Below, piece by piece: positions 1 to 64,000 of a DNA stretch of 64,000 nt. Positions within the stretch are counted from its first letter, which is position 1, and every line of letters starts with the position of its first letter. The position numbers were made by a program, and so were the translations under genes. The notes beneath the pieces were generated by a model. That model was not told the DNA's origin and did not search any database. It saw only the letters and a list, made by a program, of their open reading frames with translations. The stretch is from Ignavibacteriota bacterium (GTDB lineage: Bacteria > Bacteroidota > Ignavibacteria > UBA10030 > UBA6906). The stretch spans positions 702,103 through 766,102 of the forward strand of contig JADJHP010000001.1 in the NCBI GenBank assembly GCA_016707525.1, written 5' to 3'.

Positions 1-843
1 CCCAATGCTTGTGACCGCCACACTTGCGGCCTGATCGCCGGCGTTGAGCGTCCGGATGATGTAGGGGTAGAAGATCCCGGATGTTCCCGCAGCGAGAGCC
101 CAGAACAGGTAGATCGACCCCGTCCAGAGCAACGCCCACAAGTTCGCACCCGAGAAGAGATTCCGGACCAGCATACGGCCGGATCGCGACGCGGACTTCC
201 AGCGAGCAGATTCTGCGAGCCCCTGGCGCAGTGCCCACGTCACGATCGCCGCCACAAAGAGATGCAGGAAGACGATGCGAATGCCGAGCAATTCGAGCGG
301 AGCCAATGCCGCTGCCATCAGCAGGACGATGACCGGGCCGATCGACCACGCAACCTGCGTCAGGCCAAGGAGTTTGCCGCGGGCTTTCGCGGGCGCTATT
401 TCACCTACCAAGGCAAGTGAGGTGGGAACATCGGCGCCCACGGCGACGCCGACAACAAACGTTCCGGCGAACAGCATCTCACGATTCACGGCCAGTGCAA
501 TGCAGAGGATCCCGGCCGCGTAGACGAGCAGGTCGTACTGATAGATGCGCTTGCGCCCGAGCCGATCACCAAGACGCCCACCTATCACCGATCCGAGGGC
601 ACAACCCAGTGCATTGGGGCCGATCGCAGCAAGAGCCCCCACGGCCGTGGAGCTCAGGCCAAGATACGCCTGAAACAACGCAAGCCCCGCGCCCAGCGCG
701 ACGATCGACCCCGCATCAAGATAGGACGCCATCCCCGCCAGTGCAGACCATTTCCACTGTTGCCGCGTTACGTTCTCGAGATGTTCTTCCGCAGGAATCT
801 CACTCTGGTTCATTAGGTGCCCCGGTGTTTTCTGGATTGACAT
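1..843 (-). CDS. MFS transporter, sugar/inositol-porter type; 3' end runs off the window edge. Start is ATG at 813 or 843.
   Basis: Minus-strand translation MSIQKTPGHLMNQSEIPAEEHL...GLSSTAVGALAAIGPNALGCALGSVIGGRLGDRLGRKRIY shows multiple TM helices and the MFS GxLaDrxGRkr signature. Missing from the ORF track because it has no stop inside the window. Confidence 0.55.
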   Translation of the reverse strand, partial: MSIQKTPGHLMNQSEIPAEEHLENVTRQQWKWSALAGMASYLDAGSIVALGAGLALFQAYLGLSSTAVGALAAIGPNALGCALGSVIGGRLGDRLGRKRIYQYDLLVYAAGILCIALAVNREMLFAGTFVVGVAVGADVPTSLALVGEIAPAKARGKLLGLTQVAWSIGPVIVLLMAAALAPLELLGIRIVFLHLFVAAIVTWALRQGLAESARWKSASRSGRMLVRNLFSGANLWALLWTGSIYLFWALAAGTSGIFYPYIIRTLNAGDQAASVAVTSIG

Positions 844-1044
844 AGTGCTTCTGTTCTGAGCATCGCACACGGAGGACGCTCTCCCTCCATCATGCCGCCG
901 CCTCGAACTCATCGTGGTTCCGTGGATCGGCGACGATCGCATGCGGGTCCAAGAGTCCCTCCGCCAGGCAGTTCAACGGGGTCTGGAGTTGCACGATAGC
1001 CCCCCGATACAGCTTACGAGCCAGGGTTCGTTGGACCCCATATC

Positions 1045-3816
1045 CTAGCGCACATCGCCGCGGGGTGGATGGCCCTTCTTGTCGATGCGGGTGCTGAGTG
1101 CTGCACGCTTTGCCCCGGGAACCAGCGGACTCCAATCGGTCAGGGGCTGAATTTCGGCTACGGTATTCCGGGTGCGAAAACGCATCGTGACGATCTGTTG
1201 CGGACGTACGGGGAAACGGTAGACGGAGGAGGGCTTGAGCGGGACACGATTGGCGCCGTCGAGATCGGTGAGCGCCGCTTGCTCATGGGGCATCGAGAGC
1301 TTCACTTCGGCGTAGCCAGCGATTCCCAGGCACTCGGCCATGCGCAATTCGATATCCGAACCTTCGCGGCGGATCGCTTCAACGATCATGTTCTCCGATG
1401 TTTTGACGAACGATCGGGGAGCGGTTGTTCCGCGGTCGGGCACCGTGACCGGCGGACAGTTGAATTCCCACGCAAGTTGTGGAATGCGCGCCTTGTCCCA
1501 GGCAGAGTCGTGAGCGACCAGGGCATACTCGAGCCGGTGCTTCCCCTTGCCGCTCAACCACGGATTGACGTAACCGTAGTACTTGTCTGTGGCGTTGAGC
1601 AGGAAGATGATCGGTGTCCTGCCGGTCGTTTCGCGCCCGGAGAGACCGCGGTCGAGCAACGCCACTCCACCTCCGCCTTCGAACGCGTAGTGCGACCAGC
1701 GCACCGCCGGGACGATCCCTTCGGTCCGGCCGTGCAGCCCGGGGTTCGGCCTCGACCAGGCCGCGTGCGAGAAGCCGTAAGGAATGCCGCGGCGAATCTC
1801 GACGATCTCTTCGCTCAGCGGAAACTCCGCCACCACCACGGTGCTGTCGGGGATGTCGTTCAGGTCGGTCTCGAAATCGATGCGCGGATAATCGTCGTAG
1901 AAGCATATGGTCCGGATCATGCCGCCGCCCCCATAGAATCCGGACTCGATCCTGACGATCGTGGCCAGGGACCCCGATTGCACGGAGATCTTCGGGAGGA
2001 ACTGGTTCGAATTTGCCAGCGTCAGACGCTCCGGCCGGTCGAGCATATGGTCCCCCGGATCGCCCGCCTGCGTCTTCGGCTTCTCAGCCACGATGACGTT
2101 CGCCGGCCCACCCAGCATTTCCCGACCTGAGGATTTCAGCTTCAGGCTTGTCAGCGAACCTGTGCCCCGATCGATCCGCGCCCGGTAAAAACGGGTATCG
2201 ATCGAGTCGGGCAAAGGAACCGATTTCGGGAGTTCGGGAGAATTTGACGAGGGCTCAAGAGAGGCTGTCCCAACCGAAGGAAGCGTTGGCTCACACAGGA
2301 CGTACGGCGTCCCGGGCACAGCCTGAGACCGGACGCCCTTCAGGCCGCTTCCTTCCGGGAGGTTCACCAGTACCGGATCGCGTCGTTCCCAGTTGAGCTG
2401 GTTGAACAACGCCAAAGAAGATCCCTCCGCACTGAGGGCGCCCATCGCCTCCTCAGACGCTCTGCGGGCGATGGCGCCCACGGCTTCGTAGCGGTCGCGG
2501 ACGTCCCACGAATGCGGATGCTCGAAGACCATGCCGCCTGCCGATCCCCACAGGGAATTGCGGTCCATGTTCAGCAGCAGCATGAGCCAGGCATGATACA
2601 GTGGCTGAACCGGGTAGGTGGAACGGGATTCGATGCTGGCGATCGTTGACAGCATCTCGGCCGCCTGTAGCTCCTGCTCCGCGCGGCGAAACGCGGTTTT
2701 GACGCGCGGGTTTTCTATCCAGAAAGAGTTGAAGCTGAATTTCGTTCCCCCCTGCATCGTGGGCAACTTCATTGCTCCCGATCGGGCCGCGGGCAGGATC
2801 GCGTCCACGTATGTGCCCGGGGTTACGAAGGACAGGTCGATCCGGGGAGCGACGCTCTTGAATTGACGGATGAACTCGGTCGGATATCCCTTGTACGCGG
2901 GGGCGACGCTGTAGTCTCCGTTGCCTGCCAGGATCAGCACTGGAGCCCCCTCGGGAACACGCTGCCTCATGCCGTCCCACTTGAAGGGCCGTTTCTCGAT
3001 CTCCTCGGGAGTCATCGTCTTCACCCCCATCCGGTAATCGAGATCCTCCTTCAATTCCCGAAGCGCCACGTCGTCGAGGAGTTGCGGGGTTTTGAAAAGA
3101 GGGTTCCACTCGCTGTAGTGCCCCGGTGCGATGGCCAGCACCCGCGTGCCGTCGGGAGATTCAGCCCAGTGAATTGTGGAACCGGTCGGATTGTGGCGGG
3201 TATAGAACAGAGCGTCCAGGCCGAGCCCGGCGGTGATCTGCGCCATCTGCTCGTGGGTCCCCGTCACGTCGATCATCCAGGCAAAACGCGGACGGACTCC
3301 GAGCACCTGGCTCTGCCAGCGCAAACCCTCTACGCCGTTCTTGACCAGCGCCTCGCCCCCCGACAGGTTGATCGTCGATTCGAGGAAGAAGGCGTTGCAC
3401 GGCTCCACCCGCCCTTCCTGAAAGCGACGTATCAGCTCATCCTTTCGCTCCGGGTGAAAGTTGAACATGGCGATCATATTCGGAACCTCGGAGAGCGCGA
3501 ATGCGTAGTTCGGGTCGTCGCGCACACGGTCCAGGTGATCGATGTAGTTGTTGGCGCAGTAGTTCCGCTCGGTGGACCAGTCGGTCAGCCAGCCGCAGCA
3601 TGCCGGGTGAAAATTCGGCACGAGATAGACCAGCCGTCGGGGATCCCTTTCCGGAGCAGGCTTGTCTTGGTTTCCCTCCCCCGCCAGGATCGCAGAGGGA
3701 GCGGCACACAGCCATATGGCAACGGCGGCGATCCCCCAGGAACAACACATGAGATTGCGGCTCACAACGTCGGTACGTTCACGTGTCTTCATACGATCAG
3801 AACTCCGTTGTTCCAT
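1045..3816 (-). CDS. GH38-like alpha-mannosidase, secreted (alternative start at 3792, MKTRER...).
   Basis: 925-aa ORF with N-terminal signal/TM segment (CCSWGIAAVAIWLCAAPSAILA). GH38 N-domain pattern YLVPNFHPACCGWLTDW (cf. VPHSHnDpGW) and AWMIDVTGTHEQMAQI (cf. GWqIDPFGHS). Confidence 0.5.
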   Translation of the reverse strand: MEQRSSDRMKTRERTDVVSRNLMCCSWGIAAVAIWLCAAPSAILAGEGNQDKPAPERDPRRLVYLVPNFHPACCGWLTDWSTERNYCANNYIDHLDRVRDDPNYAFALSEVPNMIAMFNFHPERKDELIRRFQEGRVEPCNAFFLESTINLSGGEALVKNGVEGLRWQSQVLGVRPRFAWMIDVTGTHEQMAQITAGLGLDALFYTRHNPTGSTIHWAESPDGTRVLAIAPGHYSEWNPLFKTPQLLDDVALRELKEDLDYRMGVKTMTPEEIEKRPFKWDGMRQRVPEGAPVLILAGNGDYSVAPAYKGYPTEFIRQFKSVAPRIDLSFVTPGTYVDAILPAARSGAMKLPTMQGGTKFSFNSFWIENPRVKTAFRRAEQELQAAEMLSTIASIESRSTYPVQPLYHAWLMLLLNMDRNSLWGSAGGMVFEHPHSWDVRDRYEAVGAIARRASEEAMGALSAEGSSLALFNQLNWERRDPVLVNLPEGSGLKGVRSQAVPGTPYVLCEPTLPSVGTASLEPSSNSPELPKSVPLPDSIDTRFYRARIDRGTGSLTSLKLKSSGREMLGGPANVIVAEKPKTQAGDPGDHMLDRPERLTLANSNQFLPKISVQSGSLATIVRIESGFYGGGGMIRTICFYDDYPRIDFETDLNDIPDSTVVVAEFPLSEEIVEIRRGIPYGFSHAAWSRPNPGLHGRTEGIVPAVRWSHYAFEGGGGVALLDRGLSGRETTGRTPIIFLLNATDKYYGYVNPWLSGKGKHRLEYALVAHDSAWDKARIPQLAWEFNCPPVTVPDRGTTAPRSFVKTSENMIVEAIRREGSDIELRMAECLGIAGYAEVKLSMPHEQAALTDLDGANRVPLKPSSVYRFPVRPQQIVTMRFRTRNTVAEIQPLTDWSPLVPGAKRAALSTRIDKKGHPPRGDVR

Positions 3817-4275
3817 GTTCAACCCAGCACTCTACCATTACCACGCATCGACAGCACGAACATCCGGCGCCTGAGCGCCGGGAGAGACAGGCAGGCTTTG
3901 TGCCTCCATCTGCACTCGTGACGAAAGACCCGAAGGATCGGAATGCTCTTCTTCGAGGAGCAAAGTAGAGAATGGTTCGGAGAGTGTCAAGGTATGAAAA
4001 AGCCCCGGTGATCACCGAGGCTTGCTGAAGATCGAAGACTAATTGAAGATTGAACATCGAAGATCGAAGATTACTACTGCACAAGCAGTTACCGACGACC
4101 GGTTGCCGCTTGTCCATTGCCAGGAAAATGATCCGCCAAGACCGGGAGGCCAGGCCGGTTCACGGCGGTTCGTGTGACATTGGTTGCCCTCGGCAGCTCG
4201 CAAGGCGCTTGATGAGCTTGACCGTGAAATGATCGGCCAGGCAACGGGCGGAGGGTGTCGTGGCGCCGTTCGTGG

Positions 4276-5706
4276 TCACCGCCACTTGAATGTACTGCCT
4301 CGGTACTTGGGAGAGCTGGTCATTGTGCAGTCTGCATCGTTTCCATCCACATTCAATTCCATGAGCTTTGGGTCCCGGGCAGAGTACGATGTCCAGATGC
4401 CATCTTCTGCGCCATTGGGATTGCCCCATTTCGCGAAGTTCGTCCAGTACCCGATCATCTTAGTGCTCAATGCATGGTCGCCGGCTGTGAATGGACGCCA
4501 GCTGTATCTGAACGAATGGAAGACATACCACAGGTCAGCAGAGTGGAATGCGCCGCTGGAATCCCCTGGTAGTTGGCGGGAAAACACATACGCATACGCC
4601 GGCCTACTGCTCGTTTCGGCACGCAGGGCGCAGAAGTCCACAACCGCTTTCGTCATGTCGAACAAGTCGTTAGCAGTGTACCCAAACATGTATGGAACGT
4701 CGGCGATCTTCCCTGCTCTTGCCACATCATCGAAGGAACCTTCCGACACGTAATGATCGACGATGGGGCCAAAGAAGATGGTCTTCTTCGTTGCTGCTGC
4801 ATAGTCATTGGACAGCTTGAGAAGCTCTTCAAACGAAAGCGCACGCATATCCTTCAGCGTTGTCTTGTTCCCAAAATCCATCAAGGCCTTGTTTGCCAAC
4901 TGGACAGTGTCAAAATCCGTACTCCCCATCCGAAACTTGCCCAGGCCCCCGCCGCTCATGCTTATGGCATGACTGATCAATTGTCTCGACAGCGGGGATG
5001 CGCACAGTGCCTGAACGCTCCCTGCACCTGCACTCTGACCAAAGACCGTTATGTTGTTGGGATCACCGCCAAATTGCCTGATGTTCTTATGGATCCACTT
5101 CAGCGCTGCGATCTGGTCAAGGAGCCCATAGTTGCCCGATACGCCATGTGGACTTTCGGCCGACAGTAGCGGGTGTGAGAGGAACCCAAGAACGCCGAGG
5201 CGGTACGTTACCGACACCAGAATGACGCCGTGCGTCGCCCATTCCTCACCGCCGTCCATTTCCGGTTCAAAGGCAAAGCCTTCACGAAAACCGCCACCAT
5301 GTATCCACATTGCCACAGGGAGCTTCTTGTCCGCTTGGCCTGCAGCGGGCGTCCAGATATTGAGATAGAGGCAGTCCTCACTGAACGGGACGGAACCGCT
5401 GGCACGCCATTCTTTGCCATAGAAACTTTGCGGGTCCCATGTTACCTGCTTGGCGGCGGCACCGTACGTGTCTGCCACTCGTGTTCCTTTCCAGGCCACG
5501 ACCGGTTGCGGTTCCTTCCAACGCAGGTCGCCAACCGGAGGAGCCGCAAACGGGATCCCTTTGTACGCGACTATACCTTTCGTTGGGGTCACCACCCCCA
5601 CGACGTTTCCGCCTTCGATGGTCAGCACAGGATTCACGTCTTTATCCTGGCAGAAGACTGCTGACGATATCATCCATATCGCAAGAAAGACACAGAATGT
5701 TTTCAT
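4276..5706 (-). CDS. Carboxylesterase type B (para-nitrobenzyl esterase family), secreted.
   Basis: Signal peptide MKTFCVFLAIWMISSAVFC. Serine nucleophile motif ITVFGQSAGAGSV. EDCLYLNIWTP and WIHGGGF oxyanion-hole region. Confidence 0.8.
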   Translation of the reverse strand: MKTFCVFLAIWMISSAVFCQDKDVNPVLTIEGGNVVGVVTPTKGIVAYKGIPFAAPPVGDLRWKEPQPVVAWKGTRVADTYGAAAKQVTWDPQSFYGKEWRASGSVPFSEDCLYLNIWTPAAGQADKKLPVAMWIHGGGFREGFAFEPEMDGGEEWATHGVILVSVTYRLGVLGFLSHPLLSAESPHGVSGNYGLLDQIAALKWIHKNIRQFGGDPNNITVFGQSAGAGSVQALCASPLSRQLISHAISMSGGGLGKFRMGSTDFDTVQLANKALMDFGNKTTLKDMRALSFEELLKLSNDYAAATKKTIFFGPIVDHYVSEGSFDDVARAGKIADVPYMFGYTANDLFDMTKAVVDFCALRAETSSRPAYAYVFSRQLPGDSSGAFHSADLWYVFHSFRYSWRPFTAGDHALSTKMIGYWTNFAKWGNPNGAEDGIWTSYSARDPKLMELNVDGNDADCTMTSSPKYRGSTFKWR

Positions 5707-5810
5707 GGCGATCCAATTTCCGTCTGTGACAGAATCACATGGTGTGATACGTTTGGTCTGCGATCGATCCGGGTTCAGCGTTCGAACACGCGATGGTGCG
5801 TCCAACCTCC

Positions 5811-7373
5811 TCAAGGCGTCTTGAAATTCCAGCGCGAGACGTCACTTCTGGGATCGAAAGGTGCAAGCGTGACCGTACTGGTCCCCACTGCGGTCAACAC
5901 GAACTGTTCTTTTGACTGGGGAACGAGTTTGGGCATGATGCGATATGTACCGTCCGTCAGCTGATCGATCCGCCAGAGTTGTTCAGGTGCTCCGGTAAAT
6001 CCCGGAACCGCCACGAGTTCAGCATCGGCGGTAGCCGCCAGAGCGCGATCTGTTCCCGCGATCGTGATCTTGAAATACGGTGCACCGGGATATCCACCGG
6101 CATCGGCGACCGGAGTGATCGACCATGTCTGATGCGGCCGGGACATGAAATCGCCTATTCTGATGTCGATGGTGCCGGACGGCCAGCCCCTGGCCACCGA
6201 ATCGAGACTCTGGGCAGGAATGGAAACCAGTGGTCCATCTGGGACCCGATTGAAGAAACCAGGGATCATCGGGAAGCCCCCACCCGGGGGCGGAGGGGTT
6301 GGCGGATTGGTTCCCGATGGTTGAGGAGCCGGGGGCGGAGTTCCCGGACCGGGGCCGCCAGCGGGTCCGCGCCAGATGCGCGGCATGCGAACGAAATCCA
6401 CGGCAAGTTCCAGTGCAAATCCGCTCCGCTCAGACTGAATCTCAAACACACCGCCCCTGAAGTTGTCACCGGCGACGGGCCAGCCATCTCTCCAGAGCAG
6501 TGGGCGAATGTCGAGCACGCTGAAGCCGCTGCGATCGAGGTCGGCTTCGTAGTGGCATGAGAATCTTTCCACACATGCATCCAGGACCATATGTCCAAAA
6601 TGGCCCGCACCCACAAACCGGCCACTCGCTCCGACAACAAATTTGCCTCCCCCCTTGAGCATGTCCTGCCCCATGTTGTCCCGGTAGGGGCCGGTGATCT
6701 TCTTTGAGCGACCCACCACGATGTTGTACGTGGAGTTCGCGCCGTCGCAGCAGGTGCCGTGCGTGCCCAGAAGGTAATACCATCCATCGCGATACATCAT
6801 GGCGCTCGCTTCGCAGTCGATCGCAATATTTACCGGTTTGTTGCCAGGCATGCGCATGCCTGTTGTGGGGTCGAGCTCAACGATGCGAATGAACCCAAAG
6901 TATGTTCCGTACGTCAGCCACAGCCGTCCGTCGGTGGGATCGAGAAGGAATGCCGGATCGATGGCATCACAGTCTTCGATCCCGTCAGAGGAAGCAACAA
7001 GTGTCTCGTCCTTGAATCCAAAGTCGGGAGATTTGGGATCAAGACTCCTGGTCCACATAACGTACACATTGCTCGCATGCCCGCCTGCGAGTCCTCCGCC
7101 CCCCTTCGCATAGGAAACGTAGTAGCGATCCCCAATGTGGATGACATCGGGTGCCAATCCGCCGCCGGGGCGCTCAGCGCCGGGGTTCCACGTCCAGCCA
7201 TCGACGGAGATCAGGCCGCCGCCACCGGTGCCAAAGGTATAGTACTTGCCGTCGCATTGGGCGATGGTCGAAGGATCGTGAATATACGGCTGACCGTTCA
7301 ACGCCTGGGCCCAGCCCGTCAGGCGGGACGAGAGAAGAGCAAGACCGATGACTGCCACAATTCTGAATTTCAT
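5811..7373 (-). CDS. GH43 glycoside hydrolase (arabinanase/xylosidase-like) with a Pro-rich linker and C-terminal ricin-B / CBM13-like domain.
   Basis: Signal peptide MKFRIVAVIGLALLS. GH43 N-terminal catalytic motif YIHDPSTIAQCDGKYYTFGT. Pro-rich linker PGPGTPPPAPQPSGTNPPTPPPP. Two QxW motifs (HQTWSI, EQLWRIDQ). Confidence 0.7.
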   Translation of the reverse strand: MKFRIVAVIGLALLSSRLTGWAQALNGQPYIHDPSTIAQCDGKYYTFGTGGGGLISVDGWTWNPGAERPGGGLAPDVIHIGDRYYVSYAKGGGGLAGGHASNVYVMWTRSLDPKSPDFGFKDETLVASSDGIEDCDAIDPAFLLDPTDGRLWLTYGTYFGFIRIVELDPTTGMRMPGNKPVNIAIDCEASAMMYRDGWYYLLGTHGTCCDGANSTYNIVVGRSKKITGPYRDNMGQDMLKGGGKFVVGASGRFVGAGHFGHMVLDACVERFSCHYEADLDRSGFSVLDIRPLLWRDGWPVAGDNFRGGVFEIQSERSGFALELAVDFVRMPRIWRGPAGGPGPGTPPPAPQPSGTNPPTPPPPGGGFPMIPGFFNRVPDGPLVSIPAQSLDSVARGWPSGTIDIRIGDFMSRPHQTWSITPVADAGGYPGAPYFKITIAGTDRALAATADAELVAVPGFTGAPEQLWRIDQLTDGTYRIMPKLVPQSKEQFVLTAVGTSTVTLAPFDPRSDVSRWNFKTP

Positions 7374-7419
7374 TGAACCTCCGAGATCATGTCGATTGAG
7401 AGCAATGGAAAGACCTGTC

Positions 7420-8154
7420 CTACTTCCGGGGATCAAGAGATATGGTGAGATCCTTGACCGCCTGGCCGTGCTCATCAATGAAGCGGACGCAGAAATCGCT
7501 CATGCCCGGGCCATTGATGACGGCGCCGCGGATGATGTTCCTGCCTTTGTTGAGTGTGAGGCGTCTTGAAACACCATCGTCCATCACCATGCGACGGTCA
7601 CCGGAGAGCATGACGGCTTCCTTCCCGTTGAGCCACCACATGGAAGCCGAATTGGATCCCACTGCCATGCGGACATTTTTCAGTTCTTTGGGACAATCGA
7701 TGACGGTGGCAGCCAGGAATACCACCCCGTATGTCTGCTTGTTCAGTCCGTACGCGAAGCGGAAAAGCTTGATGTTGAAACTGGAGGTTTCGAGGGCATG
7801 CCAGACAAGTTCCTGATCACCGACCTTGACCTTTTCCCCGTTGCGAGGAAACGTCGCGAACTGTCCAGGGAAGTAGGCCGTATCGAGATTTCTCCGGATA
7901 TACGAGTCGGTGAAGACAGTATTGCCGCGGTTCGGTTTGTTGATCGGCTCGAGAAGGAGCCAGCGCTGGATGAAACCATCGGCATCGGGAACCCCGGGGG
8001 TTGCCTGGGCTTGCGTGAAGAACGGCGCGATACTGCGAGCGGTATCGACCGCTGCTGGAAGGTGCCCGAGCCCCCCGGAGGCGGGAGACACACCCTGGGC
8101 AAGGACGTACACCACATCGCATACCAGAAGTATGAACGTGCAGAGCATTTTCAT
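7420..8154 (-). CDS. Secreted hypothetical protein, possibly a concanavalin-like/DUF1080-type fold.
   Basis: Signal peptide MKMLCTFILLVCDVVYVLAQG. No confident family motif; weak resemblance to jelly-roll glycan-binding proteins (SNSASMWWLNGKEAV). Confidence 0.4.
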   Translation of the reverse strand: MKMLCTFILLVCDVVYVLAQGVSPASGGLGHLPAAVDTARSIAPFFTQAQATPGVPDADGFIQRWLLLEPINKPNRGNTVFTDSYIRRNLDTAYFPGQFATFPRNGEKVKVGDQELVWHALETSSFNIKLFRFAYGLNKQTYGVVFLAATVIDCPKELKNVRMAVGSNSASMWWLNGKEAVMLSGDRRMVMDDGVSRRLTLNKGRNIIRGAVINGPGMSDFCVRFIDEHGQAVKDLTISLDPRK

Positions 8155-8579
8155 ACGGCATCCTTTGACGATTGATTGATACATGCAGGCAAGGCGAGGA
8201 TGGATTGTTCGAAGCAGATGAAGTGTAGAGAATCCGTGATGCAGTTTCAAGTCTTCTGCGTGAAATGTCGTGCTGACTCCCAGCACCAGTGCGGGTCCTC
8301 GAACCTATCGCGCTCATCAAGAACCGTCTTGCCGGAAATCCTGTGAGCATCGGGAAAGCATCACGCACATCTCTCCGAGAAAAGGTGAAAAGACCTTCCC
8401 CCGCGATGATCGTTCCTGGAGTGATGTCGTGCGACAGTGCAAGAGATATGCGGGCATCAAACCGGGCCATCGCGATTTGAACTTATCGTTGGCGAATCGG
8501 ATGGACGATCTGCGGAAAAATATTTATTGAGCGGACTGCTGATATCGTCCTGTGTGACCGCGGGAGGAGGACTGTGCCC

Positions 8580-8630
8580 CCTCAAAACGAAGACAGCACA
8601 GCCCGAACATCGTCGGGCTGTGCTGTCTTC
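8580..8630 (-). terminator. Rho-independent terminator downstream of tRNA-Lys/secG.
   Basis: Perfect 18-bp inverted repeat gaagacagcacagcccga / tcgggctgtgctgtcttc with a 6-nt loop. On the minus strand it is followed by GUUUUGAG. Confidence 0.55.
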
Positions 8631-8685
8631 GTCATTGCATCTTCACGTGATCGACCATACCCCTTAGGCTGTTGTCGATCGGTTG

Positions 8686-8758
8686 TGCACCCACCAGGAC
8701 TCGAACCTGGAACCCACTGATTAAGAGTCAGTTGCTCTACCAATTGAGCCATGGGTGC
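8686..8758 (-). tRNA. tRNA-Lys (anticodon CTT).
   Basis: Minus-strand sequence GCACCCATGGCTCAATTGGTAGAGCAACTGACTCTTAATCAGTGGGTTCCAGGTTCGAGTCCTGGTGGGTGCA has a 7-bp acceptor stem, D-loop AATTGGTAGAGC, anticodon loop CTCTTAA and T-arm GGTTCGAGTCC. Coordinates are +/-1. Confidence 0.85.
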
Positions 8759-8792
8759 GGTACAACAATGACGGGGAGAAGAACCTTCTCCG

Positions 8793-9122
8793 TTACTGTA
8801 CCGGCGCCTGCTGCTGGGGCGGCGGAAGCTGCGGCGTCATCGTCTTCTGCTGACCCTGCTGCTGCAGGACACTGCCCCCGCTCGACGACACGCGCGGGAG
8901 GAAAAAGATGTTGATCACGAGCGCGAGGACAAGGAACACTCCGGCAAGGATCTGCGTTGCACGCGTGAGAAAATCCGCCGTGCGACGCACGCCGAAGACC
9001 ACGCCAACGTTCCCGCCACCGAATGATCCTGCCAACCCGCCGCCCTTGCTCGACTGCATCAGTACCGCAAGGATCAACAGAATGCTGATGACCAGCTCAA
9101 CCACAATAAGAAGTGTGAACAT
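8793..9122 (-). CDS. secG: Preprotein translocase subunit SecG.
   Basis: Two TM helices and SecG signature LMQSSKGGGLAGSFGG...FLTRATQILAGVFLVLALV. Has a Q/P-rich C-terminal tail. Confidence 0.85.
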   Translation of the reverse strand: MFTLLIVVELVISILLILAVLMQSSKGGGLAGSFGGGNVGVVFGVRRTADFLTRATQILAGVFLVLALVINIFFLPRVSSSGGSVLQQQGQQKTMTPQLPPPQQQAPVQ

Positions 9123-9185
9123 AAACCCCGTTCCTGTTCAATCGTAGTATTGAATGATACAAAACTCCCGTGGAAAAATCAAGTA

Positions 9186-9827
9186 CTAAAACCCCCAACC
9201 ACTCAATTTTTCGCCGGTTATCCCTCCCCCTCCTCCAGTTCTCCCCGCTGTCAGCCGCTCGATGTACTTCCCGACCAGGTCGAACTCCAGATTCACTTGT
9301 CTCCCCGCCGCAACATCCACAAGGGTCGTTTTCTCCAATGTATGCGGGATCACCGATACGGTGAATCTGCGCTGCCCTACCGCGGCCACCGTCAGACTGA
9401 TCCCATCAACGGCAATGGAGCCCACGGGAATGATGTACCGCGCAAATTCCTCCGGAAACCCGACGGTCACCATCCAGCTCATCGGCCTCTTCTCCACCCC
9501 CACGATCTCCCCCACACAATCCACGTGCCCCTGCACAAGGTGCCCGCCCAGACGGTCGCCCACCCGGAGGGCCAGTTCCAGGTTCACCCTTGCACCATGG
9601 TTCAGCGATCCCAGCGTCGTCTTCCGCAGGGTCTCCTCCACGGCCTCCACCTCGAATGTATCGCCGCCGCAGCGCACGACGGTCTGGCAGACGCCGCTGA
9701 CCGCAACGCTGTCGTCGACCCTGAGTTCTTTCGCCGCGCCTGGTGCCCGCACGCTCAGCACGATGCCCCCCGCACGCTTCACCACCCCGGCGACAGAACC
9801 TATCTCCTGTACGATACCCGTGAACAT
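9186..9827 (-). CDS. ribE: Riboflavin synthase alpha subunit.
   Basis: MFTGIVQEIG start motif and duplicated lumazine-binding halves (SVAVSGVCQTV..., SIAVDGISLTV). Start chosen at the internal Met (MFTG); the track ORF extends 6 codons further. Confidence 0.85.
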   Translation of the reverse strand: MFTGIVQEIGSVAGVVKRAGGIVLSVRAPGAAKELRVDDSVAVSGVCQTVVRCGGDTFEVEAVEETLRKTTLGSLNHGARVNLELALRVGDRLGGHLVQGHVDCVGEIVGVEKRPMSWMVTVGFPEEFARYIIPVGSIAVDGISLTVAAVGQRRFTVSVIPHTLEKTTLVDVAAGRQVNLEFDLVGKYIERLTAGRTGGGGGITGEKLSGWGF

Positions 9828-9837
9828 CGCCGCCTCC

Positions 9838-10932
9838 TCAATCAAACATCACATGGAGCCAGATATCGCGCCCCGCATCGTGTGTGTGCATGTATGACGC
9901 TTCACTCACCGCCGCGGCCAGAGCACCCGACGGAAACGCGGGAACCCCACGGGGAGCGAGCACCGGTGCAATGAAGACACTCATCTCATCGATCATCCCT
10001 CCGGCCACGAACTGCCCGAAGACATCTGCCCCGCCTTCCACAAGCAGCGACCCGATGCCTTCATCATAGAGCACACCAAGGACCTTCCGGAGGTCGAGCC
10101 GCCCTTTCGTTGCATCGACAGCAAGCACCTGGACCCCTGCCCGCGCAAGGGCTACGGCACGGGCCCGGCGCTGGCGCAACGCTGACGGGGTCACAATGAC
10201 ATAGACCGTGCGTTTCTTCGAGGCGCGGATCAAGCGGGCGTCAGGAGAGAGAGTCAACTGACCATCGAGCACCACGACATGGGGATCATCGCCCGGCATG
10301 TCGCGCACCGTCAGCCGCGGGTCATCCACCCTCACGGTGTTCGCCCCGATGAGCACGGCATCGAAGTCGGTACGCATCGCATGCACGACACGGCGGGCTT
10401 CCGGCCCGGTGATCAGATCCCGGCCACCACCCCCCTTCGTGATCTTCCCGTCCAGCGTCTGTGCAACTTTGAGATGAACATACGGCCGATGCCGGGTAAC
10501 GGCCCGGACGAATCGGCGGTTGAGATCCGCAGCGTCACCTCCGAGCACGCCCACATCGACACGCTTGCCCGCTGTGCGGAGGATCGTGATACCCGCACCG
10601 GAGACCGCCGGGTTCGGGTCGACCATCGCAATGACGAACCGCTTGATCGGCGTCGATGCAAGCATCTGTGCACAGGGTGGCGTCTTGCCGTAATGACTGC
10701 ACGGCTCGAGGGTCACATACATCGTGGTGCCGGTGAGATCGCCGCGGTAGCGTGAGAGGCAATCCACTTCTGCATGCGCCCCACCGAAGTACCGATGATA
10801 CCCTCGTGCCACGATACGGCCTCCACGCACGAGGACCGCCCCCACCATCGGGTTCGGACTGACCGCCCGGTCGCCTTGCACGGCCAGATCGAGAGCGGCC
10901 GTCATGAACTTCTCATCAAGTGCTTTGCTCAT
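9838..10932 (-). CDS. ribD: Bifunctional riboflavin biosynthesis protein RibD (pyrimidine deaminase/reductase).
   Basis: CMP/dCMP deaminase zinc motifs HAEVDCL and EPCSHYGKTPPC. C-terminal RibD reductase domain (KVAQTLDGKI). Confidence 0.85.
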   Translation of the reverse strand: MSKALDEKFMTAALDLAVQGDRAVSPNPMVGAVLVRGGRIVARGYHRYFGGAHAEVDCLSRYRGDLTGTTMYVTLEPCSHYGKTPPCAQMLASTPIKRFVIAMVDPNPAVSGAGITILRTAGKRVDVGVLGGDAADLNRRFVRAVTRHRPYVHLKVAQTLDGKITKGGGGRDLITGPEARRVVHAMRTDFDAVLIGANTVRVDDPRLTVRDMPGDDPHVVVLDGQLTLSPDARLIRASKKRTVYVIVTPSALRQRRARAVALARAGVQVLAVDATKGRLDLRKVLGVLYDEGIGSLLVEGGADVFGQFVAGGMIDEMSVFIAPVLAPRGVPAFPSGALAAAVSEASYMHTHDAGRDIWLHVMFD

Positions 10933-12368
10933 CGTTTCACCGAGAATGTGAATACACTTCCTCTTGCAGGCTCGCTGGTCACACCGATCGTTCCTCCGTG
11001 TGCCTCGACGATATGCTTCACGATCGCAAGGCCAAGGCCCGTCCCTCCCACATCCCGCGACCGGTCCTTATCCACCCTGTAGAACCGCTCGAAGATCCTC
11101 TGGTGATGCTCCCCGGGGATGCCGATCCCCGAATCGGTCACCGAGATCTTCGCCTGGTCCTTTTCGAGCGCGACCCCGACACGGATCTTCCCGCCGGGCT
11201 CCGTATACTTCACCGCGTTCTCGATCAGGTTCACCATCACCTGCTTCAAGCGGTCGCGATCGCCCCAGACCCTGAGATCGGGCACTGCGGGGTATTCCGT
11301 GGTCAGCGAGATCTGTTTCCTCTCCGCCAGCGGCCGCATGTCCTCTTCCACGGCGTCAAGGAACTGGTTCAGCGCGAACCAGCGGAAGCTCATCTTCATT
11401 TCGCCGGATTCGATCCGGGAGATCTCGATCAGATCATTCAGGAGCGCGTTCAACCGTTCAGCATGCGTGTGGGCCTTCCCGAGGAATTCGCGGTTCACCG
11501 CGGGATCGTCGACGGCCCCATCCATCAGCGTTTCCAGGTATCCCTGGATCGAGAAGATGGGTGTGCGCAGTTCATGCGAAACGTTGCCGAGGAATTCCGT
11601 GCGCACGCGCTCGAGCTTCCGCTGTCGCTCCAGGTCCGCTCCCAGAGTCCGGGCCATTTCATTGATGCCCGCGGCGAGTGACGCGATCTCATCACCCCCC
11701 GTTTCCACAATGCGCGCATTCAGGTCCCCCTGCGTGATCGCGGCGGCCGTTCGCGCGATATGCTGGATGGGCCGCGTGATCCTCCCGGCAACATGCATGC
11801 TCACAACGGCAACGATCACCACGACGATGAACCCGATGATCCATACCATGGTCTGTACCTGGCCATCCAGGGCCCGCATATCGGCCACCGGAAGCGCCAG
11901 GCGCAGGACGCCGCCATCGAGAACATCTGCCCCCGGCATGGCGAGCCGGCGCGCCACGTAGACATATTCGTTCCCGTTGGTATGGCTGACCCTCCGGTCC
12001 GAACCCGTCCTGTGCGCGCGCGCCGCCTGCACCTCAGGCCGGAAGGCATGGTTCTCCAGGAAGCGGAGCGAGTCGCGCGGCACGACAGAATCGAATACCA
12101 CCCTGCCGTCGTGATCTATCACGGTCAGGCGCACCCCGATGGCAGCCGCCGACATCGACAGGATCGAATCCGTCGAAGCCCGGCCGTCACAGGGCAGCAG
12201 TCCCAGCTCCATCTGCCGTCCGAACAGCTCGGCCTGGGCCGCAAGGGTCCCGGTGCTTCGTGTGGTGATGAATTGGCGGATCTGCCAGGAGGAGATGAGA
12301 CTGACGAGGACGACACCTGCAACGGTAAGGGATATGTAGGTAACGGCGATTCGGGAGCGGAGTCTCAT
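10929..12368 (-). CDS. Sensor histidine kinase, PhoR-like, with periplasmic sensor and HAMP domain.
   Basis: Two TM segments flank a periplasmic domain. H-box VSHELRTPIFSIQGYLETL. HATPase_c G-boxes DSGIGIP and GGTGLGLAIVK. Confidence 0.8.
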   Translation of the reverse strand: MRLRSRIAVTYISLTVAGVVLVSLISSWQIRQFITTRSTGTLAAQAELFGRQMELGLLPCDGRASTDSILSMSAAAIGVRLTVIDHDGRVVFDSVVPRDSLRFLENHAFRPEVQAARAHRTGSDRRVSHTNGNEYVYVARRLAMPGADVLDGGVLRLALPVADMRALDGQVQTMVWIIGFIVVVIVAVVSMHVAGRITRPIQHIARTAAAITQGDLNARIVETGGDEIASLAAGINEMARTLGADLERQRKLERVRTEFLGNVSHELRTPIFSIQGYLETLMDGAVDDPAVNREFLGKAHTHAERLNALLNDLIEISRIESGEMKMSFRWFALNQFLDAVEEDMRPLAERKQISLTTEYPAVPDLRVWGDRDRLKQVMVNLIENAVKYTEPGGKIRVGVALEKDQAKISVTDSGIGIPGEHHQRIFERFYRVDKDRSRDVGGTGLGLAIVKHIVEAHGGTIGVTSEPARGSVFTFSVKR

Positions 12369-12377
12369 GGGGCGGGG

Positions 12378-13079
12378 TCAGGCTTTGAAGCGATAGCCGA
12401 CGCCCTTGATCGTTTCGATCACGTCGGCATCATCGCCCAATTTCTCGCGGACCTTCCGGATGTGCACGTCCACCGTCCGGTCGACCACGATCACCTGGCT
12501 CCCCCAGATCGTATTCAGGAGCATCTCGCGCGTGAAGACCTTCCCCGGGTGTGCGGCAAGCAGCGCCAGTATCTCGAACTCTTTACGGGGAAAGAACACA
12601 TCACGTTCCCCGATGCGGACGCTGTAACTCCTCCGGTCGATGGTCAGGCGGCCCTGGTGGATCGTCGGGGGCTCATTCGCATCGTCGCCGCTCTGTTCGC
12701 GCCGGCGCAATACCGCCTTCACGCGGGCAACGAGTTTCCGCGGACTGATGGGCTTCTGGATGTAGTCGTCGGCTCCGAGCTCGAGCCCTTCCACTTCGTC
12801 CACCTCGCGCGAACTCGCCGTGAGAAAGATCACCGGAATGCCGGCGGTCCCGGGCGTGGTCTTGAGCTTCTTGCACGTGGCAAAGCCGTCCAGCACGGGC
12901 ATCATCAGGTCCAGGATCACCAACGCGGTGCCGTTCCCTGCCTGGGCAAGAGCTTCCTTCCCGTTGTAGGCCGTCGCAACCTCATACCCTTCTTTGGTGA
13001 GGTTATACCGGATCAACTCAACGATGTCCCGCTCATCGTCGACGACGAGAATCCGCTTTGGGTCCGGGGCCGTGCTCAT
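12378..13079 (-). CDS. OmpR/PhoB-family response regulator.
   Basis: Receiver domain ILVVDDE...LDLMMP. Winged-helix trans_reg_C (GYRF C-terminus). Confidence 0.85.
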   Translation of the reverse strand: MSTAPDPKRILVVDDERDIVELIRYNLTKEGYEVATAYNGKEALAQAGNGTALVILDLMMPVLDGFATCKKLKTTPGTAGIPVIFLTASSREVDEVEGLELGADDYIQKPISPRKLVARVKAVLRRREQSGDDANEPPTIHQGRLTIDRRSYSVRIGERDVFFPRKEFEILALLAAHPGKVFTREMLLNTIWGSQVIVVDRTVDVHIRKVREKLGDDADVIETIKGVGYRFKA

Positions 13080-14083
13080 GGCGTGACAGCGACCTCTTTC
13101 CCCTTCTTGGCGGAGCGGTACACGGCATCGACGACGCGCATCCGTTGCACCGCTTCCTCGCCTGTGGAGATCACCGGGTGCAGGTCCTTCACCGCTCCCA
13201 GGAAGTGTTTCAATTCGTTCTCGTACGAACGCTTGAAGAGCTGATGCCCGGAGTCGATCTTTGCCGGGGCAAGGTTCACAAGGTTCCCGTGCAGCTCCTT
13301 ATTGATCTTCAGCGGTGAAAGAGACGCACTGCCTTCCGCACCGTGGAGGTAGCAATAATAGACATCCTCATCAAGGCACATCGACCAGCTCACCTCGATG
13401 TTGACCGTCGCACCCGTGTTCAGGACGAGGCTCACCACCGATGTATCCTCGACCTGCTTCGTACGGTTCTTATAATTCGCGGCGTTGAGGCGCACGACCT
13501 GGGGATACCCGAGCATCCAGAGCGCCATGTCGAGCATCACGATGCCCAGATCGATGAACACGCCACCGCCCGACTTTTCCCGCTGGGTCAGCCACGCGCG
13601 ATCGAGATCGTATTTCCGGAGCCACCCGACACGTGCGTAGTAGATCTTGCCCAGTTCCTTCCCCTCGATGAAGCTCTTCAGGATCATGGTATCCGGCCGG
13701 AACCGGTGATTCATGCCGACCATGAGTTTCCGCTTCGACTCGCGCGCCGCGGCAGCGATCGCTTCGGCTTCTGCATACGTCCGCGCGATCGGCTTCTCCA
13801 CGAGCACATCCTTGCCGGCCTTCAGCGAGGCCACGGCCACCTCCTGATGGGCATTCGTGGACGTGCACACGATGACGGCGTCGAGCCCTTCCATCGCGAG
13901 CATCTGGTTGAGGTCCGTGAACTGGTTCTTGATCCCGAACTTCTCACCGACCAGGCGCACCTTGGCCTTGTCCTTATCGCAAATGGCCACGACCTCTGCT
14001 TCCGGGAGCTTCATCAGGATGGGGAGATGGATCACCTGGGCGACCCAACCGACCCCGACGATGCCGATGCGCACTTTTTCCAT
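13076..14083 (-). CDS. Gfo/Idh/MocA family NAD(P)-dependent oxidoreductase.
   Basis: Rossmann start RIGIVGVGWVAQVIHLP; GFO/IDH/MOCA N- and C-domain architecture. Confidence 0.75.
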   Translation of the reverse strand: MEKVRIGIVGVGWVAQVIHLPILMKLPEAEVVAICDKDKAKVRLVGEKFGIKNQFTDLNQMLAMEGLDAVIVCTSTNAHQEVAVASLKAGKDVLVEKPIARTYAEAEAIAAAARESKRKLMVGMNHRFRPDTMILKSFIEGKELGKIYYARVGWLRKYDLDRAWLTQREKSGGGVFIDLGIVMLDMALWMLGYPQVVRLNAANYKNRTKQVEDTSVVSLVLNTGATVNIEVSWSMCLDEDVYYCYLHGAEGSASLSPLKINKELHGNLVNLAPAKIDSGHQLFKRSYENELKHFLGAVKDLHPVISTGEEAVQRMRVVDAVYRSAKKGKEVAVTP

Positions 14084-14086
14084 ATT

Positions 14087-16002
14087 CTATCCGACGGTGA
14101 GTGAGGATGAGGGATGAAGGACCGAGCGGACGACCGCTGCGATCCCGGGGCCATCCAACCCGAGTTCATCAGCAAGTTCCGCAGGAGATCCGTGGTCTAC
14201 GAAACGGTCAGGGATGCCGTGCATCGTAAGGCGGGTACCCGCATGACCGGCTGCTGCGACGAATTCGCTGACCGCGCCGCCAAATCCGCCCAGGACAGAG
14301 TTGTTCTCGACCGTGACGATGGCCTTGAACCGCGAGAGAATGTCGTCCAGCAACGCCCCGTCCAGCGGCTTCACAAAGCGCATGTTCACGACCTCGCATT
14401 CGATGCCTTCATGCGCCAATGCCGTCGCCGCCTGCAACGACGGCGCAACCATGTCTCCGATCGCCAGGATCGCGACATCCTTCCCGGTCCGGAGGATCTC
14501 CCCTTTGCCGACCGGCAACAATGTGAAATCCGGCTTCAGGGGCACACCCAGACCGTTGCCGCGTGGATAGCGTATCGCCACCGGCCCGCCCGTATGCTTC
14601 ACGGCGGTGTACAGCATGTCCCGCAATTCGCTCTCATCCTTCGGCGCCATGATCACCATGCCCGGAATGGGGCGCAAATAGCTCAGGTCGAACACGCCGT
14701 GATGCGTCGGGCCGTCGGCCCCGACCACCCCCGCTCGGTCAAGAGCGAAGATCACGTGCAGATGCTGCAACGCCACATCGTGGATGATCTGATCGAACGC
14801 ACGTTGGAGGAACGATGAGTAGATCGCAACGATCGGGATCGCACCCTGGGTGGCGAGTCCCGCAGCGAAGGTCACGCCGTGCTGCTCCGCGATCCCGACA
14901 TCATAGAAACGTTCGGGCATCTCACGCTGCAATTGGTCGAGGCCGGTCCCATCCGGCATCGCCGCGGTCATCGCAACAAGGTTCGGTGTCTGCCGGGCAA
15001 GGTCGACCACCGCGGTACCGAACACTTTGGTGTACGCCGGCGGCCCGCTGGCTTTCTTCGGCGACACGCCCGTCACCTTGTCGAACGGTGTCACACCGTG
15101 CAGCCGCTGTTCGTCCAGCTCGGCGGGACGATACCCCTTCCCCTTCTGCGTGATCGCATGGACGAGGATCGGTCCCGACAGGTCCTTCACCTCCTGAAAG
15201 ATACGGACGAGCTGCGCCATGTTGTGGCCATTGATGGGTCCGAAGTATCGGAAACCCAGGGCCTCGAAGAGCATGCCCGGCGTGATGATGACCTTGATGC
15301 CTTCTTCGAGCCGCGCCGTCACGCGGCGGATCCGGTCGCCCCACTGTCCAGCTTGCCCGTGAGATCGTACACATTCTTCTTGAAACGGTTGTAGCGCGGA
15401 TCGGCGATCAGCTCGGTGAAATAGTTCGAGATCGCCCAGACGTTCGGGGCGATGGACATGTTGTTGTCGTTCAACACGACGATCATGTCCTTCTTCATGA
15501 AGCCGGCATTGTTCATCCCTTCATACACCATGCCGCCGGTCATGGAGCCGTCGCCGACGATCGCCACAACTTTGTACTTCTTGCCGGACGTTTCCCGTGC
15601 GGCGACCATACCGACGGCGGCCGAGATGGCCGTACTGGCGTGGCCAGCACCGAAGGTGTCGTATTCGCTCTCCGAACGCTTGAGGAAGCCGCTCAGTCCG
15701 TTGTACTGGCGGATCGTATGGAGCCGGTCCTTGCGGCCGGTGAGGATCTTGTGCGGATAGGCCTGATGCCCGACATCCCACACCAATTTGTCGTACGGTG
15801 TGTTGAACACATAGTGCAGGGCAACGGACAACTCCACAGCGCCCAGACCGGCACCAAGGTGCCCCCCCGTCCTGGAGATGACCTCGATGAGGAATTCCCG
15901 CACATCGTTGCTGAGGCCTTTGAGTTCAGGGACCGTGAATCCGCGGAAATCCGCGGGCACGTTCACCCTGTCAAGGTACGGATATGATTGCTGACCGCTC
16001 AT
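14087..16002 (-). CDS. dxs: 1-deoxy-D-xylulose-5-phosphate synthase, interrupted by a 1-nt frameshift near 15320 (N-terminal 227 aa and C-terminal 411 aa in different frames).
   Basis: N-terminal ORF has the TPP-binding region GHLGAGLGAVELSVALHYVF and GDGSMTGGMVYEGMNNAG. C-terminal ORF (GTG start overlapping the first ORF's TGA) carries the transketolase pyrimidine and C-terminal domains. Both parts belong to one Dxs. Confidence 0.8.
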
Positions 16003-16244
16003 TCCTGTTCTTCATCCATCAATGTGAGTTTCCCGTCGAGGTCCTTGTTCAGCTTCTTCAGGGTCGTTTCCGCGCGCGTAAGTTTCTCCGCGCAGACCCT
16101 GGAAAGCTGGATCCCTTCCTCGTACAGGCGCAGGGAGTCCTCCAATGGAACATCTCCCTGCTCCAGCTGGTTCACAATTTCCTCCAACCGGTGCAAAGAT
16201 TCTTCGAACGAACCCTTCCCGGCGGCGGGCTTCTTTCCGGCCAT
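15999..16244 (-). CDS. xseB: Exodeoxyribonuclease VII small subunit.
   Basis: 81 aa, SFEESLHRLEEIVNQLEQGDVPLEDSLRLYEEG matches the XseB family. 4-bp overlap with dxs. Confidence 0.85.
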   Translation of the reverse strand: MAGKKPAAGKGSFEESLHRLEEIVNQLEQGDVPLEDSLRLYEEGIQLSRVCAEKLTRAETTLKKLNKDLDGKLTLMDEEQE

Positions 16245-16245
16245 C

Positions 16246-17436
16246 TTAGATATCCGTTATGGTAGAGCGGACAGTCCCATCCGCGAATTCGATCTCGACC
16301 GCATCATCGACGGCGATACCCTTCCGTTTTCCCGTGATCCTCCCCTGTTTCCGGACGATCGCATATCCGCGTTTCAGGACGGACCGGGGATCCAACGCAT
16401 TCAGGCGCTCGGTCGTTCCGCGGGCTCGTGCGGCGGTGAGTTCAAACAGGTGGGAAAGGGACGTTGACATGGAGCGGGTCAGTTCATCCAGATGCTGGCT
16501 ATGCCGGGCGAGCAGGTCCACAGGCCTGTTCAGAGCGTAACTCTTGAGCATCTGCTGGATGTGGCGCCTGTGGAGTGCGATCCGGTCCTCGATGGCACTC
16601 GACATAGTATACCGAGAATTCTCCAGAAGTTCAATCAGTGCCCGCCGGTCGGGAACCGACATCTCCGCCGCCGCCGTGGGGGTCGGGGCGCGGAGATCCG
16701 CCACGAAATCCGCAATGGTGACATCCACCTCGTGCCCGACACCGCTCACGATGGGGATCCGGGATCCTGCGATCGCCCGGGCCACGATCTCCTCGTTGAA
16801 GGGCCAGAGATCCTCGAGCGACCCCCCGCCGCGGGCCAGGATGATAAGATCAAGTCCGCCGAGCCGGTTCAGATCAGCGATCGCCTCCGCTATGTCCTGC
16901 CCCGCCCCCGCACCTTGCACCCGGGTGGGCCGGAACACGAGCGATGCCACCGGATACCGCCTCCGGAACACATGCAGCATATCATGGAGGACCGCCCCCG
17001 TCGGCGAGGTGATCAGTCCGATCTGTTCGGGATATGGCGGAAGCGGACGCTTCCGCCCGGGATCGAACAGCCCTTCCTCCATCAGCTTCCGTTTCAGTTC
17101 CTCAAAAGCCTGCTGCAGGTCCCCGGCACCAAGGGTCCGCATCGACGTCACATCGACCTGATAGGTCCCACGAACCTCATACACCGTGATACGGCCCTGG
17201 ACCACGACCTTCTGGCCGTCGGCCGGGCGGAACTTCAGCGTGGGGACGCGACTTCGCCACATCACGCCGGAAAGTTGGGCCGCTTCGTCTTTCAACGTGA
17301 AGTAGAGGTGCCCGGAAGAATGGAGTTTCACATTGGAGAGTTCGCCAACGATGGCCAGCGACGGGAACGTCCGCTCAAGGGACAACTTGATACGCTGTGT
17401 CAGCGCGCTGACGCTGAGTGGTGCCTGGTCCGCCAT
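16246..17436 (-). CDS. xseA: Exodeoxyribonuclease VII large subunit.
   Basis: OB-fold N-terminus (VWISGEISN-like ...IVGELSNVKLHSSGHLYFTLKD) and catalytic core. ATG at 17436; the track ORF starts at an upstream TTG (17466). Confidence 0.8.
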   Translation of the reverse strand: MADQAPLSVSALTQRIKLSLERTFPSLAIVGELSNVKLHSSGHLYFTLKDEAAQLSGVMWRSRVPTLKFRPADGQKVVVQGRITVYEVRGTYQVDVTSMRTLGAGDLQQAFEELKRKLMEEGLFDPGRKRPLPPYPEQIGLITSPTGAVLHDMLHVFRRRYPVASLVFRPTRVQGAGAGQDIAEAIADLNRLGGLDLIILARGGGSLEDLWPFNEEIVARAIAGSRIPIVSGVGHEVDVTIADFVADLRAPTPTAAAEMSVPDRRALIELLENSRYTMSSAIEDRIALHRRHIQQMLKSYALNRPVDLLARHSQHLDELTRSMSTSLSHLFELTAARARGTTERLNALDPRSVLKRGYAIVRKQGRITGKRKGIAVDDAVEIEFADGTVRSTITDI

Positions 17437-17545
17437 GAAGCCCCTGACGTGGATCGGTGTTGGCAAATGCGAGTGGGCGCAATATAGGAAAAATCAGACG
17501 AAAGCACACATTGAATCCGATCCCCGAAGGCCGTATATTTATCGC

Positions 17546-18265
17546 ATGAATATTGACATTCTTGCCATAGGTGCCCACCCCGACGATGTCGAATTGTCGT
17601 GCGGTGGCACCCTCATCAAGGCGGTCCGGCAGGGCCGGCGGGTGGGCATTGTTGACGTTACCGAAGGCGAACTCGGAACGCGCGGCAGCCGTGAGATCCG
17701 TGCCATGGAAGCGGAGAACGCTGCGAAGGCTATCGGCGTGCACTACCGCACCAATCTCCGCATCCCCGATGGGAACATCGAAAAGACGCCGGAGAATGTT
17801 CTCCGGCTTGTGACGGTGATCCGGGAAGTGCGACCGCACGTCCTTCTCATCCCCCACTCCATCGACCGCCATCCCGACCATGAAAGCTCCCATGCGCTCT
17901 GCCGCAAGGCGTGGTTCGATGCGGGATTGCGCCGGGTCGAGACTTCGCTCGACGGCAACCCGCAGGAATCGTTCCGCCCGCGCGCGGTGTATCATTACAT
18001 GCAGTGGCACGAGTTCCAGCCGTCGTTCATCGTGGACGTCAGCGACACCTATGAAGCTCGCGTCGAGGCGATGCGCGCGTACCGATCGCAATTCTACGAT
18101 CCCAACAGCGATGAACCCGGCACGGTGCTGAGTACACCGGCGTTCCTCGAAATGGTGCGTACGCGCCTCGAGTACTACGGCGACAAGATCGGCGTACAGT
18201 ACGGCGAAGCGTTCTATTCACCCGCGCCGTTGGCCATCCCGGACATCTTCACACTGAATACCTGA
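17546..18265 (+). CDS. bshB1: PIG-L/LmbE-family N-acetylglucosaminyl deacetylase, BshB1-like (bacillithiol biosynthesis).
   Basis: MNIDILAIGAHPDDVELSCGGT...HSIDRHPDHESSH closely parallels B. subtilis BshB1. The track ORF begins earlier (17333), but the conserved protein starts at MNIDIL. Confidence 0.7.
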   Translation: MNIDILAIGAHPDDVELSCGGTLIKAVRQGRRVGIVDVTEGELGTRGSREIRAMEAENAAKAIGVHYRTNLRIPDGNIEKTPENVLRLVTVIREVRPHVLLIPHSIDRHPDHESSHALCRKAWFDAGLRRVETSLDGNPQESFRPRAVYHYMQWHEFQPSFIVDVSDTYEARVEAMRAYRSQFYDPNSDEPGTVLSTPAFLEMVRTRLEYYGDKIGVQYGEAFYSPAPLAIPDIFTLNT

Positions 18266-18266
18266 T

Positions 18267-18704
18267 ATGCCGTCCCTGCACCCCATGCTTGTCCACTTTC
18301 CGGTGGCGCTCCTCACGGTAGGATGGCTCGCGGACCTTTTCGCGTACGTTCGGGGGAGGAAACAAGGAAGCGTTGTAGGGTGGTGGAACGCGGTCGCGGG
18401 AACAGCAGGAGTGCTGGCATCGGCTGCCAGTGGCCTCATGGCAAAGAGTGCCGCGGGTGCGCTGCCGGTGATGCCGGCAGCGGCCCTGTCAGATCATGAA
18501 CAACTCGCCTTCGCCTCGTCCGTGGCATTCCTCCTGCTCACCGGGTGGCGGTTCTCGTGCCGGCGCGAGCTCCCGCCGGGATCACCGCAACTCTTCCTTC
18601 TTCTCACCGGCGCGGCTCTCCTCCTGCTCTGGATCACGGCGCACATCGGTGGCACTCTCGTGCACGAATTCGGCGTCGGGGTCATCGCTGCTCCCCGACC
18701 GTAA
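18267..18704 (+). CDS. DUF2231-like membrane protein (4 TM).
   Basis: N-terminal HPMLVHFPVALL motif and four predicted TM helices. Family assignment is from memory. Confidence 0.45.
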   Translation: MPSLHPMLVHFPVALLTVGWLADLFAYVRGRKQGSVVGWWNAVAGTAGVLASAASGLMAKSAAGALPVMPAAALSDHEQLAFASSVAFLLLTGWRFSCRRELPPGSPQLFLLLTGAALLLLWITAHIGGTLVHEFGVGVIAAPRP

Positions 18705-20408
18705 CGCCCCCGACCGGATCCCGCGCACCTTGACATCGCCGGCCCGCCGCACGATCGTGACCGCCACACCAACGAGCAGAATGATCAATCCGGCCCACAC
18801 AAGATTGATGAGCGGCTTGACACTCGCCTCGGCGACCAGCATCTCACGTGACGCCCCTGACGCTGCCGCCCCGGACTCTTCCAGCCCGAGGGGCGCAAGG
18901 TAAAAGTCCCGGTCTTTCAGGTTCGCAATATCCGGGTTACGCATCACGTTCTGCATGTACTCGCTGTTGAACATGATCGGCGACAACGTGATCGCGTGCC
19001 CTTCCTTCTCGACCCGCACATCGAACCTGAATTTTCCGTCCTCGGTCGGCCGCTGTCCCATATACGTCAGGGTGTAGCCGAGTGCCTGCGTCGGTGTTCC
19101 CAGGGGAAGCGACACCGTCTCGGTCCCGCCGAACCGCGAGGACGACACGAACCCGAGGAACATGACCGCCATACCGATGTGGGCGACCGCCCCGCCGGCC
19201 ATCTTCGGATTCCCCTTCACGATGGTCCAACCGGCCATCAGGTTCACCACGAGCGCGAACGAGGCGCCAAACACGAACAGTATGAGGAGCGGGTCTCGGG
19301 AACCGGCATACAGCATGACGGGCACCGACAGCAATGCGACTCCTGCCGGGATGAGAAGTGTGCGGAGCAGCGCCGACCGGTCCGAGCGTGTCCACCAGAG
19401 GAGCTGCCCGAGTCCCATCAGCAGTCCCAGGAGGATCCCGAGCGGGACGATCGTGGTGGCATAGTACGAGATATCGACGGCACTTTTCTTTCCATACAGC
19501 ACCTCGGTGATGATCGGCGACGAGGTGCCGACGATCACGAACACGGCGATGAAGACGAGGGTCGAGGCTCCCAGGAACAGCGCGAATTCGCGCGAGTAGA
19601 TGCTGTGTTTCGCCGGACGCCGCGGGATCTCCTTCCACCGTCGCACGAAGAGGACGATGGGCGCACCGATGGTGATGATCAGCATGCCGATCAGGAGCCA
19701 GTATGCTGCCATGCCGGGCTCCCCGAAGGAATGCACCGACGTGTCGCCGAGGACACCGCTCCGGGTCAGGAACGTCGAATACACGACCAGGATGAAGCAG
19801 AGCATGCCAAGTTTCAACAGAGCAGCCATTGCATAGGAATACGGCACAGCCATCGATGCAAATCCGCTGAAGAGGACCTGCGGGTGGATCACCATCCAGT
19901 AATTCTGCAGGAGGGGGTTCAGGCCCCGTCCATCGGCCGGAACGAATCCGGGTCCGACCTCGGCGAAGGATTCCCAGACGTACAGGAACGGGTTCTTCAC
20001 GAGCAGCATCACGAGCAGAATGAGTTCGATGCCCATGAACACACTCATCACCTGAGCTTCGTAGCCGACGCGCGAGGAATGGCGGAGGAGAAAGATGCCG
20101 ATCACCGCAGTGAACAGCGCCCAGAGGAGGAAGCTGCCCTCCTGCCCTGCATAGAACGTCGAGATCAGGAGGGGTGTGGAGAGCGCGCGTGAGCTGTAGC
20201 TCCACACGTACGAGTACTGGAATTGATGGGTGAGGATGAGGTACAACAGAGTTGCGGCACTGGCGGCGACCATCACCACCGTGCCGTGGAAGAAGAGACG
20301 TCCGAAGAGGAGTGACCGGTCCGTGGCTTTGAGGTGATGCCGGATGTAGCCGGCGACCGAGAGTAGGGCGAACACGAATGCGACCTTGACGAATATGCCG
20401 CCGAGCAT
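18582..20408 (-). CDS. ccmF: Cytochrome c-type biogenesis protein CcmF, atypical: lacks the WWD/TM-His1 segment. Its 3' end overlaps the convergent DUF2231 ORF.
   Basis: Conserved CcmF blocks FYAGQEGSFLLW, GRGLNPLLQNYWMVIHPQVLF, LTRSGVLGDTSVHSFGEP and GGAVAHIGMAVMFLGF are present. The ~85-90 aa that normally carry WGGxWFWDPVEN and the first TM heme-b His are absent (in-frame). SD AGGAG lies 8 nt upstream. Confidence 0.75.
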   Translation of the reverse strand: MLGGIFVKVAFVFALLSVAGYIRHHLKATDRSLLFGRLFFHGTVVMVAASAATLLYLILTHQFQYSYVWSYSSRALSTPLLISTFYAGQEGSFLLWALFTAVIGIFLLRHSSRVGYEAQVMSVFMGIELILLVMLLVKNPFLYVWESFAEVGPGFVPADGRGLNPLLQNYWMVIHPQVLFSGFASMAVPYSYAMAALLKLGMLCFILVVYSTFLTRSGVLGDTSVHSFGEPGMAAYWLLIGMLIITIGAPIVLFVRRWKEIPRRPAKHSIYSREFALFLGASTLVFIAVFVIVGTSSPIITEVLYGKKSAVDISYYATTIVPLGILLGLLMGLGQLLWWTRSDRSALLRTLLIPAGVALLSVPVMLYAGSRDPLLILFVFGASFALVVNLMAGWTIVKGNPKMAGGAVAHIGMAVMFLGFVSSSRFGGTETVSLPLGTPTQALGYTLTYMGQRPTEDGKFRFDVRVEKEGHAITLSPIMFNSEYMQNVMRNPDIANLKDRDFYLAPLGLEESGAAASGASREMLVAEASVKPLINLVWAGLIILLVGVAVTIVRRAGDVKVRGIRSGALRSGSSDDPDAEFVHESATDVRRDPEQEESRAGEKKEELR

Positions 20409-20489
20409 AGGGACTCCTGCTGATGGAAAGAACGGAACCGCTCACACCGGGAGGCCGTCTGACGACGGCCCTCCCCGCTCACTGCACTG

Positions 20490-20885
20490 TCACGATGCCT
20501 TGCCCGTGACCTCTGCCCCCGTGGCCTCGTACTTCGATGGGCACTTCGTGAGAACCTCCGAGGCGTGGAAGGAGCCGTCGCCGGTGAACTTCCCCTTTGC
20601 GACGACACTCGTTGCCATCTCGAAATTGTTCGGCGCCGCGCCGTCCAGCACCACCTTGCACTCGCGTCCGGCATCATCCACCAGATAGAACGTGAACTGG
20701 CTCGTGGAGGGATTGAACGCGGAGTCCTTCTCCCGGTTCCACGTGCCTTTCAACTGGACCTTCTTGTTCTTCGCCATGGCTCCGGCGATGTCGGTATATT
20801 CCACGTTGCTGTCCATGAACGAATACGCCCCGAACCCGAGGAAGACCAGTACCACGATGGACCCGATGATCATTTTAGCATTCAT
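20490..20885 (-). CDS. ccmE: Heme chaperone CcmE, CxxxY variant.
   Basis: N-terminal TM anchor and OB-fold. C-terminal VLTKCPSKYEA aligns to canonical VLAKHDEKYmP, so Cys (codon 20541..20543) replaces the heme-binding His. Confidence 0.8.
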   Translation of the reverse strand: MNAKMIIGSIVVLVFLGFGAYSFMDSNVEYTDIAGAMAKNKKVQLKGTWNREKDSAFNPSTSQFTFYLVDDAGRECKVVLDGAAPNNFEMATSVVAKGKFTGDGSFHASEVLTKCPSKYEATGAEVTGKAS

Positions 20886-20901
20886 ATGACGCTCCTCCCT
20901 T

Positions 20902-21045
20902 CTACCCGTTGTTCTCAGTGGTACGTTCCAGTTTTTTCAAGCGTCCATCGAGGCGCCAGAGATAGGCGAACAGGCCCAGCCAGATCCCGACCACGATGAT
21001 CATGACGATGTACAGCTGATGTTCGGCAAGGAACTCCACGGTCAT
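20902..21045 (-). CDS. ccmD: Heme exporter protein CcmD (47 aa). Not in the ORF track because it is under 60 aa.
   Basis: MTVEFLAEHQLYIVMIIVVGIWLGLFAYLWRLDGRLKKLERTTENNG: single TM, CcmD-like. Its ATG overlaps the ccmC stop (ATGA). Confidence 0.55.
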   Translation of the reverse strand: MTVEFLAEHQLYIVMIIVVGIWLGLFAYLWRLDGRLKKLERTTENNG

Positions 21046-21740
21046 CCTTTCGACTGATGATGATACTCAAGCAACGCGGCGCGCACGCGCAGCGTGAACA
21101 TCCAGATAAAGAGCAGCGTGAAGGCGAAGAGCGACGTGAAGAACACCATGCGCATGCCCGGCGACATCTTGAACTCGATCACCGGCCCCGCGCCATCGGG
21201 GTCGCCCGCCGCACCGGGATGCAGCCCCGTCATGATGCGCGGCATGATGAACACGAAGAATGGGACCGTCACGGCGGCGATGATCGAATAGACGGCGGAG
21301 AGCGTTGCGCGCTTTTCTTCCACCTCCACTGCCGAACGGAGCGCGAAGTAGGCGCCGTAGATCAGGAGCAGCACGAAGATCGATGTCTCACGGGGATCCC
21401 AGTTCCAGAACGAACCCCAGTTGAACTTCGCCCAGATCATTCCTGTCACCGTCGCCAGGATGCAGAACAGGAGCCCCAGTCCCGCTGCTGCCGAGGACCG
21501 GAGGTCATCCCGGATATCGCGTTTCCGGAGATAGCGGATCCCGTAGAACATCCCGGTGAAGAACGCCATGACGCTCAGCCATGCCGTCGGGACATGGAAG
21601 AAGATGATGCGGGCCTTTTCTTCGAGGCCGGGGATGAAGGGGAACTCCAGCAGTGATGTCGGCGCCGGGACGATGGGGAGTGCAAAAGCGGCAACGATCA
21701 CCAGCGTGAGAAGGATACCGAGAAGAATCCGCCACACCAT
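21042..21740 (-). CDS. ccmC: Heme exporter protein CcmC.
   Basis: WWD domain WGSFWNWDPRETS and flanking conserved His residues; 6 TM. Confidence 0.85.
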   Translation of the reverse strand: MVWRILLGILLTLVIVAAFALPIVPAPTSLLEFPFIPGLEEKARIIFFHVPTAWLSVMAFFTGMFYGIRYLRKRDIRDDLRSSAAAGLGLLFCILATVTGMIWAKFNWGSFWNWDPRETSIFVLLLIYGAYFALRSAVEVEEKRATLSAVYSIIAAVTVPFFVFIMPRIMTGLHPGAAGDPDGAGPVIEFKMSPGMRMVFFTSLFAFTLLFIWMFTLRVRAALLEYHHQSKG

Positions 21741-21742
21741 AC

Positions 21743-22438
21743 TCAGTCTTTCCAGATGTACTCAAAGAGCATATACGACGCAGTCACCACGACGACAATA
21801 TACGAAATCAGGACCTGAAATTCACCCCCGACATCCGTCCATGCGGTCCCCTCGCAGGCCATCCGGGTGGTCCGGATCGCGGTCATCAGGACAGGTAACA
21901 ATATTGGGAACGATAAAACGGGGTAGAGGGTTCCCTTCGTGTTCGCCCGCGCAATGATCGCAGCGATGATCGTCGATGCCGCAGAGAGCCCGATGCTTCC
22001 CAGCGCGATCCCGGCCGCGAACACCCCGTAGGAGGTGACGACGAATCCGGAGATGAACACCGCGTACAGTGCCACGGTCAGAAGCGTCAGGCCGGCACCG
22101 AGCAGCAGATTGAAGAGCAGCTTCCCGAAATAGACGGCACTCGGTGGCGCCTGCAACTGCAGCGTCATCGAGGTCCCACGCTCTTCCTCCATGACGAACG
22201 TCCTCGACAGGCCGGACATCGCCGCGAAGAAGATCACCACCCAGAGCATCCCGGCAAGCACCTCGAGCGACGGGGCCTCACCGGCAAGCGAGAACATGAT
22301 CATCGAGAGGGTGGTGACGACGAACATTCCGAGCGCACTGATCGCGTACCGCGTGCGCAATTCCGAGCGCCAATCCTTGAGAAACACCGCAAGGGTGGAC
22401 CGTAGCCACCGGCCGGCAGAGCGTTCAACGGCGGGCAT
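21743..22438 (-). CDS. ccmB: Heme exporter protein CcmB (ABC permease).
   Basis: CcmB-family 6-TM permease (FLKDWRSELRTRYA...). Start at the internal Met (22438), overlapping the ccmA 3' end; the track ORF's upstream extension is rich in W/R/C and unlikely to be coding. Confidence 0.75.
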   Translation of the reverse strand: MPAVERSAGRWLRSTLAVFLKDWRSELRTRYAISALGMFVVTTLSMIMFSLAGEAPSLEVLAGMLWVVIFFAAMSGLSRTFVMEEERGTSMTLQLQAPPSAVYFGKLLFNLLLGAGLTLLTVALYAVFISGFVVTSYGVFAAGIALGSIGLSAASTIIAAIIARANTKGTLYPVLSFPILLPVLMTAIRTTRMACEGTAWTDVGGEFQVLISYIVVVVTASYMLFEYIWKD

Positions 22439-23054
22439 TGAGATCCACCTCCCTGTCCGGTGCCGCGAGATCCGTCCTGTCGTTGGTTGCCACCACCAGG
22501 ATCCCCTCGCGCAATTGATCCTGCATGATCCCGCGTACGATCGCGATGCCATCGGCGTCCAGGTTCGACATGGGTTCATCCAGCACAAGCACCGGTGGCC
22601 GGTGTATCAGCGCCATGGCATATTTCAACCGCTGCTTCATCCCGGAGGAAAATCCGCGGACAGGGTCCGTGCGCTTCGGGTCGAGAGCGACCTGTTCCAA
22701 CAGCTGCGATGCGCGTCCATCATCCGGCCGGGCTCCCCGGAGGGTCATGCTCATGTGGAGGTTCTCCATTGCCGAGAACTCCTCATACACCTGGAGATAC
22801 GGTGCGACCAGACCGAGGCGGCCCAGCACCGCGAAATGATCGCCGGCATCATCCGCGTGCACGGTGACCCTGCCCGATGTGGGCGTCAGTACGCCGCAGA
22901 GGATCTTGATGAGCGTCGATTTCCCTGCCCCGTTCCGGCCGGCGATCATCAGGGAGTGGCGCGCGTGCACATCGAACGACACGTCCCGGAATATCAGCTT
23001 CCTGTTGAACGAGTGCCGGATATTCTCACCGCTGATGTGTAGCGCCACGCTCAC
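22425..23054 (-). CDS. ccmA: Heme ABC exporter ATP-binding protein CcmA.
   Basis: Walker A GRNGAGKST; ABC signature FSSGMKQRLKYA; Walker B VLVLDEP. Confidence 0.8.
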   Translation of the reverse strand: MSVALHISGENIRHSFNRKLIFRDVSFDVHARHSLMIAGRNGAGKSTLIKILCGVLTPTSGRVTVHADDAGDHFAVLGRLGLVAPYLQVYEEFSAMENLHMSMTLRGARPDDGRASQLLEQVALDPKRTDPVRGFSSGMKQRLKYAMALIHRPPVLVLDEPMSNLDADGIAIVRGIMQDQLREGILVVATNDRTDLAAPDREVDLNARR

Positions 23055-24721
23055 CTCCTCACCAGTGCGATCTTGCCCGTCACCCGCCTGTCCCCGAGGT
23101 CGATCACGTAGATGTAGATGCCGGATGGGACCGCGGATCCATCCGTTCCCTTGCCATCCCAGAAGAACATCTGGCGGTCCAGATACCAGGACGACGAACT
23201 TGTCCCGGACGTGTAGACCGGGTCCAGCCCGCTGGAGAAGACGGATACGCTGCCGGTGACCTGATCCGTGCCATCCACCGGCATGGCCGCACGCGCGTGG
23301 TTCCCCGGCAAGAACGGATTCGGGAAGGCCCGGCCTTCGGCAAATTGCGACGCATCGATGTTCCGTCGGACGGTGTCGCCTACGACGAACCAGCTCGCCC
23401 AGTGCACGGGCGTGGCGACGCCGAGATGTGCGAACAGTCCGATCGGTGTTATGCGGTATCCGTCATTCGGCCGCGTCGACCGGAAATCGAATGCGTAATC
23501 CTTCCCCGCCGCTTGTGCCGTCGCGGCAGCAAGGTCCACGTTCGCCACGATCACGGTCATGGTATCCGGGGACCGCATGAGCTGATAATACCGCGCAGCG
23601 AACGGTGCGAGGCTCCCGGTGATCTCGCGCGAGGGAGGCCTGTACTCCACCGGGATCTCCATCATCAAAGGATAGTCCGCGGCGTCCGGATAGTACTTCG
23701 AGGGCTCGCTGCGTGTCCCGGTGAAATGATTCCACAAACTCCAATCGGCGAAGGCTCCCTGCGCATCATACCCTTTCGTTCTCAGCGCCCTGTCGATCGC
23801 CGCCATCGGCGCCATCGCGCGGATCTGCTCCCAGGTCGTTCGCATCATATCGCGCCCGTACCGTGCGGCGATGTAATGCCCCCAGATGCTCCGGCTATAG
23901 CAGATCAGGTCGTTGGAAGTGAACGCCCTCTCCGGTGTCCGGAAATGCCCCCAGGACGCCTTCAGGTATTCGTAGTAATCGTTGACCTCCGGATACAGCA
24001 CATCCTCCATCCATGTGGATGTGATCTCATAGAAGAACACGTCGTTCTGCCAATACCCGTAGTTGCCGATCTGGAGGGCATGATGCAACTCGTGCGCGAT
24101 CGTGACGTGCAATGCAGGGAGCCCACGGTTCACGGCCGGATGGACGAACGCGTAGTCGTTGTCGATGGTCATGAACGTGGTCGCCGTCCCGCCATCCGGC
24201 GGGGAGCCATCCGGCGTCGTGTATCCGTACATGCTTCCCAGTTCCATGATGAAGACATCGTATTCCGGGCCCCCGTTCAACGTATCGTCGGACGGAAGGA
24301 CGCCATACCCGAGCACCTGTGTCTCGATCGGTGCCACGTACGCCAGGCTCGCGAAGACGGAGTCCACATAGGCGCGTGCAGTTCCGGGCACCGCCGCGCC
24401 GGTGCCATCGAGCAGCGTGGGCGTGTTGAACCCCGTGGTATCGAAATGCACGCGGAACCCGGAACGGACCAGGCTGGTCTGCAGGAGTGGACGCGACAGC
24501 ATCGTGGATGCGGCACCTGCCAGCACGCGTCCTTTCACGCTCAGCGCGTTGGTCACGGCAGAGAGGCCGCATTTAATCGGCTCACCTTCGGGGGGCAACT
24601 GAGCGCTGTTCCCGAGCAATTGCGCGGCGGCATCATGCACCATGCTTCGCTCCTGCGCGTGCGCGGTGAGGGCACACGCGCCGAGGATGCAAAGCGCAGA
24701 CAGGAGCCGGAGTGTGATCAT
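23051..24721 (-). CDS. Secreted HExxH zinc metallopeptidase-like protein with a T9SS C-terminal sorting domain.
   Basis: Signal peptide MITLRLLSALCILGACALTAHA. HELHHALQ...(22 aa)...E fits a HEXXH-X(n)-E zincin pattern. C-terminal ~80 aa (...SGIYIYVIDLGDRRVTGKIALVRR) matches the T9SS CTD consensus. 4-bp overlap with ccmA. Confidence 0.55.
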   Translation of the reverse strand: MITLRLLSALCILGACALTAHAQERSMVHDAAAQLLGNSAQLPPEGEPIKCGLSAVTNALSVKGRVLAGAASTMLSRPLLQTSLVRSGFRVHFDTTGFNTPTLLDGTGAAVPGTARAYVDSVFASLAYVAPIETQVLGYGVLPSDDTLNGGPEYDVFIMELGSMYGYTTPDGSPPDGGTATTFMTIDNDYAFVHPAVNRGLPALHVTIAHELHHALQIGNYGYWQNDVFFYEITSTWMEDVLYPEVNDYYEYLKASWGHFRTPERAFTSNDLICYSRSIWGHYIAARYGRDMMRTTWEQIRAMAPMAAIDRALRTKGYDAQGAFADWSLWNHFTGTRSEPSKYYPDAADYPLMMEIPVEYRPPSREITGSLAPFAARYYQLMRSPDTMTVIVANVDLAAATAQAAGKDYAFDFRSTRPNDGYRITPIGLFAHLGVATPVHWASWFVVGDTVRRNIDASQFAEGRAFPNPFLPGNHARAAMPVDGTDQVTGSVSVFSSGLDPVYTSGTSSSSWYLDRQMFFWDGKGTDGSAVPSGIYIYVIDLGDRRVTGKIALVRR

Positions 24722-26941
24722 TGCGAGAACGCCCCCGCGTGCACGGTGAGGGTATGTTTCCGTGGATGACTGAGGACGACGTCAAGCAGTCCGGTGACCG
24801 GCGAGATCCGAAGCCCAAAGTGCTCCGCCCCGTGCGCCGGCAGGACAAGGACGGGCTCGGAGAAGCGCCTGTGCCCGAGGCCGAACAACGCGTAGACCCC
24901 GTCCCGCGCACCATCCATGTAGACAACGTCGGCCCGGCCGTCTCCGTTCACATCGCGGACAACCATGCCATCCTCATCGATCGGATCGATGCCTTCGACC
25001 ACGATGGGGTCCAGCTGCACGCTTCCCCCCGAATCGCCATACGCAACGTACATCCTGCGCGAGGGTGCGCCGGTGAACATCAAAAGGTCAGGAAGACTGT
25101 CGCCATCAACGGCGCCGCTCCCCAACAGCTTGATGCTCAGGGTCGAGTCAGGCAGAGTGACCAGGCGCTGGATCTTTCGAAAGTCATAATTCGCCTGCGC
25201 CGGCGCCAATGCGACCGACGACGCTCTGGGCGGACGTTCGCGGAACGCCAGAACGACGTCCGGCTTGCCATGTCCCGCGAAGGACCCGGAGGCCATCGAG
25301 GTGATCGTCACAGGCAGGGAAAAGCGGTACGAGCGTTCCACGAACTGCTGGCCGGAGATCTCCTGATACAACAGAAGTGGTGGCTTGCCGGACGTACCGT
25401 TGCCACTTCTGATCCCTATGACGAGCCGCCCTGTGATGCGGTCGGTCTCGGCCATCAGGAACCGGGGTCCCGGCGGTGTAGGAACCATCAGGACGCGGGA
25501 GCGTTCGAAGCGTTCGGCGCGACGGATGACGCCGATCTGATCCGTCGTCGGATCCACCGTCACGATCGTCCACGGACGCGGGAATTCTCCGGGTACGACG
25601 CGGACATCTTCAGGCTCACCCGGCACGGTAAGTGTCCGTTGCCCGAAGAGCCTGCCTGGCGTCGTCCCTTCGAACAGACCGATGCTCGCCGACCCATTGT
25701 TGGCGACGAGGATATCCTCGACACCATCGCCTGTCCAGTCCGTCACGGTCACCGCTGCCGGCCGCACTCCGGTGGCATACTCCGCGGGCCACGCTGCAAG
25801 GCCGGTTTGCTGTGCATTCCCGAGGATGACGATACGACGATCGCGTTCATCAGCAAGGACAATGTCGGTCTTCCGGTCACCGTCCACATCTGCGAGCGTC
25901 CACGACGGGCTTCCGGCGCCGGCGCCGAACAGTGTGAGTGGCCCGAACGTGGTGCTTGTTGTACCCAGTGCCACAGCGAGACCATTCGTCGTACTCACGA
26001 CCATATCCGGAAGCTGGTCTTCGTTGACGAGCGCAAAACTGACGGCACCGGGATGACCGGAGAGCGGGATCGTATCCCGGAGCACGAGTTCCCCTGCCGG
26101 ATTGCCAACGACATGGAGCACGGCATTGTTCGCAGGAAGGGTCACGAGGAAGCGCAGCACCTGTTTTCGTTGCACGGGCATGAATGCGATGCGGCCCGGC
26201 TCACCGGGAAGTGCGAGCGTCACCTGTTCGGAGAACTGATATTGACCGATCCCGAAGTACACCGCAAGCCGGTCCGAGAGCCATTGCACGAGCACGAGGT
26301 CCATGATCCTGTCGCCGTTCAGGTCTGCGGCCACCAGGTCGCCGGCCGACGTCTCCGGAAAGAGCAACGGCCCCTGCTTGAACGAACCGTACCGTCCCCC
26401 CCACGAGGGTGCCCACCCCCGCCATATTCCTGCCGAAATAGAGAATGTCTTTCCTCCCATCGTTGTCGATGTCGGCAACGACGAGGCGTTGTGCACGCTG
26501 GTCGAGACGGAACAGCGTACGTTGCCCCTGTCCTTCTCCGGGCCGCTGTATCTCGATGTGGCTCCCATCTTCGCTGAGGATGACCAGCTCTTCATTGCCA
26601 TCCGCATCGATATCGGCGAGCGACAGAAAGCCGGGCTGGCGAGCAGTGGCATACGAGGCCACCGCCACGCAATGCCCGCCGGAGGTCAGAGAATATTCAT
26701 CCACGCCGGTGCGCCCGTTGTATGCGACCAGGATGGTCGGCAATGGTGCGAGTGCTGAGACATGCACTGCGACAGCGACGGGAACGCCGGGGGTACCGGT
26801 TTCAACGTACGGGCCGAAGGATACGCCGGAGCGCTGCGAATACGCGGCGTACGCCCAGAACAGATGAGCCGCGAACACGCCCATGACGAGGTCACGTGAG
26901 CTACGGATGCGGTGCTGCAATGTGCTGTACGGTGCAACCAT
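24718..26941 (-). CDS. FG-GAP/VCBS-repeat (integrin-alpha-like) secreted protein, split by a frameshift at a C7/G7 homopolymer (~26396..26402).
   Basis: Signal peptide MGVFAAHLFWAYAAYS. Repeated DxDxDGxxD-type motifs (ADIDADGNEELVIL, VADIDNDGRKDILYFG, AADLNGDRIMDLVLV, ADVDGDRKTDIVLA, VNGDGRADVV). The two ORFs 26201..26941 and 24718..26652 are consecutive parts of one protein. Confidence 0.6.
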
Positions 26942-26952
26942 CGGAGAGAGGT

Positions 26953-27429
26953 CTACTCCTGTTCCGTCCGCCGCCGGGCGAGACGGTTCTCCCGGCGGGA
27001 GAGGGCCTGCTCGTAGCGGCGCGTTTCTTCGGGAGTGCCGGGCACGACGGGTGGGACCGGGACCGGATGCCCGGCCTCGTCGATCGCCACGAATGTGAGA
27101 TAGGCGGTGTTCGCATGACGCGTGGGCGCGGAAGCGTTTCCGTGCGCGGTGACGCGGACCCCGATCTCCATGGATGTACGGAAGGCGCGGTTCACGGAAG
27201 CCTCGAGGGTGACGACCTCCCCGAGGCGCACAGAGTAATGGAAGGCAAGTTCATCGACCGAGGCGGTGACGCACACGCGGCCGGCATGACGCTGCGCTGC
27301 AATGGCCGCAACGATGTCGATCCAATGCATGAGCGTGCCGCCAAGAAGGTTCCCGAGCTGGTTCGTATCATTCGGGAGAACCAGCTGGGTGGTGGTCACC
27401 TGTGACGCCGCAACCGGCCGGGGGTCCAT
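26953..27429 (-). CDS. Acyl-CoA thioesterase (hotdog fold, YciA-like).
   Basis: LVLPNDTNQLGNLLGGTLMHWIDIVAAIAA... matches the acyl-CoA hydrolase family. Confidence 0.75.
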   Translation of the reverse strand: MDPRPVAASQVTTTQLVLPNDTNQLGNLLGGTLMHWIDIVAAIAAQRHAGRVCVTASVDELAFHYSVRLGEVVTLEASVNRAFRTSMEIGVRVTAHGNASAPTRHANTAYLTFVAIDEAGHPVPVPPVVPGTPEETRRYEQALSRRENRLARRRTEQE

Positions 27430-28229
27430 CAGAGCGTTCCTCCCTTGCCTCCCGAGGCGGAAGCAGGTTGACGGGACAGCAATTCTTCGTCGATGTCCTT
27501 CTTCAGGGATTCCATGCGTCCGCGCAGAACCGAATTGGGATATCGTTCCAGGAAACGCTTTGCTTCGGTGGCGGCATCGGTGTAGCGCTTTCTGCTCATC
27601 AGCAGCTCCACCTTGTCGATCGACGAGAGCGGGGCGTATTCCGTGTCGTGGTACTTCTCGATCACGTCATCGTAGTAATACAATGCCGCCCGGTAGTACT
27701 CCATCGTACGATAGAGCTTCGCGGTCTCATACTGCTTCTTTGCCAGCCGGACGGTGAGGTCCTTGATCTTCCCTTCTGCATCCACCGCCTTCTCATGCGA
27801 CGGATAGTACTCAACGAAGCTCTGCAGTTCGTCGAGGGCACGACGCGTGTACTGCTGGTCCAACGATGAGCGTGGGGACAACGAGTAATAACACACGCCC
27901 AGCTTATACTGCGCATCGGCCACCCGCGGGCTTGCCGGATAGTTGCGCTTCACGACCGAATATTCGAATGCCGCGAGCAGGTATTCCTCCCGCGCAAAGC
28001 GGCACTCGCCGAGATAGAACTGCGCATCGGCGGCGAAAGCGCTCCCCTGGTACTGGAGGGTGATCACCGTGAACTCATTGACCGCGTCGAGGTGGCTTCC
28101 CTTCTCAAAGAGCTCCTTCGCGTGGGCGAACCGGTCTTCCACCGACATCACCCTGGTCACCTCACCGCCGCCACACCCGGCGAGTACAAGCGCTGCAGCA
28201 CAGGCTACGATCCAACTCCGGACTACCAT
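27429..28229 (-). CDS. bamD: Outer membrane protein assembly factor BamD (TPR lipoprotein).
   Basis: Lipobox LAGCGG and TPR-like repeats (AQFYLGECRF..., AQYKLGVCYY...). Confidence 0.7.
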   Translation of the reverse strand: MVVRSWIVACAAALVLAGCGGGEVTRVMSVEDRFAHAKELFEKGSHLDAVNEFTVITLQYQGSAFAADAQFYLGECRFAREEYLLAAFEYSVVKRNYPASPRVADAQYKLGVCYYSLSPRSSLDQQYTRRALDELQSFVEYYPSHEKAVDAEGKIKDLTVRLAKKQYETAKLYRTMEYYRAALYYYDDVIEKYHDTEYAPLSSIDKVELLMSRKRYTDAATEAKRFLERYPNSVLRGRMESLKKDIDEELLSRQPASASGGKGGTL

Positions 28230-29272
28230 TGTACGAACTCCTCTACGCCATCGGATGAAAGTGCGCTGATGCGCGCACGGACTTTGTCAAATTCAGGTCC
28301 GGGGGCCAGCCACGAAGGCTGGAAATCACAACGCACCGGAAGGACCCGGATCCTTCCGACGCGACACACCGAATCGGCCTTTTCGATGCTCACCGACAGA
28401 GCGATCGCGTGCTCCGCCCAGAATTTCCCCGGTTGACGGAACACAAAATTGCCCAGGGAGTGAGCGATCCATTTGTCGCCCCGGCGTTCAAGGCCATGCG
28501 GCACATGCGGATGATGGCCCAGGACAAGATCAGCCCCCGCGGCCAGTGCCGCACGCATGAATGCACGCACACGCTCGGGCGCACGCCCGGTATACTCATC
28601 ACCACCGTGATAACTCAGGATACGGAAATCCGCGGAATCCTGCCATACCCTGAGGCGAGGAAACAGCCGGCCCGTATCTGCAGGGGCGACAACGTGTTCC
28701 CATCCCCGGGGCGAGCCGTTGACGAAATCGGTGACCGCAAAAACGGCGATTTTGATGCCATTGCGTATGATCACGGCGGGCCGGTACACGTCCCCGGCGG
28801 GAGTCGCGGAACCGGCGTACGCGATCCCCACGGAATCAAGCCACCGGAGCGTCTCACGCGCTGCCCCGGCACCAAAATCGAGCGCATGATTATTCGCGGT
28901 GGAGACAACGGTCACGCCGCCCCGCAGTAAGGACCATGCCGCGACCGGTGGTGCGGTGAAGATCAGGTTGTTCCGCGGATGTTCGGTCAGTCCCCCCTGT
29001 TCGGATACCGGACACTCAAGGTTCGCAAAGACGATGTCGTGGCGGGCGAGTTCCGGGGCAACGTTCACGAAGGGATGAAGCGTATCTCCCGTGAGGAGGA
29101 TGCGGCCCACGCGCCGGCCGAGATTGATGTCGCCGAGCGCAAGAAGCTCGACGCGACAGGTGTCGCTCACCACAGCCACGGGCGCGGAAGCAACCCGCAG
29201 GGTGTCGTGCTGGACGTCGCCCGCGAAGGTGAAGAGGACCAGCAGAAGAGTTACGCCGAGCAACGCGTGCAT
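28223..29272 (-). CDS. CapA/PGA_cap family metallophosphatase-like protein (poly-gamma-glutamate/capsule biosynthesis family).
   Basis: LLALGDINLGRR, ANLECP, STANNHALDFG, SYHGGDEY and GHHPHVPHG motifs are typical of the CapA family. Confidence 0.75.
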   Translation of the reverse strand: MHALLGVTLLLVLFTFAGDVQHDTLRVASAPVAVVSDTCRVELLALGDINLGRRVGRILLTGDTLHPFVNVAPELARHDIVFANLECPVSEQGGLTEHPRNNLIFTAPPVAAWSLLRGGVTVVSTANNHALDFGAGAARETLRWLDSVGIAYAGSATPAGDVYRPAVIIRNGIKIAVFAVTDFVNGSPRGWEHVVAPADTGRLFPRLRVWQDSADFRILSYHGGDEYTGRAPERVRAFMRAALAAGADLVLGHHPHVPHGLERRGDKWIAHSLGNFVFRQPGKFWAEHAIALSVSIEKADSVCRVGRIRVLPVRCDFQPSWLAPGPEFDKVRARISALSSDGVEEFVQW

Positions 29273-29275
29273 CCG

Positions 29276-29584
29276 TCAATTCCTCACGCTGAACAGGAGA
29301 TACACTGCGACAGCGACGCTCCCGATGAGCACGATCGGTTCCACGAGAGAAGAGAACATGCCGGAGGGAGGGGCCACACCGTGTGTGGAGGGTATGCCGG
29401 GAGACTCCAGGGATTCGAAACCCACCACGGGCACGGTATCACGGACGGAGGATGTGAAGGGGCGGGACACGAGGATCGCTCCGGTTCCCACTTCCACGAG
29501 TTTCACGGTGCCGGCCAGACGCACCGTGCGGTCCATCACCTGTTCACCGAAGATCCACGTGCGGCGCGCATCCTCATAGGTCAC
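29276..29584 (-). CDS. Hypothetical protein with C-terminal TM anchor.
   Basis: 102-aa ORF, ATGA overlap with the upstream ORF. Hydrophobic C-terminus PIVLIGSVAVAVYLLF. No recognisable family. Confidence 0.35.
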   Translation of the reverse strand: MTYEDARRTWIFGEQVMDRTVRLAGTVKLVEVGTGAILVSRPFTSSVRDTVPVVGFESLESPGIPSTHGVAPPSGMFSSLVEPIVLIGSVAVAVYLLFSVRN

Positions 29585-29895
29585 CCCGATCTGTTCGAGG
29601 CCGAAGCGTGCATCACACTGTGCCGCAGATCTTCGGACGGCACGAGCCCATGTGCGCGTGCGGACGAATGAATGACGTGTTCAAGGTACCATGCATGTGC
29701 AGCGGGCTGGACCACGGAGCGAACAGTCGCATTTCCCGGAGTGGCAGGAACTGCGAACAGGCTATCGGCCACGGCGGACATCAACTCCTGGAAGACCCGC
29801 ACCGTAGGTTTCGGTGCGGGCGGATCATCTGCGCGGAGCGTCGCCGGGACAACGGCAGCAACTCCGGCCAGGAGAAGCATGAGGATACGCTTCAT
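29581..29895 (-). CDS. Hypothetical secreted protein.
   Basis: Signal peptide MKRILMLLLAGVAAVVPATLRA. No recognisable family; translationally coupled to the next ORF. Confidence 0.35.
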   Translation of the reverse strand: MKRILMLLLAGVAAVVPATLRADDPPAPKPTVRVFQELMSAVADSLFAVPATPGNATVRSVVQPAAHAWYLEHVIHSSARAHGLVPSEDLRHSVMHASASNRSG

Positions 29896-29917
29896 GCGAG
29901 GCTCTCCGGACGCCGGA

Positions 29918-30205
29918 TCAAGCGGGCTGCTGCTGTGATGCGGCGCTCTGTCCGGACTGCCGTGAGAGCATGGACGGGCGGTACAGAATGCCGAGCGGGA
30001 TCAGCACGCAGTAGCCCAGCAACAAAAGGATCGGTGCTGCAACAAGCGGAAGGAACCCTTCAACACTTCCTTCGGCCATTGCCGCATAGCCCAGCACAAT
30101 GGAGGCCAGGCCTGCACCCATGATCATGAAATTATGTTTCGTGAACGGCAGATGATCGTCGGCCAGGGACTTCCGGGTCCGACCCTTGGTCCTGATTGCT
30201 TTTGC
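29918..30205 (-). CDS. DUF3098-family small membrane protein.
   Basis: MAKAIRTKG...LPFTKHNFMIMGAGLASIVLGYAAM...: basic N-terminus plus two TM helices, typical of Bacteroidota DUF3098. Start inferred at GTG (30205); the track ORF extends to 30244. Confidence 0.45.
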   Translation of the reverse strand, partial: AKAIRTKGRTRKSLADDHLPFTKHNFMIMGAGLASIVLGYAAMAEGSVEGFLPLVAAPILLLLGYCVLIPLGILYRPSMLSRQSGQSAASQQQPA

Positions 30206-30237
30206 CACGGGTATGTTCTCCGTTACAAGGTGACCCC

Positions 30238-30280
30238 CCCACAAAACAAAAGCCCAGCGTTGGGGGGAACGCCGGGCTTG
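30238..30280 (-). terminator. Rho-independent terminator downstream of lolD.
   Basis: Hairpin aagcccagcgtt-gggggg-aacgccgggctt. On the minus strand it is followed by UUUGUUUUGU. Confidence 0.5.
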
Positions 30281-30416
30281 ACCATGTTACGTACAACAGT
30301 CAGGGGAGAAACTGTCGTATAGGTCAACCGTAAATATAAGGGATTCATTCTCAATGTCAAGTGGTCTGACGCAAAATTCCCATAAAAAAATCTAAACGCA
30401 GGTTTTTGCGTGCGTT

Positions 30417-31118
30417 TCATCGTTGGTGCATCGCCCCATCGGCGATCCTCATCACGCGGTCAGCCTTGCCTGCAAGCGACTCGTTATGCGTCACGACGAT
30501 GAACGTTTGCCCCTTCCTCCTGCTCAGATCCCAGATCAAACGGTGCAGCAGATCCGCGTTCGCGCTGTCGAGATTTCCCGAGGGCTCATCGGCCAGGATG
30601 ACATGCGGTTCATTGATCAGCGCGCGCGCCACGGCAACGCGCTGTTGTTCACCACCTGAGAGTTCCGAGGGGCGCGCGTCGGCACGTCCGGCAACCCCGA
30701 CCTCTTCGAGCAATGCGATCGCGCGTCCCCGCACATCGGCGAGCCTCGCACCGTTGATGAGCGCAGGCATCGCGACATTCTCCACAGCGGAGAACTCCGG
30801 GAGCAAATGATGGAACTGAAAGACGAAGCCGATCGACCGGTTGCGGAAGCGCGCAAGCTCCTCGTCATCCAGCGCGAACACGTTCTTTCCGCCGACGATC
30901 ACCTCGCCCGATGTCGGGCGGTCCAGTGTCCCGAGGATATGGAGCAGCGTGCTCTTCCCTGCCCCGGAAGCGCCGACGATCGCGATGATCTCCCCCGCCG
31001 TGATGTCAAGGGACACGCCGCGCAGCACACACAACTTCCCTGTGGCCCGGTCGCCGGTGAAGAACGTCTTCGTGATCTCCCGCGCACTGATCAGCGGTCC
31101 CAGCTCTGTCGTCGCCAT
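30417..31118 (-). CDS. lolD: Lipoprotein-releasing system ATP-binding protein LolD.
   Basis: Walker A GASGAGKSTLLH, signature LSGGEQQRVAVARAL, Walker B ILADEPSGNLD. Start at MATTELG. Confidence 0.8.
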   Translation of the reverse strand: MATTELGPLISAREITKTFFTGDRATGKLCVLRGVSLDITAGEIIAIVGASGAGKSTLLHILGTLDRPTSGEVIVGGKNVFALDDEELARFRNRSIGFVFQFHHLLPEFSAVENVAMPALINGARLADVRGRAIALLEEVGVAGRADARPSELSGGEQQRVAVARALINEPHVILADEPSGNLDSANADLLHRLIWDLSRRKGQTFIVVTHNESLAGKADRVMRIADGAMHQR

Positions 31119-31126
31119 AGGACTGA

Positions 31127-32357
31127 CTACTCCCATCGGATGGCCTGCACGGGCGTGAGGCTGGCAGCCCGCCGTGCAGGATACAAGGATGCAAGAAAAC
31201 TGAGGAGCATGGACGCGCCCGCAACGGCAATGAAATCGGTCCACCGCACCTCGACCGGGATCGCCGGTATGATATAGACGGTCGGATCAAGGGGGAACAG
31301 GCCGAACCTGATCTGCAGATAGCACACGAACAGACCCCAGCACCGACCCCAGGACGGTCCCGAGCGTACCGACCAGCAGCCCTTCCACCATGAAGATGCG
31401 CAGGATGCTGCTGCGTGTCGCCCCGAGCGCCTTCAAGACCCCGATGTCCCGGCGCTTCTCGATCACGCCCATCGTCAGAGACCCCAGCACATTGAATGAC
31501 GCGACGCCGACGATCAGACAGAGGATGATGTACGCGGTCCACCGCTCGATCTGCATCACCGAATACAGGTCCTTGTGCAGGTCGAACCACGTCGACACGC
31601 GGTATGCCGGACCCAGGGCCTTCTGCAGGTCGTCGCGCGTCTCGTCCGACACCTCGATCGTGTGCAGCCGTACATCGACACCGTTCACCGTGCCATCCAT
31701 CTGGAAGATCTCGCGTGCGGTCTCGAGGGAGACGAACGCATAGTGGGCATCATAGTCCTTGTTGTTCGAATCGTAGATGCCCCGCACCGCGCACGGGCGG
31801 ATGATGGGATCGCTCAGCTGCACCATCATGGCATCCACGCCCACAGGACTGAGGATCGCGAGCTGTGCATCGACCATCGTCCCCATCCTGTCCGCGAGTG
31901 TCTGCCCCAGGACAACACCCGACTCGCCGGGGGTATCACCGAACGCGAACGCTCCGAGGACCGTCCGTTGCTTCACTCCGGAGACCCCCTCGATGGTCGA
32001 ATCGACCACGCCCTTGACCATCACGACCTTATGCATCCTGTTCGCGATCATCAATGCCTTCCCCGCGATGTAGGGAGCGGCAGCAGCAACGCGGGGGTCA
32101 CGCCGGACCACATCCAGCACGCTGTCGGTCGAGGCCAGGGACGGCCCGCTGGCCGCCTCGATGCGGAGATGGGGGTCGAAACCCACCAGGACCTTCGTCA
32201 CCACGCTGTTGAAGCCATTGAACACGGACAGCACGATGATCAGCGCGGCAACGCCGACGGTGATGCCGATGATGGACACGAGCATGATGATATTGATGAA
32301 GCGGATCTGCCGCTTCGACCGCACCAGCCGGGCCGCTATGAACCGTTCAAAGTACAT
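31127..32357 (-). CDS. LolC/E-family lipoprotein-release permease (FtsX-like), frameshifted near 31333..31340.
   Basis: N-terminal 356 aa (MacB_PCD periplasmic domain plus FtsX TMs) ends ...VLGSVLGSV. The last ~60 aa (CYLQIRFGLFPLDPTVYIIPAIPV...LYPARRAASLTPVQAIRWE) are in another frame (ORF 31127..31327). Confidence 0.65.
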
Positions 32358-33574
32358 TCAGGAGAACCTGATGGCTGAGACAGGATCGAGGCGTGCGGCG
32401 AGCCGCGCCGGCACGAGGGCACTCAGGAGACAGAGCGCAACGGTGATCACGGAGACCAGCGCAAAATCCTCCCACCGCAGCAGCACCGGCACCGACGTCA
32501 TGAAATAGATGTCGCTGGGAAGCGAGAAGATGTGCAATTCCTGCTGCGCAAGAGCGCAGAGAATGCCAGGAGATCGCCGAGGGCGGTGCCGAGCAATGCG
32601 ATGAAGAGCCCCTGGCGGAGGAAAATAAGCGTGATCCCCCACCTGGTCGCCCCCATCGCGGCGAGCACACCCACTTCCCTCGTCTTGTCCAGCACCATCA
32701 TCAGCAGCGTTCCGATGATGTTCACGGTGGCGACGATGATGATGAGCCCGAGGATGATCGGGATGGGTTTCTTCTGGAGTTCGATCCAGCTGAAGAGATT
32801 CCGGTAGGATTCGAAGACCGTCCGCGCGAAATGCGGATATCCGAGCATGTCGGTGATCCGCTCTGCGACAGCGTCCGCGCTGTCGGCGCGGCTGAGCTGG
32901 ATGTCGTACCCGGAGACCGCATCCGGCACCTGGAAGAGGATCTGCGCCTCCTTCAACGGGGCGTAGGCATAGACATCATCGTATTCCGCCATCCCGCTCT
33001 CGTAGATCCCGGTCACCTTGAACGCCATCGCACGCCCCTGCCCGCCCTCCAGGATGCGCCCGACGCCGAACACGACGACCTTGTCTCCGACGTCGACCGC
33101 GAGCCGCGAGGCGAGTTTCCGTCCGAGCACGATCCCGGGTGTGGCACCCTGCGGCTGCTCCAGGATGAACTCACCGGCGACCATATACTTCCGCGCGGCC
33201 AGTTCCTCCTTGGTCCCGTCGATCCCTTTGAGAAGGATGCCGTCCACGCCGTGGCGCGACCGGATCAACGCTTCGCGCGCGACGTACGGGATGACGCCGA
33301 TGACGGAGGGTGAACAGGTGGAGATGCGGAGGGCGTTCTCGCGGTACTCGCGCAAAGGCAAGTTCTGAAACCCGCTCACCTGCACGTGGCTCGTGAAGCC
33401 GACCACCTTTTCGGTGATCTCCTTCTCGAACCCGCCGAGAACGGAGAGCGCGATGATGAGGGTCGCGGTGCCGAGCATCACGCCCAGCACCGAGATCCCG
33501 GCAATGAATGAAAAGAACCCCGCATTGCGGCGTGACCGGAGGTAACGCGACGCGATGAAGTGGGTGTACTGCAT
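32358..33574 (-). CDS. Second LolC/E-family permease paralog, frameshifted near 32558..32571.
   Basis: N-terminal 358-aa ORF ends ...GTALGDLLAFS. The conserved C-terminus ...GILCALAQQELHIFSLPSDIYFMTSVPVLL...LVPARLAARLDPVSAIRFS is in the -1 frame (ORF 32358..32642). Confidence 0.65.
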
Positions 33575-33575
33575 C

Positions 33576-34686
33576 TTATGATGGACCCTTCGTCCCTGAA
33601 GCCATCAGGAAGCCGCGCATGAATGCATCAAGGTCGCCGTCCATGACGGCGGCCACATTGCTCGTCTCGATATCCGTCCGGTGGTCTTTCACCAGGTTGT
33701 ACGGATGGAAGACATAGGAGCGGATCTGGCTCCCCCACTCGATCTTCTTCTTGGTGTTCTCGATCGCATCCCGCTTCGCCTCTTCCTCTTCCTTGCGTCG
33801 CTGGTACAACTGCGACTTCAGCATCTTGATGGCGCGTTCCTTGTTCTGGAACTGCGAACGCTCCTGCTGACAGGCAACGATGATACCGGAGGGGACGTGG
33901 GTGATACGCACCGCGGTCTCGACCTTGTTCACATTCTGCCCGCCCTTGCCGCCCGAACGGAACGTGTCGACCTTCAGGTCCACAGGATTGACCTCGATCT
34001 CGACGTCGTCCTCCATCTCCGGATAGACGAACACGGAAGCGAACGACGTGTGGCGGCGTGCGTTGGCATCGAACGGCGAGATGCGGACGAGCCGGTGCAC
34101 ACCGTTCTCCGCCTTGAGGTACCCGTACGCGTACTGCCCGGTCACTTCGACCGCCGCACTCTTGATCCCCGCCGAGTCACCGTCCTGACGGTCCACCAAC
34201 GCCACCGTGAACCCCTTCGCTTCCGCCCAGCGGATGTACATCCGCAGCAGCATCTCGCCCCAGTCCTGCGCCTCCGTACCACCGGCCCCGGCATGGATCA
34301 CGAGGATGCAGTTCCGCTCATCGTCCACACCGCTGAGCATGTTCCGGAACTCGAGCTCCTCCATCCCGGTGCGCACGGTCTGCAGTTCACCCACGATCTC
34401 AGCTTCGTAGGAACCCTCTCCCGACTCTTCCGCAAGTTCGATCAGGGACTGCGCGTCATCCAGTTTTCGTGCGAGGGCCGTCCACTGATCGATCCACGAC
34501 TTTCGTCCGGCGATCTCCTGCATCACCTTCTGGGCGGCAACATTGTCGTCCCAGAAACTCGCCGCGTGCGACCGTGCCTGCAGCTCTGCTACGATCTTTT
34601 CCTTGCCATCGAGGTCAAAGATAACCTCGGAGACCCTTGAGCCGTTCCGTGAGTTCCTTGATGCCTGCTTTCTGATTCTCGAACAT
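33576..34686 (-). CDS. prfB: Peptide chain release factor 2 with programmed +1 ribosomal frameshift: join(34686..34618, 34616..33576) on the minus strand.
   Basis: Frame-0 [26 protein letters not shown] ends at CUU UGA C, preceded by an SD-like GAGG. The +1 frame continues DLDGKEK... into the RF2 body with SPF ([16 protein letters not shown]) and GGQ ([12 protein letters not shown]) motifs. Confidence 0.85.
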
Positions 34687-34761
34687 TGTCGTATCCTTCT
34701 TCACACTCTTGTATAGACAGTTGCCGCCCTCGGGCGGTTGACAGACGGATCAAGACGCGGC

Positions 34762-36528
34762 TCAGACCGTACGGATATGCAGTTCCCGGAGTTGCTTCTC
34801 GTCCACTTCATTCGGGGCTTCATCCATCAACGACACCGCACTGGCGGTCTTCGGGAACGCAATGACGTCCCGGATCGACTTCATGCCGGTGAGGAGCATC
34901 ATCAGACGGTCGAACCCGAAGGCGATCCCGCCGTGTGGCGGGGCACCGAACCGGAACGCTGAGAGGAGGAACCCGAACTTCCGGTTCGCTTCCTCTTCAC
35001 CGATCCCCATCAATGCGAACATCTTCTTCTGGAGCGTCTGGTCGAAGATACGGATGCTTCCGCCTGCGATCTCGGTGCCGTTCAGCACGAGATCATAGGC
35101 GCGCGCGCGCACCTTCCCCGTCTCGGTGTCGAGGAGCGCGATATCATCCGCATGCGGCGACGTGAACGGATGGTGCACCGCCACGAACCGCTTTTCCTCA
35201 TCGTCATATTCCAGGAGCGGGAACTCCGTCACCCAGAGCATCGCGGTCTTCGTCTCGTCGATCAGGTTCAACCGCCGCGCCATCTCCAGGCGGAGCATCC
35301 CGAGGAAATTGTATGCCCGGCTCCATGTGTCAGAGATCATCATGACCAGGTCGCCCTGCTTCCCGCCCAGGTGCGTGGTGATGCGTTCCAGAAGCTCCTT
35401 GCCCAGGAACTTTTCGTTCGGACTTTCCAGACCGTTCTCGGTCCACTTGATGTACACAAGCCCGCCTGCACCGAGCGACTTCGAAAAGTCGACAAGATTG
35501 TCCATCTGGTTCCGCGTGAACGACGCGCCGCCGGGGACCACAAAGCCACCGACCACCCCGCCGCGCTTGACGTTCTCCGAGAACACCTTGAACGGCGCCT
35601 CGCGCACGAGGTCGTTCAGGCAGCCGATCTCCAGGCCGAACCGTGTGTCGGGCTTGTCGCTGCCATACCGCTCCATCGCTTCTTTGTACGTGAGCCGCGG
35701 CAACGGGAGCGTCAGGTCCACGCCCTTGAATTCCTTGTAGACGCGCTGCATCAATCCTTCGGTAAGGTCGCGGATATCGGATTCATCCACGAAGGACATT
35801 TCCACGTCGATCTGCGTGAACTCCGGCTGGCGGTCCGCCCGCAGGTCCTCATCCCGGAAGCACTTCACGATCTGCATATAGCGATCGTACCCGGCCACCA
35901 TCAGGATCTGTTTGTAGGTCTGCGGCGACTGCGGTAAGGCATAGAACTTTCCGCGATGCACGCGGCTCGGCACGAGGTAGTCGCGCGCCCCCTCGGGCGT
36001 GCTCTTCATGAGAACAGGGGTCTCCACCTCGATGAACTGCCGCTCGTGGAAATAGGCATGCACGAGCTGATACAGCTGGTGCCGGAGCATCATGTTCCGC
36101 TGGAGCTCGGGCCGGCGAAGGTCAAGGTAGCGGTATTTCAACCGTATATCCTCGTTCGCCTCCACGCTGTCATCGATGGGGAACGGTGGCGTGTCGGCTT
36201 TGCTCAGGATCTGCAGATCGTCCGCCAGGACGTCGATCATCCCGGTCGGCAGGTCCGGATTCTCCGTTCCTGCGGGGCGCTTCTCCACCACCCCGGAGAC
36301 GGAGATCACAAATTCGCTCCTGAGCTCTTTCGCAAGCTGGTAGGCATCGGCGTTATTCTGCGGATTGAACACCACCTGGGTCTTGCCGTAACGGTCACGG
36401 CAATCGATGAAAATGACACCGCCAAGGTCCCTGCGGACATCGACCCACCCGTTCAGGGTGACCCGTGTCCCGGTCGATTCCAGACGTAATGCACCGCAGG
36501 TGTGTGTTCTTTTCGTGAAAGTCGCCAC
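34762..36528 (-). CDS. aspS: Aspartate--tRNA ligase.
   Basis: 588 aa; N-terminal OB anticodon-binding domain; class II motifs (FRDEDLRADRQPEFTQID, GGSIR..., GFDRLMMLL). Confidence 0.9.
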   Translation of the reverse strand: MATFTKRTHTCGALRLESTGTRVTLNGWVDVRRDLGGVIFIDCRDRYGKTQVVFNPQNNADAYQLAKELRSEFVISVSGVVEKRPAGTENPDLPTGMIDVLADDLQILSKADTPPFPIDDSVEANEDIRLKYRYLDLRRPELQRNMMLRHQLYQLVHAYFHERQFIEVETPVLMKSTPEGARDYLVPSRVHRGKFYALPQSPQTYKQILMVAGYDRYMQIVKCFRDEDLRADRQPEFTQIDVEMSFVDESDIRDLTEGLMQRVYKEFKGVDLTLPLPRLTYKEAMERYGSDKPDTRFGLEIGCLNDLVREAPFKVFSENVKRGGVVGGFVVPGGASFTRNQMDNLVDFSKSLGAGGLVYIKWTENGLESPNEKFLGKELLERITTHLGGKQGDLVMMISDTWSRAYNFLGMLRLEMARRLNLIDETKTAMLWVTEFPLLEYDDEEKRFVAVHHPFTSPHADDIALLDTETGKVRARAYDLVLNGTEIAGGSIRIFDQTLQKKMFALMGIGEEEANRKFGFLLSAFRFGAPPHGGIAFGFDRLMMLLTGMKSIRDVIAFPKTASAVSLMDEAPNEVDEKQLRELHIRTV

Positions 36529-36651
36529 CGTTTACTCCTTCAAGTGAATCTTTAATATAGAGATTTGAAGACAGAGTATCAAACCGAGCCTTGAGCTTTG
36601 CCCCCGATTTGTCTATGTTCCTGAAGATCTGCCACCACCTGAGGGGCTCTC

Positions 36652-38736
36652 ATGCGCACCCGGACCACACTCGTCCTGCTTCTCGTTGTTGTCCTGCCCA
36701 CCCTCCATGCCCAGACGGCCCTCGATCGGGCGAACAAGCGCATCGAGCGTTTGGAGACGATCCTGAGGATCCAGGACCGGAGGACGCAGAACGATGGCTC
36801 GCTCAGCGCCCTGCTCGAGGATGCCGACCCCATCGTCCGGGAACGGGCTGTGCGTGCGTACGCCAGCATCCAGGACAGCAACGCGCTCGGAGTGATCATG
36901 GGCCGGCTGCAGGACCCGGATCGTGACGTCCAGCGGTCCGCCTGTCTCGCCATTGGGCAAACCGCCCTCCCTCTTTCATCCAGCGCACGGGCATCGCTCG
37001 AACGCGAACTGATCTGGAAGCGTCTTCCCGACATTGGCACGCCCTCGGAACTCATGGAAGAACTCGGCAAGTTCGCATCTGCCGATGCGCTCTCCGACCT
37101 CCTCATCCGGTACGGCAACAGTGCGAACGAACAGCATACCGATGGCCTGACCATGGCCCTCGTTCGGTTCGCGATCCGTGGGGTCACCAGCCCTGCGGCA
37201 ACCAGGTATCTTCTGCGCCATACCTATCCACAGGATGCAACGACCTGGCAGACCATGTACGCCCTTCAGCGGACAGGGGCGACACCGGAGATCGCAGCGG
37301 AGATCGAACACCTCGCGCTCCTCCGCCAGCATCCGGATCCGCTCGTCCGCATGAACCTCGCGGCTCTCCTTGGCAAGCTCAAAGACACCCGGGTCGGACT
37401 GGACCCCCTCCGGCGGCTCGCGGAATTCGACAGCGACTGGCGCGTCCGCGTGAATGCCCTCAGGGCACTCACGGCCTTCCCGGTCAGGACCGACCCGAGC
37501 ACGCTGCTTATCTTCCGGCGTGCCTTCTATGACAGTGACAATATGGTCGCCGTCACGGCGCTCGCGGCGTTGCGAAACTCCGACCTCGTTGCGGCCGACA
37601 CGTTGGGAGGTGCAGCAGAGCTCTTCCAGCACCTCCGGCGGCTCGCGATGAACGAATCAGGGAATTTCGTCTGGACCGTGCAGTCTGAAGCCGCACAGTC
37701 GGCCGCGGCGTTGCTCGGTCCGGCCGCGTTCCCGCATGGACTCCCCACTGCCACCACGCCCCGGCACCTGCACGCAGATCTTCTCCGGGCCCTCGGAGCA
37801 ACGGGAGATCCGTCCGGGCTTCGCCGGCTCACCGAAATGTCGCGTTCCTCCGATCCGGTGCGCGCATGTGGTGCCATTGACGGACTCAGTGCGCTCGCCC
37901 GCAGATGCACGTGGGACCAGAGCATTCCCGGATCCGTACGGGGCGCATTGCTCGAGGCCGTGTCATCCGAAGATGTCGCCATCACCGGAACGGCCGCCGG
38001 TGCGCTGACGGACTCCATCATCCGCGATCAGTCGATCGTCCCGCTCTTGCTCAAGGCTCTGAGCGCCCAACGACTCCCTGACGGGCTCGAGGCGATGCAG
38101 GAACTCATCGGCGCCCTCGGCACGATAGGCGATAACCGGGCGGTGCTCCCGCTGCTGGACCACCTCCGTTCCTCCGACCGGACCATCGCGATCGCGGCGG
38201 CAAAAGCGTTGGGCCGGATCACGGGAACGGATTATGTCTCACGCCTCCCCGTCGCACAGGAAGCATTCTACACGGACTTCGACTTCACATTCTTGCGCGC
38301 TCTCCCGGAGACGTTACAGGTATCGCTCGAGACCGCACGCGGGACCATCCAGGCGTCCTTCTACAAGAATGCCGCGCCGTTCACGGTGATGGCACTCGTC
38401 AAGCTCTCGGAGCAACGGGGATTCTACAGGGGCCTCACCTTCCACCGCGTGGTCCCCAATTTCGTCACGCAGGGCGGATGCCCGCGCGGCGACGGCTGGG
38501 GCGGCCCGGGGTTCTCACTCCGTTCGGAGTTCTCTGCATTGCAGTACGGGGAAGGGACCATCGGGATCGCGAGTGCAGGAAAGGACACGGAAGGGTCGCA
38601 GTTCTTCATCACACACTCACCACAGCCACATCTGGACGGGCGCTACACGATCATCGGCAGGGTGACGGAAGGGATGGCGGTCGTCCGCGCCCTGCAGCGG
38701 GACGACCGCATCTTTGACCTGAGGATACAGAGATAG
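36652..38736 (+). CDS. Secreted HEAT/PBS-lyase-repeat protein fused to a C-terminal cyclophilin-type peptidyl-prolyl isomerase.
   Basis: Signal peptide MRTRTTLVLLLVVVLPTLHA. Multiple HEAT-like DxxVRxxAxxALG repeats. C-terminal cyclophilin motifs FHRVVPNFVTQGGCPRGDGWGGPGF and GTIGIASAGKDTEGSQFFIT. Confidence 0.65.
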   Translation: MRTRTTLVLLLVVVLPTLHAQTALDRANKRIERLETILRIQDRRTQNDGSLSALLEDADPIVRERAVRAYASIQDSNALGVIMGRLQDPDRDVQRSACLAIGQTALPLSSSARASLERELIWKRLPDIGTPSELMEELGKFASADALSDLLIRYGNSANEQHTDGLTMALVRFAIRGVTSPAATRYLLRHTYPQDATTWQTMYALQRTGATPEIAAEIEHLALLRQHPDPLVRMNLAALLGKLKDTRVGLDPLRRLAEFDSDWRVRVNALRALTAFPVRTDPSTLLIFRRAFYDSDNMVAVTALAALRNSDLVAADTLGGAAELFQHLRRLAMNESGNFVWTVQSEAAQSAAALLGPAAFPHGLPTATTPRHLHADLLRALGATGDPSGLRRLTEMSRSSDPVRACGAIDGLSALARRCTWDQSIPGSVRGALLEAVSSEDVAITGTAAGALTDSIIRDQSIVPLLLKALSAQRLPDGLEAMQELIGALGTIGDNRAVLPLLDHLRSSDRTIAIAAAKALGRITGTDYVSRLPVAQEAFYTDFDFTFLRALPETLQVSLETARGTIQASFYKNAAPFTVMALVKLSEQRGFYRGLTFHRVVPNFVTQGGCPRGDGWGGPGFSLRSEFSALQYGEGTIGIASAGKDTEGSQFFITHSPQPHLDGRYTIIGRVTEGMAVVRALQRDDRIFDLRIQR

Positions 38737-38752
38737 TATGGCCGCTCGCCGG

Positions 38753-39688
38753 TCAGGCCGCAGGCAATGCGAGCACTTCTGACGCAGTGCCCGGCCGGGT
38801 GGCCGTGCCCCCATCGATGCCCTGTCCCGGCCGATCGATCCGCGCCGGCAACGTGAGGGCCGCACCCGCAGGCTTCGCAGCCTTGTCCATCTCTTCGTAG
38901 TTCAATTCCGATCCCAGCACACTGTGCGGGATCAGGAAGACGATCAGCGTCACGACCGCCGCGCCGAACGCCCATCGCGCAGAATGCTTCCCCCGGTGGA
39001 ACATGGCGACGGCCACGCCCCATGCCAGGAACGCGACAAGGGTCTTGTTGTCCGTCATATCATGTCCGAACGGCCACCCCGTCCAGTAGGCATCAAAAGC
39101 GTACTTCTGTACGATCGGCCCGAGGATCAACCCACCGATACCCATCAGGACAAGCGTCACATACATCATCTGCTTCAGGTTCTTGCCGGTCCCCCACAAT
39201 TCCAATCCCGCCCTCACCGAGAACAGCATGCTGAGGAACATCACGGCGACATGCGTGACAAGGACCGCCGCGGGCACATCGCCGCGGAACCGGATGACCA
39301 CGCCACCTTCAACGGGCAACTGCACGTTCGTCTCACCTGATCGCAGGGTGACCCTGTAATCCAACTTCCCTGCCGGGGGCTGGTGCGGAAGACTCGCGAC
39401 GAGCGCACCGTTCTCCTGTGTCATCTCCACCGCCATCCACGGATCGTTCGTCTTGTGGCGCTTCCATGCGAGCGTGCCCGTCGCCGGAACAGCACCGGTC
39501 GTGATGCGGACCTCCTGATCCCCATCGCCGCCGTGACTGCGGGGAAGCGAGTATGCGATCGATCCTCCCCGGAGGTCGGCCGTTCCCGAGAGCGGGTACG
39601 TCGGCCCCGTCCTCCGCTGATAGATGCCGGATGCCACGGTCACAACCACGGCAAGGGTCCAGAATACCACTGTCCTCATGACCATCAT
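38753..39688 (-). CDS. Hypothetical polytopic membrane protein.
   Basis: Start at MMVMRTVVFWTLAVVV. Several predicted TM helices with a periplasmic beta-rich segment. No family recognised. Confidence 0.4.
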   Translation of the reverse strand: MMVMRTVVFWTLAVVVTVASGIYQRRTGPTYPLSGTADLRGGSIAYSLPRSHGGDGDQEVRITTGAVPATGTLAWKRHKTNDPWMAVEMTQENGALVASLPHQPPAGKLDYRVTLRSGETNVQLPVEGGVVIRFRGDVPAAVLVTHVAVMFLSMLFSVRAGLELWGTGKNLKQMMYVTLVLMGIGGLILGPIVQKYAFDAYWTGWPFGHDMTDNKTLVAFLAWGVAVAMFHRGKHSARWAFGAAVVTLIVFLIPHSVLGSELNYEEMDKAAKPAGAALTLPARIDRPGQGIDGGTATRPGTASEVLALPAA

Positions 39689-39693
39689 TCTTC

Positions 39694-41088
39694 CTAGAGA
39701 TTGAAGTACATTTTGTATTCGAAGGGATGAGGCATCGTCCCGATCGACTTGATCTCCTGCTCCTTCAACTTCACCCACTGGTCGATGAGTTCCTGGCTGA
39801 AGACGCTTCCCTGCTTGAGGAACTCCTGGTCGGCCGCGAGGGCATCGAGCGCCTCATCCAGGTTGCGCGGAAGGAACTGGATATGCTCGCGCGCTGAATC
39901 GTCCTGGATGTTCTTGTCGAACGGCCCGTACCCCTCTTTCACCGGATCGATCTTCTTGCGTATGCCGTCGAGCCCCGCGAGGAGCATGGCCGACAGGCAG
40001 AGATACGGATTCGCGGTGGCGTCCGGCGGACGATATTCGAAGCGCGTCTCCGCCGGATTGGACACATACTTCGGGATGCGGATCGCCGAGGCACGGTTCC
40101 CCATGCCGTAGGTGAGGGCGACAGGAGCTTCGAAGCCTGGCACAAGGCGCTTGTACGAGTTCGTGGAAGGGTTGGTGAATGCCGACAGCGCGGGGGCATG
40201 CTTGAGCAACCCGCCGATGAAGTGCCGTCCGAGGGCGTTCACGTTCCCGTACTCCCCTTTCTGGTAGAAGGCATTCTTTCCATCCTTCGTGAGGAAGAGG
40301 TGCAGGTGCATCCCGTTCCCCGCCTGCTGGTACATCGGCTTCGGCATGAACGTGATGAAGAGGTCGCGCTGTCGCGCGAAGTTGAACAGCGCGTACTTCG
40401 CGGTGATGATATTGTCCGCGGTCGTGAGCAGATCGGCGAAGTGTGTCTCGATCTCCTGCTGTCCGCGTTCACCCGTCTCGTGGTGATGATATTTCACCTT
40501 GATCCCGAAACGCTTGAGCAGCGCGCAGGCATCGTCGCGGAAATCGTCATAGACATCGAACGGATTCGCGGCATGATATGCGTTCTTGAAGAACTCTTCG
40601 GCGTGCTCCACCTCATAGAAGGAAGAAGAGGTGCGGGTGTCGAAGCGCACACGCGAGAAGATGTAGAACTCGAATTCCGGACCCCAGAGAGACGTATCGA
40701 CGCCGACAGCATCACGCAGAAGCTGCTCGGCCTTCACGGCCAGCGCCCGTCCGTCCTGCGAGAACGGCGTGCGGGCCTCATCGGTGAGGAAGATATTCGC
40801 ATAGAAGCTCAGCGTGGGCATGGTACGAAAGGGATCCAGGACCGCGGTCTTCAGGTCGGGGATCATGATCATATCGCTGTTCTCGACCTTCCGGAATCCG
40901 TAACTCGATCCATCGAACCCGACACCTTCATTGAGCAAGCGTTGAAGGAGGCCCGGGTGGACCGGGAGTGAAATGTGGTGCAGTGCACCGGTAAGGTCGA
41001 TGCACTTCAGATCGATCATCTCGATCTTGTGGCGCTTGATGAGCGCATTGCATTCCTGCACGAGGCGTTGTGACATGGGGATCTCCAC
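39694..41088 (-). CDS. glnA: Glutamine synthetase, type I.
   Basis: Motifs KPMYQQAGNGMHLHLFL, NSYKRLVPGFEAPV, ANPYLCLSAMLLAGLDGI and C-terminal TMPHPFEYKMYFNL parallel E. coli GlnA. Confidence 0.9.
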   Translation of the reverse strand: MEIPMSQRLVQECNALIKRHKIEMIDLKCIDLTGALHHISLPVHPGLLQRLLNEGVGFDGSSYGFRKVENSDMIMIPDLKTAVLDPFRTMPTLSFYANIFLTDEARTPFSQDGRALAVKAEQLLRDAVGVDTSLWGPEFEFYIFSRVRFDTRTSSSFYEVEHAEEFFKNAYHAANPFDVYDDFRDDACALLKRFGIKVKYHHHETGERGQQEIETHFADLLTTADNIITAKYALFNFARQRDLFITFMPKPMYQQAGNGMHLHLFLTKDGKNAFYQKGEYGNVNALGRHFIGGLLKHAPALSAFTNPSTNSYKRLVPGFEAPVALTYGMGNRASAIRIPKYVSNPAETRFEYRPPDATANPYLCLSAMLLAGLDGIRKKIDPVKEGYGPFDKNIQDDSAREHIQFLPRNLDEALDALAADQEFLKQGSVFSQELIDQWVKLKEQEIKSIGTMPHPFEYKMYFNL

Positions 41089-41129
41089 TGGGGGGTTGCA
41101 GCAGAACAGGCGTTACCGGTGGGATAATA

Positions 41130-41167
41130 TACGCAAAAAACCGGCCCCCGCCAAGGCGGAGGCCGGT
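41130..41167 (-). terminator. Rho-independent terminator downstream of the vWA lipoprotein gene.
   Basis: Hairpin aaccggcc-cccgccaaggcggag-ggccggtt. On the minus strand it is followed by UUUUUUGCG. Confidence 0.5.
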
Positions 41168-41193
41168 TTCGGGCTCAGCGTCCCGCCTCCTTC

Positions 41194-42234
41194 TTACGGC
41201 ATGGTGTAGGTCCGTGTGAAGGTCGAGGTGAATCCGCTATGCGTGATGGTGATGATGACGCTCACCTGCGTGCCGGCCGGCGGCAGACCCGTGCCCGGCC
41301 AATTGATCGTGATGGCGTACGCGTTGGACAACTGTCCGCTGATACGCTGATAGACCTGGACCAGCTGGGCCGGATTCGGCGCGTAGAAGTAGAACCCGCC
41401 TGTGCTGTCGGCGATCTGGACCAGATCCCGCTCCGAGCTGTAGGCACCCGGAGGTGTCGAGTGATAGGCGCTGTCGAAGAGTCCGACCGTATAGACCGGG
41501 ATCGCATTCCGCCGCGACGCGCGGAAGATCGAATCCCGCGGGACATTCGAGTCGTTCTCACCACCGTCGGTGAACGCGACCACGGCACGGGCGTAGCTCG
41601 AGGAGGACTGCCCGGATGCGTCGATCAGTCCGCGGACGATGGAGCTGTACAGCGCGGTCAGATTGCGGTCGAACGACAGGGTGTCCGCGGCCCGCAACAG
41701 CAGGTTCTTGTCGGACGTGAACGGCTGGACGACGGACACCTGTGCGAGGTCACCGAACTTGATGATCTCGGCGCGGTCCGAGGTGCCCATGGCCGTGACG
41801 AACGTCTTCACGGCGGTCTCCATATTCTTGATCGTCACATACTTCCTCGCAACAGAGTCATATGCACCGTAGTACATGCTGCCGCTGTAATCCATGGTCA
41901 TGGCGACGGCGATATTCTTGCCGGATTGCGACAGCGTCTGCAGAATGATGGTGCCGGTGAGTGAGTCGGCAACCGTCACCTTCGCCGTCCCCCAACGCAA
42001 GCGAGCGGTGATGTTCGACGAGGTCAGACCGGTGATCGCGTTCCCATCCTGATCGGTCACGAACAATGTACCCTGGGCCTGCGTACGCGAGGTCGGCGCC
42101 AGCGTACCGTTCGCGGAGATCGAGGTCGTCGCCGGCCCCGACGGGCCGTCGTCATCTTTCGAACATCCGCCTATGGTGAAGAGCAGACCGGTGACCAGGA
42201 CCGCGAACAACAGCATGAGCCAAATCTTCTTCAT
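41194..42234 (-). CDS. von Willebrand factor type A (vWA) domain lipoprotein.
   Basis: Lipobox LFTIGGCS after MKKIWLMLLFAVLVTG. MIDAS motif DYSGSM and vWA core (AFTDGGENDSN). Confidence 0.6.
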   Translation of the reverse strand: MKKIWLMLLFAVLVTGLLFTIGGCSKDDDGPSGPATTSISANGTLAPTSRTQAQGTLFVTDQDGNAITGLTSSNITARLRWGTAKVTVADSLTGTIILQTLSQSGKNIAVAMTMDYSGSMYYGAYDSVARKYVTIKNMETAVKTFVTAMGTSDRAEIIKFGDLAQVSVVQPFTSDKNLLLRAADTLSFDRNLTALYSSIVRGLIDASGQSSSSYARAVVAFTDGGENDSNVPRDSIFRASRRNAIPVYTVGLFDSAYHSTPPGAYSSERDLVQIADSTGGFYFYAPNPAQLVQVYQRISGQLSNAYAITINWPGTGLPPAGTQVSVIITITHSGFTSTFTRTYTMP

Positions 42235-42565
42235 GGATACGACCTCCAGGTGTGGTTGAGCGTGGTAGCTGACGGTGTCCCCCTGCATCTCGCTTCATCC
42301 TTGCAAGCGGAGTGCCAACTGTATGTCCAGAGATACTTCACAGTTTTGACATGTTCGGGCATGGAGAACCCCGACCCTGCGTGTTCTATCATGCAGGAGG
42401 TCACAATTGGCCACTCGCGCGAGCGTTGAAAGTCTCAACACCCGCACCCGGACCGGGCATCGCGGCACGGTTGCTTCCCAGAGTCGATTTCGGTAACTTC
42501 GGTCACTGGTACCCCGTTCTTCTACCCTTCACAATTTGCTCTCCCAGTTCCAAACCCAAGTCATC

Positions 42566-42571
42566 AGGAGG
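42566..42571 (+). promoter_or_regulatory. Shine-Dalgarno AGGAGG for the aminotransferase gene.
   Basis: AGGAGG sits 11 nt upstream of ATG 42583. Confidence 0.5.
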
Positions 42572-42582
42572 CGAACGTACGC

Positions 42583-43800
42583 ATGAGCATCAGTCAATTG
42601 GCACGATCCATCGCCGAAAGCCCGACCCTCGCGCTCAATGAACAGGCCCGGCTGCTCCGGGAGCGTGGCGAAGCGGTCATCCATCTCGGCGCCGGAGAAC
42701 CGAAGAACCGCGCGCCGATCAACGCGATCCTGAGTTCTGCAGCGAAGCTGAACACCGGCGACATCAAGTACACGCCCACCGAGGGCATTCCCTCGCTCCG
42801 CAAAGCGATCATCCGGTACACGGAAGAGAACTACGACCGGATCGCCGCACCCGAGAACATCCTGGTCTCCGCCGGCGCGAAGCAGGCACTCTTCAATCTC
42901 CTCTTCACCATCGTCAACCCCCAGGAAGAAGTGATCGTCCTCGCCCCCTACTGGGTCAGCTATCCCGAGATGATCAAGATGGTGTACGGCGTGCCGGTGA
43001 TCGTAACGCCCGAGGATGGCAAGTTCATTCCGCGCATGGCGGACATCGAGCGCGCGGTCAGTTCCTACACCAAGGCCATCATCGTGAACAGCCCGAACAA
43101 CCCGTCGGGTGCGGTGTATCCGGCGGAACTGATCGGACAACTTGTCGAGCTGTGCGAACGCAAGGGCATCTATCTCATCATGGACGATATCTATCACCGT
43201 CTGGTGTTCGATGGGAAGCGTACCACGTCCGCCTATAGCTGCACCACGAAGGACCTCGACTCGACCAAGGTCATTTCGATCAACGGCATCTCGAAGCTGT
43301 ACGGCATGACCGGGTTCCGGATCGGCTGGGTCGTTGCTCCCCGGAAGATCGTGGAGGTCATGACCAACGTCCAGGCACAGACCACCTCCTGTACCTCCGT
43401 GATCCTGCAGGCCGCGGCCGAAGGTGCCCTCATCGGCCTCCAGAGCGTGGTGGAGACGCTGCGCATGACGCTGGAGAACAACCGGAACGTGATGATCCAG
43501 GAGTTGCGGGCGTTCAACGGCATCCATATCACACCGCCGGAGGGAACATACTACTGCCTGCCGGACTTCCGCGCCTACAATAAGAGCTCCGTCGAGCTCT
43601 CCCAGTTCCTCCTCAAGAAGGCCCTCGTGGTCACCGTCCCGGGCAAGGAGTTCGGCATGGAGGGTCACCTCCGGTTGAGCTATGCCACCACGGTGAAGGA
43701 TATCAAGCAGGGCATCGAGCGGATCAAGTGGGCACTCGACCCGACCGCTCCGAACGAGATCTACATCGGCGAACGCAAAATGACACGGGACTGGCTATGA
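42583..43800 (+). CDS. PLP-dependent aminotransferase class I/II (aspartate aminotransferase-like).
   Basis: [11 protein letters not shown] and the Lys region ...[18 protein letters not shown], typical of AAT family Ib. Confidence 0.8.
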
Positions 43801-45435
43801 ACAACATTCTGGATATCAAGACCCCGGCACAGGGCGAGGCCTCCGCGGTCAAGAGCGACTTCGGCCTCGACTCCCACGGGCTCAGCAATCTGCGCATGGC
43901 CTACTGGAACCTCCCCACGGAGGCGCTGTACGAAGAGATCACCTTCCGCCGCGAAGCGCGCATCGCACAGAACGGCCCGATCATTGTGAATACCGGGAAA
44001 CACACGGCGCGGTCCGCCAACGATAAGTTCGTCGTGCGCGAACCGTCGACCGAGGACCACATCTGGTGGGGCGAGTACAACCGGCCGTTCAACCCCGACA
44101 AGTTCAACGACCTGTACAACCGGCTGCAGGGGTTCCTCCAGGGGCGGGACGTCTTCGTGCAGGACTGCTACGCGGGTGCCGATCCGAACTACCGCCTGCC
44201 GGTGCGCATCATCACCGAGTACGCGTGGCACAGCCACTTCGCGCGGAACATGTTCCTCATGCCCGCCACGAACGAAGAGCTGCGGCGCCATGTGCCCGAG
44301 TTCACCGTCATCGCTGTACCGTCGTTCAAAGGCATCCCGCAGATCGACAGCACGGCGACGAACACCTTCATCGTGGTGAACTTCGCGCAGAAGCTCTGCA
44401 TCATCGGCAACACCGGGTATGCCGGCGAGATCAAGAAGTCCGTCTTCACGATCCTCAACTACCTCCTCCCCCTTCAGACGGTGATGCCGATGCATTGTTC
44501 GGCGAACATCGGGCCGGAGGGGGACACCGCGTTGTTCTTCGGGCTCTCCGGCACCGGGAAGACCACACTCTCGGCAGATCCCGGGCGGCGGCTGATCGGC
44601 GACGACGAGCACGGGTGGAGTGACGACGGCGTGTTCAACTTCGAAGGCGGATGCTACGCGAAGGTGATCCAGCTCTCCGCGCAGGCCGAACCCGAGATCT
44701 ATGCAGCGACGCACCGGTTCGGCACGGTGCTCGAGAACGTCGTGTATGACCCGGTCACGCGCATCATCGACCTCGATGACGAATCGCTGACGGAGAATAC
44801 GCGTGCCTCGTATCCTCTGGACTTCATCGCGAACGCGGTGCCGGAGAAGATGGGCGGGCATCCGAAGAACATCATCCTCCTCACCTGCGATGCATCGGGG
44901 GTGATGCCGCCGATCGCAAAGCTCACGCCCGACCAGGCGCTGTATCAGTTCATTTCGGGGTACACATCGAAGATCGCCGGGACCGAGGTGGGGTTGAGCA
45001 AGGAACCGGAGATGACCTTCAGCACCTGTTTCGGTGCGCCGTTCATGGTGCACCGCCCGGCGTTCTACGCTGATCTGCTGAAACGGAAGATCCTCCGGCA
45101 TGGGGCGACCTGCTGGCTGGTGAACACGGGATGGATCGGCGGGCCGTACGGCATCGGCAAGCGCATCAGCATCAGGTACACGCGCGCTGCTGAACGCAGC
45201 ATTGAGCGGGAAGCTGCTCGATGTGCCGTACACGGTCGACCCCGTATTCGGATTCAGCGTGCCGCAGCAGTGCGACGGCGTCCCGGAGTCCATCCTGAAC
45301 CCCTCGGGTTCATGGCCGGACAAGAACGAGTATATGCGCAGATACAAGGAACTCGCCACGCGGTTCGTGGAGAATTTCAAGAAGTACGAAGACGGGTGCC
45401 CGGCAGAAGTGAAAGCAGCAGGTCCCCGGAAATAG
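43797..45435 (+). CDS. pckA: Phosphoenolpyruvate carboxykinase (ATP), with a 1-nt frameshift near 45183..45190 separating the last ~80 aa.
   Basis: Kinase-1a [33 protein letters not shown] and [25 protein letters not shown]. The conserved C-terminus [26 protein letters not shown]... continues in the +1 frame (ORF 45202..45435). Confidence 0.8.
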
Positions 45436-45574
45436 ACGGAGCAGACAACAGGATCGTAGCGCAACTGCTGCCGGTCCGGCCGTGACGCAGAAGGGCGAGA
45501 GAACCCACACGTTCTCTCGCCCTTCTCATTCTCCGGCACAGATGCCGATGTCCCGGTCGCTGGCCTGTGGGCCG

Positions 45575-47050
45575 CTACCTCTTCCTGCCCCCCAGGATCG
45601 ATCCCAGCACGCCCCGGATCACTTCACGGCCGATCTGCGTGCCGGCGGCGCGGAGTGCGCTCTTCGCCATCGACGCCATGATCGATTCAGGCTCGCGTCC
45701 CCCGCGCGTCTTCGGGAGGGGCACGGGCGCGTCGCCACGCGCCTGCTGCGGTTCCGCCGCGGCCCCGGCCACCCGGGCCCTGAGCTTCTCATACGCCGAT
45801 TCGCGGTCCACCAGTTTCTCGTAGTGGCCGTAGAGCACGGAGCCTTTGATGATCGCCGCACGCTGATCGGGGGTCACCGGCCCGATCTGCCCGTGGGGCG
45901 GACACACGAGGGCACGTTCCACGACGCCCGGCGTTCCCTTCGCATCGAGGAACGATACAAGTGCTTCACCGACGCCGAGTTCCATGATGGCCTTCTCCAC
46001 ATCGAGCCCGGGGTTGGCCCGGAACGTTTCTGCCGCCGCCCTCACAGCCTTCTGGTCGCGCGGTGTGAACGCCCGAAGCGCATGTTGCACCCTGTTCCCG
46101 AGCTGCCCGAGAACGACGTCGGGGATGTCGAGCGGGTTCTGGCTGATGAAGTAGACGCCGACACCTTTTGAGCGGACGAGCCGGACGACCTGCTCGATCT
46201 TGGTGAGCAGCGGCTTCGGCGCATCGTTGAACAACAGATGGGCCTCGTCGAAGAAGAACACCAGCTTCGGCTTGTCGGCATCCCCCACTTCCGGCAGGCG
46301 TTCGAACAACTCCGCGAGCATCCAGAGAAGGAAGGTCGCATAGAGTTGCGGCGAGAGAAGGAGTTTGTCCGCGGCGAGAATGTTGATGATCCCGCGCCCC
46401 TTGGTGTCGGTCTGGATCAGGTCTTCCAGGTCAAGCGCGGGCTCGCCGAAGAACGTGTCCCCGCCCTGCTCCTCCAGTCCGAGCAAACCGCGCTGGATGG
46501 TACCGATACTGGCGGCCGACACGTTGCCGTAGCTTGTCTTGTACTCGGACGCATTGTTGCCCACGTGTTCGAGCATCGCGCGCAGGTCCTTGAGATCGAG
46601 CAGCAACAACCCGTTATCATCGGCGATCTTGAAGACCATGGTGAGCACACCCGACTGCGTATCGTTCAGCGCGAGGAGGCGCGACAGCAGCATCGGCCCC
46701 ATCTCGGAGATGGTGGCACGGACCGGGTGGCCCTGCTCGCCGAACACATCCCAGAAGACCGCCGGTGAGGCGGCATACGCAAAGTCCTGCAGGCCGAGCT
46801 GTTTGATGCGCTCCTCGATCTTCGGTTTGCTGACGCCTGCCTGCGAGATGCCGGAGAGGTCTCCCTTGACGTCGGCCATGAACACGGGCACACCGATGCG
46901 GCTGAAGTGTTCGGCGAGGACCTGGAGGCTGACCGTCTTTCCGGTTCCTGTCGCGCCGGCGATCAGGCCATGGCGGTTGGCCATCGTGGGGAGGAGAAAG
47001 ACTTCCCTGTCGCCTTTGGCGACCAGGAGGGGTTCGGGTGCGGCACTCAT
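45575..47050 (-). CDS. HerA-like/DUF853-family P-loop ATPase (YjgR-like).
   Basis: Walker [13 protein letters not shown] and Walker [13 protein letters not shown]. Confidence 0.6.
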
Positions 47051-47203
47051 GAATGTTCCTCTGGGGTGGATGTGAGAGAACGCAATATATCAAAGGAGGG
47101 GAAAAAGGCAAAAGGAAAACGGGTGAAGGGGACGAAGGCCCGGAAACGCCGGCCGGACCGGCGCAGTGGGAGTGGCTGAAATGGGGACGGAAGGCCTGAC
47201 GGA

Positions 47204-47246
47204 AGAACGGCGAAGGGCGGAGAACGTTGTGCCGTCTCCGCCCTTC
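47204..47246 (-). terminator. Putative terminator hairpin downstream of yceI.
   Basis: 12-bp perfect stem gaagggcggaga / tctccgcccttc with an 11-nt loop. Only a weak U-tract follows on the minus strand. Confidence 0.35.
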
Positions 47247-47279
47247 ACCTCTGGTCCTGCTCCGGTGTACTGCCGGGGA

Positions 47280-47867
47280 TCACTTCGCCTGTGCGAACTC
47301 CATCAGCAGGGTGATGTCCACGGTCTCGCCCACGACCAGCCCGCCTGCCTCCACGGCCTTGTTCCATTTCACGCCGAAGTCAAAGCGATTGATCGCGGTG
47401 GTCGCCTTGAAGCCGATCTTGGTGTTGCCCCTGGGATCCTTCACGGTACCGGTGTAGCGGGCATTCAGCACCACCGGCTTTGTGACATCGCGGATGGTGA
47501 GGTCGCCCTTGATCACATAGGTATCGGTGCCGGTCTTCTCGAACGACGTGCTCGTGAACGTGATCGCCGGGAACTTGTCGGCATTGAAGAAATCGTCCGA
47601 GCGAAGGTGCTTGTCGCGCCCTTCGTTGTCGGTATTGATGCTGGCGGTCTTGATCGTGGCGGACAGCGAGCTTCCTGCGAAGTCGGCGGTGCCCTTCTGC
47701 GTGAAGGTCACGTCGAACTCGCGGAAATTCCCGGGGACCTCGGCGATGACCATATGGGTGACGGAGAACTTGACCGCGCTGTGGGCATTGTCAAGCTTCC
47801 ACGTGGTCTGGGCAACGGCCCCGCTGATGGCGAGGACGAGGGTGAGGACGGCAAGGATCGTGCGCTG
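47280..47867 (-). CDS. YceI-family periplasmic polyisoprenoid-binding protein.
   Basis: Signal peptide MQRTILAVLTLVLAISGAVAQ. YceI-like domain (WKLDNAHSAVKFSVTHMVIAEVPGNF...). The track ORF has a long, improbable G/P/R-rich N-terminal extension. Confidence 0.75.
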   Translation of the reverse strand, partial: QRTILAVLTLVLAISGAVAQTTWKLDNAHSAVKFSVTHMVIAEVPGNFREFDVTFTQKGTADFAGSSLSATIKTASINTDNEGRDKHLRSDDFFNADKFPAITFTSTSFEKTGTDTYVIKGDLTIRDVTKPVVLNARYTGTVKDPRGNTKIGFKATTAINRFDFGVKWNKAVEAGGLVVGETVDITLLMEFAQAK

Positions 47868-47959
47868 CATAGGCGGCTCCTGAACATGGACGTTGGGGTC
47901 GAGTACCGATATACCTATGGAACGCAGGAGAGGCAAGCGGAAGTTCCCCGCCGGGGCAA

Positions 47960-48436
47960 TTATTTTAAATTTGAAGTAATTCCCTGTTCTTCCGCCCCCC
48001 GGCCGAGCTTCCGCAGCAGGTCCCCCAGGCGTTCCTGTTCCTCGGCGGACAGGACGGAGGCGATCCGCGCCACCGCTTCCGCATGCCGCGGAAAGATCCG
48101 CCGGAACAACCTCGTCCCCCGGGGCGTCAGGGCCACGAAGACCACGCGACGGTCCAGGGTGCTGACCGTCCGCTTGACCAGCCCCACCCGGATGAGATTG
48201 TTCACCACCACGGTGATGTTCCCTCCCGTCGACAGGCTTGTGTGCGCCAGATCGCCCAGCGTCATCCGCCCCTTGTGGCCAAGGGATTCCAGAACGCCGA
48301 ACTGGGCCTGCGTCAGGCCGTACCGCCGGATGTCCCCGGCGGTCAACCTGCTCATCGTCGCGTACGCCCGGGCCAGCTTCACCCACATGCCCAGTGCGCG
48401 GTCCGCCACCTGCCCGTACCTCCCGTTCGATCTCAT
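47960..48436 (-). CDS. MarR-family transcriptional regulator.
   Basis: Winged HTH (LTQAQFGVLESLGHKGRMTLGDLAHTSLSTGGNITVVVNNLIRVGLVKR). Located directly upstream of yceI. Confidence 0.75.
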   Translation of the reverse strand: MRSNGRYGQVADRALGMWVKLARAYATMSRLTAGDIRRYGLTQAQFGVLESLGHKGRMTLGDLAHTSLSTGGNITVVVNNLIRVGLVKRTVSTLDRRVVFVALTPRGTRLFRRIFPRHAEAVARIASVLSAEEQERLGDLLRKLGRGAEEQGITSNLK

Positions 48437-48513
48437 ATCCGATCCTTCTGCTTTACCTGTGGCCTCGCATGACGTTGCATCTCCACGGGATTTTCCCGAA
48501 CTTCCTGAGCACA

Positions 48514-49446
48514 ATGGAGATGACCATGAACATCCTCGTGACCGGAGGCTCCGGCTTCATCGGGAGCCATATCGTTGAACACTATCACCGGAAGGCGTCC
48601 GTAACGGTCCTCGACAGCTTCCGCTCCGGGTTCCGTCACAACCTCGAAGGCTTCAACGTGCGCCTCGTGGAAGGAAGCGTGACGGATGAAACCCTTGTCC
48701 ATCAGCTCATGAAGGGTGTGGACTACGTGTTCCACCTCGCTGCGCTGGTGAGCGTCCCGGAATCCATGGAGAAGCCACGCGAAACGGTGGACATCAACGT
48801 CCGCGGTGCCCTCCATGTCCTGGAAGCGGCGCGCGCAAGCGGCGTGCGCAAGGTCGTGATCTCGTCCTCCGCCGCGATCTACGGCAACAATCCCGTGGTG
48901 CCCAAACTCGAGAGCATGGTCCCCGAGCCGCGCAGCCCGTATGCGATCACCAAACTCGACGATGAGTATTACGCGCGCATGTTCACCGAGGACTGCAATC
49001 AGCCGGTCACCTGCCTCCGGTACTTCAACGTCTTCGGCCCACGCCAGAATCCGAAATCGCAGTACGCTGCCGCCGTTCCCATCTTCATCGACCGCTGTCT
49101 GCGCAATGAGGACCTGGTGATCTACGGCGACGGCGAACAGACCAGAGACTTCATCTACGTCAAGGATATCGTTGCCGCGAACGCGGCCGCCGCAGAAGGG
49201 AATGCCACGGGAGTCTACAACATCGCGTGCGGCAGGAGCATGAGCATCCGCGCGCTCGCCGACACGCTGAAGAAGATCACGGGCTCCTCCAGCCGCATCA
49301 TCCACGCCGAGGAGCGCGCGGGCGACGTGAAACACTCGCTCGCCGATACGACCCGGGCACGCACCCTGCTGGGATTCGCGCCCTCCTTCACCCTGGAAGA
49401 CGGCTTCACGGCGACCATCGACTGGCTGCGCACCCGCCGGGCCTAG
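48514..49446 (+). CDS. NAD-dependent epimerase/dehydratase (UDP-sugar 4-epimerase family).
   Basis: ILVTGGSGFIGSH Rossmann motif; catalytic YAITK; SDR extended-family architecture. Alternative start at 48526. Confidence 0.8.
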   Translation: MEMTMNILVTGGSGFIGSHIVEHYHRKASVTVLDSFRSGFRHNLEGFNVRLVEGSVTDETLVHQLMKGVDYVFHLAALVSVPESMEKPRETVDINVRGALHVLEAARASGVRKVVISSSAAIYGNNPVVPKLESMVPEPRSPYAITKLDDEYYARMFTEDCNQPVTCLRYFNVFGPRQNPKSQYAAAVPIFIDRCLRNEDLVIYGDGEQTRDFIYVKDIVAANAAAAEGNATGVYNIACGRSMSIRALADTLKKITGSSSRIIHAEERAGDVKHSLADTTRARTLLGFAPSFTLEDGFTATIDWLRTRRA

Positions 49447-49463
49447 TCACGATACCTCCGCGA

Positions 49464-52229
49464 TCACCTGCCGGCGGGAGCCGGGGCACCCCCTCCCGCC
49501 GCGCGCTTCCGTATCACCTTCACGGTCTCCCCCACGATCAACACCAGCAGCGACGCTGCAAGGATGTATCCCACATGCGCCGGCTTCAGCGCCGTGGTCA
49601 TGAACACCGCGTCCAGGCCGGGCACATAGACCGTCAGCCCGGTGAGCACGACCGTGATCGCCATGCTGGCATACAACACCGGATTCGGATGCCGCGAGGC
49701 CCGGCCGCGGACCACCGAGTCGGTCAGCGAACGGCAGTTCAGGCCGTTCACGAGCCGTGACGCGATGAGCGCCCAGTAGAACAGGGTCATGGCGTAGATC
49801 TCGGACATCTGCATATCGAGCGCGAGTGTGTACACCCCGAGCGGCACGAGACCGATCACCAGGCCGATCACCCCGATCATCGTGAGCGCGTTCGTGTCGA
49901 GCATCCCTTCCGACCGGCGGCGCGGCGTATGACGCATGATGCCGCTTTCCGGCGGTTCGACGCCCAGGGCGATCGCGATCAGGCCGTCCATGATGAAGTT
50001 GATGAACAGCACCTGCACGGCGGCAAGCGGCAGCGGCATGCCGGCGAGCAACGCGATGACGAGCGCGAGGACCGTGCCAAGGTTCCCGCTGAGAAGGAAG
50101 ACGAGATATTTCCGGATGTTCTGAAAGATGCTGCGCCCTTCGCGGACGGCTTCCACGATCGTCGCGAAATTGTCGTCCGTGAGGATCATGTCGGACGCTT
50201 CTTTGCTCACGTCGGTACCGGTGATCCCCATGGCCACCCCGATATCCGCACGCTTGAGCGACGGCGCATCATTCACGCCGTCGCCCGTCATCGCCACTAC
50301 TTCTCCGTGGCTCAGGAATGCGTTCACGATCCGGAGTTTGTGCTCCGGCGAGATGCGCGCAAAGATGTCCGTCGTCTTCACCGCCACGGCGAGCTCATCG
50401 TCCGACATCCGGTCGAGGTCCGCTCCGGCAAGCGCACCCGCCCCATCACGGAGGATCCCGAGTTCCCTGCCGACCGCCAGCGCCGTCACGAGATGGTCGC
50501 CGGTGATCATCACCGGACGGATGCCGGCCTGCCTGCACGTACGGATGGCGTCGAACACTTCAGGACGCGGCGGGTCCTGGATCCCGACAAGGCCTGCAAA
50601 GATGAGCCCCCGTTCCGCCCCGGAGAGGTCCTCCCGTGGGCCGGTCCGCTTGTATCCGAGTGCCAGCACGCGGAGCGCATCCTGTGCCATCTCCTTCGCC
50701 TGTTGCAGGAGAAGAGTGATGCGTGCTTCGTTCAACGCCACATCCCCCGCAGCGGTGTGTTCATGGGTGCAGAGAGCGAGGACGACCTCCGGTGCACCCT
50801 TGGTGCACACCAGCGCGCCGTTCCCATCGTTGTGGACCGTGGTCATGCATTTCCGTTCCGATGTGAACGGGATCTCGTCGATGCGTTGATACTCCTGCGT
50901 CAGCACCCCGTGATCGAGCCCGGCCTTCGCCGCGGCGACCACGAGCGCACCCTCGGTAGGATCCCCGATGATCACCCAATGACCCGGCGCCGGTTCCTGC
51001 AACAGCGCATCATTGCACAACAACCCGGTCACCAGGATTTGCCTGATCACCGGGTCCGGAAGCGGGGGGATCGCCTTGCCCCCCTTCAGGAAGGATCCAC
51101 GTGGCTCGAACCCGGCACCGGTGATCCCGTATGTCACACCTCCGCAGACGAGACGGCGAACGGTCATCTCGTTCTGGGTGAGCGTTCCGGTCTTGTCCGA
51201 ACAGATGATCGACGTCGCACCCAGCGTTTCCACCGCGGGCAATTTGCGGATGAGCGCATTCCGGGTCGCCATGCGCCTCACACCGAGCGCCAGCGTGATC
51301 GTGACGACGGCCGGCAGGGCCTCGGGGATCACGGCGACGGCGATCGCGACGCCCCAGATGAACATCTGCAGCACAGGATAGCCCTGTAATAATCCGAGCC
51401 CGCTCATGGCAACAGCAAGGATGAACGATGCGATCCCCAGCGTGCGCCCGAGCTTATCGAGCACGACCTGCAACGGCGTCCTGGTCTGCCCCGTCCCCTG
51501 CAGCAACGCGGCGATCTTTCCGAACTCCGTTGCGCCACCGGTACCAATGACAACCGCGGTCCCCCGCCCCTGCACCACGGAGGTCCCGCTGAACACCATG
51601 TTGGTGCGGTCGCCGAGGGGAAGGTTTTCACCGTCGAGAGGAAGGGTGGTCTTGCGCGTGGCGAGCGACTCGCCGGTGAGCGTGGATTCGTCCACCTCAA
51701 GGTGCGGTGCATCGATGATCCGGGAGTCCGCGGGAACAGCATCACCGGTCTTCAGCACGATGACGTCCCCCGGGACGACCTCGCGTGCGGGAACGAGCTG
51801 GTCTTTGCCATCGCGCCGGACGGTGGCATTCGGCGCGGCAAGACGCTGGAGGGCCTCGAGGGCGCGTTCCGCCTGATACTCCTGGATGAAGCCAACGATC
51901 CCGGCCAGGATGACGATGACCAGGATCGCGATCGCTTCAACCCACTCCCCCATGAACGCGGAGATCCCGGCGGCAGCGAAGAGCGTCAGGATAAGGATGC
52001 TGGCAAACTGCCGGAGGAAGAGGACGATGACGGATTCCTGTTGCGCCTTCGGCAACTCGTTCGCGCCTTGCGAGGACAGCCGCCGGGCAGCCTCGTCGGG
52101 GTGCAAGCCATCGGCCCCCGACTTCACGCGTCGCAGAACGTCGTCAACGGGGAAGGAATGCCACGGCTGTCCGTGTTTCTCCGATACTTCCCCCGCGGGA
52201 CGCCGTGCGACGTCTGCGGCTTCGGTCAT
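49464..52229 (-). CDS. Cation-transporting P-type ATPase (type II, Ca2+/Mg2+-type).
   Basis: Phosphorylation site [14 protein letters not shown]; TGES-region; hinge [10 protein letters not shown] and [20 protein letters not shown]; 10 TM. Confidence 0.85.
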
Positions 52230-53110
52230 AGCGCGCGCCCGGAGGCCATCGCCTCAAGGCGTGCGATACGTTCTTCCATCGGCGGATGGGTGCTGAAGAG
52301 TTTCATGACGCCGCCGCCGCTGAGCGGGTTCACGATGAACATGTGCGCGGTGCTGGGCGACGCGTCCATCGGTATCTGATGTGCGCGCGCTTCAAGCTTG
52401 CGGAGCGCATTGGCGAGGCTCATGGGATTGCCGGCCATCTGCGCACCCCCTTCATCGGCCATGAACTCGCGGGAACGCGAGATCGCCATCTGGATCAGCA
52501 TCGCCGCGAACGGCGCCACGATCATCATGACGAGTCCCCCGATCGGGCTCCCGCCCTCACGGTCATCGGAGCTGCGGCCTCCGCCGAAGATCATCGCCCA
52601 TTGGGCCATGTTCGCGATCATACTGATCGCACCGGCCATCGTCGCCGCGATCGTCCCGATCAGGATATCGCGGTGCTTCACGTGGGCAAGCTCATGCGCG
52701 ATCACGCCACGCAGTTCATCGCGCGACAGCAAACGCATGATACCTTCGGTCACGGCAATGGCCGCATGATCCGGGTCGCGCCCTGTCGCAAAGGCATTCG
52801 GCTGGTCGCCGCGGATGAGATACACTTTCGGCATCGGCAACCCACCGTTGGCCGCAAGTTCCCGGGTGATCTGGAACAGTTCCGGCGCATCCGCCTGGGT
52901 GAGCTCCTGTCCGCCGTACATGCGCAGCACGATCTTATCGCTGAACCAGTACGACCCCACGTTCATCACCAACGCCATCACGAACGCGATCATCATCCCG
53001 CCTTTGCCGCCGATCAGGCTGCCGGCGAACACCAGCAGGACCGTCATGACCGCCATGAGAAAAACCGTTTTTGTAGTATTCATAGAGTTCTCCAGAGACG
53101 TCTTGTACAT
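52226..53110 (-). CDS. htpX: Zinc metalloprotease HtpX (M48).
   Basis: [10 protein letters not shown] HExxH motif inside a 4-TM M48 scaffold; N-terminal TM helices. Confidence 0.8.
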
Positions 53111-53363
53111 TCTACCCGCAGATCACGAGATTTTCGAAGACAAGGATACGGATCGGCTCCCACTTCCAACACCGGGGAACGGGCGGAAGTTCAACGGCAT
53201 AAGATACAACGAAGTATCAATGATGGCAAGGGTTTACAGCTCTGCGCAGGCCGCGGCCGTGGCCGCATCGCACTCTTGTCTCCGTACACCTTGATTCCCG
53301 CCGTAGTCCATGGTACATTGGAGAACTAACCGCTTGTCGTGCCGTTGTTGAGAGGATCTCCCG

Positions 53364-54146
53364 ATGCTTACCGTCATTCGTTCCGCGTGGGTGTGGTTCG
53401 CGGTCACGCTCCTTGTCATTGTCTGGCTGCCGTTGCTCGGACTCATCCGCCTGTTCGACAGGAACCCGGTGCGGTTCACGACCGGGCGCTGGTTCAGGAA
53501 TCTCGGCGTTGCGATGACGAAAGTGAATCCCCTGTGGAGCCTGCACGTGACCGGCTTCAGCGTGCCGCGGGAGCATACGCCCTTCGTGGTCGTCAGCAAC
53601 CACCAGTCGCTTGCGGACATTCCTCTCATCTCCCACATCCCGTGGGAAATGAAGTGGATCGGGAAGGCAGAGCTGTTCGCGATCCCGGTCATGGGATGGA
53701 TGATGAAGCTCGCGGGCGACATTAGCGTGGACCGCAAAGATGCGCGGAGCGGAGCGAGAACGATCATCCGTGCCTCACAGTATCTCGAGCAGAAATGTCC
53801 GGTGATGTTCTTCCCCGAAGGGACGCGTTCGCCGGACGGCCGGGTCGGCCGGTTCTCGGATGGCGCGTTCCATCTCGCCATTCGGACCCACACGCCGATC
53901 CTCCCCGTGGCGGTGGAAGGGTCCTCGGATGCGCTGCCGAAGCACAGCTGGCGATTCGGCAAACCGAGCGATATCCATGTCCACGTGCTGGACCCGGTGC
54001 CGACCGACGGCCTCACGCAGGCAGACCTCCCGGTATTGCGTGATCGGATCCGCCAGTCGATCATCCATGAGATCGCCCGCCGGCGGGGCGTCCCGGATGA
54101 TCAGGTGGACGCGCTCGCAGGCGCGCCGGCGACCGGGGCTTCCTAG
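53364..54146 (+). CDS. plsC: 1-acyl-sn-glycerol-3-phosphate acyltransferase (LPLAT/PlsC family).
   Basis: HX4D motif NHQSLAD and FPEGTRS block; N-terminal TM. Confidence 0.7.
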   Translation: MLTVIRSAWVWFAVTLLVIVWLPLLGLIRLFDRNPVRFTTGRWFRNLGVAMTKVNPLWSLHVTGFSVPREHTPFVVVSNHQSLADIPLISHIPWEMKWIGKAELFAIPVMGWMMKLAGDISVDRKDARSGARTIIRASQYLEQKCPVMFFPEGTRSPDGRVGRFSDGAFHLAIRTHTPILPVAVEGSSDALPKHSWRFGKPSDIHVHVLDPVPTDGLTQADLPVLRDRIRQSIIHEIARRRGVPDDQVDALAGAPATGAS

Positions 54147-54250
54147 GCGGTCGGCCCCGCTTCACGACGCCCCTCGCGCATCCGTACGATCCAAGAACAC
54201 GAAGGCCCGTCCCGCAACAGCGGAACGGGCCTTGTGGCATGCAGAGTGCC

Positions 54251-54871
54251 TCAGCGGATGCCGCGCAAGAGCGTGGCGATCTCCCCTTCGATGCTTTTTC
54301 CCCGGTCGCGGCCGTACCAGAGGTGAAGGCGTTCCAGCCGCTGTTCCTTGGGCACACCACCGGCAAGGGCTTCATCGATCACTGCTTGTGCGCCCACGGG
54401 GCGGGGCCCCCAGGTGCACAGCTCCTCCCCATCGGCATTCCACACAATGAACTTCGGGATGCATCGCTTGCCGCTGGTGAGATAACGGTCCATGATGTCC
54501 GGATTCTCATCACGCACCATCACACGGAACGTGATATCCGCACGCAGAGCGGCGATCCGCGCGAGATACGGAATGATCTGTGCGGAATCCCCGCACCAGA
54601 CCTCGGAGATGACACCCCAGAGTTGGCCACCGGAAAGTGCGTGGACCGTCGCGGTGATCTCTTCGCCGGGCGTATAGCTCCGCGCTATGCGGGACGCGCG
54701 TTGTAGATTGATCGTCGCATACGCCTTGTGCGCCTTGTCGTCCGCTGATGCGTCGGCCGGCAGGGGCGTCTCGTCGTACACGCGCAACCCTTCTTCGTAC
54801 TCTTGATAGGTCTGCGCTATACGGAACCGCGCGGCGACATCGGACACACCCTGACCGCGATCAGCCGACAT
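54251..54871 (-). CDS. Thioredoxin-fold protein (Thioredoxin_9-like).
   Basis: WCGDSAQIIPYL ... KRCIPKFIVW matches a thioredoxin-like fold. Start is uncertain (overlaps the trxA 3' end). Confidence 0.45.
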   Translation of the reverse strand: MSADRGQGVSDVAARFRIAQTYQEYEEGLRVYDETPLPADASADDKAHKAYATINLQRASRIARSYTPGEEITATVHALSGGQLWGVISEVWCGDSAQIIPYLARIAALRADITFRVMVRDENPDIMDRYLTSGKRCIPKFIVWNADGEELCTWGPRPVGAQAVIDEALAGGVPKEQRLERLHLWYGRDRGKSIEGEIATLLRGIR

Positions 54872-55149
54872 GCGGGGCCAGCTTGTCGACCAGACTCCGT
54901 TTCGGCACGGCACCGATGATCTGTTCCACCACCGTGCCGCCCTTGAACACCATGAGCGTCGGGATGCTGCGGATCGCGAACTTCATGGAGGTGTCCGGAT
55001 TGCCGTCCACGTCGAGTTTGACGACCTTGAGTTTACCGTTGTATTCCGCGGCGAGTTCTTCCACCACGGGTGCGATCGTCTTGCACGGGCCACACCACAC
55101 GGCCCAGAAATCGACCAGCACCGGGATCGGGGACTTCAACACTTCAGCT

Positions 55150-58680
<3,531 letters not shown>

Positions 58681-58838
58681 TGCGAACGGTTCTGTGATAG
58701 GACTTTGCTCATAGTATCAACGTCGTCAGGGAAAGTCAAGGAGCCCGGGCGGGAAGTTGTGAACAACTTTTGCAGATGATCTTCAACACACGAATGCCGG
58801 CAGAGCCGGCATGAGGCAGCGTGAGATAACGTGATGTT

Positions 58839-60259
58839 TCACCGGGGGTTGACAGCCAGGAGCTTACGCTCCGTCATCTCCTCCATTGCATAGCGCACGC
58901 CCTCCCTGCCGAACCCGGAACCTTTGACGCCCCCGTACGGCATATGATCCATCCGGTATGTCGGGACATCATTCACGATCACGCCGCCCACTTCCAGTTC
59001 TTCGAATGCGCGGAGCATGTGCCGGAGATCCGGAGTGAACACTCCTGCCTGCAATCCATACATCGAGTCATTGACCCCCGCCAAGGCCTCATCGAACTCC
59101 GCATACGATCCGACAGTAACGATCGGTGCGAACACTTCCTGAGAGCATACCTTCATGTCCGGGCGAACGTCCGCAAGGATGGTAGGCTCCAGGATGGCGC
59201 CGTGTCGCCGTCCGCCACATAACACTTTCGCACCTCCGGCTATGGCCTCTGTGAGCCATCCCTCCGCCTGTTCAGCAGCCTGCGCGGTGATCATCGGCCC
59301 CACCACGGTATTCACATCCCAGGGGTCGCCGGTTGCCAGGGCCTTCACCTGCGGGACGAGCAGCCCGAGGAATTCTTCTTCGTGCTCCCGGTGCACAAAC
59401 ACCCTCTGCACGGAGATGCAGGATTGGCCTGCATTCGCAAAACCGCCCGCAACCACCTTCCCGGCAGCGAACGCAAGGTCCGCCCCCCGATCAATGATCA
59501 CTCCGGCATTCCCGCCCAATTCCAGCGTCACCCGTTTCTTGCCTGCCCGGGACTTCATCGGCCAACCGATCGCAGGACTTCCCGTGAAGGTGATAAGGGC
59601 AACCCGTTCATCTTCAATGAGTTGACCAGCTTCATCTCCCGCGCAGGGTAGCACTGAAATCATCTCCACAGGAAGGCCACTCTCCAGAATGATCTCCGCA
59701 AAAGGAGTGCCGTCCCGGGCGCGTTCGATGATGGCTTCACCACCACAGGGTTCCCTGTGGCAAAGGCCGGGGCCGCCTTATGCGCCACGAGGTTCAGGGG
59801 GAAATTGAACGGCGTGATGGCTGCGATGGGGCCGATCGGGAAGCGCTTGACGAGGGCGAACCGCCCGGCGGACGCCGCATTCATGTCGAGCGGGAGCATT
59901 TCGCCGTAGATCCTCCCCGCCTCCTCCGCCGCCGTCCGGAATGTGAACTCACTCCTATCGACTTCCATCCTGGACAGCGTGATCGGCTTGCCGGTTTCCC
60001 GGGTGATCATCGCAGCGAGTGCCTCCTTCCGCGCCCCGATGCCCCGCGCGATGGCATAGAGCGCATCCACGCGCTGATGGCTGGCGAGGCTGCGCGACGT
60101 CCGGAATGCACGCACGGCACCGGCGAGGGCGTCGTCAATATCCCGCTTCCCCGCCTGACACACCTCTCCCGCCACCGATCCGTCGAAGGGGTTGAGCACC
60201 GGGCGCGTGTGCGCGGTGGTGCGCCATGCGCCACACACCAGGATCGGTCGGGCCCCCAT
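58839..60259 (-). CDS. Aldehyde dehydrogenase family protein, frameshifted near 59690..59710.
   Basis: N-terminal ORF (VLNPFDGSVAGEV...PVVVKPSSNAPGTALLL) and C-terminal ORF (EMISVLPCAGDEAG...ELGGNAG...GQSCISVQR catalytic Cys...) are contiguous ALDH sequence in different frames. Confidence 0.7.
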
Positions 60260-60262
60260 CGG

Positions 60263-61993
60263 TCACTTCTTTCCTGCGAGTTCCTGGAGGTGCGACATGA
60301 TGGTCGCACGCGGATGCAGCCACCGCTTGCCCGTCCGGCGCTCCTTCACCTCGATGTTGCCCGCAGAGAGGTTCTTGTCGCCCACGATCACCTGGTACGG
60401 CATCCCGAGCAGATCGGCGTCCTTGAACTTGAACCCCGGGCTCACCTCTTTCCGGTCATCGAAGAGCACTTCCATCCGCGCAGCGTTCATGTCCGTGTAC
60501 AACTCTTCCGCGGTCTGGACGACCGCAGCGCTCTTCGTGCCCACCGCGATGAGATGGAAGAGGAAGGGTGCGAGGACGGGATCCCACGTGATGCCATCGG
60601 CATCATGGTTCTGCTCGATGTGACAGGCGACGATGCGTTCCACGCCGATCCCGTAGCTGCCCATGATGATCGGTTTCTCTTTCCCCTGCTCATCCAGGAA
60701 CGTCGCGTGCATGGCATCCGCATACTTCGTCCCGAGCTTGAAGATGTGGCCGAGTTCGACGCCGGGGACGACGCGGAGAGCTCCCGAACCATTCGGGCTC
60801 GGCTCGCCCGCCTGCACGACGCGCAGGTCGTGATAGCCATCGATCGTGCAGTCGCGCTGGAGGTCGATGTTCTTGATGTGATAGTCGTTCTTGTTCGCGC
60901 CGCTGATCAGGTTGTTCGCCCCCTGGAGCCGCCTGTCCGCAATGATACGGAACTTCTTCGCGGCGGGTGTCCGCTCGCGCAATCCCACCGGGCCGATCGA
61001 TCCGCCGTCGGCGCCGGTCAACGCGAGCAGCTTCTCGGCTTCGATCGGACGCACATCCGTTCCGAGCACCCCGGAAAGCTTCGCCTCGTTCAGTTCGTCG
61101 TTGCCCAGCATCAGCACGAGTACCGGGGTCTCTTCCGACCAGTACACCACCGACTTTGCAAATCGGGATGCATCCACCTTCAGGAAGGCCACGAGCTCGT
61201 CGATGGTCTTCACGCCCGGTGTCAGGATCTCCTCCATGGGTGCACTGGCAGACTCGCGCGGTGCCGGCGGCACCAGCGAGGTCGCCACTTCCATGTTCGC
61301 CGCGTAGCTCAGGTCTTCCGACACCGCGATCACATCTTCGCCCGCGGCAGATTCCATCATGAACTCCTGCGATCCCGTTCCTCCCATCGCACCGCTGGAG
61401 GCACCCACGATGAAGAACTTCAGTCCGCACCGCGTAAAGATCTTCTTGTAGGCATCCGCGTGCAGGTCGTAGCTCTTGTCGAGCCCTTCCCACGTCGCAT
61501 CCAGGCTGTAGCTGTCCTTCATCAGGAACTGACGTCCGCGCAGCACCCCGGAGCGCGGGCGGGGCTCATTCCGGAACTTCGTCTGGATCTGATACCAGAT
61601 CTGCGGCATCTCCTTGTAGGAGGAGACGTTGTTCTTCGCGAGCCAGCAGATCACCTCTTCATGGGTTGGGGCGAGAACAAGCGGACGGTTCTTCACATGG
61701 AAGAGAATGTCGCCGAATGCCTTCACGCGGCCGGTGGATTCCCAGAGCTCGATGGGGCTCAGCGCCGGCAGATGCAATTCCTGCCCGCCGATGGCGTCCA
61801 TCTCCTCCCGGATCACCTCCATGGCCTTCTTCATCACCCGGTAGCCCAGGGGAAGGAACGAATAGATGCCTGCAGCCAGCGGGCGAACCATGCCCGCACG
61901 GATCATGAGCTGGTGGCTGGGAATGACCGCTTCCGCGGGGGTCTCTTTGACAGTGGGAATGAATCCGGAACTCAGGCGCATGAAGGTCTTCAC
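60263..61993 (-). CDS. proS: Proline--tRNA ligase (bacterial type with editing INS domain).
   Basis: 576 aa; class II motifs and ProRS-specific C-terminus. Confidence 0.9.
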   Translation of the reverse strand: MKTFMRLSSGFIPTVKETPAEAVIPSHQLMIRAGMVRPLAAGIYSFLPLGYRVMKKAMEVIREEMDAIGGQELHLPALSPIELWESTGRVKAFGDILFHVKNRPLVLAPTHEEVICWLAKNNVSSYKEMPQIWYQIQTKFRNEPRPRSGVLRGRQFLMKDSYSLDATWEGLDKSYDLHADAYKKIFTRCGLKFFIVGASSGAMGGTGSQEFMMESAAGEDVIAVSEDLSYAANMEVATSLVPPAPRESASAPMEEILTPGVKTIDELVAFLKVDASRFAKSVVYWSEETPVLVLMLGNDELNEAKLSGVLGTDVRPIEAEKLLALTGADGGSIGPVGLRERTPAAKKFRIIADRRLQGANNLISGANKNDYHIKNIDLQRDCTIDGYHDLRVVQAGEPSPNGSGALRVVPGVELGHIFKLGTKYADAMHATFLDEQGKEKPIIMGSYGIGVERIVACHIEQNHDADGITWDPVLAPFLFHLIAVGTKSAAVVQTAEELYTDMNAARMEVLFDDRKEVSPGFKFKDADLLGMPYQVIVGDKNLSAGNIEVKERRTGKRWLHPRATIMSHLQELAGKK

Positions 61994-62040
61994 AATGTGG
62001 AATGATGCTTAAGATAAAAAAATGCGGGGGGGGATGCAAC

Positions 62041-62505
62041 TCACGCTCCCGGAGTCACCCGCGCACGTTTCGCTGCGCCCCCGAAGTATCCCGCCGCTAC
62101 ATAGCCGAGAGGCATCAGGAATGCAACGATACCAGCGCCCGTCATCGCGGTGGAGATGAGGTCCCAGATCACGGGCACGACGGCAACGACGAGACCGGTG
62201 CGCACGGCATGCGCACCTGCGCCAGATGCACATACCCGGGCTCTCCAATAGACCAGAAGAGCGACGATGAGTGTGCCACCGAGCTGGACGAGCAGGCTGC
62301 CACGATACAACTCGCTGATGCGGTTCGAGATCACCCTGCTTATCTCCGCTTGCTCCACCCCCTGCGGCCCGAGGTCAAATCCGATCGAGATCGCGATCGT
62401 GAACGCGGGAATAAGAAAAATGATCCAACCCAGCAGCACGGCGACGAGCCCGTTCAGAAGCGCGCGCAGCGGGCGAAAGCGTTCGACCTGCGGTGCAGAT
62501 TCCAT
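62041..62505 (-). CDS. Hypothetical membrane protein (4 TM).
   Basis: Hydrophobic segments LVAVLLGWIIFLIPAFTIAISI, TLIVALLVYW, LVVAVVPVIWDLI, IVAFLMPLGYVAAGYF. Confidence 0.4.
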   Translation of the reverse strand: MESAPQVERFRPLRALLNGLVAVLLGWIIFLIPAFTIAISIGFDLGPQGVEQAEISRVISNRISELYRGSLLVQLGGTLIVALLVYWRARVCASGAGAHAVRTGLVVAVVPVIWDLISTAMTGAGIVAFLMPLGYVAAGYFGGAAKRARVTPGA

Positions 62506-62580
62506 AGAGTAACTCCTTTCGATTGAGAGCGGCTATCATCTGTATCCGGCCCGGCGCGCCGCCTCCGTGCCGGGAGCGGC

Positions 62581-63780
62581 TTACCGGCTGACCGGCGGCG
62601 TTGGCCGCCAGACCGTACCCATGATGGCGGGTTTCGTCCGCCCGGGATCCGGCGGATGCATCTCCTGCACCGTCCCCGCAACGACAGGCGGCTGGTAGTA
62701 CACCGTGAGGATGGAGCCATCGCGCAGTTCGACCGATGCGGGATATCCCAGGTCCCCGTTCGGCGCTTCATCCGACAGCACGGTCTCGTTCGCAGGGTCC
62801 CATGTGACCCCGTCGATGCTTACACAGGCCCGTTCGCCGAAGGGCATGCGACGGTACCCGTACGAGCAGACGACGCGGCCGTCTTCGAGGACCAGCAGAT
62901 GCGGCGGAAAGCCCCACAACCTGGTTGCAAACGGCCGTACCCACGTTACGCCGCCATCATCCGAGTAGGTTTCCCAGAGCACGCAGCGCGGATCCCTGTC
63001 GTTGTACGGAAGTGCCGTCGCACGGATCATCATGATGATCCTGCCCGTCGACAGCAACGCAAGGTGCGGCTCCCCGAATGCGATGCTGTCGGGTTGCGGG
63101 GAGCGGACGGTCGCGATCCGCACGTATCCTGTGTCGCCCGCCCCCGCGGCGTGGATCCCGATCATCGGTTGATCGTCACGATAACTCGCGATGAGCAGTG
63201 TCCCGTTCGGAAGCCGGATCCCTCCATGAACGGCATCCCTGCTCCGCACAGGATCGGACCAGTTCCGACCATTGTCGGTCGTCGTCCGCTGCCACGCGCC
63301 GTGCAACGTCGTGCAGACGCGGTACGAACCTGATCCAACACGGGCGATCCAACGATCGAGGACACCCTTCCGGTACGCACCCGGGGGCAATCCACGGTAG
63401 AACTCCGGCGTATGCCGGGTTGACCAGAGATGGGCGACCAACCCGCCGTCTGCGCCCGCCGTGAATCCCGACTCGCGTTCATCGATCGGCGTGTCCAGGA
63501 GGGTATCCGGCCCGGTCCATGTCCGGCCTTCATCGGCCGATCGGATGATGAGTATCCTGCCATCGGGTGCGAGGTGTTCCTCGGTGGCCGTGAACGCCAC
63601 CAGCAGGTCGCCGTTCGCCATGCGTGCGATCGAAGGCCATGCACAATAGACGCCCGGTTCCTGATAGAGGGTCGCGGTCCGCAGGACTGTTCCCGGTTGT
63701 GACCATCCGGGGAAGGCAGCGTATGCTGACAGAGCACCGAGCACCAGCCAGCCACGGGCGTTCATCCGCTTCCTGGTCAT
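62581..63780 (-). CDS. BNR/Asp-box repeat glycosyl hydrolase (sialidase/GH33-like), secreted.
   Basis: Signal peptide. Asp-box motifs SADEGRTW and SDDGGVTW. Beta-propeller-like composition. Confidence 0.55.
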   Translation of the reverse strand: MTRKRMNARGWLVLGALSAYAAFPGWSQPGTVLRTATLYQEPGVYCAWPSIARMANGDLLVAFTATEEHLAPDGRILIIRSADEGRTWTGPDTLLDTPIDERESGFTAGADGGLVAHLWSTRHTPEFYRGLPPGAYRKGVLDRWIARVGSGSYRVCTTLHGAWQRTTTDNGRNWSDPVRSRDAVHGGIRLPNGTLLIASYRDDQPMIGIHAAGAGDTGYVRIATVRSPQPDSIAFGEPHLALLSTGRIIMMIRATALPYNDRDPRCVLWETYSDDGGVTWVRPFATRLWGFPPHLLVLEDGRVVCSYGYRRMPFGERACVSIDGVTWDPANETVLSDEAPNGDLGYPASVELRDGSILTVYYQPPVVAGTVQEMHPPDPGRTKPAIMGTVWRPTPPVSR

Positions 63781-64000
63781 GCCGATCCTTCCTTCCGTAT
63801 GTGCAAGAGTGCCCGTTCCATTTCGGTTGTTGTGTGCCCGGTGAGCGGGTAGAAGAAGACCACCACCATCGCCGCGGCAGCAGCGATCGCCGGAAAGACA
63901 CTGATAAGGAGTCTGATCCCGTGAAGAGCCTCACAGGACTGCGCCACATTCGGGACGTAACCGAATGCCGTCAACAGCCACCCCGTCAGTGCCCCGGCGA
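63777..64000 (-). CDS. GPH/MFS-family sugar:cation symporter, C-terminal fragment (gene continues beyond the window).
   Basis: The ORF stays open to the right-hand window edge. C-terminal TM VFPAIAAAAAMVVVFFYPLTGHT is typical of MelB/GPH transporters. 4-bp overlap with the BNR hydrolase gene. Confidence 0.4.
   Translation of the reverse strand, partial: AGALTGWLLTAFGYVPNVAQSCEALHGIRLLISVFPAIAAAAAMVVVFFYPLTGHTTTEMERALLHIRKEGSA

Follow-up and report, generated by a model that had tools for sequence, protein, structure and literature searches.

A System I*-type cytochrome c maturation operon in an Ignavibacteriota genome, with an in-frame ccmF deletion as assembled

Gene content and arrangement of the locus

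In the window (the whole 64-kb stretch of Ignavibacteriota DNA analysed here), positions 18582-23054 of the minus strand are filled exactly by six open reading frames, which according to their profile matches (ABC_tran/TIGR01189 for ccmA, PF03379 for CcmB, PF01578/TIGR01191 for CcmC, PF20077/TIGR04391 for CcmD_alt, PF03100 for CcmE and PF16327 for CcmF_C) follow each other as ccmA-B-C-D-E-F, the contiguous order that a first-pass annotation of this DNA had proposed. The features of the locus and its flanks are:

23051..24721, minus strand: MXAN_6640/DUF6055 HExxH putative metalloprotease with a T9SS-type C-terminal tail (NF045524, 5.9e-56; PF19527)
22425..23054, minus strand: ccmA, ABC ATPase, 209-aa reading frame (PF00005, 1.2e-26; TIGR01189, 6e-31, under the equivalog cut-off)
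21743..22438, minus strand: ccmB, haem exporter permease, 231 aa (PF03379 CcmB, 7.6e-20)
21042..21740, minus strand: ccmC, 232 aa (PF01578, 5.9e-25, 88.6 bits; TIGR01191, 4.7e-31)
20902..21045, minus strand: ccmD of the alternative family, 47 aa, between ccmC and ccmE (TIGR04391 and PF20077)
20490..20885, minus strand: ccmE, 131 aa, membrane helix at the N-terminus, then an OB-fold, with KCPSKY in the C-terminal part (PF03100, 5.2e-16)
20541..20543, minus strand: TGC codon of CcmE Cys115, at the site of the haem-binding His130 of E. coli CcmE
18582..20408, minus strand: ccmF with an internal in-frame deletion, 608 aa against 688 aa in intact relatives
19815..19923, minus strand: divergent patch within ccmF, 15 substitutions, almost all synonymous, against ~99%-identical relatives
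19811..19813, minus strand: junction of the 240-nt deletion, between ...CTGTTGAAA and CTTGGCATG... (break in blastn)
18267..18704, plus strand: DUF2231 membrane-protein gene, convergent (PF09990, 5e-19), context only

In relatives ccmA is called at 207 aa, the corresponding start lying at 23048; the beginning of ccmA overlaps, or directly adjoins, the stop codon of the DUF6055 gene upstream; the start of ccmB was adopted from the gene calls of relatives (231 aa in L001, L082 and L084). The WWD motif of CcmC is intact in translation (WGSFWNWDPRETS) and the Cytochrom_C_asm domain is present, the flanking His residues being judged by eye. None of CcmA, B, C, E and F reaches its NCBIfam equivalog cut-off. 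The CcmD protein, rightly described at first as tiny, scores 33.0 bits against TIGR04391 (CcmD_alt_fam; cut-off 24), is labelled 'CcmD family protein' in the NCBI record and, judged by this profile match, is an ordinary member of the described CcmD_alt family (TIGR04391 / PF20077). Translational coupling, which had been assumed throughout the operon, agrees with the 14-nt overlap of ccmA and ccmB, the 2-nt gap between ccmB and ccmC and the ATGA overlap of ccmC and ccmD, but not with the spacing of ccmD and ccmE (16 nt) or of ccmE and ccmF (81 nt).

Both flanks recur in related loci: the DUF6055 putative metalloprotease gene, a conserved neighbour that we regard as context only, lies directly upstream of ccmA in 25 of them, and the convergent DUF2231 gene, which overlaps the 3' end of ccmF by about 122 nt, is found in the same arrangement in 13 (for example, L082 and L084).

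CcmE and its cysteine

The CcmE sequence reads ...EVLTKCPSKYEATG and carries LTKCPSKY, with KCPSKY at residues 114-119. The CcmE alignment shows no HxxxY, the motif by which canonical CcmE binds haem (in E. coli, through His130 and Tyr134); Cys115 occupies the column that holds the His of HDENY in the Shewanella (1J6Q) and E. coli (1SR3, 8CE8_E) proteins and the Cys in CcmE of Desulfovibrio vulgaris (2KCT), and Tyr119, four residues further on, is conserved. This is the exchange that had been read from the codon at 20541..20543, and the alignment confirms it in a protein whose PF03100 match lies above the cut-off. An AF2 model (pLDDT 76) consists of a helix at residues 3-26 followed by a beta-barrel; its Foldseek matches include 8CE8_E, 1LM0/1J6Q, 1SR3 and 2KCT, the last with a TM-score, normalised to the target, of 0.71 and an rmsd of 2.2. 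Because Cys115 takes the place of the His and Tyr119 is retained, the protein is, as far as its sequence can tell, a member of the Cys-type (CcmE*) subgroup and not one of the His-type equivalogs, every NCBIfam CcmE equivalog score being under its cut-off.

A CcmE with the CPSKY motif is the mark of System I*, a variant already published as able to work without CcmH or CcmG (PMC3601427; PMC9084895), and the thioether-type CcmE-haem intermediate is likewise an existing published inference for this system (Stevens et al. 2011, PMC3601427; Gupta et al. 2022, PMC9084895).

The ccmF deletion

The first-pass annotation took ccmF as intact; as assembled, it is not. Alignment to contigs of the same species (~99% identity) shows it to be short of exactly 240 nt (80 aa), in frame. 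The absent residues comprise a pair of membrane helices, the WWD domain with its motif and TM-His1, the first of the histidines that bind haem b in the membrane, while the topology of the remaining protein is unaffected. Retained are P-His1 (IHP, H175), P-His2 (SVHSF, H226) and H410 (AHIG), the latter aligned to TM-His2 of the T. thermophilus CcmF structure 6ZMQ; TM-His1, situated in the ALVHTIL helix of relatives, falls inside the deleted segment and the four-His set is incomplete. The WWD domain (WGGxWxWDPVEN) is absent, the alignment jumping from K199 to L200, and in the alignment to 6ZMQ the chain passes from residue 212 to 297, leaving ~213-296 without counterpart. PF01578 yields 20.4 bits (cut-off 29.9), while the intact protein of the relative P0002 scores 102.3 bits; the C-terminal domain is present (PF16327, 3.5e-31, residues 241-553). 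The octapeptide WxWDPVEN occurs in 80/80 more distant CcmF genes. With the haem-handling WWD domain and TM-His1 excised, the assembled ccmF would be unable to finish cytochrome c maturation.

At the nucleotide level, blastn alignments to L001, L084, L085 and L086 break at the junction and leave 241 bases of the subject without a match, including one ambiguous base. The divergent patch (~110 nt) lies directly 5' of the junction, and the 3' side is identical to the relatives.

Real allele or artefact

Two explanations of the deletion stand about level in our estimate: either the strain truly carries a loss-of-function allele of its own, or the assembly or consensus of this metagenome-assembled genome (MAG), built from error-prone long reads, is wrong at this place.

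That the sequenced strain truly carries the deletion and has lost System I* synthetase activity has, in our view, an even chance of being correct. The gap extends beyond the window to the deposited MAG, whose protein MBK7256797.1 (608 aa, 'hypothetical protein') carries it too, and the usual error of long reads is a 1-nt homopolymer indel, of the kind present elsewhere in the window, and not a gap of 240 nt. The length is an exact multiple of three, although this has a one-in-three chance of occurring anyway. There is also the one-sided patch, where 15 almost purely synonymous substitutions contrast with a divergence of about 1% elsewhere, a density for which the Poisson expectation anywhere in 11.5 kb is about 0.001; it resembles a foreign allele, that is, a recombination tract ending at the junction, and not sequencing noise. 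If the allele is real, it was possibly produced by a recombination event that ended illegitimately, and the strain would either be without c-type cytochromes or possess a second CcmF/NrfE paralogue or another system outside the window; stand-alone extra ccmF-like genes do lie by multihaem cytochromes in some relatives (L030, L031, L037, L042 and L047). Against a real allele, the segment is present, and ccmF intact, in six independent same-species contigs (L001, L084, L085, L086, L091, L092), metagenome scans found junction and patch in no independent assembly, and losing all c-type cytochromes would be costly to a respiring member of the Ignavibacteriota.

Just as probable is an artefact of assembly, polishing or strain mixing, in which case the organism itself would possess a complete System I* operon of the usual kind, as its relatives do. 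The deletion allele was seen in this MAG alone, and the same sequence contains 1-nt homopolymer indels at 31338, 29628, 26402 and 15346 when compared with 3-4 independent short-read contigs, which split the FG-GAP gene and the dxs gene; an aldehyde dehydrogenase gene is split as well. Moreover, at exactly this place in ccmF the same-species short-read contigs L090, L091 and L092 either end or change haplotype, indicating a strain heterogeneity that is able to confuse assemblers and polishers. However, no direct repeat was found flanking the missing 240 nt that could explain a collapse, besides this gap only single-base indels distinguish the sequence from its relatives over about 20 kb, and the adjoining divergent patch respects codon structure.

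Whichever of the two applies, caution should be taken with the annotation: by gene names the operon is complete, yet its synthetase is without the catalytic domain, so that calls of 'cytochrome c maturation present' from this MAG would be wrong or, at the least, unverified. Long-read consensus errors in essential genes of the window also bear on other findings drawn from this sequence.

CcmG, CcmH and other partners

Scanning the sizeable open reading frames of the 64-kb window by motif and/or Pfam revealed no CcmH, no WCxxC thioredoxin and no DsbD/CcdA, and at the same scope no ResB, no second CcsA/CcmF and no CxxCH protein; a ccmI-like gene was not seen either. In a motif screen of related loci, ccmH- or ccmG-like genes were present within 4 kb in 0/81. 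The candidates that this screen had raised were rejected, being HMA, FtrD-like or transposase proteins or having no match. For the window and its conserved neighbourhood, the absence of ccmG and ccmH behind the operon, as first noticed, is upheld; the statement on CcmG, CcmH and CcdA covers 64 kb of the genome and the ±10-kb neighbourhoods of relatives.

It is possible, though we consider it rather unlikely, that ccmH, a ccmG/resA-like gene and ccdA lie elsewhere on the 845-kb contig or in the genome and work together with the operon. TlpA/ResA-type thiol-disulfide oxidoreductases and CcdA are generally common in this group of bacteria, and the 64 kb are the visible part of the genome. According to Stevens et al. 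2011 (PMC3601427), CcmH is present somewhere in about a third of the bacteria whose CcmE is of the variant Cys type. Against this stand the lack of any such gene in the window and next to the operon in the 81 related loci, and the nature of the only thioredoxin-fold protein of the window (54251-54982), a monothiol WCGDS protein without obvious signal peptide.

Comparison with known systems and proposed mechanism

A close likeness is to the System I* that D. vulgaris shares with Desulfovibrio desulfuricans (Allen et al. 2006; Goddard et al. 2010; as summarised in PMC3601427), which, as far as that summary describes it, has the same CPSKY-bearing CcmE with Cys for His and an operon with CcmD but without ccmH or ccmG; the OB-fold model of the window's CcmE matches the D. 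vulgaris structure 2KCT. Differences concern the host, here a member of the Ignavibacteriota and not a sulfate-reducing delta-proteobacterium, the short CcmD of the CcmD_alt family, the lack of a visible ccmI-like gene and the assembled ccmF without WWD domain. The streamlined archaeal Ccm of Methanosarcina acetivorans, CcmABCEF (Gupta et al. 2022, PMC9084895), likewise includes a CcmE of the CxxxY type, which requires its Cys to attach haem, and CcmH and CcmI are absent there, CcmF acting without CcmH. In contrast to the operon described here, with its CcmD, its single ccmF and all genes in one unit, archaea are without CcmD, split CcmF into F1 and F2 and have dispersed genes (PMC9084895). 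With canonical System I (E. coli CcmABCDEFGH, 8CE8; T. thermophilus CcmF, 6ZMQ) the locus shares homologous CcmA-F, the intact WWD of CcmC, the CcmE OB-fold with C-terminal xxxY and, in CcmF, both periplasmic His residues and TM-His2; it departs from it by Cys115 in place of CcmE His130, by an operon without ccmG/ccmH, by a 47-aa CcmD of another family and by a CcmF missing the equivalents of ~213-296 of 6ZMQ.

By homology to the characterised Ccm, Desulfovibrio and Methanosarcina systems, we infer that CcmC together with CcmD would load haem onto CcmE, a membrane-anchored OB-fold chaperone, in which Cys115 would replace the canonical His as covalent attachment residue and Tyr119 would serve as axial ligand. 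CcmAB would spend ATP to free holo-CcmE, and CcmF alone, without CcmH, would receive haem into its WWD site and ligate it to CxxCH apocytochromes. This last step could not run in the sequence as assembled, where the WWD loop and TM-His1 are deleted, and functioning in the manner of System I* should be ascribed to the intact version of the operon in the lineage, the assembled one apparently being without a functional synthetase. That the deletion is real and the remnant is bypassed, c-type cytochromes still being matured (for example, by direct transfer from the Cys-type CcmE or by a paralogous NrfE-like lyase), or that the population now lives without c-type cytochromes, we regard as quite improbable.

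System I* in the lineage

Taken together, the region is very probably a System I* cytochrome c maturation operon, with part of ccmF deleted as assembled, in the standard arrangement inherited by Ignavibacteriota and relatives of the Bacteroidota group. The original description of a non-canonical, CxxxY-type System I with a short alternative CcmD and without ccmG/ccmH in the operon holds; that such a variant would be unusual in this organism does not, KCPSKY being found in 63/63 readable ccmE genes of related loci (Ignavibacteriota, Bacteroidota, Kryptoniota, Chlorobiales and others) and in 120/120 CcmE homologues among the matches listed. The order (A)BCDEF is common to the related loci. The view that a Cys-CcmE, CcmH-less system is out of place, and possibly horizontally acquired, in a high-GC bacterium with T9SS can draw on the literature found, which names archaea, delta-proteobacteria, Chloroflexi and Firmicutes as hosts and not the Bacteroidota/Ignavibacteriota group, but it is very improbable given this distribution over several phyla and classes, a wider synteny (FG-GAP, DUF6055, ccmABCDEF, DUF2231, PIG-L) kept from 45% to 99% CcmF identity, and the flat GC content over the operon region.

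Judged from these sequences, Bacteroidota, Ignavibacteriota and Kryptoniota appear to form a large, uniformly CPSKY-type reservoir of System I* without operon-linked CcmH or CcmG, which would make the Cys-type, CcmH-less Ccm the standard machinery of a large bacterial group, beyond archaea and sulfate reducers. In the reviews found, the lists of System I* hosts do not contain this group. Melioribacter roseus, a relative in culture, has active oxidases that contain cytochromes, and its proteome included CcmF (PMC5492636); cultured Cytophagales as well as Melioribacter would be tractable bacterial models for the action of CcmF without CcmH. The Bacteroidota loci with KCPSKY include those of the cultured Fulvivirga, Spirosoma and Arcicella.

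Layout of the ccm operon and its CcmE

The single non-trivial feature of this ccm locus is a deletion inside ccmF. Positions 18582-23054 are filled exactly by six minus-strand ORFs in the order ccmA-B-C-D-E-F, assigned by Pfam and NCBIfam profiles and flanked by further genes on both sides:

ccmA, minus strand, ABC ATPase (TIGR01189 ccmA among the top ABC matches)
ccmB, minus strand, PF03379
ccmC, minus strand, PF01578 and TIGR01191
ccmD, minus strand, 47 aa, CcmD_alt family (TIGR04391, 33 bits vs a cut-off of 24)
ccmE, minus strand, PF03100 at 5e-16
ccmF, minus strand, CcmF-like protein (PF16327 at 3.5e-31)
23051-26941, FG-GAP and MXAN_6640/DUF6055 HExxH putative metalloprotease with a T9SS-type tail, directly upstream of ccmA, stop and start abutting
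18267-18704, plus strand, DUF2231 membrane-protein gene, convergent, overlapping the last ~40 codons at the 3' end of ccmF by ~122 nt (18582-18704)

The WWD motif of CcmC is intact. ccmA and ccmB overlap by 14 nt, ccmB and ccmC are 2 nt apart and ccmC and ccmD share an ATGA overlap; translational coupling, which the first-pass annotation had extended to the whole operon, thus applies from ccmA to ccmD, but not across the spacers of 16 nt (ccmD/ccmE) and 81 nt (ccmE/ccmF). An imperfect GC-rich hairpin (GGGAGGGCCGTC / GACGGCCTCCC) without a T-run can be drawn in the latter at 20447-20475 (minus strand); it was discarded as a stable element, since the fold of the entire spacer does not exceed that of shuffled controls in stability (z = -1.23).

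The C-terminal end of CcmE reads ...EVLTKCPSKYEATGAEVTGKAS, and Cys115 (TGC codon, 20541-20543) takes the place of the haem-binding His, as had been read from the sequence alone. Alignment with solved CcmE chains (phmmer) confirms this: Cys115 pairs with the His of HDENY in the Shewanella (1J6Q) and E. coli (1SR3, 8CE8_E) proteins, as well as with the Cys of the Cys-type CcmE of D. vulgaris (2KCT). In the AlphaFold model (pLDDT 76), a helix at the N-terminus precedes an OB-type barrel, and a tail modelled with low confidence begins just past Cys115; a Foldseek search of the PDB returned 8CE8_E at the top, with 1LM0/1J6Q, 1SR3 and 2KCT among the matches, interspersed with RPA-type OB-folds. A second cysteine, Cys76 (20656-20658, within GRECKVV of the OB-fold), occurs in 22/22 aligned homologues of the closest family; since only 12 of the 63 wider loci have it, a conserved redox partnership with Cys115 was rejected.

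An internal deletion in ccmF

Although ccmF had been taken as intact, its product lacks 80 residues. In the alignment with the T. thermophilus CcmF structure (6ZMQ), query 198 / chain 212 jumps to query 203 / chain 297, and Cytochrom_C_asm scores only 20.4 bits over profile positions 5-98 of 212; in P0002, the CcmF of the nearest intact relative, PF01578 reaches 102 bits. The nearest relatives measure 677-691 aa (P0002 at 98% identity, the others at 88-64%) and carry 80 additional residues between K199 and L200 (RDYDYWYKPAMPWIAFGVFVLGLGIMMGGYWAYETLGWGGYWAWDPVENSSLVPWLFAVALVHTILSQRRSGAFARTNLV), which contain a single hydrophobic helix, the WWD motif and a helix with the first transmembrane haem-b His (TM-His1). 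At the DNA level, exactly 240 nt are missing from the window at 19811-19813 in comparison with the same-species contig L001. The 608-aa window protein is identical to NCBI MBK7256797.1, recorded as 'MAG: hypothetical protein IPI01_03050 [Ignavibacteriae bacterium]' on a contig of 845 kb, where the adjacent proteins are annotated as CcmE, CcmD family protein and CcsA; the gap therefore lies in the deposited assembly and not in the window alone.

The WWD site of CcmF holds the haem coming from CcmE, while TM-His1 and TM-His2 ligate haem b. The window protein has kept P-His1 (H175), P-His2 (H226) and the His aligned to TM-His2 (H410), but the WWD domain and TM-His1 are lost and, by analogy with characterised CcmF proteins, the remaining polypeptide would be expected to have no synthetase activity.

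A second lesion in the same region of ccmF was observed in a relative (L082, 10001-12034, NCBI GCA_030835135.1), whose CcmF, P0003, has 69 of the 80 residues owing to a 33-nt in-frame deletion immediately before the WWD motif. In contrast to the repeat-free 240-nt gap, this one falls exactly between direct repeats GGCGGGTAYTGGGC and probably reflects slippage or assembly collapse.

Real allele or assembly artefact

The evidence for a real ccmF allele and for an artefact is about evenly balanced. An assembly artefact, to which we give roughly half of the weight, is favoured by six independent same-species contigs, which carry the 240-nt segment and are 98.3-99.4% identical to the window over the shared parts; L001, L084, L085 and L086 span the segment, and L091 and L092 run into it. 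The WxWDPVEN motif is moreover kept in 80/80 more distant CcmF genes. Two scans of JGI metagenome contigs, with a degenerate 32-mer for the deletion junction and with a 30-mer for the divergent patch specific to the window, gave 0 matches each, nor was an intact version of the patch allele found there, so that neither the junction nor the window-specific flank lends the deletion allele independent support.

The same reading draws on the quality of the window sequence, which shows 1-nt homopolymer indels typical of long-read consensus error. Relative to 3-4 independent short-read contigs of the same species, these are located at 31338, 29628, 26402 and 15346; the one at 15346 splits dxs (ORFs 15319-16002 and 14087-15520), the one at 26402 splits the FG-GAP gene (ORFs 26201-26941 and 24718-26652), and the aldehyde dehydrogenase gene (58839-60262) is also divided into two ORFs. 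As these splits look like long-read consensus errors, other 'pseudogenes' in the window should be distrusted. Finally, short-read contigs end or change haplotype at the same ccmF site: L090, L091 and L092, all from this species, either stop or pass into a haplotype of greater divergence near ccmF nt 480-600 (window ~19813-19925). Such switching indicates strain heterogeneity and suggests a strain-level mosaic or recombination boundary within the gene.

The other half of the weight falls on a real allele, in which case the strain would have lost the function. No direct repeats border the 240 nt, which gives no support to slippage or to the collapse of a repeat during assembly; the gap is also the only multi-base indel across the ~20 kb compared. 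In the 110 nt 5' of the junction there are 15 substitutions, nearly all of them synonymous, while the 3' side is identical, and the expected number of patches as dense as this is ~0.001 in the compared 11.5 kb. The patch has the look of a genuine divergent allele whose tract stops at the junction, as a recombination event with a single illegitimate end would leave it. Whichever of the two holds, the window sequence should not be used to count cytochrome c maturation as present without a check of the reads.

The Cys-type system in the window and among relatives

All sizeable ORFs of the 64 kb were screened for CxxCH and CxxC motifs, and most of them were compared with Pfam. The CxxCH scan revealed no c-type cytochrome in the window, and by motif and Pfam neither CcmH, a WCxxC thioredoxin (CcmG/ResA/TlpA), DsbD/CcdA or ResB nor a second CcsA/CcmF was detected there, which bears out, across 64 kb, the earlier remark that no ccmG or ccmH follows the operon. 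The sole thioredoxin-fold protein (54251-54982, PF14595, Thioredoxin_9) was rejected as CcmG, given its monothiol WCGDS and the lack of an evident export signal.

The first-pass annotation had recognised the variant type correctly; it had, however, called the variant unusual for its host, whereas it is standard in related loci. LTKCPSKY is found in 120/120 of the best CcmE homologues, down to ~66% identity (Ignavibacteriota and Bacteroidota MAGs). A scan with the CcmF profile, one genome per species, provided 80 of >595 loci, covering Ignavibacteriota (I. album and Melioribacter among them), Bacteroidota (among them Chitinophagales, Cytophagales and, as cultured species, Fulvivirga imtechensis, Spirosoma terrae and Arcicella rigui), Rhodothermales, Kryptoniota, Chlorobiales and others. 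In each of the 63 loci (L001 counted) with a readable ccmE next to ccmF, the motif is KCPSKY (63/63); neither its Cys nor its Tyr ever varies, and the genes run ccm(A)BC(D)EF. No CcmH or thioredoxin was found within ±4 kb of the relatives' ccm clusters by a motif screen followed by Pfam on ten candidates; the [LIVM][RK]CxxC and WCxxC ORFs considered either encode HMA, FtrD-like/zinc-ribbon or transposase proteins or have no family match, and neither CcmH nor CcmG is among them. Some Ignavibacteriota and Bacteroidota contain stand-alone ccmF/nrfE-like genes without ccmABCD (L030, L031, L036, L037, L042, L047), several of which adjoin ORFs with 4-14 CxxCH motifs and may be dedicated lyase paralogues.

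By homology with known systems, CcmC and CcmD would attach haem to CcmE at Cys115, Tyr119 serving as axial ligand, CcmAB would release holo-CcmE, and CcmF alone would ligate the haem to CxxCH, a step presumably beyond the ccmF as assembled. The variant is known as System I* (Stevens et al. 2011, PMC3601427); it has a Cys-type CcmE, mostly with the CPSKY motif, and carries haem covalently on the CcmE Cys, a thioether being inferred; the Desulfovibrio system lacks CcmH and CcmG, yet is functional in E. coli, and CcmH occurs in about one third of bacteria with the variant CcmE (PMC3601427). In M. acetivorans, haem attachment to CcmE depends on the Cys of CxxxY, and CcmABCEF are enough (PMC9084895). 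The bacterial hosts given for System I* are delta-proteobacteria, Chloroflexi and Firmicutes (PMC3601427), and our literature search found no paper discussing the Cys-type variant in Bacteroidota or Ignavibacteriota; the CcmD_alt family is already in databases, and the NCBI annotation names CcmE and CcmD of the source MAG. CcmF was detected along with cytochrome-dependent oxidases in the proteome of Melioribacter roseus (PMC5492636).

Conserved neighbourhood and inheritance

Close relatives keep the order BamD/YfiO, 4HBT, FG-GAP, DUF6055 HExxH protease and ccmABCDEF, followed past ccmF by DUF2231 and PIG-L on the opposite strand and then by xseAB and dxs. DUF6055 adjoins ccmA in 25 related loci (within the series L002-L039), I. 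album and Kryptonium among them, and this linkage is deeply conserved. Because KCPSKY is lineage-wide, the neighbourhood is conserved and the GC content is flat over the ccm region, the sequence data speak for vertical inheritance of the operon rather than its recent acquisition. In 13 loci DUF2231 is found downstream of ccmF, and the two genes overlap also in L082 and in the same-species contig L084; the charged 55-aa tail of CcmF lies outside the CcmF_C domain.

Follow-up and report, generated by a model that had tools for sequence, protein, structure and literature searches.

A private 80-codon gap removes the WWD loop and TM-His1 from CcmF in a single Ignavibacteria assembly

In the 64-kb stretch of Ignavibacteria DNA analysed here (the window), ccmF encodes a protein without the WWD loop and the first transmembrane heme b histidine (TM-His1). 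The gap is private to one assembly and is no lineage trait. ccmF here is an ordinary member of the Ignavibacteria ccmABC-D(alt)-E-F operon that codes for CcmF as a single polypeptide, with a private deletion in that one assembly. Since the gene is complete in all other assemblies of the species, the deletion points to an assembly error or a very recent dead allele, and not to a new kind of enzyme.

Results

The ccm operon in the window

ccmF is the last gene of a compact operon, with ccmA, ccmB, ccmC, ccmD_alt and ccmE directly upstream. The features are as follows.

18582..20408, minus strand: ccmF ORF, 608 aa, with an internal in-frame 80-codon deletion
19811..19812, minus strand: ccmF deletion junction (K199/L200); 240 bp present in all conspecific contigs are absent between these two bases
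20490..20885, minus strand: ccmE, intact, Cys-type heme chaperone with CPSKY instead of HxxxY
20902..21045, minus strand: ccmD_alt, 47 aa, intact, identical to conspecifics
21042..21740, minus strand: ccmC, intact, with its own WWD loop (WGSFWNWDPRETS), protein identical to conspecifics
21743..22438, minus strand: ccmB, intact
22425..23048, minus strand: ccmA, ABC ATPase, intact

CcmE differs between the window and its conspecifics at one residue, and its heme motif, C115-P-S-K-Y119 (window 20529-20543, minus strand; protein end ...VLTKCPSKYEA), conforms to CXXXY. This sequence in place of HXXXY is the mark of the Cys-type variant System I of Desulfovibrio and Archaea (PMC9084895), and the operon is a Cys-CcmE 'variant System I'. 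Neither ccmH nor ccmG adjoins it. A second Cytochrom_C_asm gene was not found in the window, and none of the window's main ORFs contains CXXCH. The arrangement of Cys-CcmE and CcmD_alt without adjoining ccmH or ccmG is kept in all the relatives fetched.

The window CcmF lacks exactly 80 residues

The window protein is identical to NCBI MBK7256797.1 (IPI01_03050, annotated as 'hypothetical protein'), from an Ignavibacteriae MAG with an 845-kb contig, and forms a one-sequence cluster (P0001). By orthology, operon context, a CcmF_C domain and three of the four conserved histidines it is a member of the CcmF/NrfE family; as encoded, it is without two defining features of that family, the WWD-bearing domain and TM-His1. 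A sequence-only reading had already described it as a CcmF devoid of both, and Pfam, the alignment to the Thermus thermophilus CcmF structure (6ZMQ) and the orthologue alignments all bear this out as a definite gap and not a chance effect.

In Pfam, CcmF_C (PF16327) is complete, at 109 bits over profile positions 2-321 of 323, and Cytochrom_C_asm (PF01578) is matched only over positions 5-98 of 212, at 20.4 bits, below its curated cutoff of 29.9 bits; the profile comparison thus agrees with the earlier description. The intact orthologue P0002 reaches 102 bits against Cytochrom_C_asm, over positions 5-206. The motif WGGxWxWDPVEN is absent from the window CcmF ORF. Like canonical CcmF of E. coli and T. 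thermophilus, the window protein is encoded by the last gene of a ccmABCDE-F operon and has a complete CcmF_C, both periplasmic histidines (P-His1 and P-His2) and the second transmembrane histidine (TM-His2). It is collinear with 6ZMQ over both halves (E = 9e-34), residues 1-198 aligning with 22-212 and residues 203-540 with 297-633. In this structure-sequence alignment ~84 residues of 6ZMQ (~213-296) are without counterpart, and with them go the WWD loop, TM-His1 and two membrane helices.

Alignment with the conspecific orthologues puts the gap at exactly 80 aa (R200-V279 of P0002), or 240 bp, and shows it to be codon-exact. The earlier estimate of ~85-90 aa was therefore slightly high, the gap itself being real, and the interval in which it had been placed, 19700-19900, includes the junction. 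Four elements make up the missing block, namely a membrane helix, the WWD loop, the helix with TM-His1 and the next cytoplasmic loop, and W230, E247 and H262 of P0002, the equivalents of E. coli W229, E246 and TM-His1, all lie within it. Loss of H262 (ALVHTIL) leaves one of the two transmembrane histidines, TM-His2, at H410 (AVAHIGM). The two periplasmic histidines, which in CcmF lie on either side of the WWD loop, P-His1 at H175 (VIHPQ) and P-His2 at H226 (SVHSF), are kept and align with their 6ZMQ equivalents.

The rest of the gene is well preserved, with no stops or frameshifts. The nine amino-acid differences between the window CcmF and P0002 are all at positions variable among relatives, and outside the dense SNP tract described below the gene has 9 synonymous and 8 nonsynonymous differences, all at variable positions and in numbers too small to speak for or against relaxed selection. 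Microhomology at the junction is at most 1 nt. The intact ccmF allele has no direct repeats at the deletion endpoints, which argues against repeat slippage as the cause of the deletion.

At its other end, the 3' tail of ccmF overlaps the 3' end of a convergent DUF2231 gene (18267-18704, plus strand) by 123 bp (window 18582-18704). L002 and L084-L087 show the same overlap in their gene calls, and close relatives keep the charged tail of CcmF.

The relatives listed carry the block in ccmF

The species is also represented by four independent short-read contigs that come from different samples (L001, L087, L088 and L089, one of them labelled as a wastewater metagenome). They match the window at 98.3-99.2% nucleotide identity over 11-18 kb, in the same gene order. 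All four encode an intact CcmF of 688 aa (P0002, P0122-P0124) that includes the 80-aa block. P0002, the best match after the window protein itself, is 98-99% identical to it. Both Pfam domains are present in all 119 other homologues listed, and the relatives listed are single polypeptides of 664-797 aa with both domains, the exception being a 495-aa fragment (P0014) from a 2.3-kb contig. The block is also present in distant relatives (L002 and L083-L086, at 75-88% protein identity). When genome contigs were searched with P0002, the 80 loci listed were all at most 60% identical to it, with no close relative among them.

One of the distant relatives has a separate, small event of its own. The L002 ccmF (L002:8001-10034, GCA_030835135.1) is short of 11 aa directly ahead of the WWD loop. 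The missing stretch is bounded precisely by the copies of a direct repeat, GGGCGGGTAYTGGGCGT, at a spacing of 33 nt; either slippage or, in that MAG, collapse of the repeat accounts for the loss.

The lost module was also sought elsewhere. In the 64-kb window, tblastn with the lost 80 aa and blastn with the lost 240 bp gave nothing beyond noise and the WWD loop of CcmC (21372-21476, E = 0.001 in tblastn), so a stand-alone WWD ORF, as proposed from sequence inspection, was not met with there. A degenerate codon pattern for the junction (AMAALLK-LGxxCF) had 0 matches in the JGI metagenomes. Exact look-ups of P0001 and of the private CcmE variant V7I, which would identify independent contigs of the window strain, gave no record.

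A private SNP tract ends at the junction

Immediately 5' of the junction, in the sense of the gene, lies a tract in which the window departs sharply from its conspecifics.

19812..19875, minus strand: hyper-divergent tract, 12 window-private SNPs in 64 bp

Such clustering has a Poisson probability of ~1e-16 against a local background of ~0.4%. Looser divergence continues past the tract, to 19923, and beyond the junction the match to L001 is 100% over 240 nt. The conspecifics do not have the tract, except for the AAA codon at the junction (19812), which is also found in L088. Eleven of the 12 SNPs are synonymous and the remaining one gives A185S; because the tract is almost purely synonymous, it represents genuine homologous coding sequence of a diverged ccmF allele, and not noise. 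It is 80-86% identical to the ccmF DNA of each of six relatives (L001, L002 and L083-L086), and its source is therefore unsampled; an exact 24-mer from the tract likewise had 0 matches in the JGI metagenomes.

Over all compared sequence, the window differs from the conspecifics by 155 synonymous and 52 nonsynonymous substitutions, and this predominance of synonymous changes indicates real strain differences rather than noise. Relative to the near-clonal L001/L087/L089 group, the window strain is a recombination mosaic, and since its mosaic tracts are many and mostly synonymous, recombination with relatives is evidently common in the lineage. Other dense private tracts, also mostly synonymous, lie at 14223-14534 (dxs), 12810-12912 and 16313-16435; One example has 25 SNPs within 310 bp, where the background is 0.4-2%.

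Structural variation within the species was seen at another site. The conspecific contig L096 has an insert of ~8.1 kb (L096:7890-15997) at window 8685-8729, beside the tRNA at 8686-8758, which is the single hit in an Rfam scan of the window. The insert is flanked by duplicated 45 bp that overlap the tRNA and codes for a 2338-aa FG-GAP/Big_5 protein; L098, L099 and L101 are collinear with the window at this site.

Private frameshifts in the same contig

Conspecific contigs cover ~35.5 kb of the window. Three 1-bp indels in this part, each at a short homopolymer, are private to the window, and none of them occurs in the conspecifics.

15345, minus strand: 1-bp deletion in dxs (GGACCAG to GGACAG), leaving ORFs 15319-16002 (227 aa) and 14087-15322 (411 aa)
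26396, minus strand: extra G in an FG-GAP gene (24718-26652), G7 versus G6 in four conspecific contigs; 644 aa instead of 740
59699, minus strand: 1-bp deletion beside a T4/A4 run, breaking an aldehyde dehydrogenase gene (473 aa; ORF 59660-60259) that is intact in L090 and L091

In five conspecific contigs dxs is intact and encodes 638 aa. Its frameshift in the window adjoins 8 private, mostly synonymous SNPs at 15308-15338 (31 bp). The G7 run in the FG-GAP gene looks like a homopolymer consensus error, and the three frameshifts together are the typical error profile of an incompletely polished long-read consensus; from the homopolymer indels and the length of the 845-kb contig, we infer that the source MAG is of long-read origin. 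SNP-dense tracts make up roughly 3% of the compared sequence, so that coincidence is an unlikely reason for two of the four lesions (the three frameshifts and the ccmF deletion) to lie at tract edges. The tract at 14223-14534 is dense and lesion-free.

Predicted effect on the product

In E. coli CcmF, synthase activity depends absolutely on W229 and E246 of the WWD domain, and the structural heme b has TM-His1 and TM-His2 as its ligands (PMC10746174). The deletion would strip CcmF of its catalytic core, from the helix that precedes the WWD loop, through that loop and the TM-His1 helix, to the next cytoplasmic loop. Since the helices are lost in an even number, the shortened product could still enter the membrane. 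It would be unable to hold heme b by two axial ligands or to position the heme delivered by CcmE, and would for these reasons be an inactive heme lyase. On the strength of the published E. coli mutagenesis, the deleted CcmF is thus predicted to be inactive as a holocytochrome c synthase.

Comparison with naturally split CcmF

Plant mitochondrial CcmF is split as CcmFN1, CcmFN2 and CcmFC, the part with the WWD domain and the heme b histidine being CcmFN2. The likeness to CcmFN2 pointed out in the sequence-only reading is apt for the content of the missing segment, and misleading as a guide to the biology here. In Methanosarcina, CcmF is naturally split into CcmF1 and CcmF2, with the WWD/heme b histidine part on its own polypeptide, CcmF2 (PMC9084895). 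In these split systems the separate polypeptide carries the part that is missing from the window CcmF, whereas the 64-kb window holds no such separate piece. The window operon shares Cys-CcmE with the variant System I of Desulfovibrio and Archaea and here has no ccmH or ccmG adjoining it; however, the archaeal system has no CcmD and has CcmF in two genes, whereas in the Ignavibacteria clade a CcmD_alt ORF is present and CcmF is one fused protein. As the split state is absent from all relatives, a split gene has no evolutionary support.

Discussion

Of the three explanations first offered for the gap (a WWD-less CcmF that works with a separately encoded piece, a degenerate heme lyase, and an assembly deletion), the latter two remain. 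In our judgement the 240-bp deletion most likely originated as a consensus or assembly artefact at a strain-variable site, a reading to which we give somewhat better than even chances. Where co-assembled strains differ sharply, the consensus would break and give rise to indels or, as here, a larger loss. The contig is demonstrably error-bearing, with its three private frameshifts; the deletion is confined to this assembly, the four conspecific contigs encoding the full protein and the 119 other listed homologues having both Pfam domains; and lesions coincide with strain-variable tracts both in ccmF (12 SNPs in 64 bp) and in dxs (8 SNPs in 31 bp). The dxs case is a parallel: the gene is normally essential and its frameshift, if real, would probably be lethal. 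Moreover, the locus is undecayed, with ccmA-E intact and ccmF free of stops, and a null mutation in the catalytic core is implausible as the consensus of an abundant strain. This case for an artefact is, however, circumstantial. Long-read consensus errors are normally of 1-2 bp, and a clean, codon-exact loss of 240 bp without a flanking repeat is atypical of them; other SNP-dense tracts, such as that at 14223-14534, are lesion-free; and the tract adjoining the ccmF junction is genuine diverged sequence, so that tract and deletion could equally be the outcome of one real recombination event.

That event would make the deletion a real and very recent null allele, a reading that we hold to be a serious contender, at rather less than an even chance. 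By this route, a related species (~80-86% identical) would have supplied ccmF sequence through a homologous crossover upstream, around codons 161-178, and the other end would have joined illegitimately at codon 280, removing the 240 bp. The tract, 11 of whose 12 SNPs are synonymous, ends exactly at the junction, and the far side is identical to the conspecifics for 240 nt; mosaic tracts are frequent in the window strain, with its 155 synonymous versus 52 nonsynonymous differences; strain-level structural variation exists in the species, as in the 8-kb insert by the tRNA in L096; and a clean deletion of this size is not what sequencing error usually produces. Against this reading, illegitimate joins anchored by homology usually use at least 3 nt, whereas the microhomology at this junction is at most 1 nt. 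Loss of the core of the only visible heme lyase ought to carry a heavy fitness cost, and yet it stands in the consensus of a strain abundant enough to yield an 845-kb contig, and the rest of the operon is without decay. A tract with an indel at its edge is also seen at dxs, a gene whose real disruption would probably be lethal, and the ccmF junction is absent from every other assembly examined. A WWD-less protein that keeps some role is an even less likely version of a real deletion.

A functional WWD-less or split CcmF, with the WWD/TM-His1 module supplied in trans by a CcmFN2-like or CcmF1/CcmF2-like piece or by the WWD loop of CcmC, we regard as highly improbable. In its favour, the reading frame is kept and helices are lost in an even number, which preserves the downstream topology; CcmF is split in plants and in Methanosarcina; and the operon is of the same Cys-CcmE class as the archaeal system, without an adjoining ccmH. 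An in-frame outcome, however, has a one-in-three chance for any deletion, under any model, and therefore does not discriminate. Against a trans-acting piece, the module is in-line in all relatives, including the four conspecific assemblies at 98-99% nucleotide identity; in the window no ORF resembles the lost segment, the CcmC loop (E = 0.001) being the only match; and the junction pattern is without a match in the JGI metagenomes. The proposal of a WWD-less CcmF complemented by a separately encoded piece thus found no support in the 64-kb window or in the relatives.

Were the lack of the WWD domain a trait of the lineage, it would be a remarkable finding, since heme ligation by System I has its catalytic heart in the WWD loop and TM-His1. 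The window ccmF gives no ground for proposing a new heme lyase class, a split ccmF in bacteria or an organism devoid of c-type cytochromes, and the main value of the case is the caution it offers about a single error-bearing MAG contig. A real deletion would mark a strain of environmental Ignavibacteria in which System I cytochrome c maturation has only just been lost, one without System I heme ligation and living without c-type cytochromes unless a second lyase is encoded elsewhere in the genome, and it would be a modest example of a very young null allele tied to inter-species recombination.
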